From the IMG/VR virus record IMGVR_UViG_3300050139_000325, positions 1-41,715 of that record: 41,715 nt of DNA. The stretch is one strand, 5' to 3'. The notes beneath the pieces are model-generated. The model was not told where the DNA came from. It saw only the letters and a program-made list of their open reading frames with translations, and made no database searches. This document shows, one piece after another, positions 1 to 41,715 of the stretch (position 1 is its first letter; each line of letters begins with the position of its first letter). This DNA comes from a virus. Both the position numbers and the translations under genes were made by a program.

Positions 1-880
1 GGTACTGTCCTAATTTGCTTCTCGCATAAGTTCAGAAAGTGACCAAAGGTGATCGGTGACACCCGCGGCCATGGCCGGAGTGACCCTTAATGAGCTATGA
101 ATCCTGACAAAATTATAATGGGCAAAATGCAGGGCAACGGCTGCCTTGAGGTTATCCAATTTCTTGCTAAAGGCATTGGTTAACCGAGTGAAGCGGCGCA
201 TCTGCATCCGCATGGTCAGGTTTTGCCTTTCGATATATGAGGTTGAAATCTTAGAAACCTTGGGATTACCGATGATAACCCTACGCTCCGCGCTAACCAC
301 GCGCGGAGGCGAATACCTACCAGCGCCAATCGGTTCCGCCTCGTACGCTTTTACCACTTGGCCGTAATCCACTTCCCTGCCAAACGTGGTTTCCACAACC
401 TCTATATATGCCTTAAGGGAGTCGCTGCTTAATTGAATCCGGTTATCCAGGCGGGAAGACAAGTCATCAATAAATGCCTGGGCATATTCAAAGGTGCGCT
501 TCCCGACTAAATATGTCGGTATCAATTTACTGTCGGCGTCCAGAGCCACCCAAACCCACTGATCGCCAAGTTCTTCGCGGTTATCGTCTTGCTTAAGGTG
601 GCGCTGCTTCTTCCCGACAAAGCACCAGATTTCGTCAACCTGGACGTTTTGGCATTTCAGGTTGTGCATGTAGGAATCCATCAGATTTTCGCAGCCCTGA
701 CCCACGCGGCACATTAGCCGCATGATGGTATCACGGTGAATCCCGGTCATCCGTTCAACTGAGCGGATTGAAGAACCTTCCACCAGGGCCGCTATCGCCG
801 CTTCCTGTTTCTCTTGCCTTAGAATGTTCATCTTACGGATTCCTATTGACTTAAGGGTAAATACTTGCTATCGTAAATGA
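1..880 (-). mobile_element. IS1-family-like insertion sequence (single transposase ORF); termini not resolved, right end approximate
   Basis: The transposase ORF fills 10-831. The left boundary is inferred from the point where the DUF1156 methylase reading frame (41074..) loses sense and stops (~41585-41601 = window 1-13). No convincing terminal inverted repeats were found by eye. Confidence 0.55.
10..831 (-). CDS. IS1-family DDE transposase
   Basis: 273-aa ORF with an N-terminal HTH (SIRSVERMTGIHRDTIMRL). Core motifs VQVDEIWCFVGKK, WVWVALDADSKL and STSYIERQNLTMRMQMRRFTRLTNAFSKK are typical of single-ORF IS1-type transposases. Confidence 0.8.
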   Translation of the reverse strand: MNILRQEKQEAAIAALVEGSSIRSVERMTGIHRDTIMRLMCRVGQGCENLMDSYMHNLKCQNVQVDEIWCFVGKKQRHLKQDDNREELGDQWVWVALDADSKLIPTYLVGKRTFEYAQAFIDDLSSRLDNRIQLSSDSLKAYIEVVETTFGREVDYGQVVKAYEAEPIGAGRYSPPRVVSAERRVIIGNPKVSKISTSYIERQNLTMRMQMRRFTRLTNAFSKKLDNLKAAVALHFAHYNFVRIHSSLRVTPAMAAGVTDHLWSLSELMREAN

Positions 881-883
881 AAG

Positions 884-1105
884 TGGAGCGCCGGGGAGTT
901 GAACCCCGCCCGGAATGGTTGTAAGGGCCTCCTGGGAACCAATCGCGCCCCGCCAGAGAATCGCCACGGTCCCGCTGCTTGAATCGCGCCAACGATTATC
1001 CACAAGCAACGGGACCTTGCTTTTTCTGGCCTCCACCGACGGCGATTTGCTGCGGTGATCGGCAGAGGCAGAAACTCTTCTCATGTTCATCACCCCCTGC
1101 TGCAT
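884..1105 (-). ncRNA. ssrA: Partial tmRNA (ssrA) 3' portion; only the tRNA-like T-arm and acceptor (884-~915) are confidently recognised, 5' extent uncertain
   Basis: The minus strand reads ...CGGGG TTCAACT CCCCG GCGCTCC A. This is a 5-bp T-stem, a TTCAACT loop (tmRNA hallmark) and an Ala-like acceptor 3' strand with U at the G3:U70 position. No matching 5' acceptor strand or tag ORF was found, and the upstream space is occupied by CDS 1108-1830. Confidence 0.55.
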
Positions 1106-1107
1106 TA

Positions 1108-1830
1108 TTAATTCTCTGGCTTTTTCTCAAGCCGATCCATCAACTTATTGATTGTATCGAGCCAGCTTTTTTGCGTCTCTTCTGTCCACTCTGGATTGAA
1201 GTCAGGTATTTTTGCCAATATGAGTTTCGCTAAGGAATTGTCTTCCGGCTGCGAAGGCGCTATATTTCCGCCTCGGCTTTCTTTGGGTAAAACCGGCGGT
1301 ATCGGCGTTTTTTGCAAAACTGGTTTGTCCTTGGGTAGCCTAACCTTAACCATCTTAGGGCGCAGACTCGGAACCTTTTTTATATGAGGGGATAACCCTA
1401 TGTCGGCAATTTTGGCAAAAGTCAGAAAAAATGCCATGCACTTTCGGAGGGTATCACCCGTTGCCCCTGTCTTTTCAAAACGCTCCCGGAATTGACTCGC
1501 AGTTGCACGGTCAAGCTGAATGCCATCTTTGAACAAGAAATCAAAACTTGATTCGAGAATCTCTTTCTGAACCTCTTGCTTTTTCGGACCCTCCGAATGG
1601 ACAAGATGCTCTAATTTCTCTGTGGGGGTTCCGTTATCTGTTATCAGACTTAGATATTCTAGAGCCTGCATGATCTGCCTTTGAAGGGCTCCTGATGTTG
1701 ACCCCATCAAACTTCGGTCAATTCGTTGTGGTATCCCACGTTTCAGGCCATCAAGAAAATTCGCAAATGTCCTATAGGGCACATATGGCGGGATCAATTT
1801 CTTAACAGTCTCTTTGGTGACCATAGCCAT
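1108..1830 (-). CDS. Hypothetical protein (240 aa), helical N-domain and Pro/Lys-rich linker
   Basis: Long ORF with RBS AGGAGGGG upstream of the ATG at 1830. No catalytic motif recognised. Confidence 0.6.
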   Translation of the reverse strand: MAMVTKETVKKLIPPYVPYRTFANFLDGLKRGIPQRIDRSLMGSTSGALQRQIMQALEYLSLITDNGTPTEKLEHLVHSEGPKKQEVQKEILESSFDFLFKDGIQLDRATASQFRERFEKTGATGDTLRKCMAFFLTFAKIADIGLSPHIKKVPSLRPKMVKVRLPKDKPVLQKTPIPPVLPKESRGGNIAPSQPEDNSLAKLILAKIPDFNPEWTEETQKSWLDTINKLMDRLEKKPEN

Positions 1831-1841
1831 CCCCTCCTGTT

Positions 1842-1890
1842 GATACCAATATTATCATATCCAGATACCAAGTCAATACCTAAAATACCA
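1842..1890. promoter_or_regulatory. Four helically phased ATACC(A/T)A boxes in a divergent intergenic region
   Basis: GATACCA at 1842-1848 and 1864-1870, AATACCT at 1874-1880, AATACCA at 1884-1890. ATACC cores start at 1843, 1865, 1876 and 1886 (spacing 22, 11, 10 bp). Confidence 0.5.
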
Positions 1891-1972
1891 AATTAATGAG
1901 TTTGGCGATTTTTTTTTGAGGTTGAATAAAGTCCGAATATAATTGGGCCATCTCATCAGGGAGGTAGCTATC

Positions 1973-2227
1973 ATGCGAGGCGATTTAGTGATTGTCAGGG
2001 CCTTTAGAGGTGTGCCTTTGCTTCGCCGTGTATGGGAAGAAGTCGAGCGTGGGGTTTATATCACTGATGATACCCACCTTGAGCGCCTGTTGGCAGGAGA
2101 GGAAAAAATCCAGCCCATAGGGTTCCCGCGGGAAGATGTATTCAGGTATGACCCTGACTTAGCAAAAGAGATGGACACTTTATACCAAGCTGGCAAATGG
2201 GATTGGACTAAACTGGTTCCCGTCTAA
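1973..2227 (+). CDS. Hypothetical small protein (84 aa from ATG 1973; the ORF track TTG at 1943 is less likely)
   Basis: RBS AGGGAGG at 1958-1964, 8 nt before ATG 1973. First gene of the plus-strand operon that leads into the R-M genes. Confidence 0.5.
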   Translation: MRGDLVIVRAFRGVPLLRRVWEEVERGVYITDDTHLERLLAGEEKIQPIGFPREDVFRYDPDLAKEMDTLYQAGKWDWTKLVPV

Positions 2228-2262
2228 AAATTTGCTAAAATCCTTTTGGGGTTGGTTTATCT

Positions 2263-2562
2263 ATGGAAGAAGATTTGAAGCAGGCTGTGGAGCGGCTGCA
2301 CCGTTGCCAGGCGTCTTTTCTGGAAGATGTGGCCGTGGTGGAGAAATTCGGGGATGAAACCGTTTGGAGTGGGGTCGTATCCGTTTTTGAGATTAAGGGC
2401 CATCCCCAGGCCGATAAATGTTATGCATGGTCATCGTCCGTAGAGGGAAGCACGAAACGGCGGTATTATGCCGTGCTGCATGTTTCTCCCATAGATTCTC
2501 CTGAGAAAGCTGTTCGGGCTTCCATCGTCTATGATTTTAAAGGCGTACAAGGAGGTGGATGA
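2263..2562 (+). CDS. Hypothetical protein (99 aa)
   Basis: ORF whose stop overlaps the methyltransferase start (GGATGATGA at 2557-2565). Confidence 0.5.
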   Translation: MEEDLKQAVERLHRCQASFLEDVAVVEKFGDETVWSGVVSVFEIKGHPQADKCYAWSSSVEGSTKRRYYAVLHVSPIDSPEKAVRASIVYDFKGVQGGG

Positions 2563-3581
2563 TGAGAGATTACAGCAACCAAAAAACTCTATTTGAGGGA
2601 AGCGATTCCTATGAACAGCTTTCCCATGCATCGTTTTTTTCGGGGATAGGGGGGTTTGACCTAGGCTTTGAACGGGCGAACCTAAAAACCGTTTTTCTGT
2701 GTGAAAAGAAAGAATTTTGCCGGCGGGTGCTCAGCCGCCATTGGCCTGAAGTGCCGCTTAAGGAGGACATTAGACATGTTGACCCAAGAGACATCCCCCC
2801 TGCCGAAATCTGGACCGCCGGCTTTCCTTGCCAAGATTTATCGCTTGCTCGAATGGGTCCGCGCTCCGGCCTCCGGGGAACTCAATCAGGACTCTTCTAC
2901 GATTTCGCGGCATTGGTGCGTGCGCGTAGCCCGAAGGTTGTTATACTCGAAAACGTGCACGGCCTTCTCACTATCCACCGAGGAAGAGACTTCGCCATCA
3001 TACTCAAGACGCTGGATGAGTTCGGGTATGGTGTGGCGTGGAGAGTGTTTAACAGCCAATATTTCGGAGTCCCCCAGTCACGTAAGCGAGTGTATGTTGC
3101 TGCCGTACATAGAGACCCAGCCGGTGCCGGACAAATACTTTTTGAGCCAGAATGCGGCAATGGGGATTCTGCGCCGAGTAGATCAGATGGGAAGAAACCT
3201 CCCAGCCTCTTTCAGACAATCCTTGGAAATCCTCGCACGGGGCCGCTCGTAAAAGCTCGGGCGCACTGCATTTATGCCGAATCGGCCCGGCATACCGGAA
3301 CGGACTGGAGCCGGAATTATGTCTGGTATCCAGAGGGGCGCGTGCGCCGATTCGTTCCGGTAGAGATAGAGCGCATTCAGGGATTCCCGGAAAACTGGAC
3401 TGATGCGCCGGTGCCTGGGAAAGAAGACAACGACAGCGTGCGGTATCATGCCGTTGGAAATTCCGTTACACCGGCAGTTTCGGAGTGGCTTGGGCACCGC
3501 ATAGCTCAATACTTTCAATCAGCCGCGCAAATGACCGAATCTGAGACCCCGCTACGGCAGGAGATATCATGCCTCAAGTAG
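2559..3581 (+). CDS. DNA (cytosine-5)-methyltransferase
   Basis: Canonical C5-MTase motifs: FSGIGGF (motif I), GFPCQDLS (motif IV, catalytic Cys), ILENVHGLL (motif VI), QSRKRVYV (motif VIII), GNSVTPAV (motif X). Confidence 0.93.
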   Translation: MMRDYSNQKTLFEGSDSYEQLSHASFFSGIGGFDLGFERANLKTVFLCEKKEFCRRVLSRHWPEVPLKEDIRHVDPRDIPPAEIWTAGFPCQDLSLARMGPRSGLRGTQSGLFYDFAALVRARSPKVVILENVHGLLTIHRGRDFAIILKTLDEFGYGVAWRVFNSQYFGVPQSRKRVYVAAVHRDPAGAGQILFEPECGNGDSAPSRSDGKKPPSLFQTILGNPRTGPLVKARAHCIYAESARHTGTDWSRNYVWYPEGRVRRFVPVEIERIQGFPENWTDAPVPGKEDNDSVRYHAVGNSVTPAVSEWLGHRIAQYFQSAAQMTESETPLRQEISCLK

Positions 3582-4573
3582 ACTTACGGTGGCGACCCAG
3601 CGGCGGCCGCGGTGAATATGAGCATGTTCCGCGGGGAGTCCTTCTTGGGCGGCAAATTGTCGTCAATGCAGTCTCGGTGCCTGGCGCATATATTACGACT
3701 GATGTATGGGGAAGAATAAAAGACGGAAAGCCCCGCATTAGACGTGAAAATCCGAATGACAGATCGCTTCTGAATGTCCATCAATTGATAGCTGCTTTAG
3801 CACTTTTGCCCGATCCGATCCGACAATATCAGGGCAACGTTGTCCTACCGCTTAGAAATAAGGGGTACGTGATTAGCGCCATTACATTTCTGGCCGAATA
3901 CGCAGACGATCAACGGGCCGTCTGCACTCCGCAGAGGCTGCGAATTTTGCATGACAACAATGAAATAGACCTTGTGGACCGGCTTACGCGCATCAGAGAT
4001 TTAGTGGCCCGAGAAGATTTGCCTGAGCCTATCCAGACCCTCGCTAACCGTTACCGGCTGCTTGTTGATAGAGGCGTTCCTGTAGCAGAGTTGCGCAGCG
4101 TTGCGGACCAACTCGCCGTACGCCTCGAAGATCATCCCTTGTTGGCCGAGGCAATTGAAGCTCCAAGCGAAGAGTTTATTGAGCATCCCGAGGAACCTCC
4201 AGAAGTTCCAATTCTAACAACCCTGACAGCCAATGAAACTACGCGGCGCTTGGTGTCTCACAACCGCATCGACCGAAGCCGAACACTCCGGACAGCAAAG
4301 GTCAGAGTATTTGAGAGAGAGCATGGCCGGATATATTGCGAGAACTGCACATTTGCTTTCGAAGAAATGTACGGGGAGCGCGGAAGGGGCGTTATAATGG
4401 TGCACCACGTTCTACCGCTAGCCGCGCTTCTGCCGAATGCTATAACTAGTCTCAGCGATCTCACACTCTTGTGTGCAAACTGTCACGCAATAGTGCATTG
4501 GAGAGAACCGTTGCTGGACATGGCGGCCTTAAGACAAATTACCCGGCAGAACCAGCAAACTGTAAGAAATTAA
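3569..4573 (+). CDS. HNH-family endonuclease, probable restriction partner of the C5-MTase
   Basis: The C-terminus CENC...HHVLPLA...LLCANCHAIVH is an HNH/zinc-finger nuclease core. The N-terminal ~240 aa are unassigned. Overlaps the MTase by 13 nt. Confidence 0.75.
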   Translation: MPQVDLRWRPSGGRGEYEHVPRGVLLGRQIVVNAVSVPGAYITTDVWGRIKDGKPRIRRENPNDRSLLNVHQLIAALALLPDPIRQYQGNVVLPLRNKGYVISAITFLAEYADDQRAVCTPQRLRILHDNNEIDLVDRLTRIRDLVAREDLPEPIQTLANRYRLLVDRGVPVAELRSVADQLAVRLEDHPLLAEAIEAPSEEFIEHPEEPPEVPILTTLTANETTRRLVSHNRIDRSRTLRTAKVRVFEREHGRIYCENCTFAFEEMYGERGRGVIMVHHVLPLAALLPNAITSLSDLTLLCANCHAIVHWREPLLDMAALRQITRQNQQTVRN

Positions 4574-4999
4574 ATGGATACAATTTCTGTCCAACGGCGC
4601 AGCGCAAACATGCGCGCCATCCGCAGTAAGAATACGGGGCCGGAAATGATTGTCCGCCGGCTTGTCTTTGCAATGGGATATCGTTACCGTTTGCACCGGA
4701 AAGACCTCCCTGGAAAACCCGATCTTGTTTTTGCGAGCCATCGAAAAGTTCTTTTCTTACACGGCTGTTTTTGGCACGGACACGATTGCAAGCGGGGATC
4801 GCGCATTCCTAAAACCAATATTGAATATTGGGAGAAGAAATTAGCTCGAAATAAGGACCGCGACGCAGAGAATGGGGCGGCTTTACAGGCTCAAGGCTGG
4901 AGCGTTCTCGTGATATGGGAATGTCAAACCAAGGATGAACCAGCCTTAAGAATCCTCTTAAAATCCTTTCTCGAACCGCAACCTGTCACTTCAAATTAG
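4574..4999 (+). CDS. vsr: Very-short-patch repair endonuclease (Vsr)
   Basis: SANMRAIRSKNTGPE, RLHRKDLPGKPDLVF, LFLHGCFWHGH and SVLVIWECQ match the Vsr family. The ATG follows the HNH gene stop directly. Confidence 0.9.
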   Translation: MDTISVQRRSANMRAIRSKNTGPEMIVRRLVFAMGYRYRLHRKDLPGKPDLVFASHRKVLFLHGCFWHGHDCKRGSRIPKTNIEYWEKKLARNKDRDAENGAALQAQGWSVLVIWECQTKDEPALRILLKSFLEPQPVTSN

Positions 5000-5091
5000 G
5001 ACACTACCCAATCATGCGCCGTAGGGTGTTTGGCGACACTTTCAAGATAGCCCGGGCTTCTTTGGGGGTCAGGAGATTCAAGGAAATTTCC

Positions 5092-5277
5092 TTAATTCAT
5101 GCTGCCGTGGCAGATGAAAATAGTGCTCATCAGCAGTTTGGGCAATGGCGCCCCCAGGCTCACCAGGAACCGGCAACGCATCAAGTATAAATCTTCCAGG
5201 AAATCCCGGGTACAGGCCCAGGTCTGGAAGGGAATATAGGAAGGAATCATTCCTTGTGGTTCAGGGTTATCCCTCAT
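5092..5277 (-). CDS. Hypothetical 61-aa ORF coupled (ATGA overlap) to the gp37-like gene
   Basis: The start overlaps the upstream stop at 5274-5277. No recognisable motif. Confidence 0.3.
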   Translation of the reverse strand: MRDNPEPQGMIPSYIPFQTWACTRDFLEDLYLMRCRFLVSLGAPLPKLLMSTIFICHGSMN

Positions 5278-6350
5278 AAGGTGGGCACCTCATCCCAGGT
5301 CCGGCCATCCAGGAGGCGGCCGGCGGCTCTCTTGCCGGTGCGGGTCATAAGGGTAGGATGAACCTGTTGATGATGTATGCCGCTGCGGTTTTCTTCCGCC
5401 AAAATTGCCTCCTTTAAAAATTCCACGGTGCGCCCGTCGTTATAAACGCAAAGGGCCTTGCTTCTAAAGTCAGACCCTTCCTGCCACTCCCCCCAGCTTT
5501 TGAAGAAGAACGGCACCCCTGCCAGCTGGCAATCATCCAGGAGTTTCCGGGGGATATCCGGGTGCATGGGCCGGCCGTGAGGGCCGGTCTCGCCGCCGCA
5601 GATGACCCAATCAAGGGTTGCCGGAAAATCAGAATGATTCACAAAACCAAAGCGATCATCCCAATAGCCGCCGTTAAGAACATCGACCTTATGCTTATTG
5701 GGCCATTGTATTTTTTCTAAATCCACCAGCCCCAGCCCCGGCTCCACGCTCACCCCGTGCAGCACCCCGGGGATCTGCAAGAGGAACGGCAGGCGGAGAT
5801 CCGCCATCTCCTGGTTTTCGGTGCTGGTCATGATCATGAGGCGCCGGGCCAGGATGCTTTGATGGTCACCGCCATTCAGCAAGATAAGATTCGGATAACA
5901 TGTCTGAAAATATTTCAAAGCTCGTTCTGGCCGTTTGGTGCAGATGATGTAAAAATGCTGAGGGTGGGTCAAAATCCTGAGCATAACCGAGGTGATAAAT
6001 TCTTCTTCCACCCCTGGATGAAACAAGTCATTCCAAAAGGTGTAGACCTGGGGCTTCCGGGCCCGGCCGATCTTGTCCAGGTCCTGCCATTGGGGGCGGA
6101 CTGTGCCGGTAAAGCGGCCGGTGGCATCGGTGAGACCGCTATAGCGGGCTTTGATCTTGGGGTTGTGCTGATAGCCGGCCCGGTGAGTCTTCTCGGCGCT
6201 CCAGCAGTGTGCGCATCCGGGGGACACCGGGGTGCAGCCGGTCACCAGGTCCAGGCCTCTATCCCACCAGCGGCCTTGGGAGAGATGGTCAAACATGGCG
6301 ATTTCTCCGGCAAACCATGCTTTTTCCCCGGCGCTTTTGTAGATCGGCAA
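5274..6350 (-). CDS. Phage Gp37/Gp68 family protein (DUF5131)
   Basis: WWDRGLDLVTGCTPVSPGCAHCW (three-Cys motif near the N-terminus) and FWNDLFH are typical of Gp37/Gp68 proteins. The alternative start ATG 6296 (MFDHLSQ) would give an ATGTTTGA overlap with the upstream ORF. Confidence 0.75.
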   Translation of the reverse strand: MPIYKSAGEKAWFAGEIAMFDHLSQGRWWDRGLDLVTGCTPVSPGCAHCWSAEKTHRAGYQHNPKIKARYSGLTDATGRFTGTVRPQWQDLDKIGRARKPQVYTFWNDLFHPGVEEEFITSVMLRILTHPQHFYIICTKRPERALKYFQTCYPNLILLNGGDHQSILARRLMIMTSTENQEMADLRLPFLLQIPGVLHGVSVEPGLGLVDLEKIQWPNKHKVDVLNGGYWDDRFGFVNHSDFPATLDWVICGGETGPHGRPMHPDIPRKLLDDCQLAGVPFFFKSWGEWQEGSDFRSKALCVYNDGRTVEFLKEAILAEENRSGIHHQQVHPTLMTRTGKRAAGRLLDGRTWDEVPTL

Positions 6351-6564
6351 GGAGTTTTTTGGTGCCCCGCTGCCAGCAGGGATCGCAAAGGGCTACCCGG
6401 TGGCCGTCGCTTTCAAAGGCGATCGTGGCCTCATTGCCGCATTTGCACCAGCCTAATTCCGGTTTCAAGGCGGGTTGATAATCCGGGATTAACTCTTCTT
6501 GACAATGGGGACATCGAAAATAATCCTCAAAATGGGCTTCGCATTCCGGACATTTGCCGCTCAT
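6289..6564 (-). CDS. Small double zinc-ribbon protein (~91 aa)
   Basis: CPEC...CPHC...CKC...CDPC cysteine pairs. RBS GAGGGG precedes ATG 6564. The longer ORF-track start at 6618 is unlikely. Confidence 0.5.
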   Translation of the reverse strand: MSGKCPECEAHFEDYFRCPHCQEELIPDYQPALKPELGWCKCGNEATIAFESDGHRVALCDPCWQRGTKKLLADLQKRRGKSMVCRRNRHV

Positions 6565-6580
6565 CAGGTTACCGCCCCTC

Positions 6581-6727
6581 TTAAAAATCGATTCCGGGCA
6601 AAGGCGCCCAAGGTGCATTGAGGATGGAGGACAAGGCCAGGGCGGCCAGGATAAAGACCAGGAAGATGAAAACGGGACCCGGCTCGCTTTCCAGCCAGAG
6701 CCACCACCGGCTCAAGATTTGGTGCAT
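6581..6727 (-). CDS. 48-aa single-TM micro-protein (tentative)
   Basis: MHQILSRWWLWLESEPGPVFIFLVFILAALALSSIL..., with RBS AGGAGA upstream. Internal start of the 132-aa ORF-track entry. Confidence 0.35.
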   Translation of the reverse strand: MHQILSRWWLWLESEPGPVFIFLVFILAALALSSILNAPWAPLPGIDF

Positions 6728-6822
6728 GGGTTTCTCCTGTGCAGGCGTTTTTTGGCTCGTTTGGCCATGGTGGCCATACCGATCCAGATCCCCAGGATCA
6801 ATCCGGCGAGGAATCCCCACAT
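6712..6822 (-). CDS. 36-aa single-TM micro-protein (tentative, below the ORF-track size cut-off)
   Basis: Own translation: MWGFLAGLILGIWIGMATMAKRAKKRLHRRNPCTKS, preceded by GGAGG (6827-6831). Confidence 0.3.
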   Translation of the reverse strand: MWGFLAGLILGIWIGMATMAKRAKKRLHRRNPCTKS

Positions 6823-6983
6823 GGGGCCTCCTTGCCGCCTTTGAGTAATCGCAACCGGTTTTTTTGGGGCGGCTCATCCCACAGGTCGATGGGGGTCGGG
6901 TCACCACCGGCCTTGGTGATGGTTTCTTGCATCTCCCGCATGATCCGCCGGACGATGGTCCCGGCTGCTTCCGGTTCACTCAT
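6798..6983 (-). CDS. Hypothetical 61-aa protein
   Basis: RBS GGGAGAAG upstream. The start overlaps the stop of the upstream 54-aa ORF (ATGAGTGA). Confidence 0.35.
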   Translation of the reverse strand: MSEPEAAGTIVRRIMREMQETITKAGGDPTPIDLWDEPPQKNRLRLLKGGKEAPCGDSSPD

Positions 6984-7140
6984 GGCTTTTCTGCTTCTCC
7001 CGAGGCAGCTCCTGATCCCGATAATGCCAGCTCAGCTCGAAGCGCAGGGCCCCCAGAATCGAGATTCCGGATGCTGACCGGAACGGCGCCGGCGGCGTAG
7101 GCCAGGCTTTCCTTTTTCCGATACATCGACTTTGCAGCAT
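6976..7140 (-). CDS. Hypothetical 54-aa protein (internal start of the 106-aa ORF-track entry)
   Basis: RBS AAAGGAAC before ATG 7140. The longer ORF would begin inside the -35 box. Confidence 0.3.
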   Translation of the reverse strand: MLQSRCIGKRKAWPTPPAPFRSASGISILGALRFELSWHYRDQELPREKQKSHE

Positions 7141-7266
7141 GGCCTGTTCCTTTAAGGGTTCCCGGCGGCGGCCAGCGCCGCCGGGGTTGAAGGTTGGGGG
7201 ATAGAAAAAACTTTTTTGTTCCCCAGGCGCTGCCGGGGGTGGGTTGATGCGCTTTGCTGAATAGGG

Positions 7267-7296
7267 ATAATACAGAAGGCTACGGATAGTTGTCAA
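7267..7296 (-). promoter_or_regulatory. Near-consensus sigma70-type promoter for the leftward gp37 operon
   Basis: The minus strand reads TTGACA (7296-7291), an 18-nt spacer, then TATTAT (7272-7267). It lies directly downstream of the terminator at 7331-7353. Confidence 0.6.
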
Positions 7297-7330
7297 GCAA
7301 AAAATATCCGCCCACGATTATTTTTTAGAA

Positions 7331-7353
7331 TAAAAAAGCGGCCCGGAGGCCGC
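7331..7353 (-). terminator. Rho-independent terminator closing the repressor / AT-rich cassette operon
   Basis: Minus strand GCGGCC-TCCG-GGCCGC (7353-7338) followed by TTTTTTA. Confidence 0.8.
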
Positions 7354-7403
7354 ATGATAGGGAGGATGCAGAGCTTTAAGTAATTTGATTCCTTCCGGCT
7401 CGC

Positions 7404-7961
7404 CTATCCAATGGTTGGTGGTGACTGTTTATTATCTAATTTCCAAAAAATGAAATAGAAATTCGTGATATTACGGATATTAAGTGCAATGACATGAAAC
7501 ATCAAAAAGATATTAATGCTAATAATTATCTTATAATAAGATATAAAGATGCCATTCATCCAAGAAAGATAATAAATGAGATTATAAGCCAGTGTGAAAA
7601 ATTCAACCAAAATCACATAAATAAAAGTAATCAAAATTAATTGATAACCATGGATAGGTTTATTCCCAATTTTTCGATCAGTTTCCATTTTGCGTAATAT
7701 TTCAAAACGTTGACCAGATTCCGAAGAGAGAATAGTAACCGCAGTAATGGAAAATCCGACGAGAATTGCTAAAAAATTAATAATATATCCAATAAATGAC
7801 CCTAATTTTTCCAGATTTATGTTAGTAAGGATAAATAAATTAACAAGGATGGCGCATATCAAGGGCATAGCTAATTCGAAATAAGCTTCATTGCGCTTTA
7901 AAGTTCTAAAATAATCAGTGATGGGGTATAGAAATTCGAGATAAAGGTCTTGAAAAATCAT
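7404..7961 (-). CDS. Four-TM membrane protein (185 aa), candidate effector of a RexB-like / Abi module
   Basis: Four hydrophobic segments: AMPLICAILVNLFILT, FIGYIINFLAILVGFSITAVTIL, YQLILITFIYVILVEFFTLAYNLIYYL, IFISYYKIIISINIFLMFHVIALNI. Strongly AT-rich, with an ATGA overlap to the upstream gene. Confidence 0.8.
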   Translation of the reverse strand: MIFQDLYLEFLYPITDYFRTLKRNEAYFELAMPLICAILVNLFILTNINLEKLGSFIGYIINFLAILVGFSITAVTILSSESGQRFEILRKMETDRKIGNKPIHGYQLILITFIYVILVEFFTLAYNLIYYLSWMNGIFISYYKIIISINIFLMFHVIALNIRNITNFYFIFWKLDNKQSPPTIG

Positions 7962-8836
7962 AAGCCATCCATAATTGAAGCCAAGCGGTCGATGAAAGCA
8001 TTACTTTCAACAATACCTGTAGCTTCATCTATTCCTGTAGATATATATTCTATCTTCTTTATCAGATCGGTGTCAAGTAAAATGGAATCTCCTTTGGCGT
8101 TTAATCCATGAATTCTGATTTTTTCAATGTTAGAAGAATTAGCTGCAAATTTATGATAGATTTCTATCAGGGTTTCCTTAATCGATTTCTTCTTTTTGGC
8201 CTTAATAATCAATTGTAGAGTCTCTTGGACCTCTTCAGTTCGAGAAGATAGATTTAAAAAAGGGGACCCCAATAATTTACGATCCATGAAGATTTCTCCT
8301 GCCATAGCTCTATTCAAATTATTCAACTCTTTTAAAAAATTATCCTTTGCGATAATATTGAAACTGATGCTATATTTAATCTTATCATCGATGTCTCGGC
8401 GCATTAGCCATAAATAATGCGATAAATATTCAATAACATTTCCAATACTGATTCCGCTCCTTCTATCTTCTTTTATTAAGATAGCTTCTCTGTCTTTATA
8501 TTTTATGACAATATGAGTTTTTTCTGATTCACCTTCGTTCAGAGTTTTTGGATTGTCTCTTTCCGAGGCAGATTCTTTATCGATCAAAGGAGGCCGATGA
8601 TAATATTTACCAGATTTAAAAATTAATTTGTGGGCACCACCTTCAAAAAGAGCATAGTCTATGAGGTGAAATTTATGATTTTTGAAAAGATCATAGACTC
8701 TATCGCTTTTATCAAGATTAACAATATAATCAATAACATCCTTAATAATAATAGGGTCTGAAACCATATGTGACGGAGTGGATAAGTCATTGACGATCAA
8801 AGAATAAAAACCAATTTTCCTCTTAGCAATGCTCAT
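7958..8836 (-). CDS. Uncharacterised soluble protein (292 aa), candidate sensor of a RexA-like / Abi module
   Basis: Uninterrupted ORF in very AT-rich DNA, where random long ORFs are rare. RBS AAGGAGG upstream. No TM segments or catalytic motif recognised. Confidence 0.8.
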   Translation of the reverse strand: MSIAKRKIGFYSLIVNDLSTPSHMVSDPIIIKDVIDYIVNLDKSDRVYDLFKNHKFHLIDYALFEGGAHKLIFKSGKYYHRPPLIDKESASERDNPKTLNEGESEKTHIVIKYKDREAILIKEDRRSGISIGNVIEYLSHYLWLMRRDIDDKIKYSISFNIIAKDNFLKELNNLNRAMAGEIFMDRKLLGSPFLNLSSRTEEVQETLQLIIKAKKKKSIKETLIEIYHKFAANSSNIEKIRIHGLNAKGDSILLDTDLIKKIEYISTGIDEATGIVESNAFIDRLASIMDGL

Positions 8837-8907
8837 GATTCCTCCTTAAATCATATTTCTTTATTGTCTCTTTAAATCCTGGATGAAAAAAAAGAGAGTT
8901 TCTCCTG

Positions 8908-9177
8908 TTAAATTGGGGGCAATTCTTGATTGCAATAGCGGCAAATTTTGGCTTCCGACTTAATTAATTCGGCGCAGAATGGGCATTTTTTCATGCCTTC
9001 CGAGATCGATTGGCGTTCCAATTCCGCCTGGTCTTTTTTAATTACCAGGGAATGTGGCAGGGCCACAATGAACAGCAGCGCCCCATATAGCCACCAGGCT
9101 ACGAAATTTCTTCCCTTTGATTGGGCGATGGCCGCCGGAATCAAACCGATCAGCACGGCTAAAATCAATACCCCCAT
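8908..9177 (-). CDS. Small membrane protein with C-terminal zinc ribbon (89 aa)
   Basis: Two TM segments (VLILAVLIGLIPAAIA, FVAWWLYGALLFIVALP) plus CPFC...CRYC. RBS GGGAGG lies immediately after the repressor stop. Confidence 0.7.
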   Translation of the reverse strand: MGVLILAVLIGLIPAAIAQSKGRNFVAWWLYGALLFIVALPHSLVIKKDQAELERQSISEGMKKCPFCAELIKSEAKICRYCNQELPPI

Positions 9178-9193
9178 GATTTTGCCTCCCTGG

Positions 9194-9670
9194 TTAATCC
9201 AAAATGGAAAGATAGCGTTTCACCATAGCCTTATCTGGTTTGATCCGGTCCTCGACACAGTCATTATATACTCGGAAGATCAGCCGGAACTTTTGCGCCT
9301 TCTGAAGGGTTTTCTTTTCATCATTCACCTCTTCTTCAACTTTCGAAATGCAGTCACTCAACAATTCAAAATCTTTCGAGGCCAGAGGCCTGGCCTTGTC
9401 GGATTTGGGGGCGATTTCTTGTGAGGTTTTAGCAGGTTCTTCCCCAAAGATAATCCAATCTAACGATCGTCCGAAGGCATTTCTGATGGCGAGGCAACTT
9501 TTCAAGCCTGGAGAGGTCTCGCCCGTTTTCCATCGGGTTATAGCTCGCTGAATGCCAATTTTCTCATTGAATTCATTCTGATCATTGAGGCCCTCTTCTC
9601 GCATCAATTTCCCAATTCTCTCAAGAAATTTTGCCAGCCATTCTGGGTCTTTAAAAAAATTATCCGTCAA
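9194..9670 (-). CDS. CI-like XRE-family HTH repressor (no peptidase domain)
   Basis: The HTH EFNEKIGIQRAITRWKTGETSP...LAIRNAFGRSLDWIIFG matches the Cro/CI pattern. TTG start. Sits at the immunity position, divergent from the early genes. Confidence 0.7.
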   Translation of the reverse strand: MTDNFFKDPEWLAKFLERIGKLMREEGLNDQNEFNEKIGIQRAITRWKTGETSPGLKSCLAIRNAFGRSLDWIIFGEEPAKTSQEIAPKSDKARPLASKDFELLSDCISKVEEEVNDEKKTLQKAQKFRLIFRVYNDCVEDRIKPDKAMVKRYLSILD

Positions 9671-9716
9671 CGGTTAAATTATCCTCTTGACTAATATCCG
9701 CTGCGTGTATTATCCT
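9661..9716. promoter_or_regulatory. Repeated (A)TTATCC/TATCC boxes with a candidate rightward promoter
   Basis: TATCC at 9661, 9680, 9695 and 9711; ATTATCCT at 9678-9685 and 9709-9716. TTGACT at 9687-9692 with TATTAT/TATCCT 15-18 nt downstream. On the minus strand the boxes read GGATAAT (-10-like). Confidence 0.4.
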
Positions 9717-9743
9717 AATTCTTAGGACCCCAAGGAGGCGAGT

Positions 9744-10001
9744 ATGGCTGAAACCGAAATTGTTGCCCACTTGCGATTTGCCCCGGAGAGTCTGGATTTG
9801 CTCCGTAAATTCCGGGAAGATTTGATCATTGTGCACCACGCCTTGGGCGAATCGCCGGAAGGGAAGGCGGCCTTCGAAAGGTTTATTACGAGCCTTGCCG
9901 GGTCATTTGAAAAGCTCCTTGAAATCTTTCAGGAGGCGCCGGGCCTCGGCGAAACCGTCATTGGTGAGTTCGATTCTGGCGCCGCAAAGGCAGGCGATTG
10001 A
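9744..10001 (+). CDS. Hypothetical 85-aa protein at the cro position (uncertain; its 3' end overlaps a convergent ORF)
   Basis: Strong RBS AAGGAGG 5 nt before the ATG. No HTH recognised. Confidence 0.4.
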   Translation: MAETEIVAHLRFAPESLDLLRKFREDLIIVHHALGESPEGKAAFERFITSLAGSFEKLLEIFQEAPGLGETVIGEFDSGAAKAGD

Positions 10002-10106
10002 ATCACCGGCCTGCTTTTCCGAGAGGTTATGTTCGGAAACGGCGCCACACTTCGGGCAAGTGAAGGCTCCGATAATGCTCAGGTCTTTGCCGATTTTATA
10101 AGTCAA
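9903..10106 (-). CDS. 68-aa zinc-ribbon protein
   Basis: MLTYKIGK...CPKC...CLC pattern. RBS AAGGAA before ATG 10106. The longer 110-aa form is unlikely. Confidence 0.5.
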   Translation of the reverse strand: MTYKIGKDLSIIGAFTCPKCGAVSEHNLSEKQAGDSIACLCGARIELTNDGFAEARRLLKDFKELFK

Positions 10107-10142
10107 CATTGTAGTTCCTTTATAAACGAAGCACCCCGGGGC

Positions 10143-10221
10143 CGCCATCCGGCCGTTCCGGTGATAGTGCCCGCCATCGGGTGGGATTAGGCCCGCCAAG
10201 ACTCGGCCCCGCCCGATGGCG
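10143..10221. promoter_or_regulatory. Three copies of a 10-mer CGCCATC(C/G)GG (two direct, one inverted): candidate operators
   Basis: cgccatccgg at 10143-10152, cgccatcggg at 10172-10181, cccgatggcg (exact reverse complement) at 10212-10221. They lie between the divergent starts at 10106 (-) and 10263 (+). Confidence 0.5.
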
Positions 10222-10262
10222 ATTTGGAATAACAATTTAGCACAGCGGATAAGGATAACACA

Positions 10263-10526
10263 ATGAAATATCTGAACCCGGCGCAGAGCAATTATCTCAA
10301 GGGCCTCGTGAGGATGCGGGGCGAGACCACCGTGTCTCTGGCCGCCAAATTGGGGCGCCCCTGGTCCACGATCTATGGCGTGATCAACGGTAACCGGGCC
10401 AATCCTGAGGCGCGCCAGGGCATCGCCGCCTTCCTGGGCATGACGGTGGAGGAATTGTTTCTCCAGCAGCCCCCGGCAGAGATGGTCGGCGGGGCCGGTT
10501 CAGATGAATTAGCCGTGAATGAATAA
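10263..10526 (+). CDS. Ner/Cro-like HTH DNA-binding protein
   Basis: YLKGLVRMRGETTVSLAAKLGRPWSTIYGVINGNR...IAAFLGMTVEELF resembles Mu Ner / Nlp-type HTH proteins. Confidence 0.65.
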   Translation: MKYLNPAQSNYLKGLVRMRGETTVSLAAKLGRPWSTIYGVINGNRANPEARQGIAAFLGMTVEELFLQQPPAEMVGGAGSDELAVNE

Positions 10527-10593
10527 GGATGGGGTTTCGCATGCTTAAGAGGATAAACCCAACCAGCCCCGGCTACTATCCAAAAGTGACAGG

Positions 10594-10630
10594 CCCGAAA
10601 CCCGCGTGGTTATCGGGTTTTATTTTTTTT
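10594..10630 (+). terminator. Rho-independent terminator after the Ner-like gene
   Basis: CCCGAAAC / GTTATCGGG stem (one bulge), 7-nt loop, then TTTTATTTTTTTT. Confidence 0.7.
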
Positions 10631-10640
10631 GAGTTTTCAG

Positions 10641-10696
10641 TGGACAATTGGAGTTCCAAATCTTCGGGTTTGGACAATTGAGAGGGCTATTGTCCC
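10641..10696. promoter_or_regulatory. TGGACAATTG boxes (two direct, one inverted partial copy)
   Basis: TGGACAATTG at 10641-10650 and 10671-10680, exactly 30 bp apart. ATTGTCC (inverted GGACAAT) at 10690-10696 abuts ATG 10697. Confidence 0.55.
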
Positions 10697-11041
10697 ATGA
10701 CTGTCCAAAATAAATTGTGGTCCTGCGGGAGTAAAGGATTCTGGGCCGATATCGACCGCTCCATCAGCTTTCTGGTGCGGGACCTGATCACCGGCCGGGA
10801 CGTGGTGCGTCTGGCGAAGGCCCTGAAAGACGCCGGAATCGAGCGGTGTTCGGACTCACTCCTCTACAAATGGGCCAACCCGAATGCCGAACAGCGCCCC
10901 TCCCTGAAAGCCTTCCTCCTCCTGGTGAAGATTTGCGAGGACTGCGGCCCGATTGAATCCATCAATGCGGCCTGCGGCAAGATTGGCGTTCCGGACGATG
11001 ATGTTTTGGAGGGGATGAAGTTTTTTTATGGCCGAATTTGA
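10697..11041 (+). CDS. Hypothetical early protein (114 aa), possibly regulatory
   Basis: ORF directly downstream of the repeated boxes. No firm motif. Confidence 0.5.
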   Translation: MTVQNKLWSCGSKGFWADIDRSISFLVRDLITGRDVVRLAKALKDAGIERCSDSLLYKWANPNAEQRPSLKAFLLLVKICEDCGPIESINAACGKIGVPDDDVLEGMKFFYGRI

Positions 11042-11149
11042 GAAGCGGGCGCGGCTCCGGCAGCCGGAGGGTTTAAGGACCACAGGCGGGACGCCTGTGC
11101 CACTGGACGCCTGCCCCACCAGGACGCCGGCGCCACTGAGGCCGGGGGC

Positions 11150-11374
11150 ATGAGCGGGCTTGCTCCGGAATTGACGGACGCCCTGGCCTGGCTGGATTAT
11201 TGCCTGGAGGAGGCTGAGGCGGCCATGGGGGCGGTGAAGGCGGCGGCGGCAATTCTCAGGGCGCTTCCCAGCCGGGAAAGAATGAATTTCCATGCCGTCT
11301 ATCTGAGGTCCGCGGAGCTCACGACCCTCAGGATGCTCTGTGCCCGAATTGGTCAGCGGGAAAAATATTCATAG
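11150..11374 (+). CDS. Hypothetical early protein (74 aa)
   Basis: ORF in the early operon. A possible 41-aa ORF (11028-11153) is coupled upstream by an ATGA overlap. Confidence 0.4.
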   Translation: MSGLAPELTDALAWLDYCLEEAEAAMGAVKAAAAILRALPSRERMNFHAVYLRSAELTTLRMLCARIGQREKYS

Positions 11375-11381
11375 GTGAAAT

Positions 11382-11633
11382 ATGCAGCCCGGGAAGATTA
11401 ATCAATTCAAATGCGACGGCTATAGGGTTTGGCTAACTCCCTGGGGATGTATAGAAAACCAATTATCTGAATACTGTTTACCGGGATTTCCCTGTGAGAC
11501 TTGTGAGGAAACGGGCCTGATCATAATCGCTTTCCCGAAAGTTCCTAAAAAACCAAACCCAAGAAATCGCTCCCGGCCTGGCTTAAGAACGCCTCCCCGG
11601 CGGTTCGCCGATCCTATGCCGGAGGATGAATAA
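11382..11633 (+). CDS. Hypothetical Cys-rich early protein (83 aa)
   Basis: ORF with C-x-n-C spacing (CDGY...CIEN...CLPGFPCETCEE) and a basic Pro-rich tail. Confidence 0.45.
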   Translation: MQPGKINQFKCDGYRVWLTPWGCIENQLSEYCLPGFPCETCEETGLIIIAFPKVPKKPNPRNRSRPGLRTPPRRFADPMPEDE

Positions 11634-12092
11634 TTGAAAATCCTTATTCGTCTCATCTCGATTATTCTCTTTCTCTGCCCCACCGCGGCCCTGGCCTGGC
11701 CCTCGACGCCGCCCCGGATCGGCCACCTGGTGCTCAGCCAGGAATATTGGGGGTACATCATCGAGGCCGCCCACGATTATGATGTGAGCCCCTATATCAT
11801 CCAGGGGGTCCTGGCCATCGAGAGCCGCTATGATCCGTGCGCCACCTCCGGCCGGGGCCGGTGCATCGGCCTGATGCAGCTTGACCGGGGTGTGGCCCGA
11901 CTGCTCCAAGTGAACCCCCTGGGATCCTCGGGAGAATATCCGGGGCGGGGCCCAGGTTCTGGCGCGGCTCTTGAAAAGCACGACGGCAATCTGCTTCTCG
12001 CTGTGAGGGAGTATAACGGCACCGGCAACCGGGCCTATGAACGAGAGGTTATCCGGGCCGTGAGGCAGGCGGAAAGGGGCGAAAAGCAGTGA
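11634..12092 (+). CDS. Secreted lytic transglycosylase (SLT domain) with an internal compensated frameshift
   Basis: Signal peptide MKILIRLISIILFLCPTAALA. Catalytic AIESRYDP...GLMQL and the C-terminal REYNGTGN motif are in frame. The conserved DPRENIRGGAQVLARLLK block is encoded in the +1 frame at 11923-11976. Confidence 0.8.
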   Translation: MKILIRLISIILFLCPTAALAWPSTPPRIGHLVLSQEYWGYIIEAAHDYDVSPYIIQGVLAIESRYDPCATSGRGRCIGLMQLDRGVARLLQVNPLGSSGEYPGRGPGSGAALEKHDGNLLLAVREYNGTGNRAYEREVIRAVRQAERGEKQ

Positions 12093-14707
12093 GCAAATTA
12101 CTGCAACTGCGCCCCGATCCGGCCGAGCACGTCGCCGCCACCCTGAAATGGCTGCATCCGGGAGATGAGGTATTCGAGATCTGCCTGATCTCGCCACCCC
12201 AGGCCGAAAACCGGCAGTTATGGGAAGGCCGGGCCTTCGGGAAGAAGCGGATCGTGGCCGGCTGGTTCCGGGACAAGGAGAAGGCCGCCGCCCTGGTGGC
12301 CCAGGTTAAGGCCGAGGGTATCTATCTGACCCTAAATCCCTGCCAGGAAAGCCTCTTGGGGCGGGCCAATGAACGCCTCAAGGCCAACGCCGACCGCAGC
12401 AATGACAAGGATATGGCGGGATTCCGGAATCTGCTCATCGACGTGGACCCGAAGCGGCCGGCGGGCGTGAGCAGCTCCGATAATGAACACGAGTTAGCCG
12501 TGCTCTTCGCCCAGCAATTAAAGACCGACCTGGCTGCAGCCGGCTGGCCGGCGCCCCTGGTGGGCGACTCGGGCAACGGCGCCCACCTGATTTACGCCCT
12601 CGAACTGGACAATACCCCCGAAAATACCGAGTTACTCAAGGGCGTCCTGGGCGCCCTGGGGCAGCGGTATGCCGCCAAGCTGGCGGAGTGCGGGCTGGAT
12701 ATCGACGGCAAAAATTTCAACGCCGCCCGGCTCTCCAAACTCTACGGCACCCAGACGCACAAAGGCGATCACACAACCGAGCGGCCGCACCGATGGTCGC
12801 GCATTGTCGAGTTGCCGGCTGAGCGCGCACCTGTGTCCCTAAAACTACTCCAGGACCTGGCGGCGTCTGTTTCGCCGCAGGCAAGTGGCGGAAGTGGCGG
12901 AACTTTACGCCACCCAGGAGAAGAAAAGGGGAAAGGGTTTTTTGACCTGGCGGCGTACCTTGACCACTATGGGGTGGAGGTCTTGAAGGTGAAAGAGCAT
13001 GGCCGCGGCCAGTTGTCATGCCTGGCGCAATGCGTCTTTGACCCGGCCCATAATAGCAATGAGGCGGCAATCGGCCAGGCGGTCGACGGCAAGCTCTTTT
13101 ACCAGTGTTTTCATAATTCGTGTCAGGGCCGGACATGGACCGAGGCCCGGGCGTTGATCAGCCACAGCGATAAGCTGGGGCAGTTTATGGTGGGCGGGAC
13201 ACCGGCCCCAGGGAAACGCCGGGGCAATTCGCAGGTGGTGGGCGGTGGGAAGGCCCCAGGGACGCCCCCGGCGCCTCCAGGCGCGCCGCCCACCCAACCG
13301 GCCACCGAAGGCTTCTCCTGGTCAGATTGGGGCAATGCCCGCCGGCTGGCGGACTTACACGGCCAGGATTTGCGGTTTAACCACCTCAACAAGGAATGGT
13401 ATTACTGGACCGGCCGATGCTGGGAGGTGGACAACTGCGGCGAGGTGGTGCGCCGGGCCAAAGCGACGGTGGAAAGTCTCTATGATGAGGCCCGGGGATT
13501 GGAATGGGAGTCCGAGACGCGTCAAAAGCTGTTCAAATTCGCCCTGAAATCGGAGGCCTCCGGGCAGATTGCCGGGATGCTGAACCTGGCAAGGAGTGAG
13601 CCGGGTATCCCGGTATTGCCGGAGGAGTTCGACGCCGATCCGTGGCTGTTCAACGTGGCCAATGGCACCATTGATCTCCGGACCGGGAACTTACGAAAAC
13701 ACCGGCGGGAGGATCTGCTCACCTGCCTGTCGCCGGTGGCCTATGATCCGGAGGCGACCTGCGAAAATTTTGAGAGATTCTTGTTTGAGGTTATGGGCGC
13801 TGGCCATGATCAGGAAACGGCAGCGCGGGCAGATGATCTCTCATATTTTTTGCAGCTTTCCTTCGGCTACGCCCTGACCGGCGATACCCGGGAGGAATGT
13901 TTTTGGATGTTCTGGGGCGCCGGGGCCAACGGCAAGGGCACCCTGATGCACTGTATCAGCCACATTTTTGGCACGTATTGGCTCAATGTCAGCACTGAAA
14001 CCCTGCTGGCCAAGGATAATCCCGGGCAACAAATCCGCTCGGATGTTGCCCGGTTGGCCGGGCCGCGGCTGATTACCGCGGCGGAGATCGATAAGGGGCG
14101 AAGGCTTTCAGAGTCTCTGGTTAAGGGGTTCACCGGACAAGATACGGTTACTGCAAGGTTTTTGTATGGCAAGGAATTTGATTTCGTCCCCAAATTCAAA
14201 CTCTTCATCGAGACGAACAATAAACCAATTATCAGGGATTTAACCAACGCCACCTGGCGCCGGCTGAAGCTGGTGGAGTTCCCCATGGACTTCCGGAAGA
14301 ACCCGGACCGGGAATTGGGAACGAAACTGCGGGCCGAAAGCCCCGGCATCCTGGCGTGGCTGGTCCGGGGTTGTCTGGCCTGGCAGGAGACCGGCACTCT
14401 TTCTGAACCAGATTCCGTCAAGGCGGCGGTGCAGGATTACCGTGACCAGATGAATCCCTTGAAGGATTTCCTGGAGGCGAAGTGTCTCATTGCGCCGGAA
14501 TTGACTACCCCCGCCGCCGATCTCTATGGAGCTTATTGCGATTGGGCTGAGACTAACCTGCAAAAGAAGGAACGATTGACCAAGCGAGCGTTTGGCCTGG
14601 CCCTGGGAGAGCAGGGCTTCAAGAACCACGCCGACAATGGCAGAGAATTGAAAGGGACGGCGGGCGTGCGGCTTTGGCGTGGCCTGGGGTTGAGAACAAT
14701 TGAGTAA
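12089..14707 (+). CDS. Bifunctional primase-polymerase (AEP) / D5-P4-family helicase
   Basis: N-terminal prim-pol features (IYLTLNPC, LIDVDPKRP, GDSGNGAHLIY). C-terminal P4/D5 NTPase with Walker A GAGANGKGT and the NKPI / WRR motifs. Confidence 0.85.
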   Translation: MSKLLQLRPDPAEHVAATLKWLHPGDEVFEICLISPPQAENRQLWEGRAFGKKRIVAGWFRDKEKAAALVAQVKAEGIYLTLNPCQESLLGRANERLKANADRSNDKDMAGFRNLLIDVDPKRPAGVSSSDNEHELAVLFAQQLKTDLAAAGWPAPLVGDSGNGAHLIYALELDNTPENTELLKGVLGALGQRYAAKLAECGLDIDGKNFNAARLSKLYGTQTHKGDHTTERPHRWSRIVELPAERAPVSLKLLQDLAASVSPQASGGSGGTLRHPGEEKGKGFFDLAAYLDHYGVEVLKVKEHGRGQLSCLAQCVFDPAHNSNEAAIGQAVDGKLFYQCFHNSCQGRTWTEARALISHSDKLGQFMVGGTPAPGKRRGNSQVVGGGKAPGTPPAPPGAPPTQPATEGFSWSDWGNARRLADLHGQDLRFNHLNKEWYYWTGRCWEVDNCGEVVRRAKATVESLYDEARGLEWESETRQKLFKFALKSEASGQIAGMLNLARSEPGIPVLPEEFDADPWLFNVANGTIDLRTGNLRKHRREDLLTCLSPVAYDPEATCENFERFLFEVMGAGHDQETAARADDLSYFLQLSFGYALTGDTREECFWMFWGAGANGKGTLMHCISHIFGTYWLNVSTETLLAKDNPGQQIRSDVARLAGPRLITAAEIDKGRRLSESLVKGFTGQDTVTARFLYGKEFDFVPKFKLFIETNNKPIIRDLTNATWRRLKLVEFPMDFRKNPDRELGTKLRAESPGILAWLVRGCLAWQETGTLSEPDSVKAAVQDYRDQMNPLKDFLEAKCLIAPELTTPAADLYGAYCDWAETNLQKKERLTKRAFGLALGEQGFKNHADNGRELKGTAGVRLWRGLGLRTIE

Positions 14708-14960
14708 CCATCCGCCACTACGCCACTATTCCGCCATGGCTTGCGCCACTCTTAAGTATTTGATTTTGCAATAGATGTTAGAACAGTGGCGGAAAGGGGC
14801 GCAAGAAACAGGTAACTCCACATGCGTATGCGTATGAATAGGTTTTGTTATTATATATGCCTATTCCGCCTCTTTTAAAAAAAGAAGAAAGAAAAGAGGA
14901 AGTTAGGGATGGCGGATGGCGGGGCGGAATAGTGGCGGAGAGGGTGGTTCCGCCACTGGG
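14708..14960. repeat. Iteron cluster with AT-rich core: candidate replication origin (a packaging-site role is also possible)
   Basis: (C)CGCCAC(T)/CCGCCAT at 14712, 14721, 14731 and 14743. Inverted AGTGGCGG at 14785. ATGGCGG x2 at 14909-14922; TCCGCCACTGG at 14949. 15-bp perfect inverted repeat 14721-14735 / 14923-14937 flanking an A/T-rich stretch (~14845-14905). Confidence 0.55.
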
Positions 14961-14967
14961 AGGGTTT

Positions 14968-15114
14968 ATGCGGCTTAGGTCTCTGGGCCTGATGTTCTGG
15001 CTGGTGATGGTGGCCGGGCTATTGGCGGCGCCGTTCCTTGGGGAGCGCGTCTTCTGGTATCAACTCGAACAGCAGGCCGTGCAGGCAGATGTGGTTGAGG
15101 GGAATCAGGAGTGA
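14968..15114 (+). CDS. 48-aa single-TM micro-protein (tentative; internal start of the 89-aa ORF-track entry)
   Basis: GGGAGGG RBS before ATG 14968; MRLRSLGLMFWLVMVAGLLAAPFLG... Confidence 0.25.
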   Translation: MRLRSLGLMFWLVMVAGLLAAPFLGERVFWYQLEQQAVQADVVEGNQE

Positions 15115-15297
15115 GCGGTGGCTTCCTCAATATGCGGGGTGGTGGTAGGCACCGGGCGGCCGGCCCTCCTCGATTCAATGGGTCCTTCCCCGGCCTAAAA
15201 GTAACAAGGGTCCGAAGGCTCGGGGTGTACCTACTTATGAAGTTTTTTGATGATTTCGTAAAACGGTAAATGCGAAATGGTACGACACTAAAGCGAA

Positions 15298-15675
15298 ATG
15301 AGCCTGATTTTAGACCATCCACGACAGGTAGCCCGACATTTCGGGCGGAACATCCGGACCATTCAGAGGTGGGTACTGGCCGGGATGCCGTGTTTGTCGG
15401 GCGGTTTATTCGATGTGGAAGAGATTGAGGCGTGGCTGGAGAAGAAGAAGCCGCTGGCCGAGCTGCAGGCCAAGCCCCGGGGACTTGAGTATCTGGCCCA
15501 GCCAGTGGCGGCGGAGGTGGAGGCGCTGTTCGGGGCCGGCGTCGGCGGGATCCGGCAAGGATTTAAAACCCTCTTCCGGGCCCTGTTGAGGGGGGGGTAT
15601 CGCGGGGAAGTGGCCCGCCAGGTCGCCCTGCAGGTGGTCATTAACCTGCTCTTGGAGGAACTAAGTGGCGTTTGA
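15298..15675 (+). CDS. Nu1-like HTH protein (small-terminase paralog 1)
   Basis: VARHFGRNIRTIQRWVLAGMPCLSGG closely parallels the lambda Nu1 N-terminal winged HTH (..FG.SIRTIQNWQEQGMPV..GG). Confidence 0.6.
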   Translation: MSLILDHPRQVARHFGRNIRTIQRWVLAGMPCLSGGLFDVEEIEAWLEKKKPLAELQAKPRGLEYLAQPVAAEVEALFGAGVGGIRQGFKTLFRALLRGGYRGEVARQVALQVVINLLLEELSGV

Positions 15676-16210
15676 GCCTCAAAAAGCGACGGAGGTTTAC
15701 GGCGTTGAGGCCGTGGCCAAGCATTTGGGGGTGACCGTGCGGACGGTGCAACTCTGGGTGAAGAAAGGCATGCCCAAATCCGGGAAGCGTTATGACCTGG
15801 TGGCCTGCGAACTCTGGCACCGGCAGGATCAAGAGCGGGCCGGGTCGGCCGAAGATCCCGACGCCGAAGCCCAAGAAGAGGGCGGCAGCAAGGCTTTTTG
15901 GACCCGGCGGGAGATTAAGGCCCGGGCCGAGACGAAGGAACTGGAGCTCAGGCAGCGCCAGGGGGAGTTGGTGGAGCTGGTGGAGGTGGAACAGCTCTTC
16001 GCAACCCGGGCGGCGGTTTATAAGCAAGCGGTCTTGGGCCTGGAGCCTTTTATCTTGGCTCTTTTGCCGGATGAGGATCGCCGGGTCAAGGCCGGAGAGG
16101 TGCGGCGGCGGTTGCGGGAGGCGGTGGAGAGTGTCACCCGGCCCTTGCCGGAGAAGTTCTCTATCGCTGAGTCAGTGGCGGATGCGGCAGCCCCGGAGCC
16201 CTGCCAATGA
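15665..16210 (+). CDS. Terminase small subunit, Nu1-like (181 aa)
   Basis: VAKHLGVTVRTVQLWVKKGMPKSG HTH plus a coiled-coil/acidic region. Same length class as lambda Nu1 and directly upstream of the GpA-type large subunit. GTG start with GGAGGA RBS. Confidence 0.7.
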   Translation: MAFEPQKATEVYGVEAVAKHLGVTVRTVQLWVKKGMPKSGKRYDLVACELWHRQDQERAGSAEDPDAEAQEEGGSKAFWTRREIKARAETKELELRQRQGELVELVEVEQLFATRAAVYKQAVLGLEPFILALLPDEDRRVKAGEVRRRLREAVESVTRPLPEKFSIAESVADAAAPEPCQ

Positions 16211-16250
16211 CCTAAAGAAAGGCAGGCACCCTTACTCGGGGAAGATTGAA

Positions 16251-18161
16251 ATGCTTGAACAAGCTCCCAAAATCTCCTGGTTCCGAGCCGAACTCGCCGT
16301 TCTGACGATGCCGGCTGATCTGACCGTCAGCGAGTGGGCTGCGGCGCATCGGGAGTTTCCCCGGGATGCCTCGTTTCCGGGGCGCTGGGACCCGCACAAG
16401 GCCCCCTATGCTACGGCGCCGATGGACGCCTTCACCTGTCCTGAGGTGGAGCGCATCACCCTGATGGGGGCGGCCAGGAGTGTCAAGACGGAGATCTGGC
16501 TTAACATGCTGGGCTATCTCATTTGTCAGGACCCCGGGCCGGTGCTGGTGGTGGGGCCGACGGAAAATAAAGTGAAGCGGATTTGCAAACGCATCACCAC
16601 GATGATCAAGGCCAGCCCTGAGCTGCGTCAATACCTGACCGGCAACCCCGACCATTTGCAAACCAAAGGCATCGTCTTGCAACACATGGAGATCATCTTC
16701 GCCACCGCCGGGAGCGCTTCCGACCTGGGCGAATTCGAGGCCCGCTTTGTTTTTATGACCGAAACGGACAAATACCCGCCCACCGCCGGGGGCTTCGGGT
16801 CACCCACGCAGATGGCGGAAATGCGGGCCCGGACCTTTTTCAATCGCAAGATCGTTACTGATTCGACACCGACAGACCCGGACGGCTTTATCCACCAGGA
16901 TTACCAGCGTTCGGATCGCCGCCAATATTGGGTGCCGTGCCCGGCCTGCGGCGGATACCAGGTCCTGGATTTCTTCCGGGTGAAGCATCGGGGCGAGAAG
17001 CGGATGGAGTGGCCCAAGGAACTACAGAGCCCGGAGTATATCAAACAAACCCGGCCGGCGGTCTATGAGTGCCGGTATTGCCAGGCGGAAATTGAGGCGC
17101 GCCAAAAAACGGGTATGCTGGCCCGGGGAGTCTGGGGATCGGAGAATGAGGAGCCGGATGGCAGCCGCCCGGCGGAGTTGCCGCACGCCTCCCATGAGGG
17201 GTACTGGTGGGGCGCCGAGATTTCGCCCTTCACCACCTGGACCGAAATGGCTGCTAAATTTTTCGAAGTCAAGCCAGACCGGGAACAGTTCAGGACCTTT
17301 TGGAATGAATGGCTGGGGCTGGCCTGGAAAGAGGTGGTGGAACAGCGGCAGGCCTCGGCGGTCCTGCAATTGCGCACCAACCGCCCGGCCCTGGTGGTCC
17401 CGGAGAACACCCTGGCCTTGACCGCCGGCATTGACAGCCAGAAGCGGGGGTTCTGGATAGTGATCCGGGCCTGGGTTTTGACCCTGGACGGCCTGCGGGA
17501 ATCGCATAAGATCCGCCATGGTTTTGTCGAGAGTTTCGGGGAGCTGGAGCGCTGGCTATTTGAGGACGTTTACCGGACGGAGCTGACCGTTTACCCGCAC
17601 CCGGTCTGGGCTGGGTTGATTGACACCGGCGGCGGCCTCATGGGCGAGGGCGAGGCCACCCTGACCACGCAGGTCTATGATTGGCTGCGGCGTTCCGGCC
17701 GGGGGCGGATCTTCGGTTCCAAGGGCTCTTCCAAGCCGCTGCACGGAGTCCTGGCGGTTAAAAAAGCCCTCGAACATTATCCGAGCGGCAAGGCCATCCC
17801 CGGGGGGTTGGTGCTTTGGCGGCTGGACACCTTTGAGATTAAGGAACGGCTCTGGGCCCTGGTAAAAAACGGCCGTTTCCATTTGGACGCCGACACCGAT
17901 GCGGAGTATGCCACCCACCTGGCCGCAGAGGTCAAGGAACGTGATAAGCGGGGAAAATATATCTATTCGGTGCAGCACCAGCGGGCCAACCATCTGCTGG
18001 ACTGTGAGATCATGGCCATGGCCGCGGCGGAGGCTTTCAATGTCTGGCTGCTGCCGCGGCCGCAGGCAGCCCGGCCGCAGGCAGCCAAGGCCGGGGCTGG
18101 GGGTGTAGGTGGGGTCAATAAATTTACCGGACAAGAGCCGGGTGGGTTTTTAAATCGATAG
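16251..18161 (+). CDS. Terminase large subunit, GpA (lambda) family
   Basis: From ATG 16251: LTVSEWAAAHREFP...GRWDPHKAPYATAPMDAF...ITLMGAARSVKTE (Walker A-like), a CPACGGYQ...CRYC zinc module, and the nuclease half. Typical of GpA-type terminases. Confidence 0.88.
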   Translation: MLEQAPKISWFRAELAVLTMPADLTVSEWAAAHREFPRDASFPGRWDPHKAPYATAPMDAFTCPEVERITLMGAARSVKTEIWLNMLGYLICQDPGPVLVVGPTENKVKRICKRITTMIKASPELRQYLTGNPDHLQTKGIVLQHMEIIFATAGSASDLGEFEARFVFMTETDKYPPTAGGFGSPTQMAEMRARTFFNRKIVTDSTPTDPDGFIHQDYQRSDRRQYWVPCPACGGYQVLDFFRVKHRGEKRMEWPKELQSPEYIKQTRPAVYECRYCQAEIEARQKTGMLARGVWGSENEEPDGSRPAELPHASHEGYWWGAEISPFTTWTEMAAKFFEVKPDREQFRTFWNEWLGLAWKEVVEQRQASAVLQLRTNRPALVVPENTLALTAGIDSQKRGFWIVIRAWVLTLDGLRESHKIRHGFVESFGELERWLFEDVYRTELTVYPHPVWAGLIDTGGGLMGEGEATLTTQVYDWLRRSGRGRIFGSKGSSKPLHGVLAVKKALEHYPSGKAIPGGLVLWRLDTFEIKERLWALVKNGRFHLDADTDAEYATHLAAEVKERDKRGKYIYSVQHQRANHLLDCEIMAMAAAEAFNVWLLPRPQAARPQAAKAGAGGVGGVNKFTGQEPGGFLNR

Positions 18162-18169
18162 GAGGGGGC

Positions 18170-18367
18170 GTGCAATTCAAATTTTATTACAGTCGTATAT
18201 TCGGATGTTTTACTGTTTATCTCGATTTTCCTGATCATTTTGAAGCAACCACCATATGTAATCCTAAAGTATTGGCATCAAGGGCATTTAAGCTTGGCTT
18301 CAATAAAAATGGCGTTTTGTTTACGATTCAACCTTACCAGATTTATCCTGGCGCTTATTGGAATTGA
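18170..18367 (+). CDS. AT-rich 65-aa ORF (tentative moron gene)
   Basis: GTG start 4 nt after GGAGG (18161-18165). Lies in an AT-rich insert between the terminase and portal genes. Confidence 0.3.
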   Translation: MQFKFYYSRIFGCFTVYLDFPDHFEATTICNPKVLASRAFKLGFNKNGVLFTIQPYQIYPGAYWN

Positions 18368-18386
18368 CAGGGGAAGGGGAAAAAGA

Positions 18387-18578
18387 ATGAGCGGCCTTTT
18401 GCAGATTCGACGGGTGGCGGAATTATTGGATTGCACAGAGCGCCATGTCCGGGTGCTGATTCATCAGGGAGAATTGGCGGGGGTAGAATTGGGGCCGCGG
18501 TCCTGGCGGGTAACTAAAAAATCTCTGGAACAATTTTTGAGTAAGCACCGGATTGACCCCCTGAAATTCGACGCCTAA
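18387..18578 (+). CDS. Excisionase/MerR-type HTH (HTH_17-like) small DNA-binding protein (63 aa)
   Basis: LLQIRRVAELLDCTERHVRVLIHQGELAGVELGPRSWRVTKKSLEQFL matches the Xis/AlpA-type winged-helix pattern. RBS GGGGAAGGGG upstream. Confidence 0.65.
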   Translation: MSGLLQIRRVAELLDCTERHVRVLIHQGELAGVELGPRSWRVTKKSLEQFLSKHRIDPLKFDA

Positions 18579-18624
18579 AAAAAAATTACGCCGAAATCAT
18601 TTTATCGGAATCTTGTGACTTCTT

Positions 18625-18647
18625 GTGCCTTTAAGGCACTTTTTTTT
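18625..18647 (+). terminator. Rho-independent terminator closing the moron
   Basis: GTGCC-TTTAA-GGCAC followed by T8. Confidence 0.75.
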
Positions 18648-18675
18648 GTCCTGGTTCCAGGGCATTCTTAAAACC

Positions 18676-18927
18676 ATGCCCGTTTATTCCAAAACTCAAC
18701 TCCTATCTATGATCGCGGCCCTGGACGCCGAAATCGCCAAGACGGAACCGGATCAGGCTCATGTTTCCGGCGGCCCGGCCCAGGGATCGCATTCCCAGCG
18801 GGGGGCTCTGGAAGCCAAGTACAAGGAACGGGAGCGTCTCTGCAAAGAATATGAGCGCCTGGAGCTGCGGGAGCAAGGCGGCGGCGTGCGGCTGGCGGTC
18901 TTCCCGGATTGGGGAGGGCGGCGATGA
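18676..18927 (+). CDS. gpW-like head-completion protein (by position)
   Basis: 83-aa helical protein between terminase and portal, as lambda W is. Its stop overlaps the portal ATG (ATGA). Confidence 0.45.
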   Translation: MPVYSKTQLLSMIAALDAEIAKTEPDQAHVSGGPAQGSHSQRGALEAKYKERERLCKEYERLELREQGGGVRLAVFPDWGGRR

Positions 18928-20513
18928 GCCAGGCCGAGGAACGCCAGGTGAAGGCGAATTTTTTAGACCGGGCCATCGCCTATGTGGCCCCGGGCCTGGC
19001 CGCCCGGCGTCTGGCCAGCCGGGTGCAATTCGACGTCTATTCGGAGTTCAAAGGGGCGGAAATTTCCCGGCTGCGGGCCGGTTGGGCCTTGGGGCGCACC
19101 AATACCACGCCCATGCCCTATTCCTTGCAGATGTTACGCAACCGCTCCAGGGATTTGAACCGCAATGATCCGGTAGCACGCAGCGCCACCGATACCATGG
19201 GCCTCAACATTGTGGGCCGGGGGCTGCGGCCGCAATCCCGGCTGCGAGCCGACCGTCTGGGGATTTCGCAAGATAAGGCCCGCGTCCTGCAGCGCCAGGT
19301 GGAGGCGATTTTTGAAAGTTGGGCTCCTTTTGCCGATTCGGGTAATCGCCTCAATTTCGATGAGCTGCAGTTTCTGGCCCTGCGTAAGATCCTGGAGGAC
19401 GGCGAAGTCCTGGCGTTGCCGGTGAGGCCCAAAGAATTATGGCGCCCCTTAGGTTGGGCGGTGGAACTGTTGGAGACCGACCGCCTGGTTTCTTGGGGGG
19501 CCAAGACCACCACCGGCAATATGAGCGGCGTCGAGGTGGGCCAGCGAGGCGAGCCTCTACGCTACTGGATTTCCCCGGTTGATTATCAGAACCAAGTCGG
19601 GGGAGCCTATAATCTGCTGCCGCCGGTGCCCGTCGAAGCCCGGGACCCCTTTGGGCGCCCCAAAGTCCTGCACCTCTTCCGGGCCGAACGGCCCGGCCAG
19701 CTCCGCGGTATTCCGTTTTTTGCGCCGGTGGTCAATTATTTCAAGGACCTGGCCGATTACCTGGAGGCCGAAGTAGTGGCCGCCAAGGTGGCTGCCTGCC
19801 TGGCCGTGTTTATTTCCAAACAGGACCCGCTGCTCGGAGCACCCCCGCCGCTTCCAGGCACTGGCAATGGCCAAGGAGGCAACGCAAACCAACGCTATGA
19901 GACCTTGGACCCCGGCACCATCATGTATGGGCAGTTGGGGGAAAAGGCCGAAATGATCGACTTCAAACGGGCCTTGAATTTCTCCTCCTTTGTGGACCAG
20001 GTGATGCGGGTTATCGGCATGGCCCTGGGCTTGCCCTACGAATTATTGGTCAAGGATTTCAGCAAGACCAATTATTCCAGCGCCCGGGCGTCCCTCCTGG
20101 AAGCCCGCCGCATGTTCACGACTATGCGGTATTGGTTTGCCGCCAAATTTTGCCAGCCGTTCTGGGAACTCCTCCTGGAGGAGGCTTATCTGGACGGCCT
20201 CTTTGCAGTGCCCAATTTCTATAAATTCCGCGCCGAATATTGCCGCTGCGCCTGGGTAGGGGGCGCCTGGGGGTGGGTTGATCCCATCAAGGAGAAAGAG
20301 GCGGCCAAGCTGGGCATTGATTGGGGCCTCGATACCTACGCCTCGGTGGCCTCCGAGCAAGGTGAGGATTGGGAAGAACTGCTGATGCAGCGGGCTCTGG
20401 AAGAAGAATTTATCAGTGAATTGGGCCTGGTGATCCCCCAGGCCCGGGCGAAACAGGTAGCTCAGGCCGAAACGGCCCCGGCCCCGGATCAACCGGGGGG
20501 AGGACAACAATAA
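18924..20513 (+). CDS. Portal protein, lambda (gpB) family
   Basis: ~530 aa. LNRNDPVARSATDTMGLNIVGRGLRPQS and the WFAAKFCQPFWE region are typical of Phage_portal_2. Position is after the terminase. Confidence 0.85.
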   Translation: MSQAEERQVKANFLDRAIAYVAPGLAARRLASRVQFDVYSEFKGAEISRLRAGWALGRTNTTPMPYSLQMLRNRSRDLNRNDPVARSATDTMGLNIVGRGLRPQSRLRADRLGISQDKARVLQRQVEAIFESWAPFADSGNRLNFDELQFLALRKILEDGEVLALPVRPKELWRPLGWAVELLETDRLVSWGAKTTTGNMSGVEVGQRGEPLRYWISPVDYQNQVGGAYNLLPPVPVEARDPFGRPKVLHLFRAERPGQLRGIPFFAPVVNYFKDLADYLEAEVVAAKVAACLAVFISKQDPLLGAPPPLPGTGNGQGGNANQRYETLDPGTIMYGQLGEKAEMIDFKRALNFSSFVDQVMRVIGMALGLPYELLVKDFSKTNYSSARASLLEARRMFTTMRYWFAAKFCQPFWELLLEEAYLDGLFAVPNFYKFRAEYCRCAWVGGAWGWVDPIKEKEAAKLGIDWGLDTYASVASEQGEDWEELLMQRALEEEFISELGLVIPQARAKQVAQAETAPAPDQPGGGQQ

Positions 20514-22204
20514 TGCCAGCTTTTGCGATTCATCATACGGCCACGGTCGATAAACCCTGGGATGGGGGGGCCGCTGAAAAGCAGGTCAAGAGCGGTGAAA
20601 AGCGGGAATATTACCGCCTGATTTACGGTTGGTATGACCCTAAAGGCAAGGAAGGGGTGAAGGGCACCTACAAATTTCCGCACCATGAAGTGGCGGCGGA
20701 CGGCACCCCGGGGCCGGCCAATATCAATGCCTGCAGTTCGGCCATCGGGGTCTTGAACGGCGGTATGGGCGGAGCCGATATTCCGGCGGCGGACCGGGCG
20801 GCGGTGCACGCCCACCTGGCCCTCCACCTGAAGGACGCCAAAAAAGAAGCGCCGCCCCTGAAAGGCTCGGGTGCTGAAGATTACCCACTGGTGTTTGGCA
20901 GCTTCCAAGATCAAATTTGGGCGATCAGCCCGGGCAAACTGGAAGAGATCACGGCCCTGGTTGAGAGTTTTTTGGCGGGTGATCGCCCCCAAATTATCGA
21001 GGCTGCTTTGACCCGCAAAAGTGCCGCGCCCGAAGAACCGGCTTATCAGATGATGGGCCAGGGCGTCGCCATGGTCCCGATCATGGGCACTCTGATGAAG
21101 CGGATGAATCTGCTCGACCAGATGTCCGGGGGCACCAGTTACGACAAGATCGGCCAGGGTCTGAAAGCGGCCTTGGCAGACCCCAACGTGGCCGCCATTC
21201 TCCTGAACATCGATTCTCCCGGGGGCACGGTGGACGGCGCCAAGAGCGTTGCCGACCAGATTCACGCCGCCCGGGGCGTCAAGCCCATCGTGGCCCATAG
21301 CGACGGCCAGATGGCCAGTGCCGCCTATTGGCTGGGTTCGGCGGCTGACCGGGTGATGGCCAGCGATACCGCCATGGTGGGGAGCATCGGAGTAGCCGGG
21401 ACCCATTTTGACCGCTCCGGGGAAGACGCCCAGAAGGGGGTTAAACGCACCATCATCTCATCCGGCAAATATAAGCGCATCGCCAGCGATACCGAACCGT
21501 TGTCACCGGAAGGTCAGGATTATCTCCAGCAGTTGTCGGACACCTATTATGGGCTTTTCCTCGGTTCGATAGCCCAGCACCGGGGGCTGAACGCGGAGAC
21601 GGTGCACACCCAGATGGGCGACGGCCGTACTTTCATCGGCAAACAGGCCCAGGACGCCGGCCTGGTGGATAAGATTGGCACCCTGGACGCGGCGGTGGCC
21701 CTGGCCGCTGAGATGGGCCGGGTAAAAAAAATGGGGCAAACCCAAGGAGGAAGCAGGATGGATAAACTAACATTGCAAGCGCAACACCCAGAGGTCTATG
21801 GCGAGCTCCTGGCCGAGGGCGAAGCCCAGGAGCGGGCTCGGGTGGTGAAGATCCTCCAGGCCGGCGCCGAAAGTGCGCCTGTACTGGCGACCATCGGACC
21901 GGAGTGGGCGGCCACAGTGGCGGTTTTCGAGTCCTTCTTCAAGGCCTCGAAAGAGGCCCAGGCCAGCAGCGCCGCTGAGATCGAAACCCTGAAGGGCCAG
22001 ATCAAAGAGAAGATGGAAGCCGGCGCCACCAAGCCTAAGGGGCAGTCGTCGCCCAGCGAGGGTGACTGCTTTGAGGCAAAGGTTGAGGCATTCCTGGTCG
22101 GCGGCGAAGCCAAGACCCGCACGGCGGCCATTCGCCTGGCGGTGGAGAAATTCCCGGAATTGCACCAGGAATATCAGACCCGCATGAATCAACCCAAAAA
22201 ATAA
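20513..22204 (+). CDS. Prohead protease (S49/ClpP-like, gpC-type) fused to a scaffold-like C-terminus
   Basis: ILLNIDSPGGTVDGA and SDGQMASAAYWLGSAADRVMASDTAMVGSIGV match SppA/S49 peptidase motifs. The C-terminus is a helical Ala/Glu-rich tail. Confidence 0.85.
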   Translation: MPAFAIHHTATVDKPWDGGAAEKQVKSGEKREYYRLIYGWYDPKGKEGVKGTYKFPHHEVAADGTPGPANINACSSAIGVLNGGMGGADIPAADRAAVHAHLALHLKDAKKEAPPLKGSGAEDYPLVFGSFQDQIWAISPGKLEEITALVESFLAGDRPQIIEAALTRKSAAPEEPAYQMMGQGVAMVPIMGTLMKRMNLLDQMSGGTSYDKIGQGLKAALADPNVAAILLNIDSPGGTVDGAKSVADQIHAARGVKPIVAHSDGQMASAAYWLGSAADRVMASDTAMVGSIGVAGTHFDRSGEDAQKGVKRTIISSGKYKRIASDTEPLSPEGQDYLQQLSDTYYGLFLGSIAQHRGLNAETVHTQMGDGRTFIGKQAQDAGLVDKIGTLDAAVALAAEMGRVKKMGQTQGGSRMDKLTLQAQHPEVYGELLAEGEAQERARVVKILQAGAESAPVLATIGPEWAATVAVFESFFKASKEAQASSAAEIETLKGQIKEKMEAGATKPKGQSSPSEGDCFEAKVEAFLVGGEAKTRTAAIRLAVEKFPELHQEYQTRMNQPKK

Positions 22205-22242
22205 GGCCCCCGGGCCGAAGCGGATCGAAGGAGGTAGGGAAG

Positions 22243-22959
22243 ATGTCTTGGAATGATTTTGAACTGACTTTTCTGGCCGGTGCAGCCCTGGAGCCGAAAC
22301 GCCGGGTGAAATTCAAATCCGGTACCACCACGCAGCCCCCGGAAGTGGAATATGCCGGGGCCGGCGAGGCGGGCATCGGTATCACCCAGATCCGGGCTGC
22401 CCAAGGCGATCCGGTATCGGTGGCCATTTGGAACAACGGCGCCACCCATGAGGTCGAGGCCGGCGCCCCCATCACCCTGACCGCCCTGGTCTACGGCGCC
22501 GCCAACGGCAAGGTGAGCGCCACCCCGGCCGGGCCGGCTCTGGGCTATGCCAATATCGGCGCCAGCGGCGACGGCTCCATCATCGAACTGATGCCCGACG
22601 CCTATGCCGGGGATGTGTCGGTGGCGGAGCTGCCGGCCGGAAGCGTGATCAACGCCTCTCCGGCGAAGACCACGCCGGTCGATGCCGACATGACGGCCCT
22701 GATGGACAGTGCCGATGCCAACGCCCTGAAAAAATTGTCCTGGGCCAACATCAAGGCGACGCTCAAGTCCTATTTCGACGGGCTCTACCAGGCCCTCCTG
22801 GCCCAACGGTCCGGCGCCTCACAGGTGGCCGTGGCCACGACTGGAAGCGCCTTGACTTCCTACGGCTTTACCCAGGCCCAGGCGGACGCCATCCCGGTGC
22901 AACTGGCCGAGGTCCGGGCCACCCTGGTGGCCATGGGGGTCTGGAAAGGCTCGGCCTAA
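22243..22959 (+). CDS. Head decoration protein (DUF2190/gpD-like N-domain) with an extended C-terminal region
   Basis: N-terminal ~115 aa (LAGAALEPKRRVKF...GIGITQ...GDPVSVAIWNNGATHEVEAGAPIT...LVYGAANGKVS) fits the DUF2190 pattern. Positioned between the protease and the MCP. Confidence 0.65.
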   Translation: MSWNDFELTFLAGAALEPKRRVKFKSGTTTQPPEVEYAGAGEAGIGITQIRAAQGDPVSVAIWNNGATHEVEAGAPITLTALVYGAANGKVSATPAGPALGYANIGASGDGSIIELMPDAYAGDVSVAELPAGSVINASPAKTTPVDADMTALMDSADANALKKLSWANIKATLKSYFDGLYQALLAQRSGASQVAVATTGSALTSYGFTQAQADAIPVQLAEVRATLVAMGVWKGSA

Positions 22960-23004
22960 TTCAGGCCGCAACCCGAAACTTTATTTCTCTGGAGGATATG
23001 AATC

Positions 23005-23976
23005 ATGCCAGCGCCCGGAGTTGATGTCATTCTGAAACCGGAATTGGCCGCCATCGCCTATGAGTATGCGATGGCCGCGGACCAGCGGGGCTTCATCGCC
23101 CAGCAGCTCCTGCCAATCTTTGAGGTGCCTTTGCAAAGCGCCCAATACCCTTACATCCCCATCGAGGCCATGCTGAAAGTGCGCAAGACCCTCCGGGCCC
23201 CCCGGAGCGGTTATAGCCGCAGCGACTGGCAGTTCGAGATGAAGAACTACGCCTGCCAGGACCGGGGCCTGGAAGAGCCGCTGGACGACACCGAGCGCAA
23301 GCTCTACATGCGCTTCTTCGACGCCGAGGTGGTCACCGTGCAGCGGAACATCAACGGCATGTTGATGGAGAAGGAGGCCCGGGTGGCCGCCATGCTCTGC
23401 GACCCCGACAATATCCCCCAGAATGGTGACGTGTCCGTGGCCTGGACCGATCTGGAGAACTGCGATCCCCGTAAAGACGTGATGGCGGCCAGGCAGCTCA
23501 TGCGCCTGGGCTCGGGGATCCGACCCAACGTCCTGACCGTCAATGAGGCGAATTTCCTCAACATGATCCAGTGCAAGAAGCTCAATGAGCGCCTGCAGTA
23601 TACCCAGCCCATTGAGTTGCAGTCGATGGAAAACCAGCGCCGGATTCTGGCCCAGTATCTGGGTCTGAATGATGTGTTCGTAGCCGGGGCCCTGGAAGAT
23701 ACGGCCGATAAAGGCCAGCCCCATGACCTGGCGGAGATCTGGCCTGCCGACTTTGCGCTGCTGGCCTTTGTCTCCTCCGGCACCCAGGATCTGCGGGAAC
23801 CATGCCTGGGTCGCAGCTTTCTGTGGACCGAAGACAGCCCCCAGGAACTGATCACCGAGGCTTACCGGGATGAATCCAAGCGGAGCTGGATCTACCGGGT
23901 CCGGCATAACATCGGCGAAAACTTCGTCTTCCAAGGCGCCGCGTATCTGTTCACCGCGGTTACGACCAAAACTTGA
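23005..23976 (+). CDS. Major capsid protein, gpE (lambda) family
   Basis: 323 aa at the lambda E position. Features such as LLPIFEVPLQSAQYPYIP and NYACQDRGLEEPLDD resemble the Phage_cap_E family. Confidence 0.8.
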   Translation: MPAPGVDVILKPELAAIAYEYAMAADQRGFIAQQLLPIFEVPLQSAQYPYIPIEAMLKVRKTLRAPRSGYSRSDWQFEMKNYACQDRGLEEPLDDTERKLYMRFFDAEVVTVQRNINGMLMEKEARVAAMLCDPDNIPQNGDVSVAWTDLENCDPRKDVMAARQLMRLGSGIRPNVLTVNEANFLNMIQCKKLNERLQYTQPIELQSMENQRRILAQYLGLNDVFVAGALEDTADKGQPHDLAEIWPADFALLAFVSSGTQDLREPCLGRSFLWTEDSPQELITEAYRDESKRSWIYRVRHNIGENFVFQGAAYLFTAVTTKT

Positions 23977-23978
23977 AG

Positions 23979-24033
23979 CAGTAGCCAGTAGCCAGTAGTC
24001 AGTAGTCAGTAAAGGCAAAAGCAAAAGCAAAAG
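23979..24033. repeat. Two adjacent microsatellites in the MCP-neck intergenic region
   Basis: (CAGTAGC/CAGTAGT) 7-mer x ~4.6 at 23979-24011, and GCAAAA x3 at 24015-24033. Confidence 0.85.
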
Positions 24034-24041
24034 GCAAGTTA

Positions 24042-24629
24042 ATGGCCGAGAAAGATCCCATTGCCACGCTGGATAAGCTGGCGCATCTCCTGGACAAGCG
24101 GGTGGGGGATATCCTCTGGGATAACCTCACCCGGGTCCGGGACAAGCTGCGGGCCGAGGAGCCGCTTCATAAGCGGACCCGAGGCATGCCCTATGTGCGC
24201 CGGCCTATCCAGTTGCAGGGGAATCTCATCGAGGCCGGTCTCTATGCGCCGCCAGCCTGGGCGGCGGCGCATATCGGCGTCGGGCAAACCACCATCACCC
24301 CCCATGGTCACGGTTTCCTGGCTATCCCGACGGATTTTGTCAAGCTGGTGGCCGGTCACCCGGTGGGGCCGAAGCAATATAGCGGCTTGAAGATCTTCGG
24401 TGGCATCATGTGGGGAGTGGCAGGCTGGGGCGGCGCCGGGACCGGCGGCGGCATCCGGCAGCGCCGGGCGGCGGGTGAAAAGATGGGTAAGCAGACGCTC
24501 ATCCCGCTCTTCATCCTGAAAGGCTCGGTGGTCATCAAAAAGCGGATCGATCCGGGCCAGTTGATCGCCTGGATCAAACCGCAGTTTTTTGCCGACCTGA
24601 AAAAATCCTGTTTGCTGGATCAGCTATGA
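24042..24629 (+). CDS. Putative head-tail connector/neck protein (195 aa)
   Basis: Assigned by position after the MCP. Gly/Trp-rich internal loop. No firm family assignment. Confidence 0.45.
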   Translation: MAEKDPIATLDKLAHLLDKRVGDILWDNLTRVRDKLRAEEPLHKRTRGMPYVRRPIQLQGNLIEAGLYAPPAWAAAHIGVGQTTITPHGHGFLAIPTDFVKLVAGHPVGPKQYSGLKIFGGIMWGVAGWGGAGTGGGIRQRRAAGEKMGKQTLIPLFILKGSVVIKKRIDPGQLIAWIKPQFFADLKKSCLLDQL

Positions 24630-25120
24630 CCGAGACGGTTAAAACCACGCTGCTGAAGGCCGTCGCGACCATGCTGCAGGGCTTGCCGGGGGTGGCCACG
24701 ATCAAGCGGGATTGGCAGTTCCCCTTAGACCTGGCTGCAAACGACGGCGAGGGCAATCCCATCCTGCCGCTTCCGGCCCTGCTGTTTTATGAGGATCATG
24801 ATGCCCCGGGCATAGATAATCGCCTGGCTAAAAATGAACTTGATCTGGACCTGGTGCTCTTTGACGCCTTCACCGGCCCGGTTACCGATGAGGATAGCCC
24901 GGCCTGGCAGACGTTCAAAGATAGTGCCGACCTGGTAGCCGCTTATATCCACGGCCTCTGGCATAATCGGACGGCCCTGGCCCCTTTGCGGTCAACTGGC
25001 CTGATGAAGGTGGAGGAGCGGGGCAACCGCAAGGCATTCTGCACTGAGGAATACGGCGAGATGGTCTTGACCGTCCGCCTCACCTACGGGCACCCCCTGG
25101 GGCAAGCCCTGACCAATTAA
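24626..25120 (+). CDS. Putative neck / tail-terminator protein (164 aa)
   Basis: 4-nt overlap with the upstream gene. Assigned by position before the tail tube gene. Confidence 0.45.
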   Translation: MTETVKTTLLKAVATMLQGLPGVATIKRDWQFPLDLAANDGEGNPILPLPALLFYEDHDAPGIDNRLAKNELDLDLVLFDAFTGPVTDEDSPAWQTFKDSADLVAAYIHGLWHNRTALAPLRSTGLMKVEERGNRKAFCTEEYGEMVLTVRLTYGHPLGQALTN

Positions 25121-25132
25121 GGAGGCACTCAC

Positions 25133-25921
25133 ATGCCCGGTCTCAATCCTGGCGATACCGGCCTGGTAACCATTCCCGGCGGCATTATCCTGTTTTTCGA
25201 TGACGGCACTGGCGAGCGGGATCTCGGGAACATCGATATTTCCTCAATGTCCATCGAACCCAAGACCACTGAGCTTTCCTTTGAGAGCCAGCGGTCCGGG
25301 CGTTCCCGGGTGGCCGACATCTTCTCCCTCAAGGAGGAGTGCACCATCAAACTGAAGCTCCAGGAGGCGGTGGCCAAGAACCTCCAGGCCTTCTTCAAGG
25401 GCGGCGCCATCACCCCGGTTACCGCCGGCACCGCTCCGGTAGTGGATCAGTTGCTGGCCCTGGCCGGCGAACAACTGGTGCCGGGGGGGCAATACGGGCT
25501 CACGGCGGTGACGGTCAAAAATCTGGCCGGAGACGTCACCTATGTCCATAACACAGATTACGTCATCGATGCGGGCGAAGGCCCCCCCAATATGCAGGTG
25601 GGCCGGATCGGCCGGATCGCCGGCGGGGCCATCACCGACGGCCAGATGGTCAAGGTGTCCTATACCCACGTCACCTGGGCCAGCCTGAAGTTCCCCATTG
25701 CCATGAGTAATTATGTGCGGGGGGCGATCCGCATGCAGTTTTATCCCGACACCGGCCTCCAGGGCAATCTGCACCACGCCCGGGTGCTGCTCAAGGCCGA
25801 CGGAGCCCTGTCCTTCGACCCCAAAAAGGAGCTGCAGGTGCCGCTGATCATCGAGTGGCTGGACAACTCGGCGGCGGACGCCGCTTTCCCGTATGGCTAC
25901 TGGGAAAGCCTGGATCAGTAG
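25133..25921 (+). CDS. Major tail tube protein (by synteny)
   Basis: 262-aa ORF immediately upstream of the G/GT chaperone pair and the tape measure gene. Confidence 0.6.
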   Translation: MPGLNPGDTGLVTIPGGIILFFDDGTGERDLGNIDISSMSIEPKTTELSFESQRSGRSRVADIFSLKEECTIKLKLQEAVAKNLQAFFKGGAITPVTAGTAPVVDQLLALAGEQLVPGGQYGLTAVTVKNLAGDVTYVHNTDYVIDAGEGPPNMQVGRIGRIAGGAITDGQMVKVSYTHVTWASLKFPIAMSNYVRGAIRMQFYPDTGLQGNLHHARVLLKADGALSFDPKKELQVPLIIEWLDNSAADAAFPYGYWESLDQ

Positions 25922-25936
25922 GGCAAAGAGGTTTTT

Positions 25937-26356
25937 ATGACGAAAGCCAAAAACCAGAAACCGCCGCCCGCAGTCGATGAAGTTAAAGTGCTCTTCCCGG
26001 AAGAGCAGGTAGGGCCTTACACTCTGACACCCTGGACGTTGGTGCAGTTCGGGCAGGTCCTCGGCATTCTGACGGAGCTGGTCAAGGCCCTCACCCCCCT
26101 GGGGCTCAACTTCGAGAATGCCGAGGCCTTCCTCCTGGAGCGGTGGGCTGAGTTGCTGCCGGCGGTGCTGCCCTTCTTCCCCCGGCTTATTATCATCACC
26201 CTGCGGCTGGGCCTGGGTGACCTGGAAAAGATGGACGGGGGCACCCAGGCAGCCCTGGGTCTGCGGATTCTGCTCCAGAATAAAGATCAAATAAAAAACT
26301 TCTTGACCCTGGCTCTGGGGAATCTCGGGACCGGGGCGGCCCCGGTCATCCATTAG
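25937..26356 (+). CDS. Tail assembly chaperone G
   Basis: 139-aa ORF between the tube and tape-measure genes. Contains the slippery heptamer near its 3' end. Confidence 0.75.
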   Translation: MTKAKNQKPPPAVDEVKVLFPEEQVGPYTLTPWTLVQFGQVLGILTELVKALTPLGLNFENAEAFLLERWAELLPAVLPFFPRLIIITLRLGLGDLEKMDGGTQAALGLRILLQNKDQIKNFLTLALGNLGTGAAPVIH

Positions 26357-26676
26357 CCTTAACCACGGTTTTCCAGGCCCTGCTCAGCCAGGGACACCGG
26401 CTGGAGGACCTCAAAGACGGCTACACCATCGCCCAATTGAACCTGTTCGCCCGGGCCCTGGTGCTGAATCAGCAGCAAGAGGTCTGGCGCCAGTCGGTGG
26501 CCGTCTCCCTGGGCATCCGGGACGCCCTGGGGAGTGAAGGGAAGCTGGTCGGCCTCTGGCTGGAGGGCGTGGCTGATGATGAGGCGCAGCAGCCCAAGCC
26601 CCCCAAGAAATTGAGTGCTCCGGTCCTATCCTGGATCGCCGGGTTACCGGTGAAAGGAAAGCAAGATGGCGGATGA
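25937..26676 (+). CDS. Tail assembly chaperone GT fusion via programmed -1 frameshift at 26293-26299
   Basis: The -1 frame is open from 26284 to the stop at 26674-26676. It contains the annotated 26437-26676 ORF, which has only a TTG start and no RBS. Confidence 0.65.
26293..26299 (+). other. -1 ribosomal slippery heptamer A_AAA_AAC
   Basis: Zero-frame codons are AUA AAA AAC (26291-26299), which fits the X_XXY_YYZ pattern. Confidence 0.65.
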
Positions 26677-29329
26677 TAGTCTCGGGAGCTTAGTAGCCAA
26701 GCTGGTGGCGGATGTTACCGACCTGAAGAAAGGGTTGCTGGACGGCAAGGGGGAGCTGGCGGGGTTCAAGACCTATGTTTCCGATACGGTCAGCCAGGTC
26801 AAGGGCCTGCTGAAGTTCGCCGGCGTGTCCCTGGGCTTCTACGAACTCATCTCCCAGGCCAAGGAATTCGGCAAGGCCATCCTGGAGGAGGGCGGCAAGG
26901 TCGAGTTGCTGCGGGCCTCGGCCGACGCTATCGCCAACTATTACGGAATGTCGGCCGCCTCGGTTGAAGTCTATATTGAGAAATTGAAAGAGAAGGGCAT
27001 CACCGAGGCCAGTGCCTACCAGGCCACCTCACAATTTCTCAAGGCCGGGATCTCCGTCGATAAACTGCCGCAACTGGCTGATGACGCCAAAGTCCTGGGC
27101 GCCTCCATGGGGTTGCCGCTGCAGGAGGCCTTCGACAAACTGGTGCAGGGCATCGTCAAGGGCACCCCCAAGCAGTTGGCCGAGATGGTCCCCGGCATCA
27201 AGGAAGTCTTGCAGTCCATGTCCAGCGAGACTAAAAAACTCCTGGACTCCAGCATCATCTCAGGCACCGAAAAGGCCGAGATTCTCATGAACGCCACCCA
27301 TGCCATGGCTGAAAAGCTCAAGGGCTCGGTGGATAGTGTCAGCGACTCTTATTATACCAAGCTCAATGAATATAAGGCCAAGGTGGCTGAGGTCAAGGAG
27401 GCCCTCTTTGCGCTGGTCAAGCCTATCGGCATGGCCATTACCCAGGAGGAGATTAAGTCCTGGGATGATTTTTATAGTGCGGTGGGCAAGAACAAGGCGG
27501 CCTTGAAGGAGTTGGGCGAGACCATTGCCGGTTATGTGACTGAGATCGGCAGTTGGGCCAGGTCCATTGCCAGCTTTGCCGCCCAACATAAGGACCTGAT
27601 CGGCTTTCTGATTGAAATTAGGTTCCTGGTCGCGGCCATGAAATGGACCGGCATTGCTGCGGGTGCCGAGGCGATTAGCGCCGTGCTGGTCAAAGTCGGC
27701 TTGCTGCGAGTCGCCCTTTCCGGCCCCTGGCAACTGGTGATCGTTGCGACTTTAGTGGGAGCCGATCTGGTCATGAGGCAGGCCGCGGCGCTGTCAAAGA
27801 CGCACCCGGAATATGTCGGGGGCGCCGAATGGGTTCCCTCCGAGGAATATAAGGCAGGGGGCCTGGCGGCGGGCCGGAAGGAGCAGGACCAAGCCTTTAT
27901 TGCCTCTCATAAGGGCCTTAAAGCCGGGGCGGTATCGCCTTTTGGCGGCTTGAATCCCACGGATGAGGAAAGGGCCGCGCAGGCTAAAAGGGAAGCCGAA
28001 GAGGCCCGCAAAAAGGGTGCGAAAGATCACGCCCTGCCAGGAGGCGGCGGCAAGGGCGGCGGCGGGGCGGAAGAGGATATCCTGGGCGAGCACATGAAGG
28101 CCCTGGAGGCCCAGCGCAAGGCCGACCTGGCCGCGGCCGCGGACCAGATACAGCTCCTGAAGGCCACCCTGGATCAGAAACGGGCGCTCCTGGCCCAGGA
28201 CCTGGCTACCGGGAAGATTGACGGGGCCGAGTATTACCAGAAATTGCAGGACCTGGAAAAACAGGAAACCGCCGCCGCCCTGGCCGAGATCGCCAAGAAG
28301 CGCCAGGCGCAAAAAGCCGCTTATGCCGATGAATTGACGGTATTGGCGCAGCAGCAAGCCCAGGGGAAGTTTAGCCCCGAAATGGGCGCTGAGAAGAGCG
28401 CCGCCCTGGCCGCCAAGAACCGGCAGGAAATGGCCAAGCTCGACATGGATGCCGCCAAGACCAAGCTGGACGGTGAAAAGAAAATCACCGAAGAACTGAC
28501 CAAGCAACTGGAACTCAAAAAACAATATACCCAAACGACTGAAGATCTGAACATGGAGACGGCGCAGCTCATGGGGGCGATTTCCTCCCAGGAGGCCACC
28601 CTCCAAAAACTCGTACTGGACTGGAAGCGCACCAAAGCCGAGGCCTTTAAGGCCGGGGTCATGGACCCCAATTCCCCGGCTTTTGTCCCTGGCTATGGGG
28701 CGGCCCTGGACAAAAATTTGGAGGCCAAGAAGACCGACACCCTCTACGGGGGTTACTCCACCCAGATCACCCAAGGAATTTCGTCACTGGTGGACTCCCT
28801 GACGGCCGGCGGCCAGGACCTGCAAAAGGTGGCCAATAACATGTTCAAGGGCCTGTTTAACGAGGCCCTGAAGCCGGGTCTGGATCAGCTCAAGAATCTT
28901 TTGACCCAAGGTTTCAAGGATGTGTTCGGGGCGTCTGGAGCCGCCATTTCCAGTGCGGTCATGGGGGTCATCGGCCTGGTGGGCATGCTGCTCACCAGCA
29001 GCAGCAAAAGCTCCTTCTCGGCCTCCGGGGTACAGTCCGGCGTCACTACCCATGAGGCGGTGCGTGGGGTCATCGCCGGGCAACAGTCCGTGGCCATTGC
29101 CGATATCGCCACCAGCCTGTCCGATGCTCTGCTGCCCACCAACGATGTTTTGAGCCAGATCGAGATTAACACCCGGGGCGGCCTCAAGGCGAGCGTGGCC
29201 CCGGCAAACATGAATGTCTCAATCTCCATGGCTCCCTCGGACCTGGTGAGCGCCATCAAAGATGCAGTGAGTCAGGCCATTGCCGCTTATTTCGCCAATG
29301 GCTTAATGAAAGGCGGGGCGACAGTTTGA
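26666..29329 (+). CDS. Tape measure protein (887 aa)
   Basis: Longest tail ORF, following the chaperones. Has a central TM-like segment and extended Ala/Lys/Glu/Gln coiled-coil stretches. Confidence 0.85.
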   Translation: MADDSLGSLVAKLVADVTDLKKGLLDGKGELAGFKTYVSDTVSQVKGLLKFAGVSLGFYELISQAKEFGKAILEEGGKVELLRASADAIANYYGMSAASVEVYIEKLKEKGITEASAYQATSQFLKAGISVDKLPQLADDAKVLGASMGLPLQEAFDKLVQGIVKGTPKQLAEMVPGIKEVLQSMSSETKKLLDSSIISGTEKAEILMNATHAMAEKLKGSVDSVSDSYYTKLNEYKAKVAEVKEALFALVKPIGMAITQEEIKSWDDFYSAVGKNKAALKELGETIAGYVTEIGSWARSIASFAAQHKDLIGFLIEIRFLVAAMKWTGIAAGAEAISAVLVKVGLLRVALSGPWQLVIVATLVGADLVMRQAAALSKTHPEYVGGAEWVPSEEYKAGGLAAGRKEQDQAFIASHKGLKAGAVSPFGGLNPTDEERAAQAKREAEEARKKGAKDHALPGGGGKGGGGAEEDILGEHMKALEAQRKADLAAAADQIQLLKATLDQKRALLAQDLATGKIDGAEYYQKLQDLEKQETAAALAEIAKKRQAQKAAYADELTVLAQQQAQGKFSPEMGAEKSAALAAKNRQEMAKLDMDAAKTKLDGEKKITEELTKQLELKKQYTQTTEDLNMETAQLMGAISSQEATLQKLVLDWKRTKAEAFKAGVMDPNSPAFVPGYGAALDKNLEAKKTDTLYGGYSTQITQGISSLVDSLTAGGQDLQKVANNMFKGLFNEALKPGLDQLKNLLTQGFKDVFGASGAAISSAVMGVIGLVGMLLTSSSKSSFSASGVQSGVTTHEAVRGVIAGQQSVAIADIATSLSDALLPTNDVLSQIEINTRGGLKASVAPANMNVSISMAPSDLVSAIKDAVSQAIAAYFANGLMKGGATV

Positions 29330-29595
29330 AGCTGATGGCTCCTCCACCTGCCTGCATCGGTGGCGGCCTGGTGCTGACGGCGGAGGCGGACTACCCCGGC
29401 CAGGCGATCTACTGGGAACTGGTGGGGGTGGATCAGGACAGCGGCATGGAAATCAGCCCCCTGGGTTCCCTGCGCTGGGATCGCCGCCGGGCCGGCAACA
29501 CGAGGCTGGCCACCAATCTCTACCTGGCCCCGAACGCCCCCTGGACGGGAAATAAGACGGATCGCATTAAGATCAAGGCCGGTAACGATGCTTGA
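29326..29595 (+). CDS. Small tail protein (89 aa)
   Basis: ATGA-type overlap with the TMP stop. Assigned by position. Confidence 0.5.
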   Translation: MKLMAPPPACIGGGLVLTAEADYPGQAIYWELVGVDQDSGMEISPLGSLRWDRRRAGNTRLATNLYLAPNAPWTGNKTDRIKIKAGNDA

Positions 29596-30523
29596 GCTGC
29601 TCTACACCAGCACAAAGAACCTCACTTTAGCCCCGTATGGCTCGATAGGCTTTTTCGCCTATATCCAGGCCTGGGATGCCTTCCTGTTCTCAGATGGTCA
29701 GAAGCTCTATAAGGTCTTCCGGGACGGCTCGCAGTTTCCGATCGGCGTGCCGCCGGGCGGGTTTGCCCTGGGCAATCGGGTAGGCAGCCGGCATTTTTGG
29801 CTGCGGGATTATGTCCCTTGGGACGGTGGTCAATGTTATGGCGCCGATGATATCACCGGCCAATATGAGCCCCTCCAGATCCTTAATCCCTCCTGGACCC
29901 TGGGGACGGCTTTGTGGGCGGCCGGGAATTATCTGGATGAGGTGCAGGGGCTTTACCTGGTGCGCGGTTCTTATGGCGTGATTTCCGTTTATCGCCTGGA
30001 GGACGGAACTCTCCAGGGGACGATCGCCCCGGCCGGCGTCTCTATTTGGGGTTATGACAACCTGGCCGCAGTCCGCACCGGCCAGGTCCTGGCCTTCCAG
30101 GCCGCCAGCGGGGATGTAGCCCTCCTGGATTATGTGCACCTCCAGGTCCTCTGGCAAGGCAAGGTGCCTCCGTTTAGGGCCGCTGCCTATGACGCCACCA
30201 ACAATTTGATCGTCACGGTGGGGACCGATCTGGTGCTGCGGATTTATCTGCTGACCCCGATCCCGGCCGCCCTGAGCTCGCCCGAGTTTTATCCGGCGGT
30301 GACCCGGGTCTCCCGGGAGATCGGCTATCCGGTGCGGGTGCGCCTCACCGCGGCCGATGGCGAGCCCTGCCCCAAATACGTGATCAATTGGAGCCCTCCT
30401 AATCTCGGGTTCCTGGATAAAACCCAAAGCCTTACCGACCTAAACGGCTATGCCTGGAATTTCTATTTCGGGCCGCCCGCGGCCACCGGTTCCGAAACCC
30501 TGCAAGCGGAGGTGGTGGTATGA
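29588..30523 (+). CDS. Tail-tip protein: repeat-rich N-domain plus C-terminal bacterial Ig-like (Big-type) domain
   Basis: C-terminus VRVRLTAADGEPCPKYVINW...TDLNGYAWNFYFGPPAATGSETLQAEVVV resembles Big_1-type domains. Confidence 0.5.
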   Translation: MLELLYTSTKNLTLAPYGSIGFFAYIQAWDAFLFSDGQKLYKVFRDGSQFPIGVPPGGFALGNRVGSRHFWLRDYVPWDGGQCYGADDITGQYEPLQILNPSWTLGTALWAAGNYLDEVQGLYLVRGSYGVISVYRLEDGTLQGTIAPAGVSIWGYDNLAAVRTGQVLAFQAASGDVALLDYVHLQVLWQGKVPPFRAAAYDATNNLIVTVGTDLVLRIYLLTPIPAALSSPEFYPAVTRVSREIGYPVRVRLTAADGEPCPKYVINWSPPNLGFLDKTQSLTDLNGYAWNFYFGPPAATGSETLQAEVVV

Positions 30524-31602
30524 GCCTTTGGCCCGCGGCCGATCCGGTGACGCCGATCATTACTTATCAAGATGGATCAGGTCAGCCTCTCCCATGGTTT
30601 GTGTATAATCCTGGGCTCATTGCCCCGCCACGCCATTATTGGGAGTCCCTGAGCTCCTTCAAGAATTTTTTTTATGAGCCCAGCAGTGACCGTCTGGTGG
30701 CATTCGCGACAATGAGTTGCATTCAATGGCCCGGCTGGGAGGTTGCAGGCTTCTTTTGGGACGCTGGAACGGGGGCTTTTCTGGGACGCGCCTCATCCGG
30801 CGCGATCAATTTAGCCTGGAGTTCACAAGCCGGGTTAGGGAGCTATGGGGGCATTTATTGTCGTTACATAGTTTGGATCATCCAGCAAGTAGACCCTCTC
30901 ACGTTATCGTATAACGGCGGATTTACGATTGATATGGCAGCGTGGACTCCCAATCCGATGTTTAATTATGCCCTGGTAAATCAGGATGACAAGCTCATCA
31001 TCGGGGTCCAAGATTGGTTTCTCTCGGTCTGGTCCTATGAGGGGACCCCGCGGCAGCTGGGCCAGATAAGGATCCCGGATGGTTTGGGCTACCTGGCCTA
31101 TCAGGACCGCCAGAATTGCTGGATCATCACTCATGGCGGCATCATCGCCAAATGCAATTATCAGAAACTGCGCTGGGAGATGCTGAGCAGCGTCCAGAAT
31201 CCGGTTTCCGACGCCACCAATTACCTGTGCGCCTATGATACCCGGCGCAGCCGCCTGGTGGTGCTGCGTCAGCGCCCGGATGCCGCCGATGGCGCCTGCC
31301 AGTGTCAATTGGAGTTTTACCGCCCGCTCTCCCGCATGGTCAGTCTCACCGACCCGGTACCGGTGACGCCGCTGCGAGCCGGCTCCCGGATGCGTTTTGC
31401 GGCCCAACTTCTCGGGGATGGCGGCGAAGGTCTGGCCGGCGCCTATGTCACGGCGCAATTGGCGAGCCCGGCCCATGGGCAGGTAGCAGCCCCCCTGGCC
31501 ACCGCCCGGCAAGGGGGCGCCCTGGCCTTCGATTATGTTGCCCCAGAGGCCGGCGCCGATACCCTGCAACTTTCCACCACCATTCAGGATGGCCATCCAT
31601 GA
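30520..31602 (+). CDS. Tail-tip protein with the same layout: N-domain plus C-terminal Ig-like domain
   Basis: C-terminus MRFAAQLLGDGGEGLAGAYVTAQL...GGALAFDYVAPEAGADTLQLSTTI resembles Big_1-type domains. Confidence 0.5.
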   Translation: MSLWPAADPVTPIITYQDGSGQPLPWFVYNPGLIAPPRHYWESLSSFKNFFYEPSSDRLVAFATMSCIQWPGWEVAGFFWDAGTGAFLGRASSGAINLAWSSQAGLGSYGGIYCRYIVWIIQQVDPLTLSYNGGFTIDMAAWTPNPMFNYALVNQDDKLIIGVQDWFLSVWSYEGTPRQLGQIRIPDGLGYLAYQDRQNCWIITHGGIIAKCNYQKLRWEMLSSVQNPVSDATNYLCAYDTRRSRLVVLRQRPDAADGACQCQLEFYRPLSRMVSLTDPVPVTPLRAGSRMRFAAQLLGDGGEGLAGAYVTAQLASPAHGQVAAPLATARQGGALAFDYVAPEAGADTLQLSTTIQDGHP

Positions 31603-32183
31603 CCACAACTCTCACTTCCCAGACGACCTTCACGGTGCAGGATCCGCTCCAGGAACTCACTGATCAAGTGGACCTGGTGCTGTTGCCGGAGAATACCGGG
31701 GTCAACGCCATGCGGGAGCTGCACTATCCTGGCGATGTGCTGCCGCCCATTATCTATGAGGAGCCTCCGGATAGCTGGGAAAACTTCGACAGCGGGCCCT
31801 TGACCGCCCGGCCCCTGTTCAAGGCGCAGATGACCCTTGAGGCTACCCAGCTAACCGCCTGGCCCGGCTATCTGAAGGACCAGCCGGTGAGCGAGATCTG
31901 GAAAGGGAGCGATACCGTGTCCCGGATGCCCGTCCATTTCCTGCGGCGGCTCTTGGAATATTTCCTCAATCCTCCGGCCTCGGGCTATATCACCTGGTGG
32001 CCCAAGGACCGCACCGCCACCGGTTACAACATCGTTATTGCCAATGTCCAAGCCGGAAATGCCACCTCCGGCAGCGGCGCCGCTTCGCAAGGCGTCATCG
32101 CCCTGGATAATGTGGCCCTGCAAAGCGGCTATGTCATGGGTGTAGTGACCTTCTCCTTCTATATCGTTGGGGAGTCCTCCTGA
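31599..32183 (+). CDS. Tail protein (194 aa; ATG 31599, not the longer ORF-track start)
   Basis: ATGA overlap with the upstream stop. The N-terminal extension from 31302 lies inside the previous gene. Confidence 0.55.
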   Translation: MTTTLTSQTTFTVQDPLQELTDQVDLVLLPENTGVNAMRELHYPGDVLPPIIYEEPPDSWENFDSGPLTARPLFKAQMTLEATQLTAWPGYLKDQPVSEIWKGSDTVSRMPVHFLRRLLEYFLNPPASGYITWWPKDRTATGYNIVIANVQAGNATSGSGAASQGVIALDNVALQSGYVMGVVTFSFYIVGESS

Positions 32184-33817
32184 TGCGGCAACTGGCCCCA
32201 GGGTTTGCGGACCTGCTTTATCAAGGCTGGCGCCGCCCGGCTTACCGGCTCCTGGCCTTCGATCCGGCCCAGGATAACCTCACCGCAGTGGTCACCGGTG
32301 CTGCTACCCAAACGCCCTTTGACCTGACCCCCTATTGCACCGATATCTCCTGGAGCCCGGCGCAACTAAGTTTCACCCTGGCCGACCCTCAACAGATCTT
32401 CCATCCGGACAAAGGCGACTCCCGGCAATATCTGGCCGACGGCGCCATCATCCGGCTGCGGGAGGGCGATGCGCGGGTAAGTGAGTCCGATTGGCTCAAC
32501 ACCTTCACCGGCTACATTAAGGGGCAGATCGGCTGGGAGAACAACCGGTCCGGAGGCGTCCTGGAGGCCAAAATCACCGTCTTCAGCCGGGATAACAGCC
32601 AGTCCCTCAAGCGCCGCCTGATTACCACCCCGGCCGATACGGTGGGCACCGATGTCGGTCTCCCCCTCTCTGACATTGCCCAGCGCTATATAGGGATGAG
32701 TGCCGGGGAGCTGCGGGTGCCCCAGGCCCTCGGACTGCAACTGAAAAACCAGATCACCCAATTTTGTCAGGTGGCTCCATGGGACGCCATCACCACCATC
32801 CTGGAGGCAGTGGGCCAGGCGCCTTTTATCGACGGCGACGGCCGCCTGGGCGCCTGGTCCAAAGACATGCACCGGGCCCCGAATCGGGTTCTCAGCGATC
32901 AGCAATATATCTTCGATGACCAGATCCCGGCCCGCACCCAGGATAACATCAACTATATCCGGGTCACCTTCCTGGATTCCCAGCTCACCCAGGTCGTCAG
33001 CGCCTATCAGAAATTAGGGAGCGCGCAGGTGACCACCGGATTTTTCACGCCCCAGGAAAAGCTGAAATGCTGGTGGTCCGATGACCATACCCAACGGGCC
33101 CAGGGGACGCAACTCAAGATCATCAAATCGGTGAATTCCGGGCTGTTGCCGGTGGGCAAGGAAAGCTATCGGCAGGAGGACGATTTTCACGGCGAGATCA
33201 CCATCGCCATCGAAAAATGGGTGCCGGTGCTGGCCACTCTCATGGTAGCCGAATATTTGGCTGTGGCCCTCATTCCTGATCATACCGCGCCCGGCCAGAA
33301 TGTCATAGGCACTTGCGCAGTTGCCCCGGGCCCTGTCATCGGAATAACGGACAGCCCGGGCTTGACGATTCCCTGGGGCCGGGTCCTGCAAGCCCAGAGC
33401 TCCATTGTCATCATGCTCATCATGATGAGCCTGGGGAGCGCCCAATATGAAATCTGGGGCTATCCCTTCGATTATGCCTATTTGGAGCAGCACACCGACG
33501 CCATCGAATCACCTCTGGACGGCAACGGCAACCCGCAGCCGATCCCCTATTATGCCCAGAACAAGCGGGAGATCAAAAACGATCTCATCGGGAGCTACAA
33601 CCAGGCCGACGCCATTGCGATGCTGGAATTGACCTGGGAGAAATCGAACTCCTATCCGCGCCGCCTCCTCCTGGAGGATGACCCTTCCCTGGAGGTGGGG
33701 GATATCCTGGAGCTGCCCGACGGCCGCAAATTCATGATCCAGGATCTGAGTAAGACCATCAAGCGCGGCGACACGCCGGTTCTGACCGCAGATTGCATCA
33801 AGGTGATGACGGCATGA
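32183..33817 (+). CDS. Large tail-tip/hub protein (544 aa)
   Basis: Assigned by position and size. No family motif recognised. Confidence 0.55.
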   Translation: MRQLAPGFADLLYQGWRRPAYRLLAFDPAQDNLTAVVTGAATQTPFDLTPYCTDISWSPAQLSFTLADPQQIFHPDKGDSRQYLADGAIIRLREGDARVSESDWLNTFTGYIKGQIGWENNRSGGVLEAKITVFSRDNSQSLKRRLITTPADTVGTDVGLPLSDIAQRYIGMSAGELRVPQALGLQLKNQITQFCQVAPWDAITTILEAVGQAPFIDGDGRLGAWSKDMHRAPNRVLSDQQYIFDDQIPARTQDNINYIRVTFLDSQLTQVVSAYQKLGSAQVTTGFFTPQEKLKCWWSDDHTQRAQGTQLKIIKSVNSGLLPVGKESYRQEDDFHGEITIAIEKWVPVLATLMVAEYLAVALIPDHTAPGQNVIGTCAVAPGPVIGITDSPGLTIPWGRVLQAQSSIVIMLIMMSLGSAQYEIWGYPFDYAYLEQHTDAIESPLDGNGNPQPIPYYAQNKREIKNDLIGSYNQADAIAMLELTWEKSNSYPRRLLLEDDPSLEVGDILELPDGRKFMIQDLSKTIKRGDTPVLTADCIKVMTA

Positions 33818-34347
33818 GCGTCCGGGAGATCATCGACTGGGGCGTGGCCATGGCCAATGGCGATCTCATCGGCACGGTGGCCAGCGCGGTCTATCAATAT
33901 TGCCCGGACGGCAGCGGCAATTGGGTCTGGGCCTGCGACGTGGATATCGGCGCTTCGGTCCTGGACAACGGCCAGCCGAGCGACAACGTCACGGTGGGTA
34001 CCGCGACCAGTTCCAACGTCCTCCAGGCCGTGCCGATTGCCAGTAACAACCAGGAGCTGCTCTATGTCCAGCAGGGCACCGGAGTCGCTCTGCAGCGCCA
34101 GAGTAACGGCAGCTATGTGATTGTGGGCCTGTCCAAGACCAGCCAGGGCCTCGGACACGTGATCTACATGAGTTTTACCGAAGACATCGCCCAGGTGCTG
34201 GGCGACGCCTGGCACGGCGTGATTATCCGGCCTCTGACCTTGGCGGAACTGGGCAGCTTGAGCCCTACCGGCTTCGGCGGCTTGCCCTTGGGGGCCCAGG
34301 GCCGCTTTGACGCCAATGGCGATTTGATTTCAATCTTGGGGACATGA
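33814..34347 (+). CDS. Tail-tip protein (177 aa)
   Basis: ATGA overlaps on both sides. Confidence 0.5.
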   Translation: MSVREIIDWGVAMANGDLIGTVASAVYQYCPDGSGNWVWACDVDIGASVLDNGQPSDNVTVGTATSSNVLQAVPIASNNQELLYVQQGTGVALQRQSNGSYVIVGLSKTSQGLGHVIYMSFTEDIAQVLGDAWHGVIIRPLTLAELGSLSPTGFGGLPLGAQGRFDANGDLISILGT

Positions 34348-35228
34348 TCATGACTGTGAGCCTGTTTAAAGCGTTTGCCGCCGGCGAGATGGATTATATC
34401 GCCCAGCTTAACAATAACGCCGAGCTCATCGAGGCGACCCTGAACCAACTCCTGGCTCAGGTTACCGGTCAATCCGGGGCGCTGGCGGTCCCTATAGGCC
34501 TCCAGCAAATCTTTGATCGCCCCGGGCTCATTGGCATCAGCTCTTATGATTTTCCCACTGGCGGCGGCGCCAGCCTCATCGTAGCCCCGGGGGCCTACTG
34601 GGACGGGGGCACCTTTTATTACAAGACCAGCCCCACCACCCTGAGTCTGACCGGTGCGGCCGCCGGCACTTATTACGTGGTCCTGGACGCGGCGGGCAAT
34701 CCGGCCATTTCAGCTAATCCCGGAGCACCAACCCTCCGGCAATTTGCCTGGAGCGGCAGCGCCACCTCGGCCGAGGCCATCTATGCCGGCGTGGCCATCC
34801 TGCTTTCCGGCGCTGATTATGCTGACATGCTCACCTCCATAGCCCGGACCAAAACCTTCACCAAGGTAGCCGACCGGCTGGAAGAGATCGAGGTCCTGCT
34901 GGGCAAGAACGTGCAAACCCCGGCCAGCGCTGACAGCATTACCATCAACTGGAGCCTGGGAGGAGTTGCTCGGGTGGTTCTGAATCGGGCGACAACGACG
35001 TTCCACTTCACGGGCGGTTATGACTGCCAGAAGCTGGTGCTGGAATTGATCCAGGATGAAGTTGGTGGGAGAGCTGTCGCATTTGGAGCTGAGGTCCTGG
35101 CAGGTTCGTACTTTACGTTTCCGGTGCTATTGTCAAGTGCTGGACTGCTCGATTATCTCGGGTTCATTTATAAGCTGGACACGAACCATTACGACTATAC
35201 GAGCTTGGCTCGCGGTTACACGCAGTAA
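34344..35228 (+). CDS. Tail fibre-like protein (294 aa)
   Basis: N-terminal helical segment (YIAQLNNNAELIEATLNQLLAQV) followed by Gly/Ala/Thr-rich sequence. Located just before the receptor-binding protein. Confidence 0.5.
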   Translation: MIMTVSLFKAFAAGEMDYIAQLNNNAELIEATLNQLLAQVTGQSGALAVPIGLQQIFDRPGLIGISSYDFPTGGGASLIVAPGAYWDGGTFYYKTSPTTLSLTGAAAGTYYVVLDAAGNPAISANPGAPTLRQFAWSGSATSAEAIYAGVAILLSGADYADMLTSIARTKTFTKVADRLEEIEVLLGKNVQTPASADSITINWSLGGVARVVLNRATTTFHFTGGYDCQKLVLELIQDEVGGRAVAFGAEVLAGSYFTFPVLLSSAGLLDYLGFIYKLDTNHYDYTSLARGYTQ

Positions 35229-35291
35229 GGCTGGGAAAACCCTGAAATAATGCCGTGCATTCACTGTATTAGTTTCGCAATGGGGCAATAA

Positions 35292-36830
35292 ATGGCCGAC
35301 TTTGCACCATACAATATGACGTCGAATAGTGCGCCCTCGCCTTTTGTCGCTTCTGCGTCGAGTGAGGAGAATCCGTCTGCAAGTTGTGCTTGTAAGGCTT
35401 TCGATGGGGGCACCAACTATTGGGTTAGCGCCGGAGGAGGGGGAGTAGGTTGGCTAAAACTTGATATAGGTAGTGGTAATACAAAAATCCTGAAAAGTTA
35501 TGGTGTAAAAGTTAATATAATTCCAGAACCTAATCGTGCTCCAAAGAACTGGACTATGGAGGGCAGCAATGACAACTCAACTTGGGCCACTCTTCACACA
35601 GTAACCAACCAAACTTCATGGGGTTCCGGTGAACTCAGGACATTTGTTTGCGATATTGCTATAACTGCATACAGATATTTTAGGATTAATATAACTGCCA
35701 ATAACGGCGATGCAAATATCGAAATCTGCGAGCTTTACTTATTTGATGCGTTACCTGTGTTAACATCGTTCAATGCGATGGATGTTGATTCCAGATGTGT
35801 TGCATTTTGGAAAATGGCAAGTGGGGCATTAACCACCGACACAAAATCAACAAATACCCTCACAGCCTACAACACGCCTATTTCTGGAACCGATATTTGT
35901 GGTGTTCCTTCGGTAAGATTAAACGGTTCTAATCAATACCTTGTAATAGCAGATGCCTCCCTTGCTGCTGGTTTCCCTTTTAAGAATGGCGACACAGGGA
36001 AAAAGATAACGGTAGCCGTAAAATTTAGAGCATTAACAACTGGTGAATTCTGTACGGTTGGCAAATCTTATTTTGGAACTAATGATTCGTTTGGGGTTAG
36101 TTTTAATCCAGACTATTTTATTGATTGGAGTGGAGGTTATTACAATACTGGCATAGGACTGCCAGCTATAATTAATGGCTATGATTATCAGTTGATTTAT
36201 GTCATAGATGGTGCCGCCAAAACTTGTCAAATATACCTGTATTCTTATACGTTGCAAATTTTTTATACAGCCACCCTAATAACTATGGGCAGTGCTTTGG
36301 CTGGGTCTACGCTTGATTTTAGATTAGGATATGATTCTGGTCGAGGCGACTATGCTAATGTTGAACTTGCCGAGGTTGCGGTGTTTAACGACCTCCTTTC
36401 AGGGCAAGATATTATTGATATTTGTAGAGGAGTTTTCTTATCAACCACGCCTCCGGCTGATTCCCGCAGTTTAACAACTTGTGACCAAACCCCGGTGGTT
36501 CCTCCAAGTGATGCGCGCAGCTTAACGATTTGCACCACCATCACGGCATGGCCGCCAAGCGACACACGAAGCCTTTCTACTTGTGAAACGATTCCTCCGC
36601 CTCTCGGCCTTTGCCAAAGCCTAACCACTTGCGAAGTGATCAAGCCGCCGCCGGATGATGTCCGAAGCCTTACGGTTAGCGAATCTATTTTGATCCCACC
36701 CCCGGATGACTGCCGCAGTATTACCTATTGTCCGATCGCGGCTGGTGGAGAGCCGGATGCTGCGAGAAGTGTGTCCCTGGTACCAGCTTTACCCCTCCCC
36801 TTGGGTGAGGGCACTTTCATGATTTTCTAA
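35292..36830 (+). CDS. Receptor-binding protein: discoidin (F5/8 type C)-like domain, LamG/concanavalin-like domain, and a C-terminal 7x ~17-aa repeat
   Basis: AFDGGTNYW...WLKLDIG...YGVKVN...NRAPKNWTMEGSNDNSTW...YRYFRINIT fits a discoidin domain. VAFWKM...SVRLNGSNQYLVIAD...ITVAVKFR fits a LamG-like jelly roll. The repeats follow PPxDxRSLTxCxxI. GC is visibly lower than in neighbouring genes. Confidence 0.7.
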   Translation: MADFAPYNMTSNSAPSPFVASASSEENPSASCACKAFDGGTNYWVSAGGGGVGWLKLDIGSGNTKILKSYGVKVNIIPEPNRAPKNWTMEGSNDNSTWATLHTVTNQTSWGSGELRTFVCDIAITAYRYFRINITANNGDANIEICELYLFDALPVLTSFNAMDVDSRCVAFWKMASGALTTDTKSTNTLTAYNTPISGTDICGVPSVRLNGSNQYLVIADASLAAGFPFKNGDTGKKITVAVKFRALTTGEFCTVGKSYFGTNDSFGVSFNPDYFIDWSGGYYNTGIGLPAIINGYDYQLIYVIDGAAKTCQIYLYSYTLQIFYTATLITMGSALAGSTLDFRLGYDSGRGDYANVELAEVAVFNDLLSGQDIIDICRGVFLSTTPPADSRSLTTCDQTPVVPPSDARSLTICTTITAWPPSDTRSLSTCETIPPPLGLCQSLTTCEVIKPPPDDVRSLTVSESILIPPPDDCRSITYCPIAAGGEPDAARSVSLVPALPLPLGEGTFMIF

Positions 36831-36843
36831 GAGGGAGAAAGCA

Positions 36844-37227
36844 ATGAGCAAATCGATTGACGCCAATTCGATGGATGCCGGGCTGAACGATATCGCCAAT
36901 AATGGCAATTTCCTATACCTATGCTCAGCCGCCCCTGCCGTCGTTGCAGATGTGGCCACATACGCATTGGGTCACGTTGCGATCACTCCTGGGGTCGGGA
37001 GCGGCGCCTACACGCTGGCAGCCGGTATTGTCTCGGGGCGCAGGCTCAACCTGGCCCAGCAGGTAGTTCCGGGGACTGCCGGCGGCACTGCCACCCATGC
37101 CGTGATCATCGATTCTGTGAACAGCAGGATTAAAGCCGTCACGTCCGCCCCGAATTACGCCATGGTAAATGGGGTGAATCAGTCTGTACCGGCTTACAAC
37201 GTCTGGGAGATCGAGGCCCCGACCTAA
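36844..37227 (+). CDS. Hypothetical protein (127 aa) downstream of the receptor-binding protein
   Basis: RBS GAGGGAGAAAG upstream. No motif recognised. Confidence 0.5.
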   Translation: MSKSIDANSMDAGLNDIANNGNFLYLCSAAPAVVADVATYALGHVAITPGVGSGAYTLAAGIVSGRRLNLAQQVVPGTAGGTATHAVIIDSVNSRIKAVTSAPNYAMVNGVNQSVPAYNVWEIEAPT

Positions 37228-37255
37228 CCCTTTAACCTTGAGGAGGGCTCCATGG

Positions 37256-37702
37256 ATGGTGCATCAGAATCTCGAGCGGCCCCCGGAGGCCTTCGGTCTC
37301 CACCTGACCCTGGACGGTTACGGCTGTTCCCGGGAGGCCTTGATTGACCTCCGGGGGATCTATCAGTTCCTCGATGCGACCCCGGCCGCCATCGGCATGA
37401 CCCGGATCATGGCGCCCTTTGTCATCGCCTACCATCCGCCGCCTGGCGAACCTCCGGAAGATTGGGGCGTGCGGGGGGCCGTGCTCATCGCCGAATCCCA
37501 TATCACCGTCCACACCTATCCGGACCAGGGGCGCCTCCATCTGGACATTTTTTCCTGCAAGAAATTTGACGTGCCGCAGGTCACCGCCCGGGTGGTGGAC
37601 CATTTCCACCCGGCCCGGATTGAACCCCAGCTCCTGCACCGTGGCCTGGAGTTTCCCCGGGAAGGGCTGCCGGTAGCCGCCCCATGGCGGCCTGATGCTT
37701 AA
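37256..37702 (+). CDS. speH: S-adenosylmethionine decarboxylase proenzyme, small prokaryotic (SpeH-type, pyruvoyl) class
   Basis: GVRGAVLIAESHITVHTYPDQGRLHLDIFSCKKFD closely parallels the class-1 AdoMetDC core (GVSGVV.I.ESH..IHTWPE.GY...D.FTCG), including the E-S self-cleavage site (Ser codon 37496-37498). RBS GAGGAGGG 7 nt before ATG 37256. Confidence 0.8.
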   Translation: MVHQNLERPPEAFGLHLTLDGYGCSREALIDLRGIYQFLDATPAAIGMTRIMAPFVIAYHPPPGEPPEDWGVRGAVLIAESHITVHTYPDQGRLHLDIFSCKKFDVPQVTARVVDHFHPARIEPQLLHRGLEFPREGLPVAAPWRPDA

Positions 37703-38222
37703 ACAACTCTGCGCCGGGCATGAAATGGAGATCCTGCTCCTGATCGTCATCTTGGTTATTTCCATTGGCAAAGGGAGCGGGATGTTGCTGTTGCAACTCC
37801 TGAAAAGACTGACCCCCGGCCATGGAGATCTCAATGTTAACTTCGGGACTCTGGACCGGCGAAATGAGGCCAGGGACCGAGTGGCTATGGTCGGGGACAG
37901 GATCAGCATGGCCGATGATCGTCAGCACATGGCGGATGACCGGGATATTATGACCGGGGACCGGAGGGCCCTGGCCTCGGACCGGGCGGTTTTGTTGGGC
38001 CACGCCTGTCAGATTCCTGAAGACTGCCCCAAACATGGAGAAGAAAGCCAGCGATCCCTGCAAAACAAAAACGATATTGCTGAATTAAAAAAGCAACATC
38101 ACGAAGACCGTAATATTTTTTTTAAGGAATTAAAGGGCATTCGCGGGGGTATCACCTGCATTACCAATGGCCTGCTGGCCAAGCAGATCATCGACCCCAA
38201 AGATTTACCGAGGGAGGATTAA
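37695..38222 (+). CDS. Membrane protein (N-terminal TM) with 5-6 heptad (M/L)x(G/D)DRxx repeats; holin/lysis-regulator candidate
   Basis: TM segment EILLLIVILVISIG. 21-bp tandem repeats at 37887-37991. Alternative start ATG 37725. Immediately precedes the endolysin. Confidence 0.6.
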   Translation: MLKQLCAGHEMEILLLIVILVISIGKGSGMLLLQLLKRLTPGHGDLNVNFGTLDRRNEARDRVAMVGDRISMADDRQHMADDRDIMTGDRRALASDRAVLLGHACQIPEDCPKHGEESQRSLQNKNDIAELKKQHHEDRNIFFKELKGIRGGITCITNGLLAKQIIDPKDLPRED

Positions 38223-38226
38223 GAGC

Positions 38227-38763
38227 ATGATCGACCCCAAAACCGGCATCGACTTCCCGTTTTTCCAATCCCAGGTGGCAGACATCTTCGGCGAACCAGA
38301 CGAGAACGGCCCTTTCGCCCAGGCATATCTCCGGACCCTGGACCTGTCCCAATATGCGGACGCCTTCGGCCACGTCAAGGATTACGAGGGCAATCCCTGG
38401 GGGCTCAAGATTTACTGCAATTACGTCATGCACGAACCTCTGAAACGGGCGTTCGGCCTCATCGTGGCCCGGGGCCTGGCGGGGGAACTCAGGACCTATG
38501 AGGGGTCCTTCAACATCCGGCAGAGCAAGGGCGGCGGGATGATGTCCATGCACTCCTGGGGCCTGGCGGTAGACTTCAATGCCGGCACGAATCCTTTCGG
38601 GCAGGAAGGCGATATGTCGCCCGAGATGGTCAAATGCTTTGCGGAGTCGGGGATGGAATGGGGCGGCCTGTGGAGCAATCCAGACGGGATGCACTTTCAG
38701 ATCGTCTGGGTGAAGAATCGCACCGATGGGGATCCCCTGAACCCGGTGGCATGGGTGGCATAA
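38227..38763 (+). CDS. Endolysin, M15-family zinc peptidase (VanY / L-Ala-D-Glu peptidase type)
   Basis: SMHSWGLAVDF and DGMHFQ supply the H-x6-D...H zinc-ligand pattern of M15 peptidases. RBS GGGAGG upstream. Confidence 0.8.
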   Translation: MIDPKTGIDFPFFQSQVADIFGEPDENGPFAQAYLRTLDLSQYADAFGHVKDYEGNPWGLKIYCNYVMHEPLKRAFGLIVARGLAGELRTYEGSFNIRQSKGGGMMSMHSWGLAVDFNAGTNPFGQEGDMSPEMVKCFAESGMEWGGLWSNPDGMHFQIVWVKNRTDGDPLNPVAWVA

Positions 38764-39132
38764 ATGGGTTTCTGGTCAGACCTCGCATCTTCGGACAATA
38801 CCAAGGTCAGCACCCCCCAGGTGCTTTCCATGGTCCCCCAGATGATTATGGTTGGCCTCGGGACCATCCTGATGGGGGTGTCCATCGTCCTCATCATCTA
38901 TCACTGTTTTTATCACCGGAAGGGGATCGACGGGGACACGGTGAAACTGATTCTGGGGCTCATGGGTGGCGGGGTTCTCAACGCCGGCGCATCGTATTTC
39001 AGCCGGACCACGGCGACCACTACCGTCCTGTCCGGGGCGGCGCCTGTGCCCCCGGCCGCCCCCCCGGACCCTAACGCTCTTGCGTCGGCCCCGTCTCGGG
39101 CCAAGCCGGCGCCGACGCAAGAGGTGGGATGA
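38764..39132 (+). CDS. Membrane protein (122 aa), holin candidate
   Basis: TM segments (MVPQMIMVGLGTILMGVSIVLIIY, LILGLMGGGVL). The ATG directly follows the endolysin stop (TAAATG). Confidence 0.55.
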   Translation: MGFWSDLASSDNTKVSTPQVLSMVPQMIMVGLGTILMGVSIVLIIYHCFYHRKGIDGDTVKLILGLMGGGVLNAGASYFSRTTATTTVLSGAAPVPPAAPPDPNALASAPSRAKPAPTQEVG

Positions 39133-39365
39133 TGGAGGTGCGCCCCAAAAGACTGGTATGGAGCCAGATGCAGTCTGGCTTATGGAACGGCAAGGTGGGG
39201 ATTCGCACCATGTTCACCCTGGGGCAGGATGGGCACAATGCGAATTGGATTCTGGCCTCGCAGTTGCCAGGGGGACGGAAGGGGCTTCAGGTTGTGTCGG
39301 AAGCTGCAGGAAAACTCCTGGCAAAACAGCTGTATGCCGAGTTTTTGAGGTCACTTTATGAATAA
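39129..39365 (+). CDS. Hypothetical protein (78 aa)
   Basis: ATGA overlap with the upstream gene. Confidence 0.45.
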   Translation: MMEVRPKRLVWSQMQSGLWNGKVGIRTMFTLGQDGHNANWILASQLPGGRKGLQVVSEAAGKLLAKQLYAEFLRSLYE

Positions 39366-39651
39366 TGATCAGCGGCGTCCCATCGCCATTTGCCCCCATT
39401 GCCGGAACGTGGTCAACGCTCTGGTCTTGACGCACACACAATGGGAGGTCGCCAGGAGATTAATCAATGGCGAGAGCACGGTGAATATAGCCCATGACCT
39501 ATGCGTCAGTTACAAAACGGTTGAATCCCACCGGGCAAAGATATTTTTGGTTTTGGGCATCAAGAACATCCCTCACTTAATCCGGTGGGCGTATGACCGT
39601 GGAATATTAGAACTAATAAAGTGGGGAGCGCCCCCGCCGGAGGAAGGATGA
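39358..39651 (+). CDS. LuxR/GerE-type HTH regulator (97 aa) with an N-terminal CxxC
   Basis: LTHTQWEVARRLINGESTVNIAHDLCVSYKTVESHRAKIFLVLGIKNIPHLIRWA fits the GerE HTH pattern. Confidence 0.75.
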   Translation: MNNDQRRPIAICPHCRNVVNALVLTHTQWEVARRLINGESTVNIAHDLCVSYKTVESHRAKIFLVLGIKNIPHLIRWAYDRGILELIKWGAPPPEEG

Positions 39652-39718
39652 TGCGGAGAAGGATCATGAGTTTGCGCAGATTTTAATCAGAATTCTAAAG
39701 CTAAAGGAGAGGACCGCC

Positions 39719-39988
39719 ATGAGTAAAATTACTGATGCCCTGAACACTGCAGTTGCCGCCGTTGTGACCCGGATGGTGGTGTTGGCCACCGAGAACACCA
39801 CTCTGAAGGCCCAACTGGCAACCTTTGCGGATCAAGCAGCCGCGCTGGAAGCTGCTGCGGTTGCCGATGCGGCGGCGGAACAGGACGCGACCGACAAGCT
39901 GAACGCAGTCCTGGCCACCGCCGCTCCCGGGCCGTCTGCCGCCGGGCCGCCCACCACCGCCGAACTGGACGCGGCCGCAGCCACTTAA
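39719..39988 (+). CDS. Ala-rich helical protein (89 aa)
   Basis: RBS AAAGGAGAGG upstream. Low-complexity Ala/Thr composition. Confidence 0.4.
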   Translation: MSKITDALNTAVAAVVTRMVVLATENTTLKAQLATFADQAAALEAAAVADAAAEQDATDKLNAVLATAAPGPSAAGPPTTAELDAAAAT

Positions 39989-40032
39989 CCACGGGCGGGG
40001 TGAAAGCCCCCGCCTCCACAAAAGAGGTTCCA

Positions 40033-40431
40033 ATGGCTACATGGACCATAATCAAACTCGCGGTGGGCGGCGCCATTATCCTGGCGCTTATGGGGTGGGG
40101 CGGCAAGATTGTCTATAACCACGATCAGAAGGTGAAGGCCGCAATGCAGGCCGAAATTGACAGCCTTAAATCCAAGCAAACGGTCCTTGAGAGTAACCAG
40201 CAGGAGACGAAGAAGATCGTCGATAATCTCGCCAAGATCAAACGGAGGGCGTCCGGTGAAAAATCTACCATGCAACAAGCTATTGTCGAGCCTACTCCTG
40301 ATAACTACGTTAATTTTACTCGGCGGTACCGGGTGCGCCCCGGCGATCAAGCAGGTCCTCCCCCAAATGGAAAAGGAGCAGGTCATCCTCCCGGTAAAAC
40401 TCGACCCCAAGCCTTACCTGCCCCTAACTGA
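40033..40431 (+). CDS. i-spanin candidate (N-terminal TM plus coiled coil)
   Basis: MATWTIIKLAVGGAIILALMGWGG followed by a helical KVKAAMQAEIDSLKSKQTVLESNQQETKKIV. Last genes of the lysis cassette. Confidence 0.55.
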   Translation: MATWTIIKLAVGGAIILALMGWGGKIVYNHDQKVKAAMQAEIDSLKSKQTVLESNQQETKKIVDNLAKIKRRASGEKSTMQQAIVEPTPDNYVNFTRRYRVRPGDQAGPPPNGKGAGHPPGKTRPQALPAPN

Positions 40432-40603
40432 TGAACAGGTCCGGAAGCTGTTGGCCTGGGACCCGGGGATCACCAAGATAATCTTTGATAATCAGGCGGA
40501 TTGGTTTGCCATTTATGATGCGGCCACGGTTATTCAGACGGGTTATGAGAATTATCTGGCGACCATCTTCGGGGGCGGCAAGGCCAAGAAAAAGGCCCCA
40601 TAA
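40256..40603 (+). CDS. o-spanin candidate (lipoprotein-like), overlapping the i-spanin in the +1 frame
   Basis: GTG start 6 nt after GGAGGG. Signal-like LLSSLLLITTLILLGGTGC with a Cys after Gly (imperfect lipobox). Confidence 0.45.
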   Translation: MKNLPCNKLLSSLLLITTLILLGGTGCAPAIKQVLPQMEKEQVILPVKLDPKPYLPLTDEQVRKLLAWDPGITKIIFDNQADWFAIYDAATVIQTGYENYLATIFGGGKAKKKAP

Positions 40604-40645
40604 TTCCCTGGGTCTGCGCTGGAATCTTGGAAATGACCGACCATC

Positions 40646-40670
40646 GCGGGTGCGATTCCCGCTGCCTCCG
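40646..40670 (+). other. tRNA 3'-end-like fragment (T-arm plus acceptor strand)
   Basis: GCGGG-TGCGATT-CCCGC followed by TGCCTCC-G. No matching 5' half or anticodon arm upstream. Confidence 0.45.
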
Positions 40671-40800
40671 TCAGTTTGGGTGTCCGCGTTTTGTCCGCGA
40701 ACCTGCGTACAAATTGACGAATTTTGAGTGATTTTGACAAATTCTTAAGCCTTGCCAAAATATTGAAAACCTGCGATATATAAGCCTGACAAGCATTTCC

Positions 40801-40840
40801 GCCGGCATAGCTCAGTGGTAGAGCAGCTGATTCGTAATCA
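40801..40840 (+). pseudogene. Truncated tRNA-Thr(CGU): 5' part only (acceptor, D-arm, anticodon loop)
   Basis: GCCGGCA TA GCTC AGTGGTA GAGC A GCTGA TTCGTAA TCA, then the similarity breaks. No T-arm or 3' acceptor follows. Closely parallels E. coli tRNA-Thr(CGU) up to the anticodon stem. Confidence 0.7.
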
Positions 40841-40844
40841 CAAG

Positions 40845-40878
40845 AGAGGCCCCGTTTTATCGGGGCCTCTTTGCTTTT
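40845..40878 (+). terminator. Rho-independent terminator abutting the truncated tRNA
   Basis: Perfect 10-bp stem AGAGGCCCCG / CGGGGCCTCT, 6-nt loop, then TTGCTTTTGT. Confidence 0.8.
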
Positions 40879-41073
40879 GTCCGTATTTTGTTCGCAAATC
40901 TGGTCTCATAGCCGAGATGATCCCGGACCTTCTCTATCATGCTTGCCCCCCGCACAGATTATTCTGATTGACTCTCCCCGCCTTTTCGCCATAAACTGCC
41001 CTCATGAAGATCGATTTAGCTACCGAGAAAGCATATCTCCACAATTGGCAGTGGGGTCCCATGGAGGCTGGCA

Positions 41074-41588
41074 GTGAGCATCGAACGGCGTTTTGACATC
41101 CCTCTTGTTGCCGCCCTGGCCCTCAAGGAAAAACAGATTCAACAGAATTACCGCCCTATTATCGCCGTGCATAAGTGGTTTGCCAGGCGGCCCGGCACGC
41201 TTTTTCGGGGCCTGGTTTTATCGGAGTTTGGCAATCGCCCCCTAAGCGAGAGTTTTTTTGAGGCCAATGATTTCCCCGAAAAGACTGTTGCCGATCCCTT
41301 CATGGGTGGCGGGACGCCGTTGTTGGAGGCTAACCGCGTCGGCTGCGAGGTGCTGGGCTGCGATATCAACCCTATGGCCGCTTGGATTGTCCGGGAGGAA
41401 ATCGAACATCTTGACCTTAAGGCCTACCGTTTAGCTGCCAATACCTTGATTGAGAACCTAATGGCGGAGATCGGCACGGCCTACCGCACCGATTGCCCGA
41501 TCTACGGCGACAGCGATGTGCCCGTGAAATACTTCCTATGGGTAAAGACCCTCGATTGCGAGCAATGCGGGCATGAGTTTGATTTGTT
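41074..41588 (+). pseudogene. DUF1156-type DNA methyltransferase, N-terminal ~171 aa only, truncated at the IS junction
   Basis: VHKWFARRPGTLFR (DUF1156 signature), the SAM motif DPFMGGGTPLLEANRVGCEVLGCDINPMA, and a CEQCGHEF zinc site. The frame runs into the IS sequence and stops at 41599-41601. Full-length homologs are several-fold longer. Confidence 0.75.
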
Positions 41589-41715
41589 GGTACTGTCCTA
41601 ATTTGCTTCTCGCATAAGTTCAGAAAGTGACCAAAGGTGATCGGTGACACCCGCGGCCATGGCCGGAGTGACCCTTAATGAGCTATGAATCCTGACAAAA
41701 TTATAATGGGCAAAA
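41589..41715. repeat. Exact 127-bp copy of window positions 1-127 (terminal direct repeat)
   Basis: Base-by-base identity from GGTACTGTCCTAATTTGC... to ...ATTATAATGGGCAAAA at both ends. Confidence 0.97.

Follow-up and report, generated by a model that had tools for sequence, protein, structure and literature searches.

According to a 2026 paper (PMC12894663), only five Rex-like systems have been described to date, namely those of phage lambda, Sbash, CarolAnn, Butters and P. putida. In lambda, the repressor gene cI is followed on the same strand by a gene for a soluble protein of about 280-290 aa (RexA) and then by a gene for a protein with four transmembrane segments (four-TM; RexB). [quoted passage not shown] The central cytoplasmic loop of the effector is essential in these two-gene prophage defences; the topology of Sbash gp31 and the essential role of its loop have been published (PMC6426596). 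RexABpp (PP_5643/PP_5644) of the Pseudomonas putida prophage P1 was likewise ranked among the closest known systems. The closest sequence family to the pair described here is PDC-M53 of PADLOC (PDC-M53A plus PDC-M53B), which has the same two-gene architecture. PDC-M53 is a computational candidate, and no characterisation of it was found in the literature searched.

The cassette studied here lies in a stretch of viral DNA of 41,715 nucleotides (IMG/VR record IMGVR_UViG_3300050139_000325), which is called the window below. It consists of two genes, A and B (Table 1). We believe, with a probability of roughly 0.65, that it is a divergent RexAB-type phage-exclusion (abortive-infection) module, a predicted one, which a probably temperate phage has in its immunity region as AT-rich cargo. 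Because A is modelled with the RexA fold and B as a four-helix membrane protein, the pair is most likely a distant relative of Rex and adds no new kind of defence. The cassette would most likely be a divergent member within the known RexAB-type systems, and by analogy with these we infer its defence function. The original prediction had offered two readings, a Rex-type system or an undescribed Abi pair. The first was supported by the fold of A, its profile similarity to RexA, the topology of B and the context. The second was dropped, since PADLOC gave no matches to Abi families for A or B.

Table 1. Features of the cassette and its flanks in the window.
Feature	Position	Strand	Basis and reading
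Gene A	7958..8836	-	ORF, 292 aa, soluble, RexA-like; predicted sensor / DNA-binding component
Gene B	7404..7961	-	ORF, 185 aa, four-TM; predicted RexB-like effector, translationally coupled to A
AAGGAGG ribosome binding site of gene A	8841..8847	-	Sequence reading; 4 nt 5' of the A start
Intrinsic terminator, end of the unit	7328..7353	-	6-bp G-C stem, 4-nt loop, T-run; terminator scan and sequence
AT-rich island	7400..8900	.	About 31-33% G+C, genome 57%; composition profile and genome-wide windows
HTH repressor-like gene	9194..9670	-	Heads the leftward operon; immunity-region context
89-aa membrane and zinc-ribbon gene	8908..9177	-	Between the repressor and the cassette
Candidate promoter-like site, TTGACA-18-TAGAAT, 11/12	8047..8076	-	Within the 3' portion of A, some 90 nt before B; consensus scan

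The arrangement of cI, rexA and rexB in lambda is mirrored in the window by the gene order, the translational coupling and the position after the repressor. Because A and B share positions 7958-7961 on the minus strand, the start codon of B (ATG, 7961-7959) overlaps the stop codon of A (TGA, 7960-7958) as ATGA, in agreement with the overlap first read from the sequence. In lambda, rexA and rexB are instead separated by a gap of 15 nt. The ribosome binding site of A and the strong terminator closing the unit, both of which had been predicted, were found. The terminator reads GCGGCC-TCCG-GGCCGC and then TTTTTTATT (7353-7338, minus strand), with six G-C pairs. The promoter consensus scan of the cassette region gave nine sites against 8.0 by chance, i.e. 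no excess. Since the sites were no commoner than the chance expectation, a cassette promoter is not claimed. The G+C content, judged by eye to be about 30% in the cassette and about 60% in the backbone, was measured as 0.313 in the cassette and 0.569 in the remaining genome. A windowed profile, suggested with the original prediction, showed that the cassette is the 1433-bp window with the lowest G+C in the whole genome (mean 0.562, sd 0.063; about 4 sd below). This AT-rich island marks the cassette as foreign cargo.

The first gene of the leftward operon matched Pfam HTH_3 (E 8.7e-7) and PHROG 'transcriptional repressor' families, and RstR/DicA-type NCBIfam models below the threshold. The repressor had been called CI-like. 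An HTH_3 repressor on the same strand was indeed present; the S24 peptidase domain was absent in the domain scans, so the name applies in the broad sense only. On the minus strand, the repressor gene is followed by the 89-aa gene, A, B and the terminator. Among the divergent rightward genes facing the repressor, 10697-11041 encodes a CII-like regulator and 12089-14707 a D5-type primase. The genome of this phage was found to lack a canonical integrase, so its lysogeny is something we infer. The search of IMG/VR for kin of the window's repressor gave none, hence no sister phage free of the cassette was available for mapping where the insertion begins and ends.

Unlike lambda, the window has an unrelated 89-aa gene between the repressor and A. 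The membrane protein expected from this gene was seen to have two hydrophobic helices, followed by a C-terminal zinc ribbon (phrog_8436, E 2.6e-34; zinc-ribbon Pfam matches). Its G+C of 0.48 places the gene outside the AT-rich island. Homologues of the 89-aa gene occurred at 57 IMG/VR loci that lacked A and B and had nothing else in common with the window, and the gene was missing beside A-B at other loci. This gene is an independent moron, separate from the A-B unit.

The protein encoded by A was described earlier as soluble, and the highest mean of the Kyte-Doolittle scale over 19 residues was 0.84, without any hydrophobic segment. The AF2 model of A (pLDDT 81.6) was compared with the PDB by Foldseek. 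The best match was lambda RexA (8TWQ_B, E 1.3e-8; 8TWQ_A, E 1.5e-7; probability 1.0 over 303-304 columns). Below E 1e-3, only lambda RexA chains were found, and the next match had an E of 0.026. The whole-chain TM-score of A against 8TWQ was just 0.37-0.39, notwithstanding the Foldseek E value; this low score is plausibly due to a different orientation of the domains. In BFVD, the model matched a phage RdgC (E 7e-5) and four uncharacterised phage proteins (E 1e-15 to 1e-9). The RdgC/RexA scaffold would be common to A and RdgC, whereas RdgC has no membrane partner gene, and no RdgC entry was among the 50 best PDB matches of the model, which RexA heads. These data showed A as a soluble protein with a predicted RexA (RdgC-like, two-domain) fold and a weak full-length profile similarity to RexA. 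The PDB search also returned weak matches to CCAN chain N (7xhn_N and 7qoo_N, E about 0.07-0.12). The yeast kinetochore proteins IML3 and CHL4 were linked to RexA in the paper on RexA (PMC11077077).

The comparison of profiles was used to align A with RexA. The hhalign runs of the A profile against the single sequences of lambda RexA and Sbash gp30 were not significant, and searching the PDB sequences with the A profile by hmmsearch gave nothing relevant. An earlier profile-profile run with a 34-sequence A alignment gave a weak match to RexA (12%, E 0.0024). With 169 sequences for A and 28 for RexA, hhalign reached a probability of 77% (E 1.9e-5, 241 columns), pairing residues 7-274 of A with residues 2-248 of RexA. 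The score was 42.7, compared with 21.4 ± 4.1 (maximum 35.1) in 60 block-shuffles, about 5 sd above, and 16.2 in the reversed-alignment control. The deeper profile-profile comparison alone recovered the likeness. A and RexA share the collinear motifs K-x-G-F-Y (N-terminal), L-x-[ED]-[GD]-E and I-K-[AP]-K..[SN]-I-K, at an aligned identity of about 15%. The pI values are 8.4 for A and 8.6 for lambda RexA, and the lysine-rich strand 209-220 of A aligns with the K191-K199 strand of RexA. The RexA residues R219 and K221, which bind DNA, differ in this respect: they have no basic counterparts at the aligned positions and no visible conservation in A. The window's A did not match Pfam RexA (PF15969), DUF4747 or the RexA HMM of PADLOC; one of 34 family members matched the last weakly. 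The homologue of A in the Roseburia phage Jekyll is annotated in GenBank as 'RexA-like protein'. Sbash gp30 has 372 aa with a DUF4747 domain, unlike A with its 292 aa, and DUF4747 (E<=0.01) was found neither in A nor in any of the 34 homologues.

Four hydrophobic segments were found in B, centred at about residues 38, 66, 117 and 150. The glutamate expected inside the third helix is E120, which is conserved in at least 90% of 40 homologues. A second conserved feature is the motif LNIRNITNFYF. The N-terminal part has 3 K+R residues, the central loop 6, the C-terminal tail 2 and each short loop 1. The AF2 model (pLDDT 86.8, pTM 0.82) has four long helices, an N-terminal helix and a loop hairpin. 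Together these features show B as a predicted four-TM protein with both ends inside, a central loop that is basic and cytoplasmic, and a glutamate in TM3 that is conserved. The predicted N-in start, four TM segments and cytoplasmic central loop resemble lambda RexB. B differs from it in length (185 aa vs 144 aa) and in the added N-terminal helix (8-20) and loop hairpin (93-104). When the model was searched against BFVD by Foldseek, it matched Sbash gp31 (probability 1.0, E 0.08, TM 0.50/0.56), an analogue of RexB validated by experiment, with 165 aa (KP027201, 28011-28508), in which, as in CarolAnn, the central loop also predicted for B has its counterpart. Lambda RexB was absent from the BFVD matches.

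By sequence, B matched phrog_4613 (E 3e-14), a family of unknown function. The hhalign comparison with a 15-sequence profile of lambda-type RexB gave a probability of 5.5% (E 0.007), which is not significant; the excess of B-RexB over shuffles may be the shared spacing of four TM segments alone. The B profile gave nothing significant by hhalign against the single sequences of lambda RexB and Sbash gp31. There was no tblastn match of B among GenBank phages. Because the same search with lambda RexB gave close lambdoid copies only, the diversity of RexB was drawn from IMG/VR loci.

The pairs of lambda (RexAB), Sbash (gp30/31), CarolAnn (gp44/43) and P. putida (RexABpp) suggest, by analogy, a scheme of action. 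In the lysogen, assuming lysogeny, A-B would be transcribed with or downstream of the repressor. A would probably bind DNA non-specifically as a dimer and sense a product or a DNA-protein intermediate of the superinfecting phage; for RexApp, a clamp-like dimer around DNA is reported. A would then activate B, and B would oligomerise into a channel or pore. The pore would depolarise or permeabilise the inner membrane, leading to a drop in ATP, growth arrest and an aborted infection.

The roles of the two proteins could also be reversed, after the manner of Butters gp30/gp31, so that A is the toxic or antiviral effector and B merely sequesters and silences it until infection. The discussion in PMC12894663 reports Butters as a RexA-like plus RexB-like system with swapped roles. 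A contains an invariant charged motif (R93, K97, E101, G102, H108, E123), and since RexA does not conserve the identical residue at most of these positions, the motif may be an active or ligand site. However, the strict ATGA coupling, E120 and LNIRNITNFYF suggest that B is more than an anchor for A. According to the same paper, the membrane protein is the effector in four of the five described systems. We consider the reversed arrangement unlikely and keep A as the sensor of a divergent RexAB-type module.

The genome contigs were searched with a profile made from a 15-sequence sub-alignment. B lay directly after A in all 28 loci examined (22 distinct), and the cassette was more AT-rich than its flanks in 22 of the 22 distinct related loci. 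The genes downstream of the A homologues in Jekyll and in an Anaerostipes phage were homologues of B (hhalign 98-99%). The A-B family comprises at least 613 clusters at 50% identity. Members occur in Bacteroidota, Ignavibacteriota, Cyanobacteria, Verrucomicrobiota, Desulfobacterota and Leptospiraceae; phages of Roseburia and Anaerostipes (Firmicutes) have them too. The bacterial lineages covered number at least eight, and several groups of phages are included. In the window and at two IMG/VR loci (L015 and L016), the pair lies 3' of HTH repressors on the same strand, with intervening genes present. In Jekyll and at L018, it lies 3' of lysis genes, as do genes 30 and 31 of Sbash. Locus L001 has A-B inside a defence island, flanked by a type IIG R-M enzyme and an Mrr-nSTAND3 protein. 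At L136 the flanks are HIT/LapA and MutS genes, at L003 the pair adjoins ABC transporter genes, and type I R-M genes are among the neighbours at other loci. This showed that the A-B pair moves as a unit among phages, defence islands and bare chromosomal sites.

As the cassette of the window sits directly in the immunity region, it could serve the phage's own development and not defence: A, by binding DNA non-specifically, would modulate the repressor/Cro switch, and B would tune A. For such a bias of the switch lambda RexA gives the precedent: independently of RexB, it pushes the bistable switch to lytic growth and interacts with CI and Cro (PMC11077077). The L136, L003 and L001 sites, however, lie outside prophages, without a phage switch, and in other phages the pair follows lysis genes, far from the repressor, which makes a purely developmental role improbable. 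That the pair is a mobile module without defence function (a toxin-antitoxin-like addiction pair, or one for membrane stress or transport, on a generic RdgC-type DNA-binding scaffold) fits the several A-B loci with purely housekeeping flanks, the putative nature of the family's defence role and the different purposes of the RexA/RdgC/IML3 fold across systems (PMC11077077), but has little chance, because among PDB structures RexA, and not RdgC, is the nearer to A, a four-TM partner is a specific mark of Rex-type systems, and the phage-moron positions, defence-island neighbours and PADLOC candidate status favour defence.

Read as a RexAB-type module, the cassette links an uncharacterised family of several hundred clusters, partly caught by PDC-M53, to the Rex paradigm. 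The family is always a compact, AT-rich, mobile two-gene unit. If the reading is confirmed experimentally, matches of the PDC-M53 kind would receive a mechanistic label, and Rex-type exclusion would be widespread, well past enterobacterial and actinobacterial phages. Many divergent A/B pairs would then be at hand, with conserved targets for mutation (E120 and R96 in B; E101 and H108 in A). A more speculative view, which we hold to be doubtful, is that A-B forms a large unrecognised Rex-type branch, in which the invariant charged site of the sensor, lacking in RexA, gives a different trigger chemistry by ligand or nucleotide binding or by catalysis. If this is true, the A-B family would offer a tractable way to study how Rex senses infection, a question that is 70 years old.

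Scanned directly against Pfam, NCBIfam, PHROGs and PADLOC, A and B could not be given a named function beyond PDC-M53A for A. In the PADLOC run, which had been proposed at the outset, A matched PDC-M53A (PDLC04696; E 1.2e-7, 29 bits) over residues 4-143 only, and matches to RexA, RexB, Kwa and Abi models were not obtained; for the window's B, neither RexB nor PDC-M53B matched at E<=1. The PDC-M53A HMM matched 10 of 34 A homologues, and PDC-M53B matched 12 of 40 B homologues (best E 3.8e-6). As the match of A is partial and B is unmatched, the window pair is a divergent branch barely reached by the PDC-M53 HMMs. With B unmatched and 12 of its 40 homologues matching, this copy is related to PDC-M53 yet is no formal member. 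Kiwa (KwaA/KwaB, DUF4868) was rejected: neither A nor B had a Kwa match at E<=1 in PADLOC, and its TM gene, kwaA, comes first. The order of soluble and then TM protein, stated earlier to be that of Rex and the reverse of Kiwa, agrees with the ORFs. A restriction enzyme was also considered and set aside, as REase_II matched below the threshold only (E 0.024, PADLOC). Among the homologues of A, 2 of 34 matched DUF6731.

The AT-rich cassette downstream of the repressor gene encodes a soluble 292-aa protein (A) and a four-TM 185-aa protein (B), which most likely form a new divergent Rex-type pair and not a new kind of system. The original prediction had left two options, a divergent Rex-type system or an undescribed Abi pair. 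The first was supported by the modelled RexA fold and profile alignment of A and the RexB-type topology of B.

An exact 127-bp direct terminal repeat at the two ends of the window (1-127 and 41589-41715) shows that the phage genome is complete and circularly closed, at 41,588 bp. Its products include a portal of the lambda type and an M15 endolysin, and the same phage region is present in at least two other samples (loci L133 and L134). The repressor expected upstream on the same strand was found as a 158-aa HTH_3 protein matching phage repressor families, and the 89-aa membrane protein expected beside it was found on that strand with two hydrophobic helices and a zinc ribbon. The rightward genes opposite the repressor encode a CII-like regulator and a D5-type primase/helicase. 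The order of repressor, cassette, CII-like regulator and primase is an immunity-region layout, with the cassette closing the leftward transcription unit that the repressor heads. No canonical integrase (tyrosine or serine) was found among the window ORFs scanned; an IS1-like gene for a DDE transposase is the sole candidate, so the regulators alone point to lysogeny.

The arrangement described for the cassette agreed with the sequence: the stop codon of A and the start codon of B share the sequence ATGA, and the A start is preceded by an AAGGAGG ribosome-binding site at a distance of 4 nt. The claimed AT-richness was computed as 31.3% G+C against 56.9% in the remainder of the genome. In the genome-wide windowed G+C profile that had been proposed, the cassette is the most AT-rich 1.4-kb window of the entire sequence, about 4 sd under the mean. 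The strong terminator placed after the cassette is an intrinsic terminator 3' of B (7353-7338, GCGGCC-TCCG-GGCCGC plus a T-run). A promoter-like site lies directly past it, which indicates that the cassette unit is closed on that side; from this site, leftward transcription would resume and run into the small ORFs downstream and a DUF5131 gene (5274-6350). Inside A, a second candidate site was found, which may be a chance match in AT-rich DNA (9 sites in the scan against 8.0 expected). In lambda, the P_LIT promoter within rexA transcribes rexB alone, and we take the candidate site inside A to resemble it.

Coordinates of features in the window and of structural elements in the B model
Feature	Position	Strand	Description
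IS1-like DDE transposase gene	10-831	-	Pfam DDE_Tnp_IS1, E 1e-8
Promoter-like site	7267-7296	-	TTGACA-18-TATTAT, 11/12; past cassette terminator
Gene B	7404-7961	-	ORF, 185 aa
Gene A	7958-8836	-	ORF, 292 aa
Candidate promoter-like site	8047-8076	-	near-consensus TTGACA-18-TAGAAT; A 3' end, ~90 nt upstream of B
89-aa gene	8908-9177	-	phrog_8436; two TM helices, C-terminal CPxC...CxxC zinc ribbon
175-aa ORF	41074-41601	+	DUF1156 and N6_N4 methylase fragments; spans genome junction, appears truncated
B model, N-terminal helix	residues 8-20		
B model, TM1	residues 23-47		
B model, TM2	residues 50-80		
B model, loop	residues 84-104		short helix and hairpin, between TM2 and TM3
B model, TM3	residues 105-135		
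B model, TM4	residues 143-177		

Protein A was without a hydrophobic segment, in line with the claim of a soluble first product. Direct library scans matched only PDC-M53A of PADLOC (E 1.2e-7, N-terminal half). Homologue searches returned 37 hypothetical proteins for A and 41 for B, with several A and B pairs from the same contigs. An exhaustive profile search gave 613 A-family representatives at 50% identity with E<=1e-3 (267 with E<=1e-30), and nearly all of the 150 representatives listed are about 290 aa long. The best-scoring representative, P0115, has 407 aa and matched the profile in two stretches, as would be expected if the A fold had been fused or in part duplicated internally.

The AlphaFold2 model of A (34-sequence alignment) had a pLDDT of 81.6 and a pTM of 0.70. 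In the structure search advised for both proteins, Foldseek against the PDB matched this model only to the two lambda RexA chains (8TWQ; E 1.3e-8 and 1.5e-7, probability 1.0, 303-304 columns), and the next PDB match had an E of 0.026. The whole-chain TM-score with 8TWQ was low (0.37-0.39). Differently oriented domains could plausibly account for this, since RexA was crystallised closed and its domains are mobile (PMC11077077). Lower in the list was chain N of two CCAN kinetochore complexes (7xhn_N, 7qoo_N), and in BFVD the model matched phage RdgC (E 7e-5). A RexA/RdgC/IML3-CHL4 fold family is described in the RexA structure paper (PMC11077077), and the RdgC match of the predicted model fits it directly.

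The sequence of A matched neither PDB chains nor single RexA sequences. Profile against profile, 169 A sequences aligned with 28 of the RexA family across 241 columns (hhalign, 77%, E 1.9e-5, residues 7-274 to 2-248). The score was 42.7, against 21.4 +/- 4.1 for 60 block-shuffles of the RexA alignment (maximum 35.1, <=98 columns) and 16.2 for the reversed alignment. Three conserved motifs fall into register: K-x-G-F-Y at the N-terminus; L-x-[E/D]-[G/D]-E (A 99-103, RexA 82-86); and the basic strand I-K-[A/P]-K-..-[S/N]-I-K (A 211-220, RexA 190-199). We are therefore highly confident that A is a remote RexA homologue. Existing RexA, DUF4747 and DUF6731 models leave A outside; DUF6731 touches only 2 of 34 A members and the PADLOC RexA HMM one. 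An invariant charged motif (R93, K97, E101, G102, H108, E123) was found in A, and for most residues of this motif RexA has no conserved counterpart of the same identity.

Protein B has the four hydrophobic segments ascribed to it, and the glutamate in the third is E120. Direct library scans matched only the function-unknown phrog_4613. The AlphaFold2 model had a pLDDT of 86.8 and a pTM of 0.82. Lysine and arginine are concentrated in the N-terminus, the central loop (six residues) and the C-terminus, which places both termini and the central loop in the cytoplasm (N-in, C-in). This topology has been published for RexB and Sbash gp31, and the gp31 loop mutants R70A and D73A lose defence (PMC6426596). 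The conserved positions of B include R96 in the central loop, E120 and LNIRNITNFYF at the end of TM4. Among BFVD models, B matched a 165-aa mycobacteriophage Sbash protein (probability 1.0, E 0.08, TM 0.50/0.56). The product of Sbash gene 31 (KP027201, 28011-28508) has the same length, and this gene adjoins gene 30 (372 aa, the gp30 length also given in PMC11077077). Another of the best BFVD matches of B, itself uncharacterised, belongs to 'Siphoviridae sp. ctylc9', the virus that also gave the best BFVD match of A. Against a 15-member RexB profile from IMG/VR lambdoid loci, the match was not significant (5.5%, E 0.007); the score of 22.7 exceeded every block-shuffle (13.8 +/- 1.9), which may reflect only shared four-TM spacing. 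Overall, the model of B supports a structural and topological likeness to RexB-type effectors.

Co-occurrence, proposed earlier as a check on the pair, was found in 28 of 28 loci (22 distinct), where B follows A on the same strand with an overlap or a gap of <=12 nt. The loci comprised the window, metagenome contigs with homologues, four IMG/VR contigs, 11 GTDB genomes and two GenBank phages, Roseburia phage Jekyll and Anaerostipes phage AC844P2. A seeming exception at L003 was a gene-calling gap. In a Verrucomicrobiae MAG (L071, 5920-6799), the A homologue is split into ORFs of 103 and 174 aa beside an intact B; either the sensor is pseudogenised there or the assembly is wrong. The Jekyll homologue of A (27% identity) is labelled 'RexA-like protein' in GenBank, and the genes 3' of A in both phages are clear B homologues (hhalign 98-99%). 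Beyond these phages of Firmicutes, the hosts are Leptospiraceae, Melioribacteraceae, Ignavibacteriaceae, Thermodesulfobacteriota, Desulfarculus, Bacteroidota, Nodosilinea (a cyanobacterium) and Verrucomicrobiae. The cassette was more AT-rich than its flanks in 22/22 loci (mean G+C difference -0.14, largest -0.33), the signature of a horizontally mobile cassette.

The contexts were sorted into phage morons, defence or mobile-element neighbourhoods, and bare housekeeping insertions. As a moron, the pair lies downstream of a same-strand HTH repressor (window, L015, L016), after lysis genes like Sbash 30/31 (Jekyll, L018), or before the small terminase gene (L017). In an Ignavibacteriaceae contig (L001, 4777-13648), a compact defence island runs from a 1054-aa type IIG R-M enzyme (N6_Mtase and Eco57I) through A-B to a 766-aa Mrr_cat-nSTAND3 protein and Fic. 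Neighbours in further loci included type I R-M genes, genes for phage portals, RhuM, a PDDEXK nuclease and an IS1595 transposase. Examples of bare insertions are those between HIT/LapA and MutS (L136) and at ABC transporter genes (L003). No conserved third gene was found beside A-B in the loci examined. One metagenomic lineage (L005/L006) has a 350-aa NA37 (YejK-type nucleoid-associated) gene (6933-7985) on the same strand, 15 nt upstream of A; here the unit may comprise three genes, the additional one supplying a further DNA-binding component.

A-B is thus established as a conserved mobile pair of a soluble protein with a modelled RexA fold and a translationally coupled four-TM protein. By analogy with lambda, Sbash, CarolAnn and P. 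putida, the pair would be expressed in the lysogen. Protein A, probably a DNA-binding dimer, would detect a product of the infecting phage or a replication/recombination intermediate and then activate B to form a pore or channel, with loss of membrane potential and ATP; growth would halt and the infection would abort. For the conduction path and the A-contact site, the obvious candidates in B are its conserved intramembrane glutamate and its basic central loop. We give this Rex-type mechanism, drawn from analogy, a probability of roughly 0.65, and hold slightly less firmly that the pair acts as defence via B. In a rival with the reversed logic of Butters, A would be the effector and B would sequester it; in another, the function of the pair would be unrelated to defence. 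A third rival would limit the pair to the lysis-lysogeny switch of the phage itself; the non-prophage loci speak against it.

The closest sequence family to the Rex-type pair is PDC-M53, a computational defence candidate of PADLOC. PDC-M53A was matched by 10/34 A members and PDC-M53B by 12/40 B members. The A of the window reaches the PDC-M53A model only in part and its B does not reach PDC-M53B, so this pair is related but divergent, and falls short of formal membership. No characterisation of PDC-M53 was found in the papers searched, where the sole mention found was a Salmonella comparative-genomics study. Because the A-B family is large, phylogenetically broad and uncharacterised, it merits follow-up, and the largely RexA-unmatched charged motif of A adds to its value.

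The 89-aa gene is an independent, widespread phage moron, separate from A-B. Its homologues were found in 57 IMG/VR loci (49-69% identity), which have nothing else in common with the window phage, and A or B was absent from all 57. In the four tail-module loci inspected, the homologue forms an AT-rich insert immediately ahead of a gene of about 1000 aa, which looks like a tape-measure gene.
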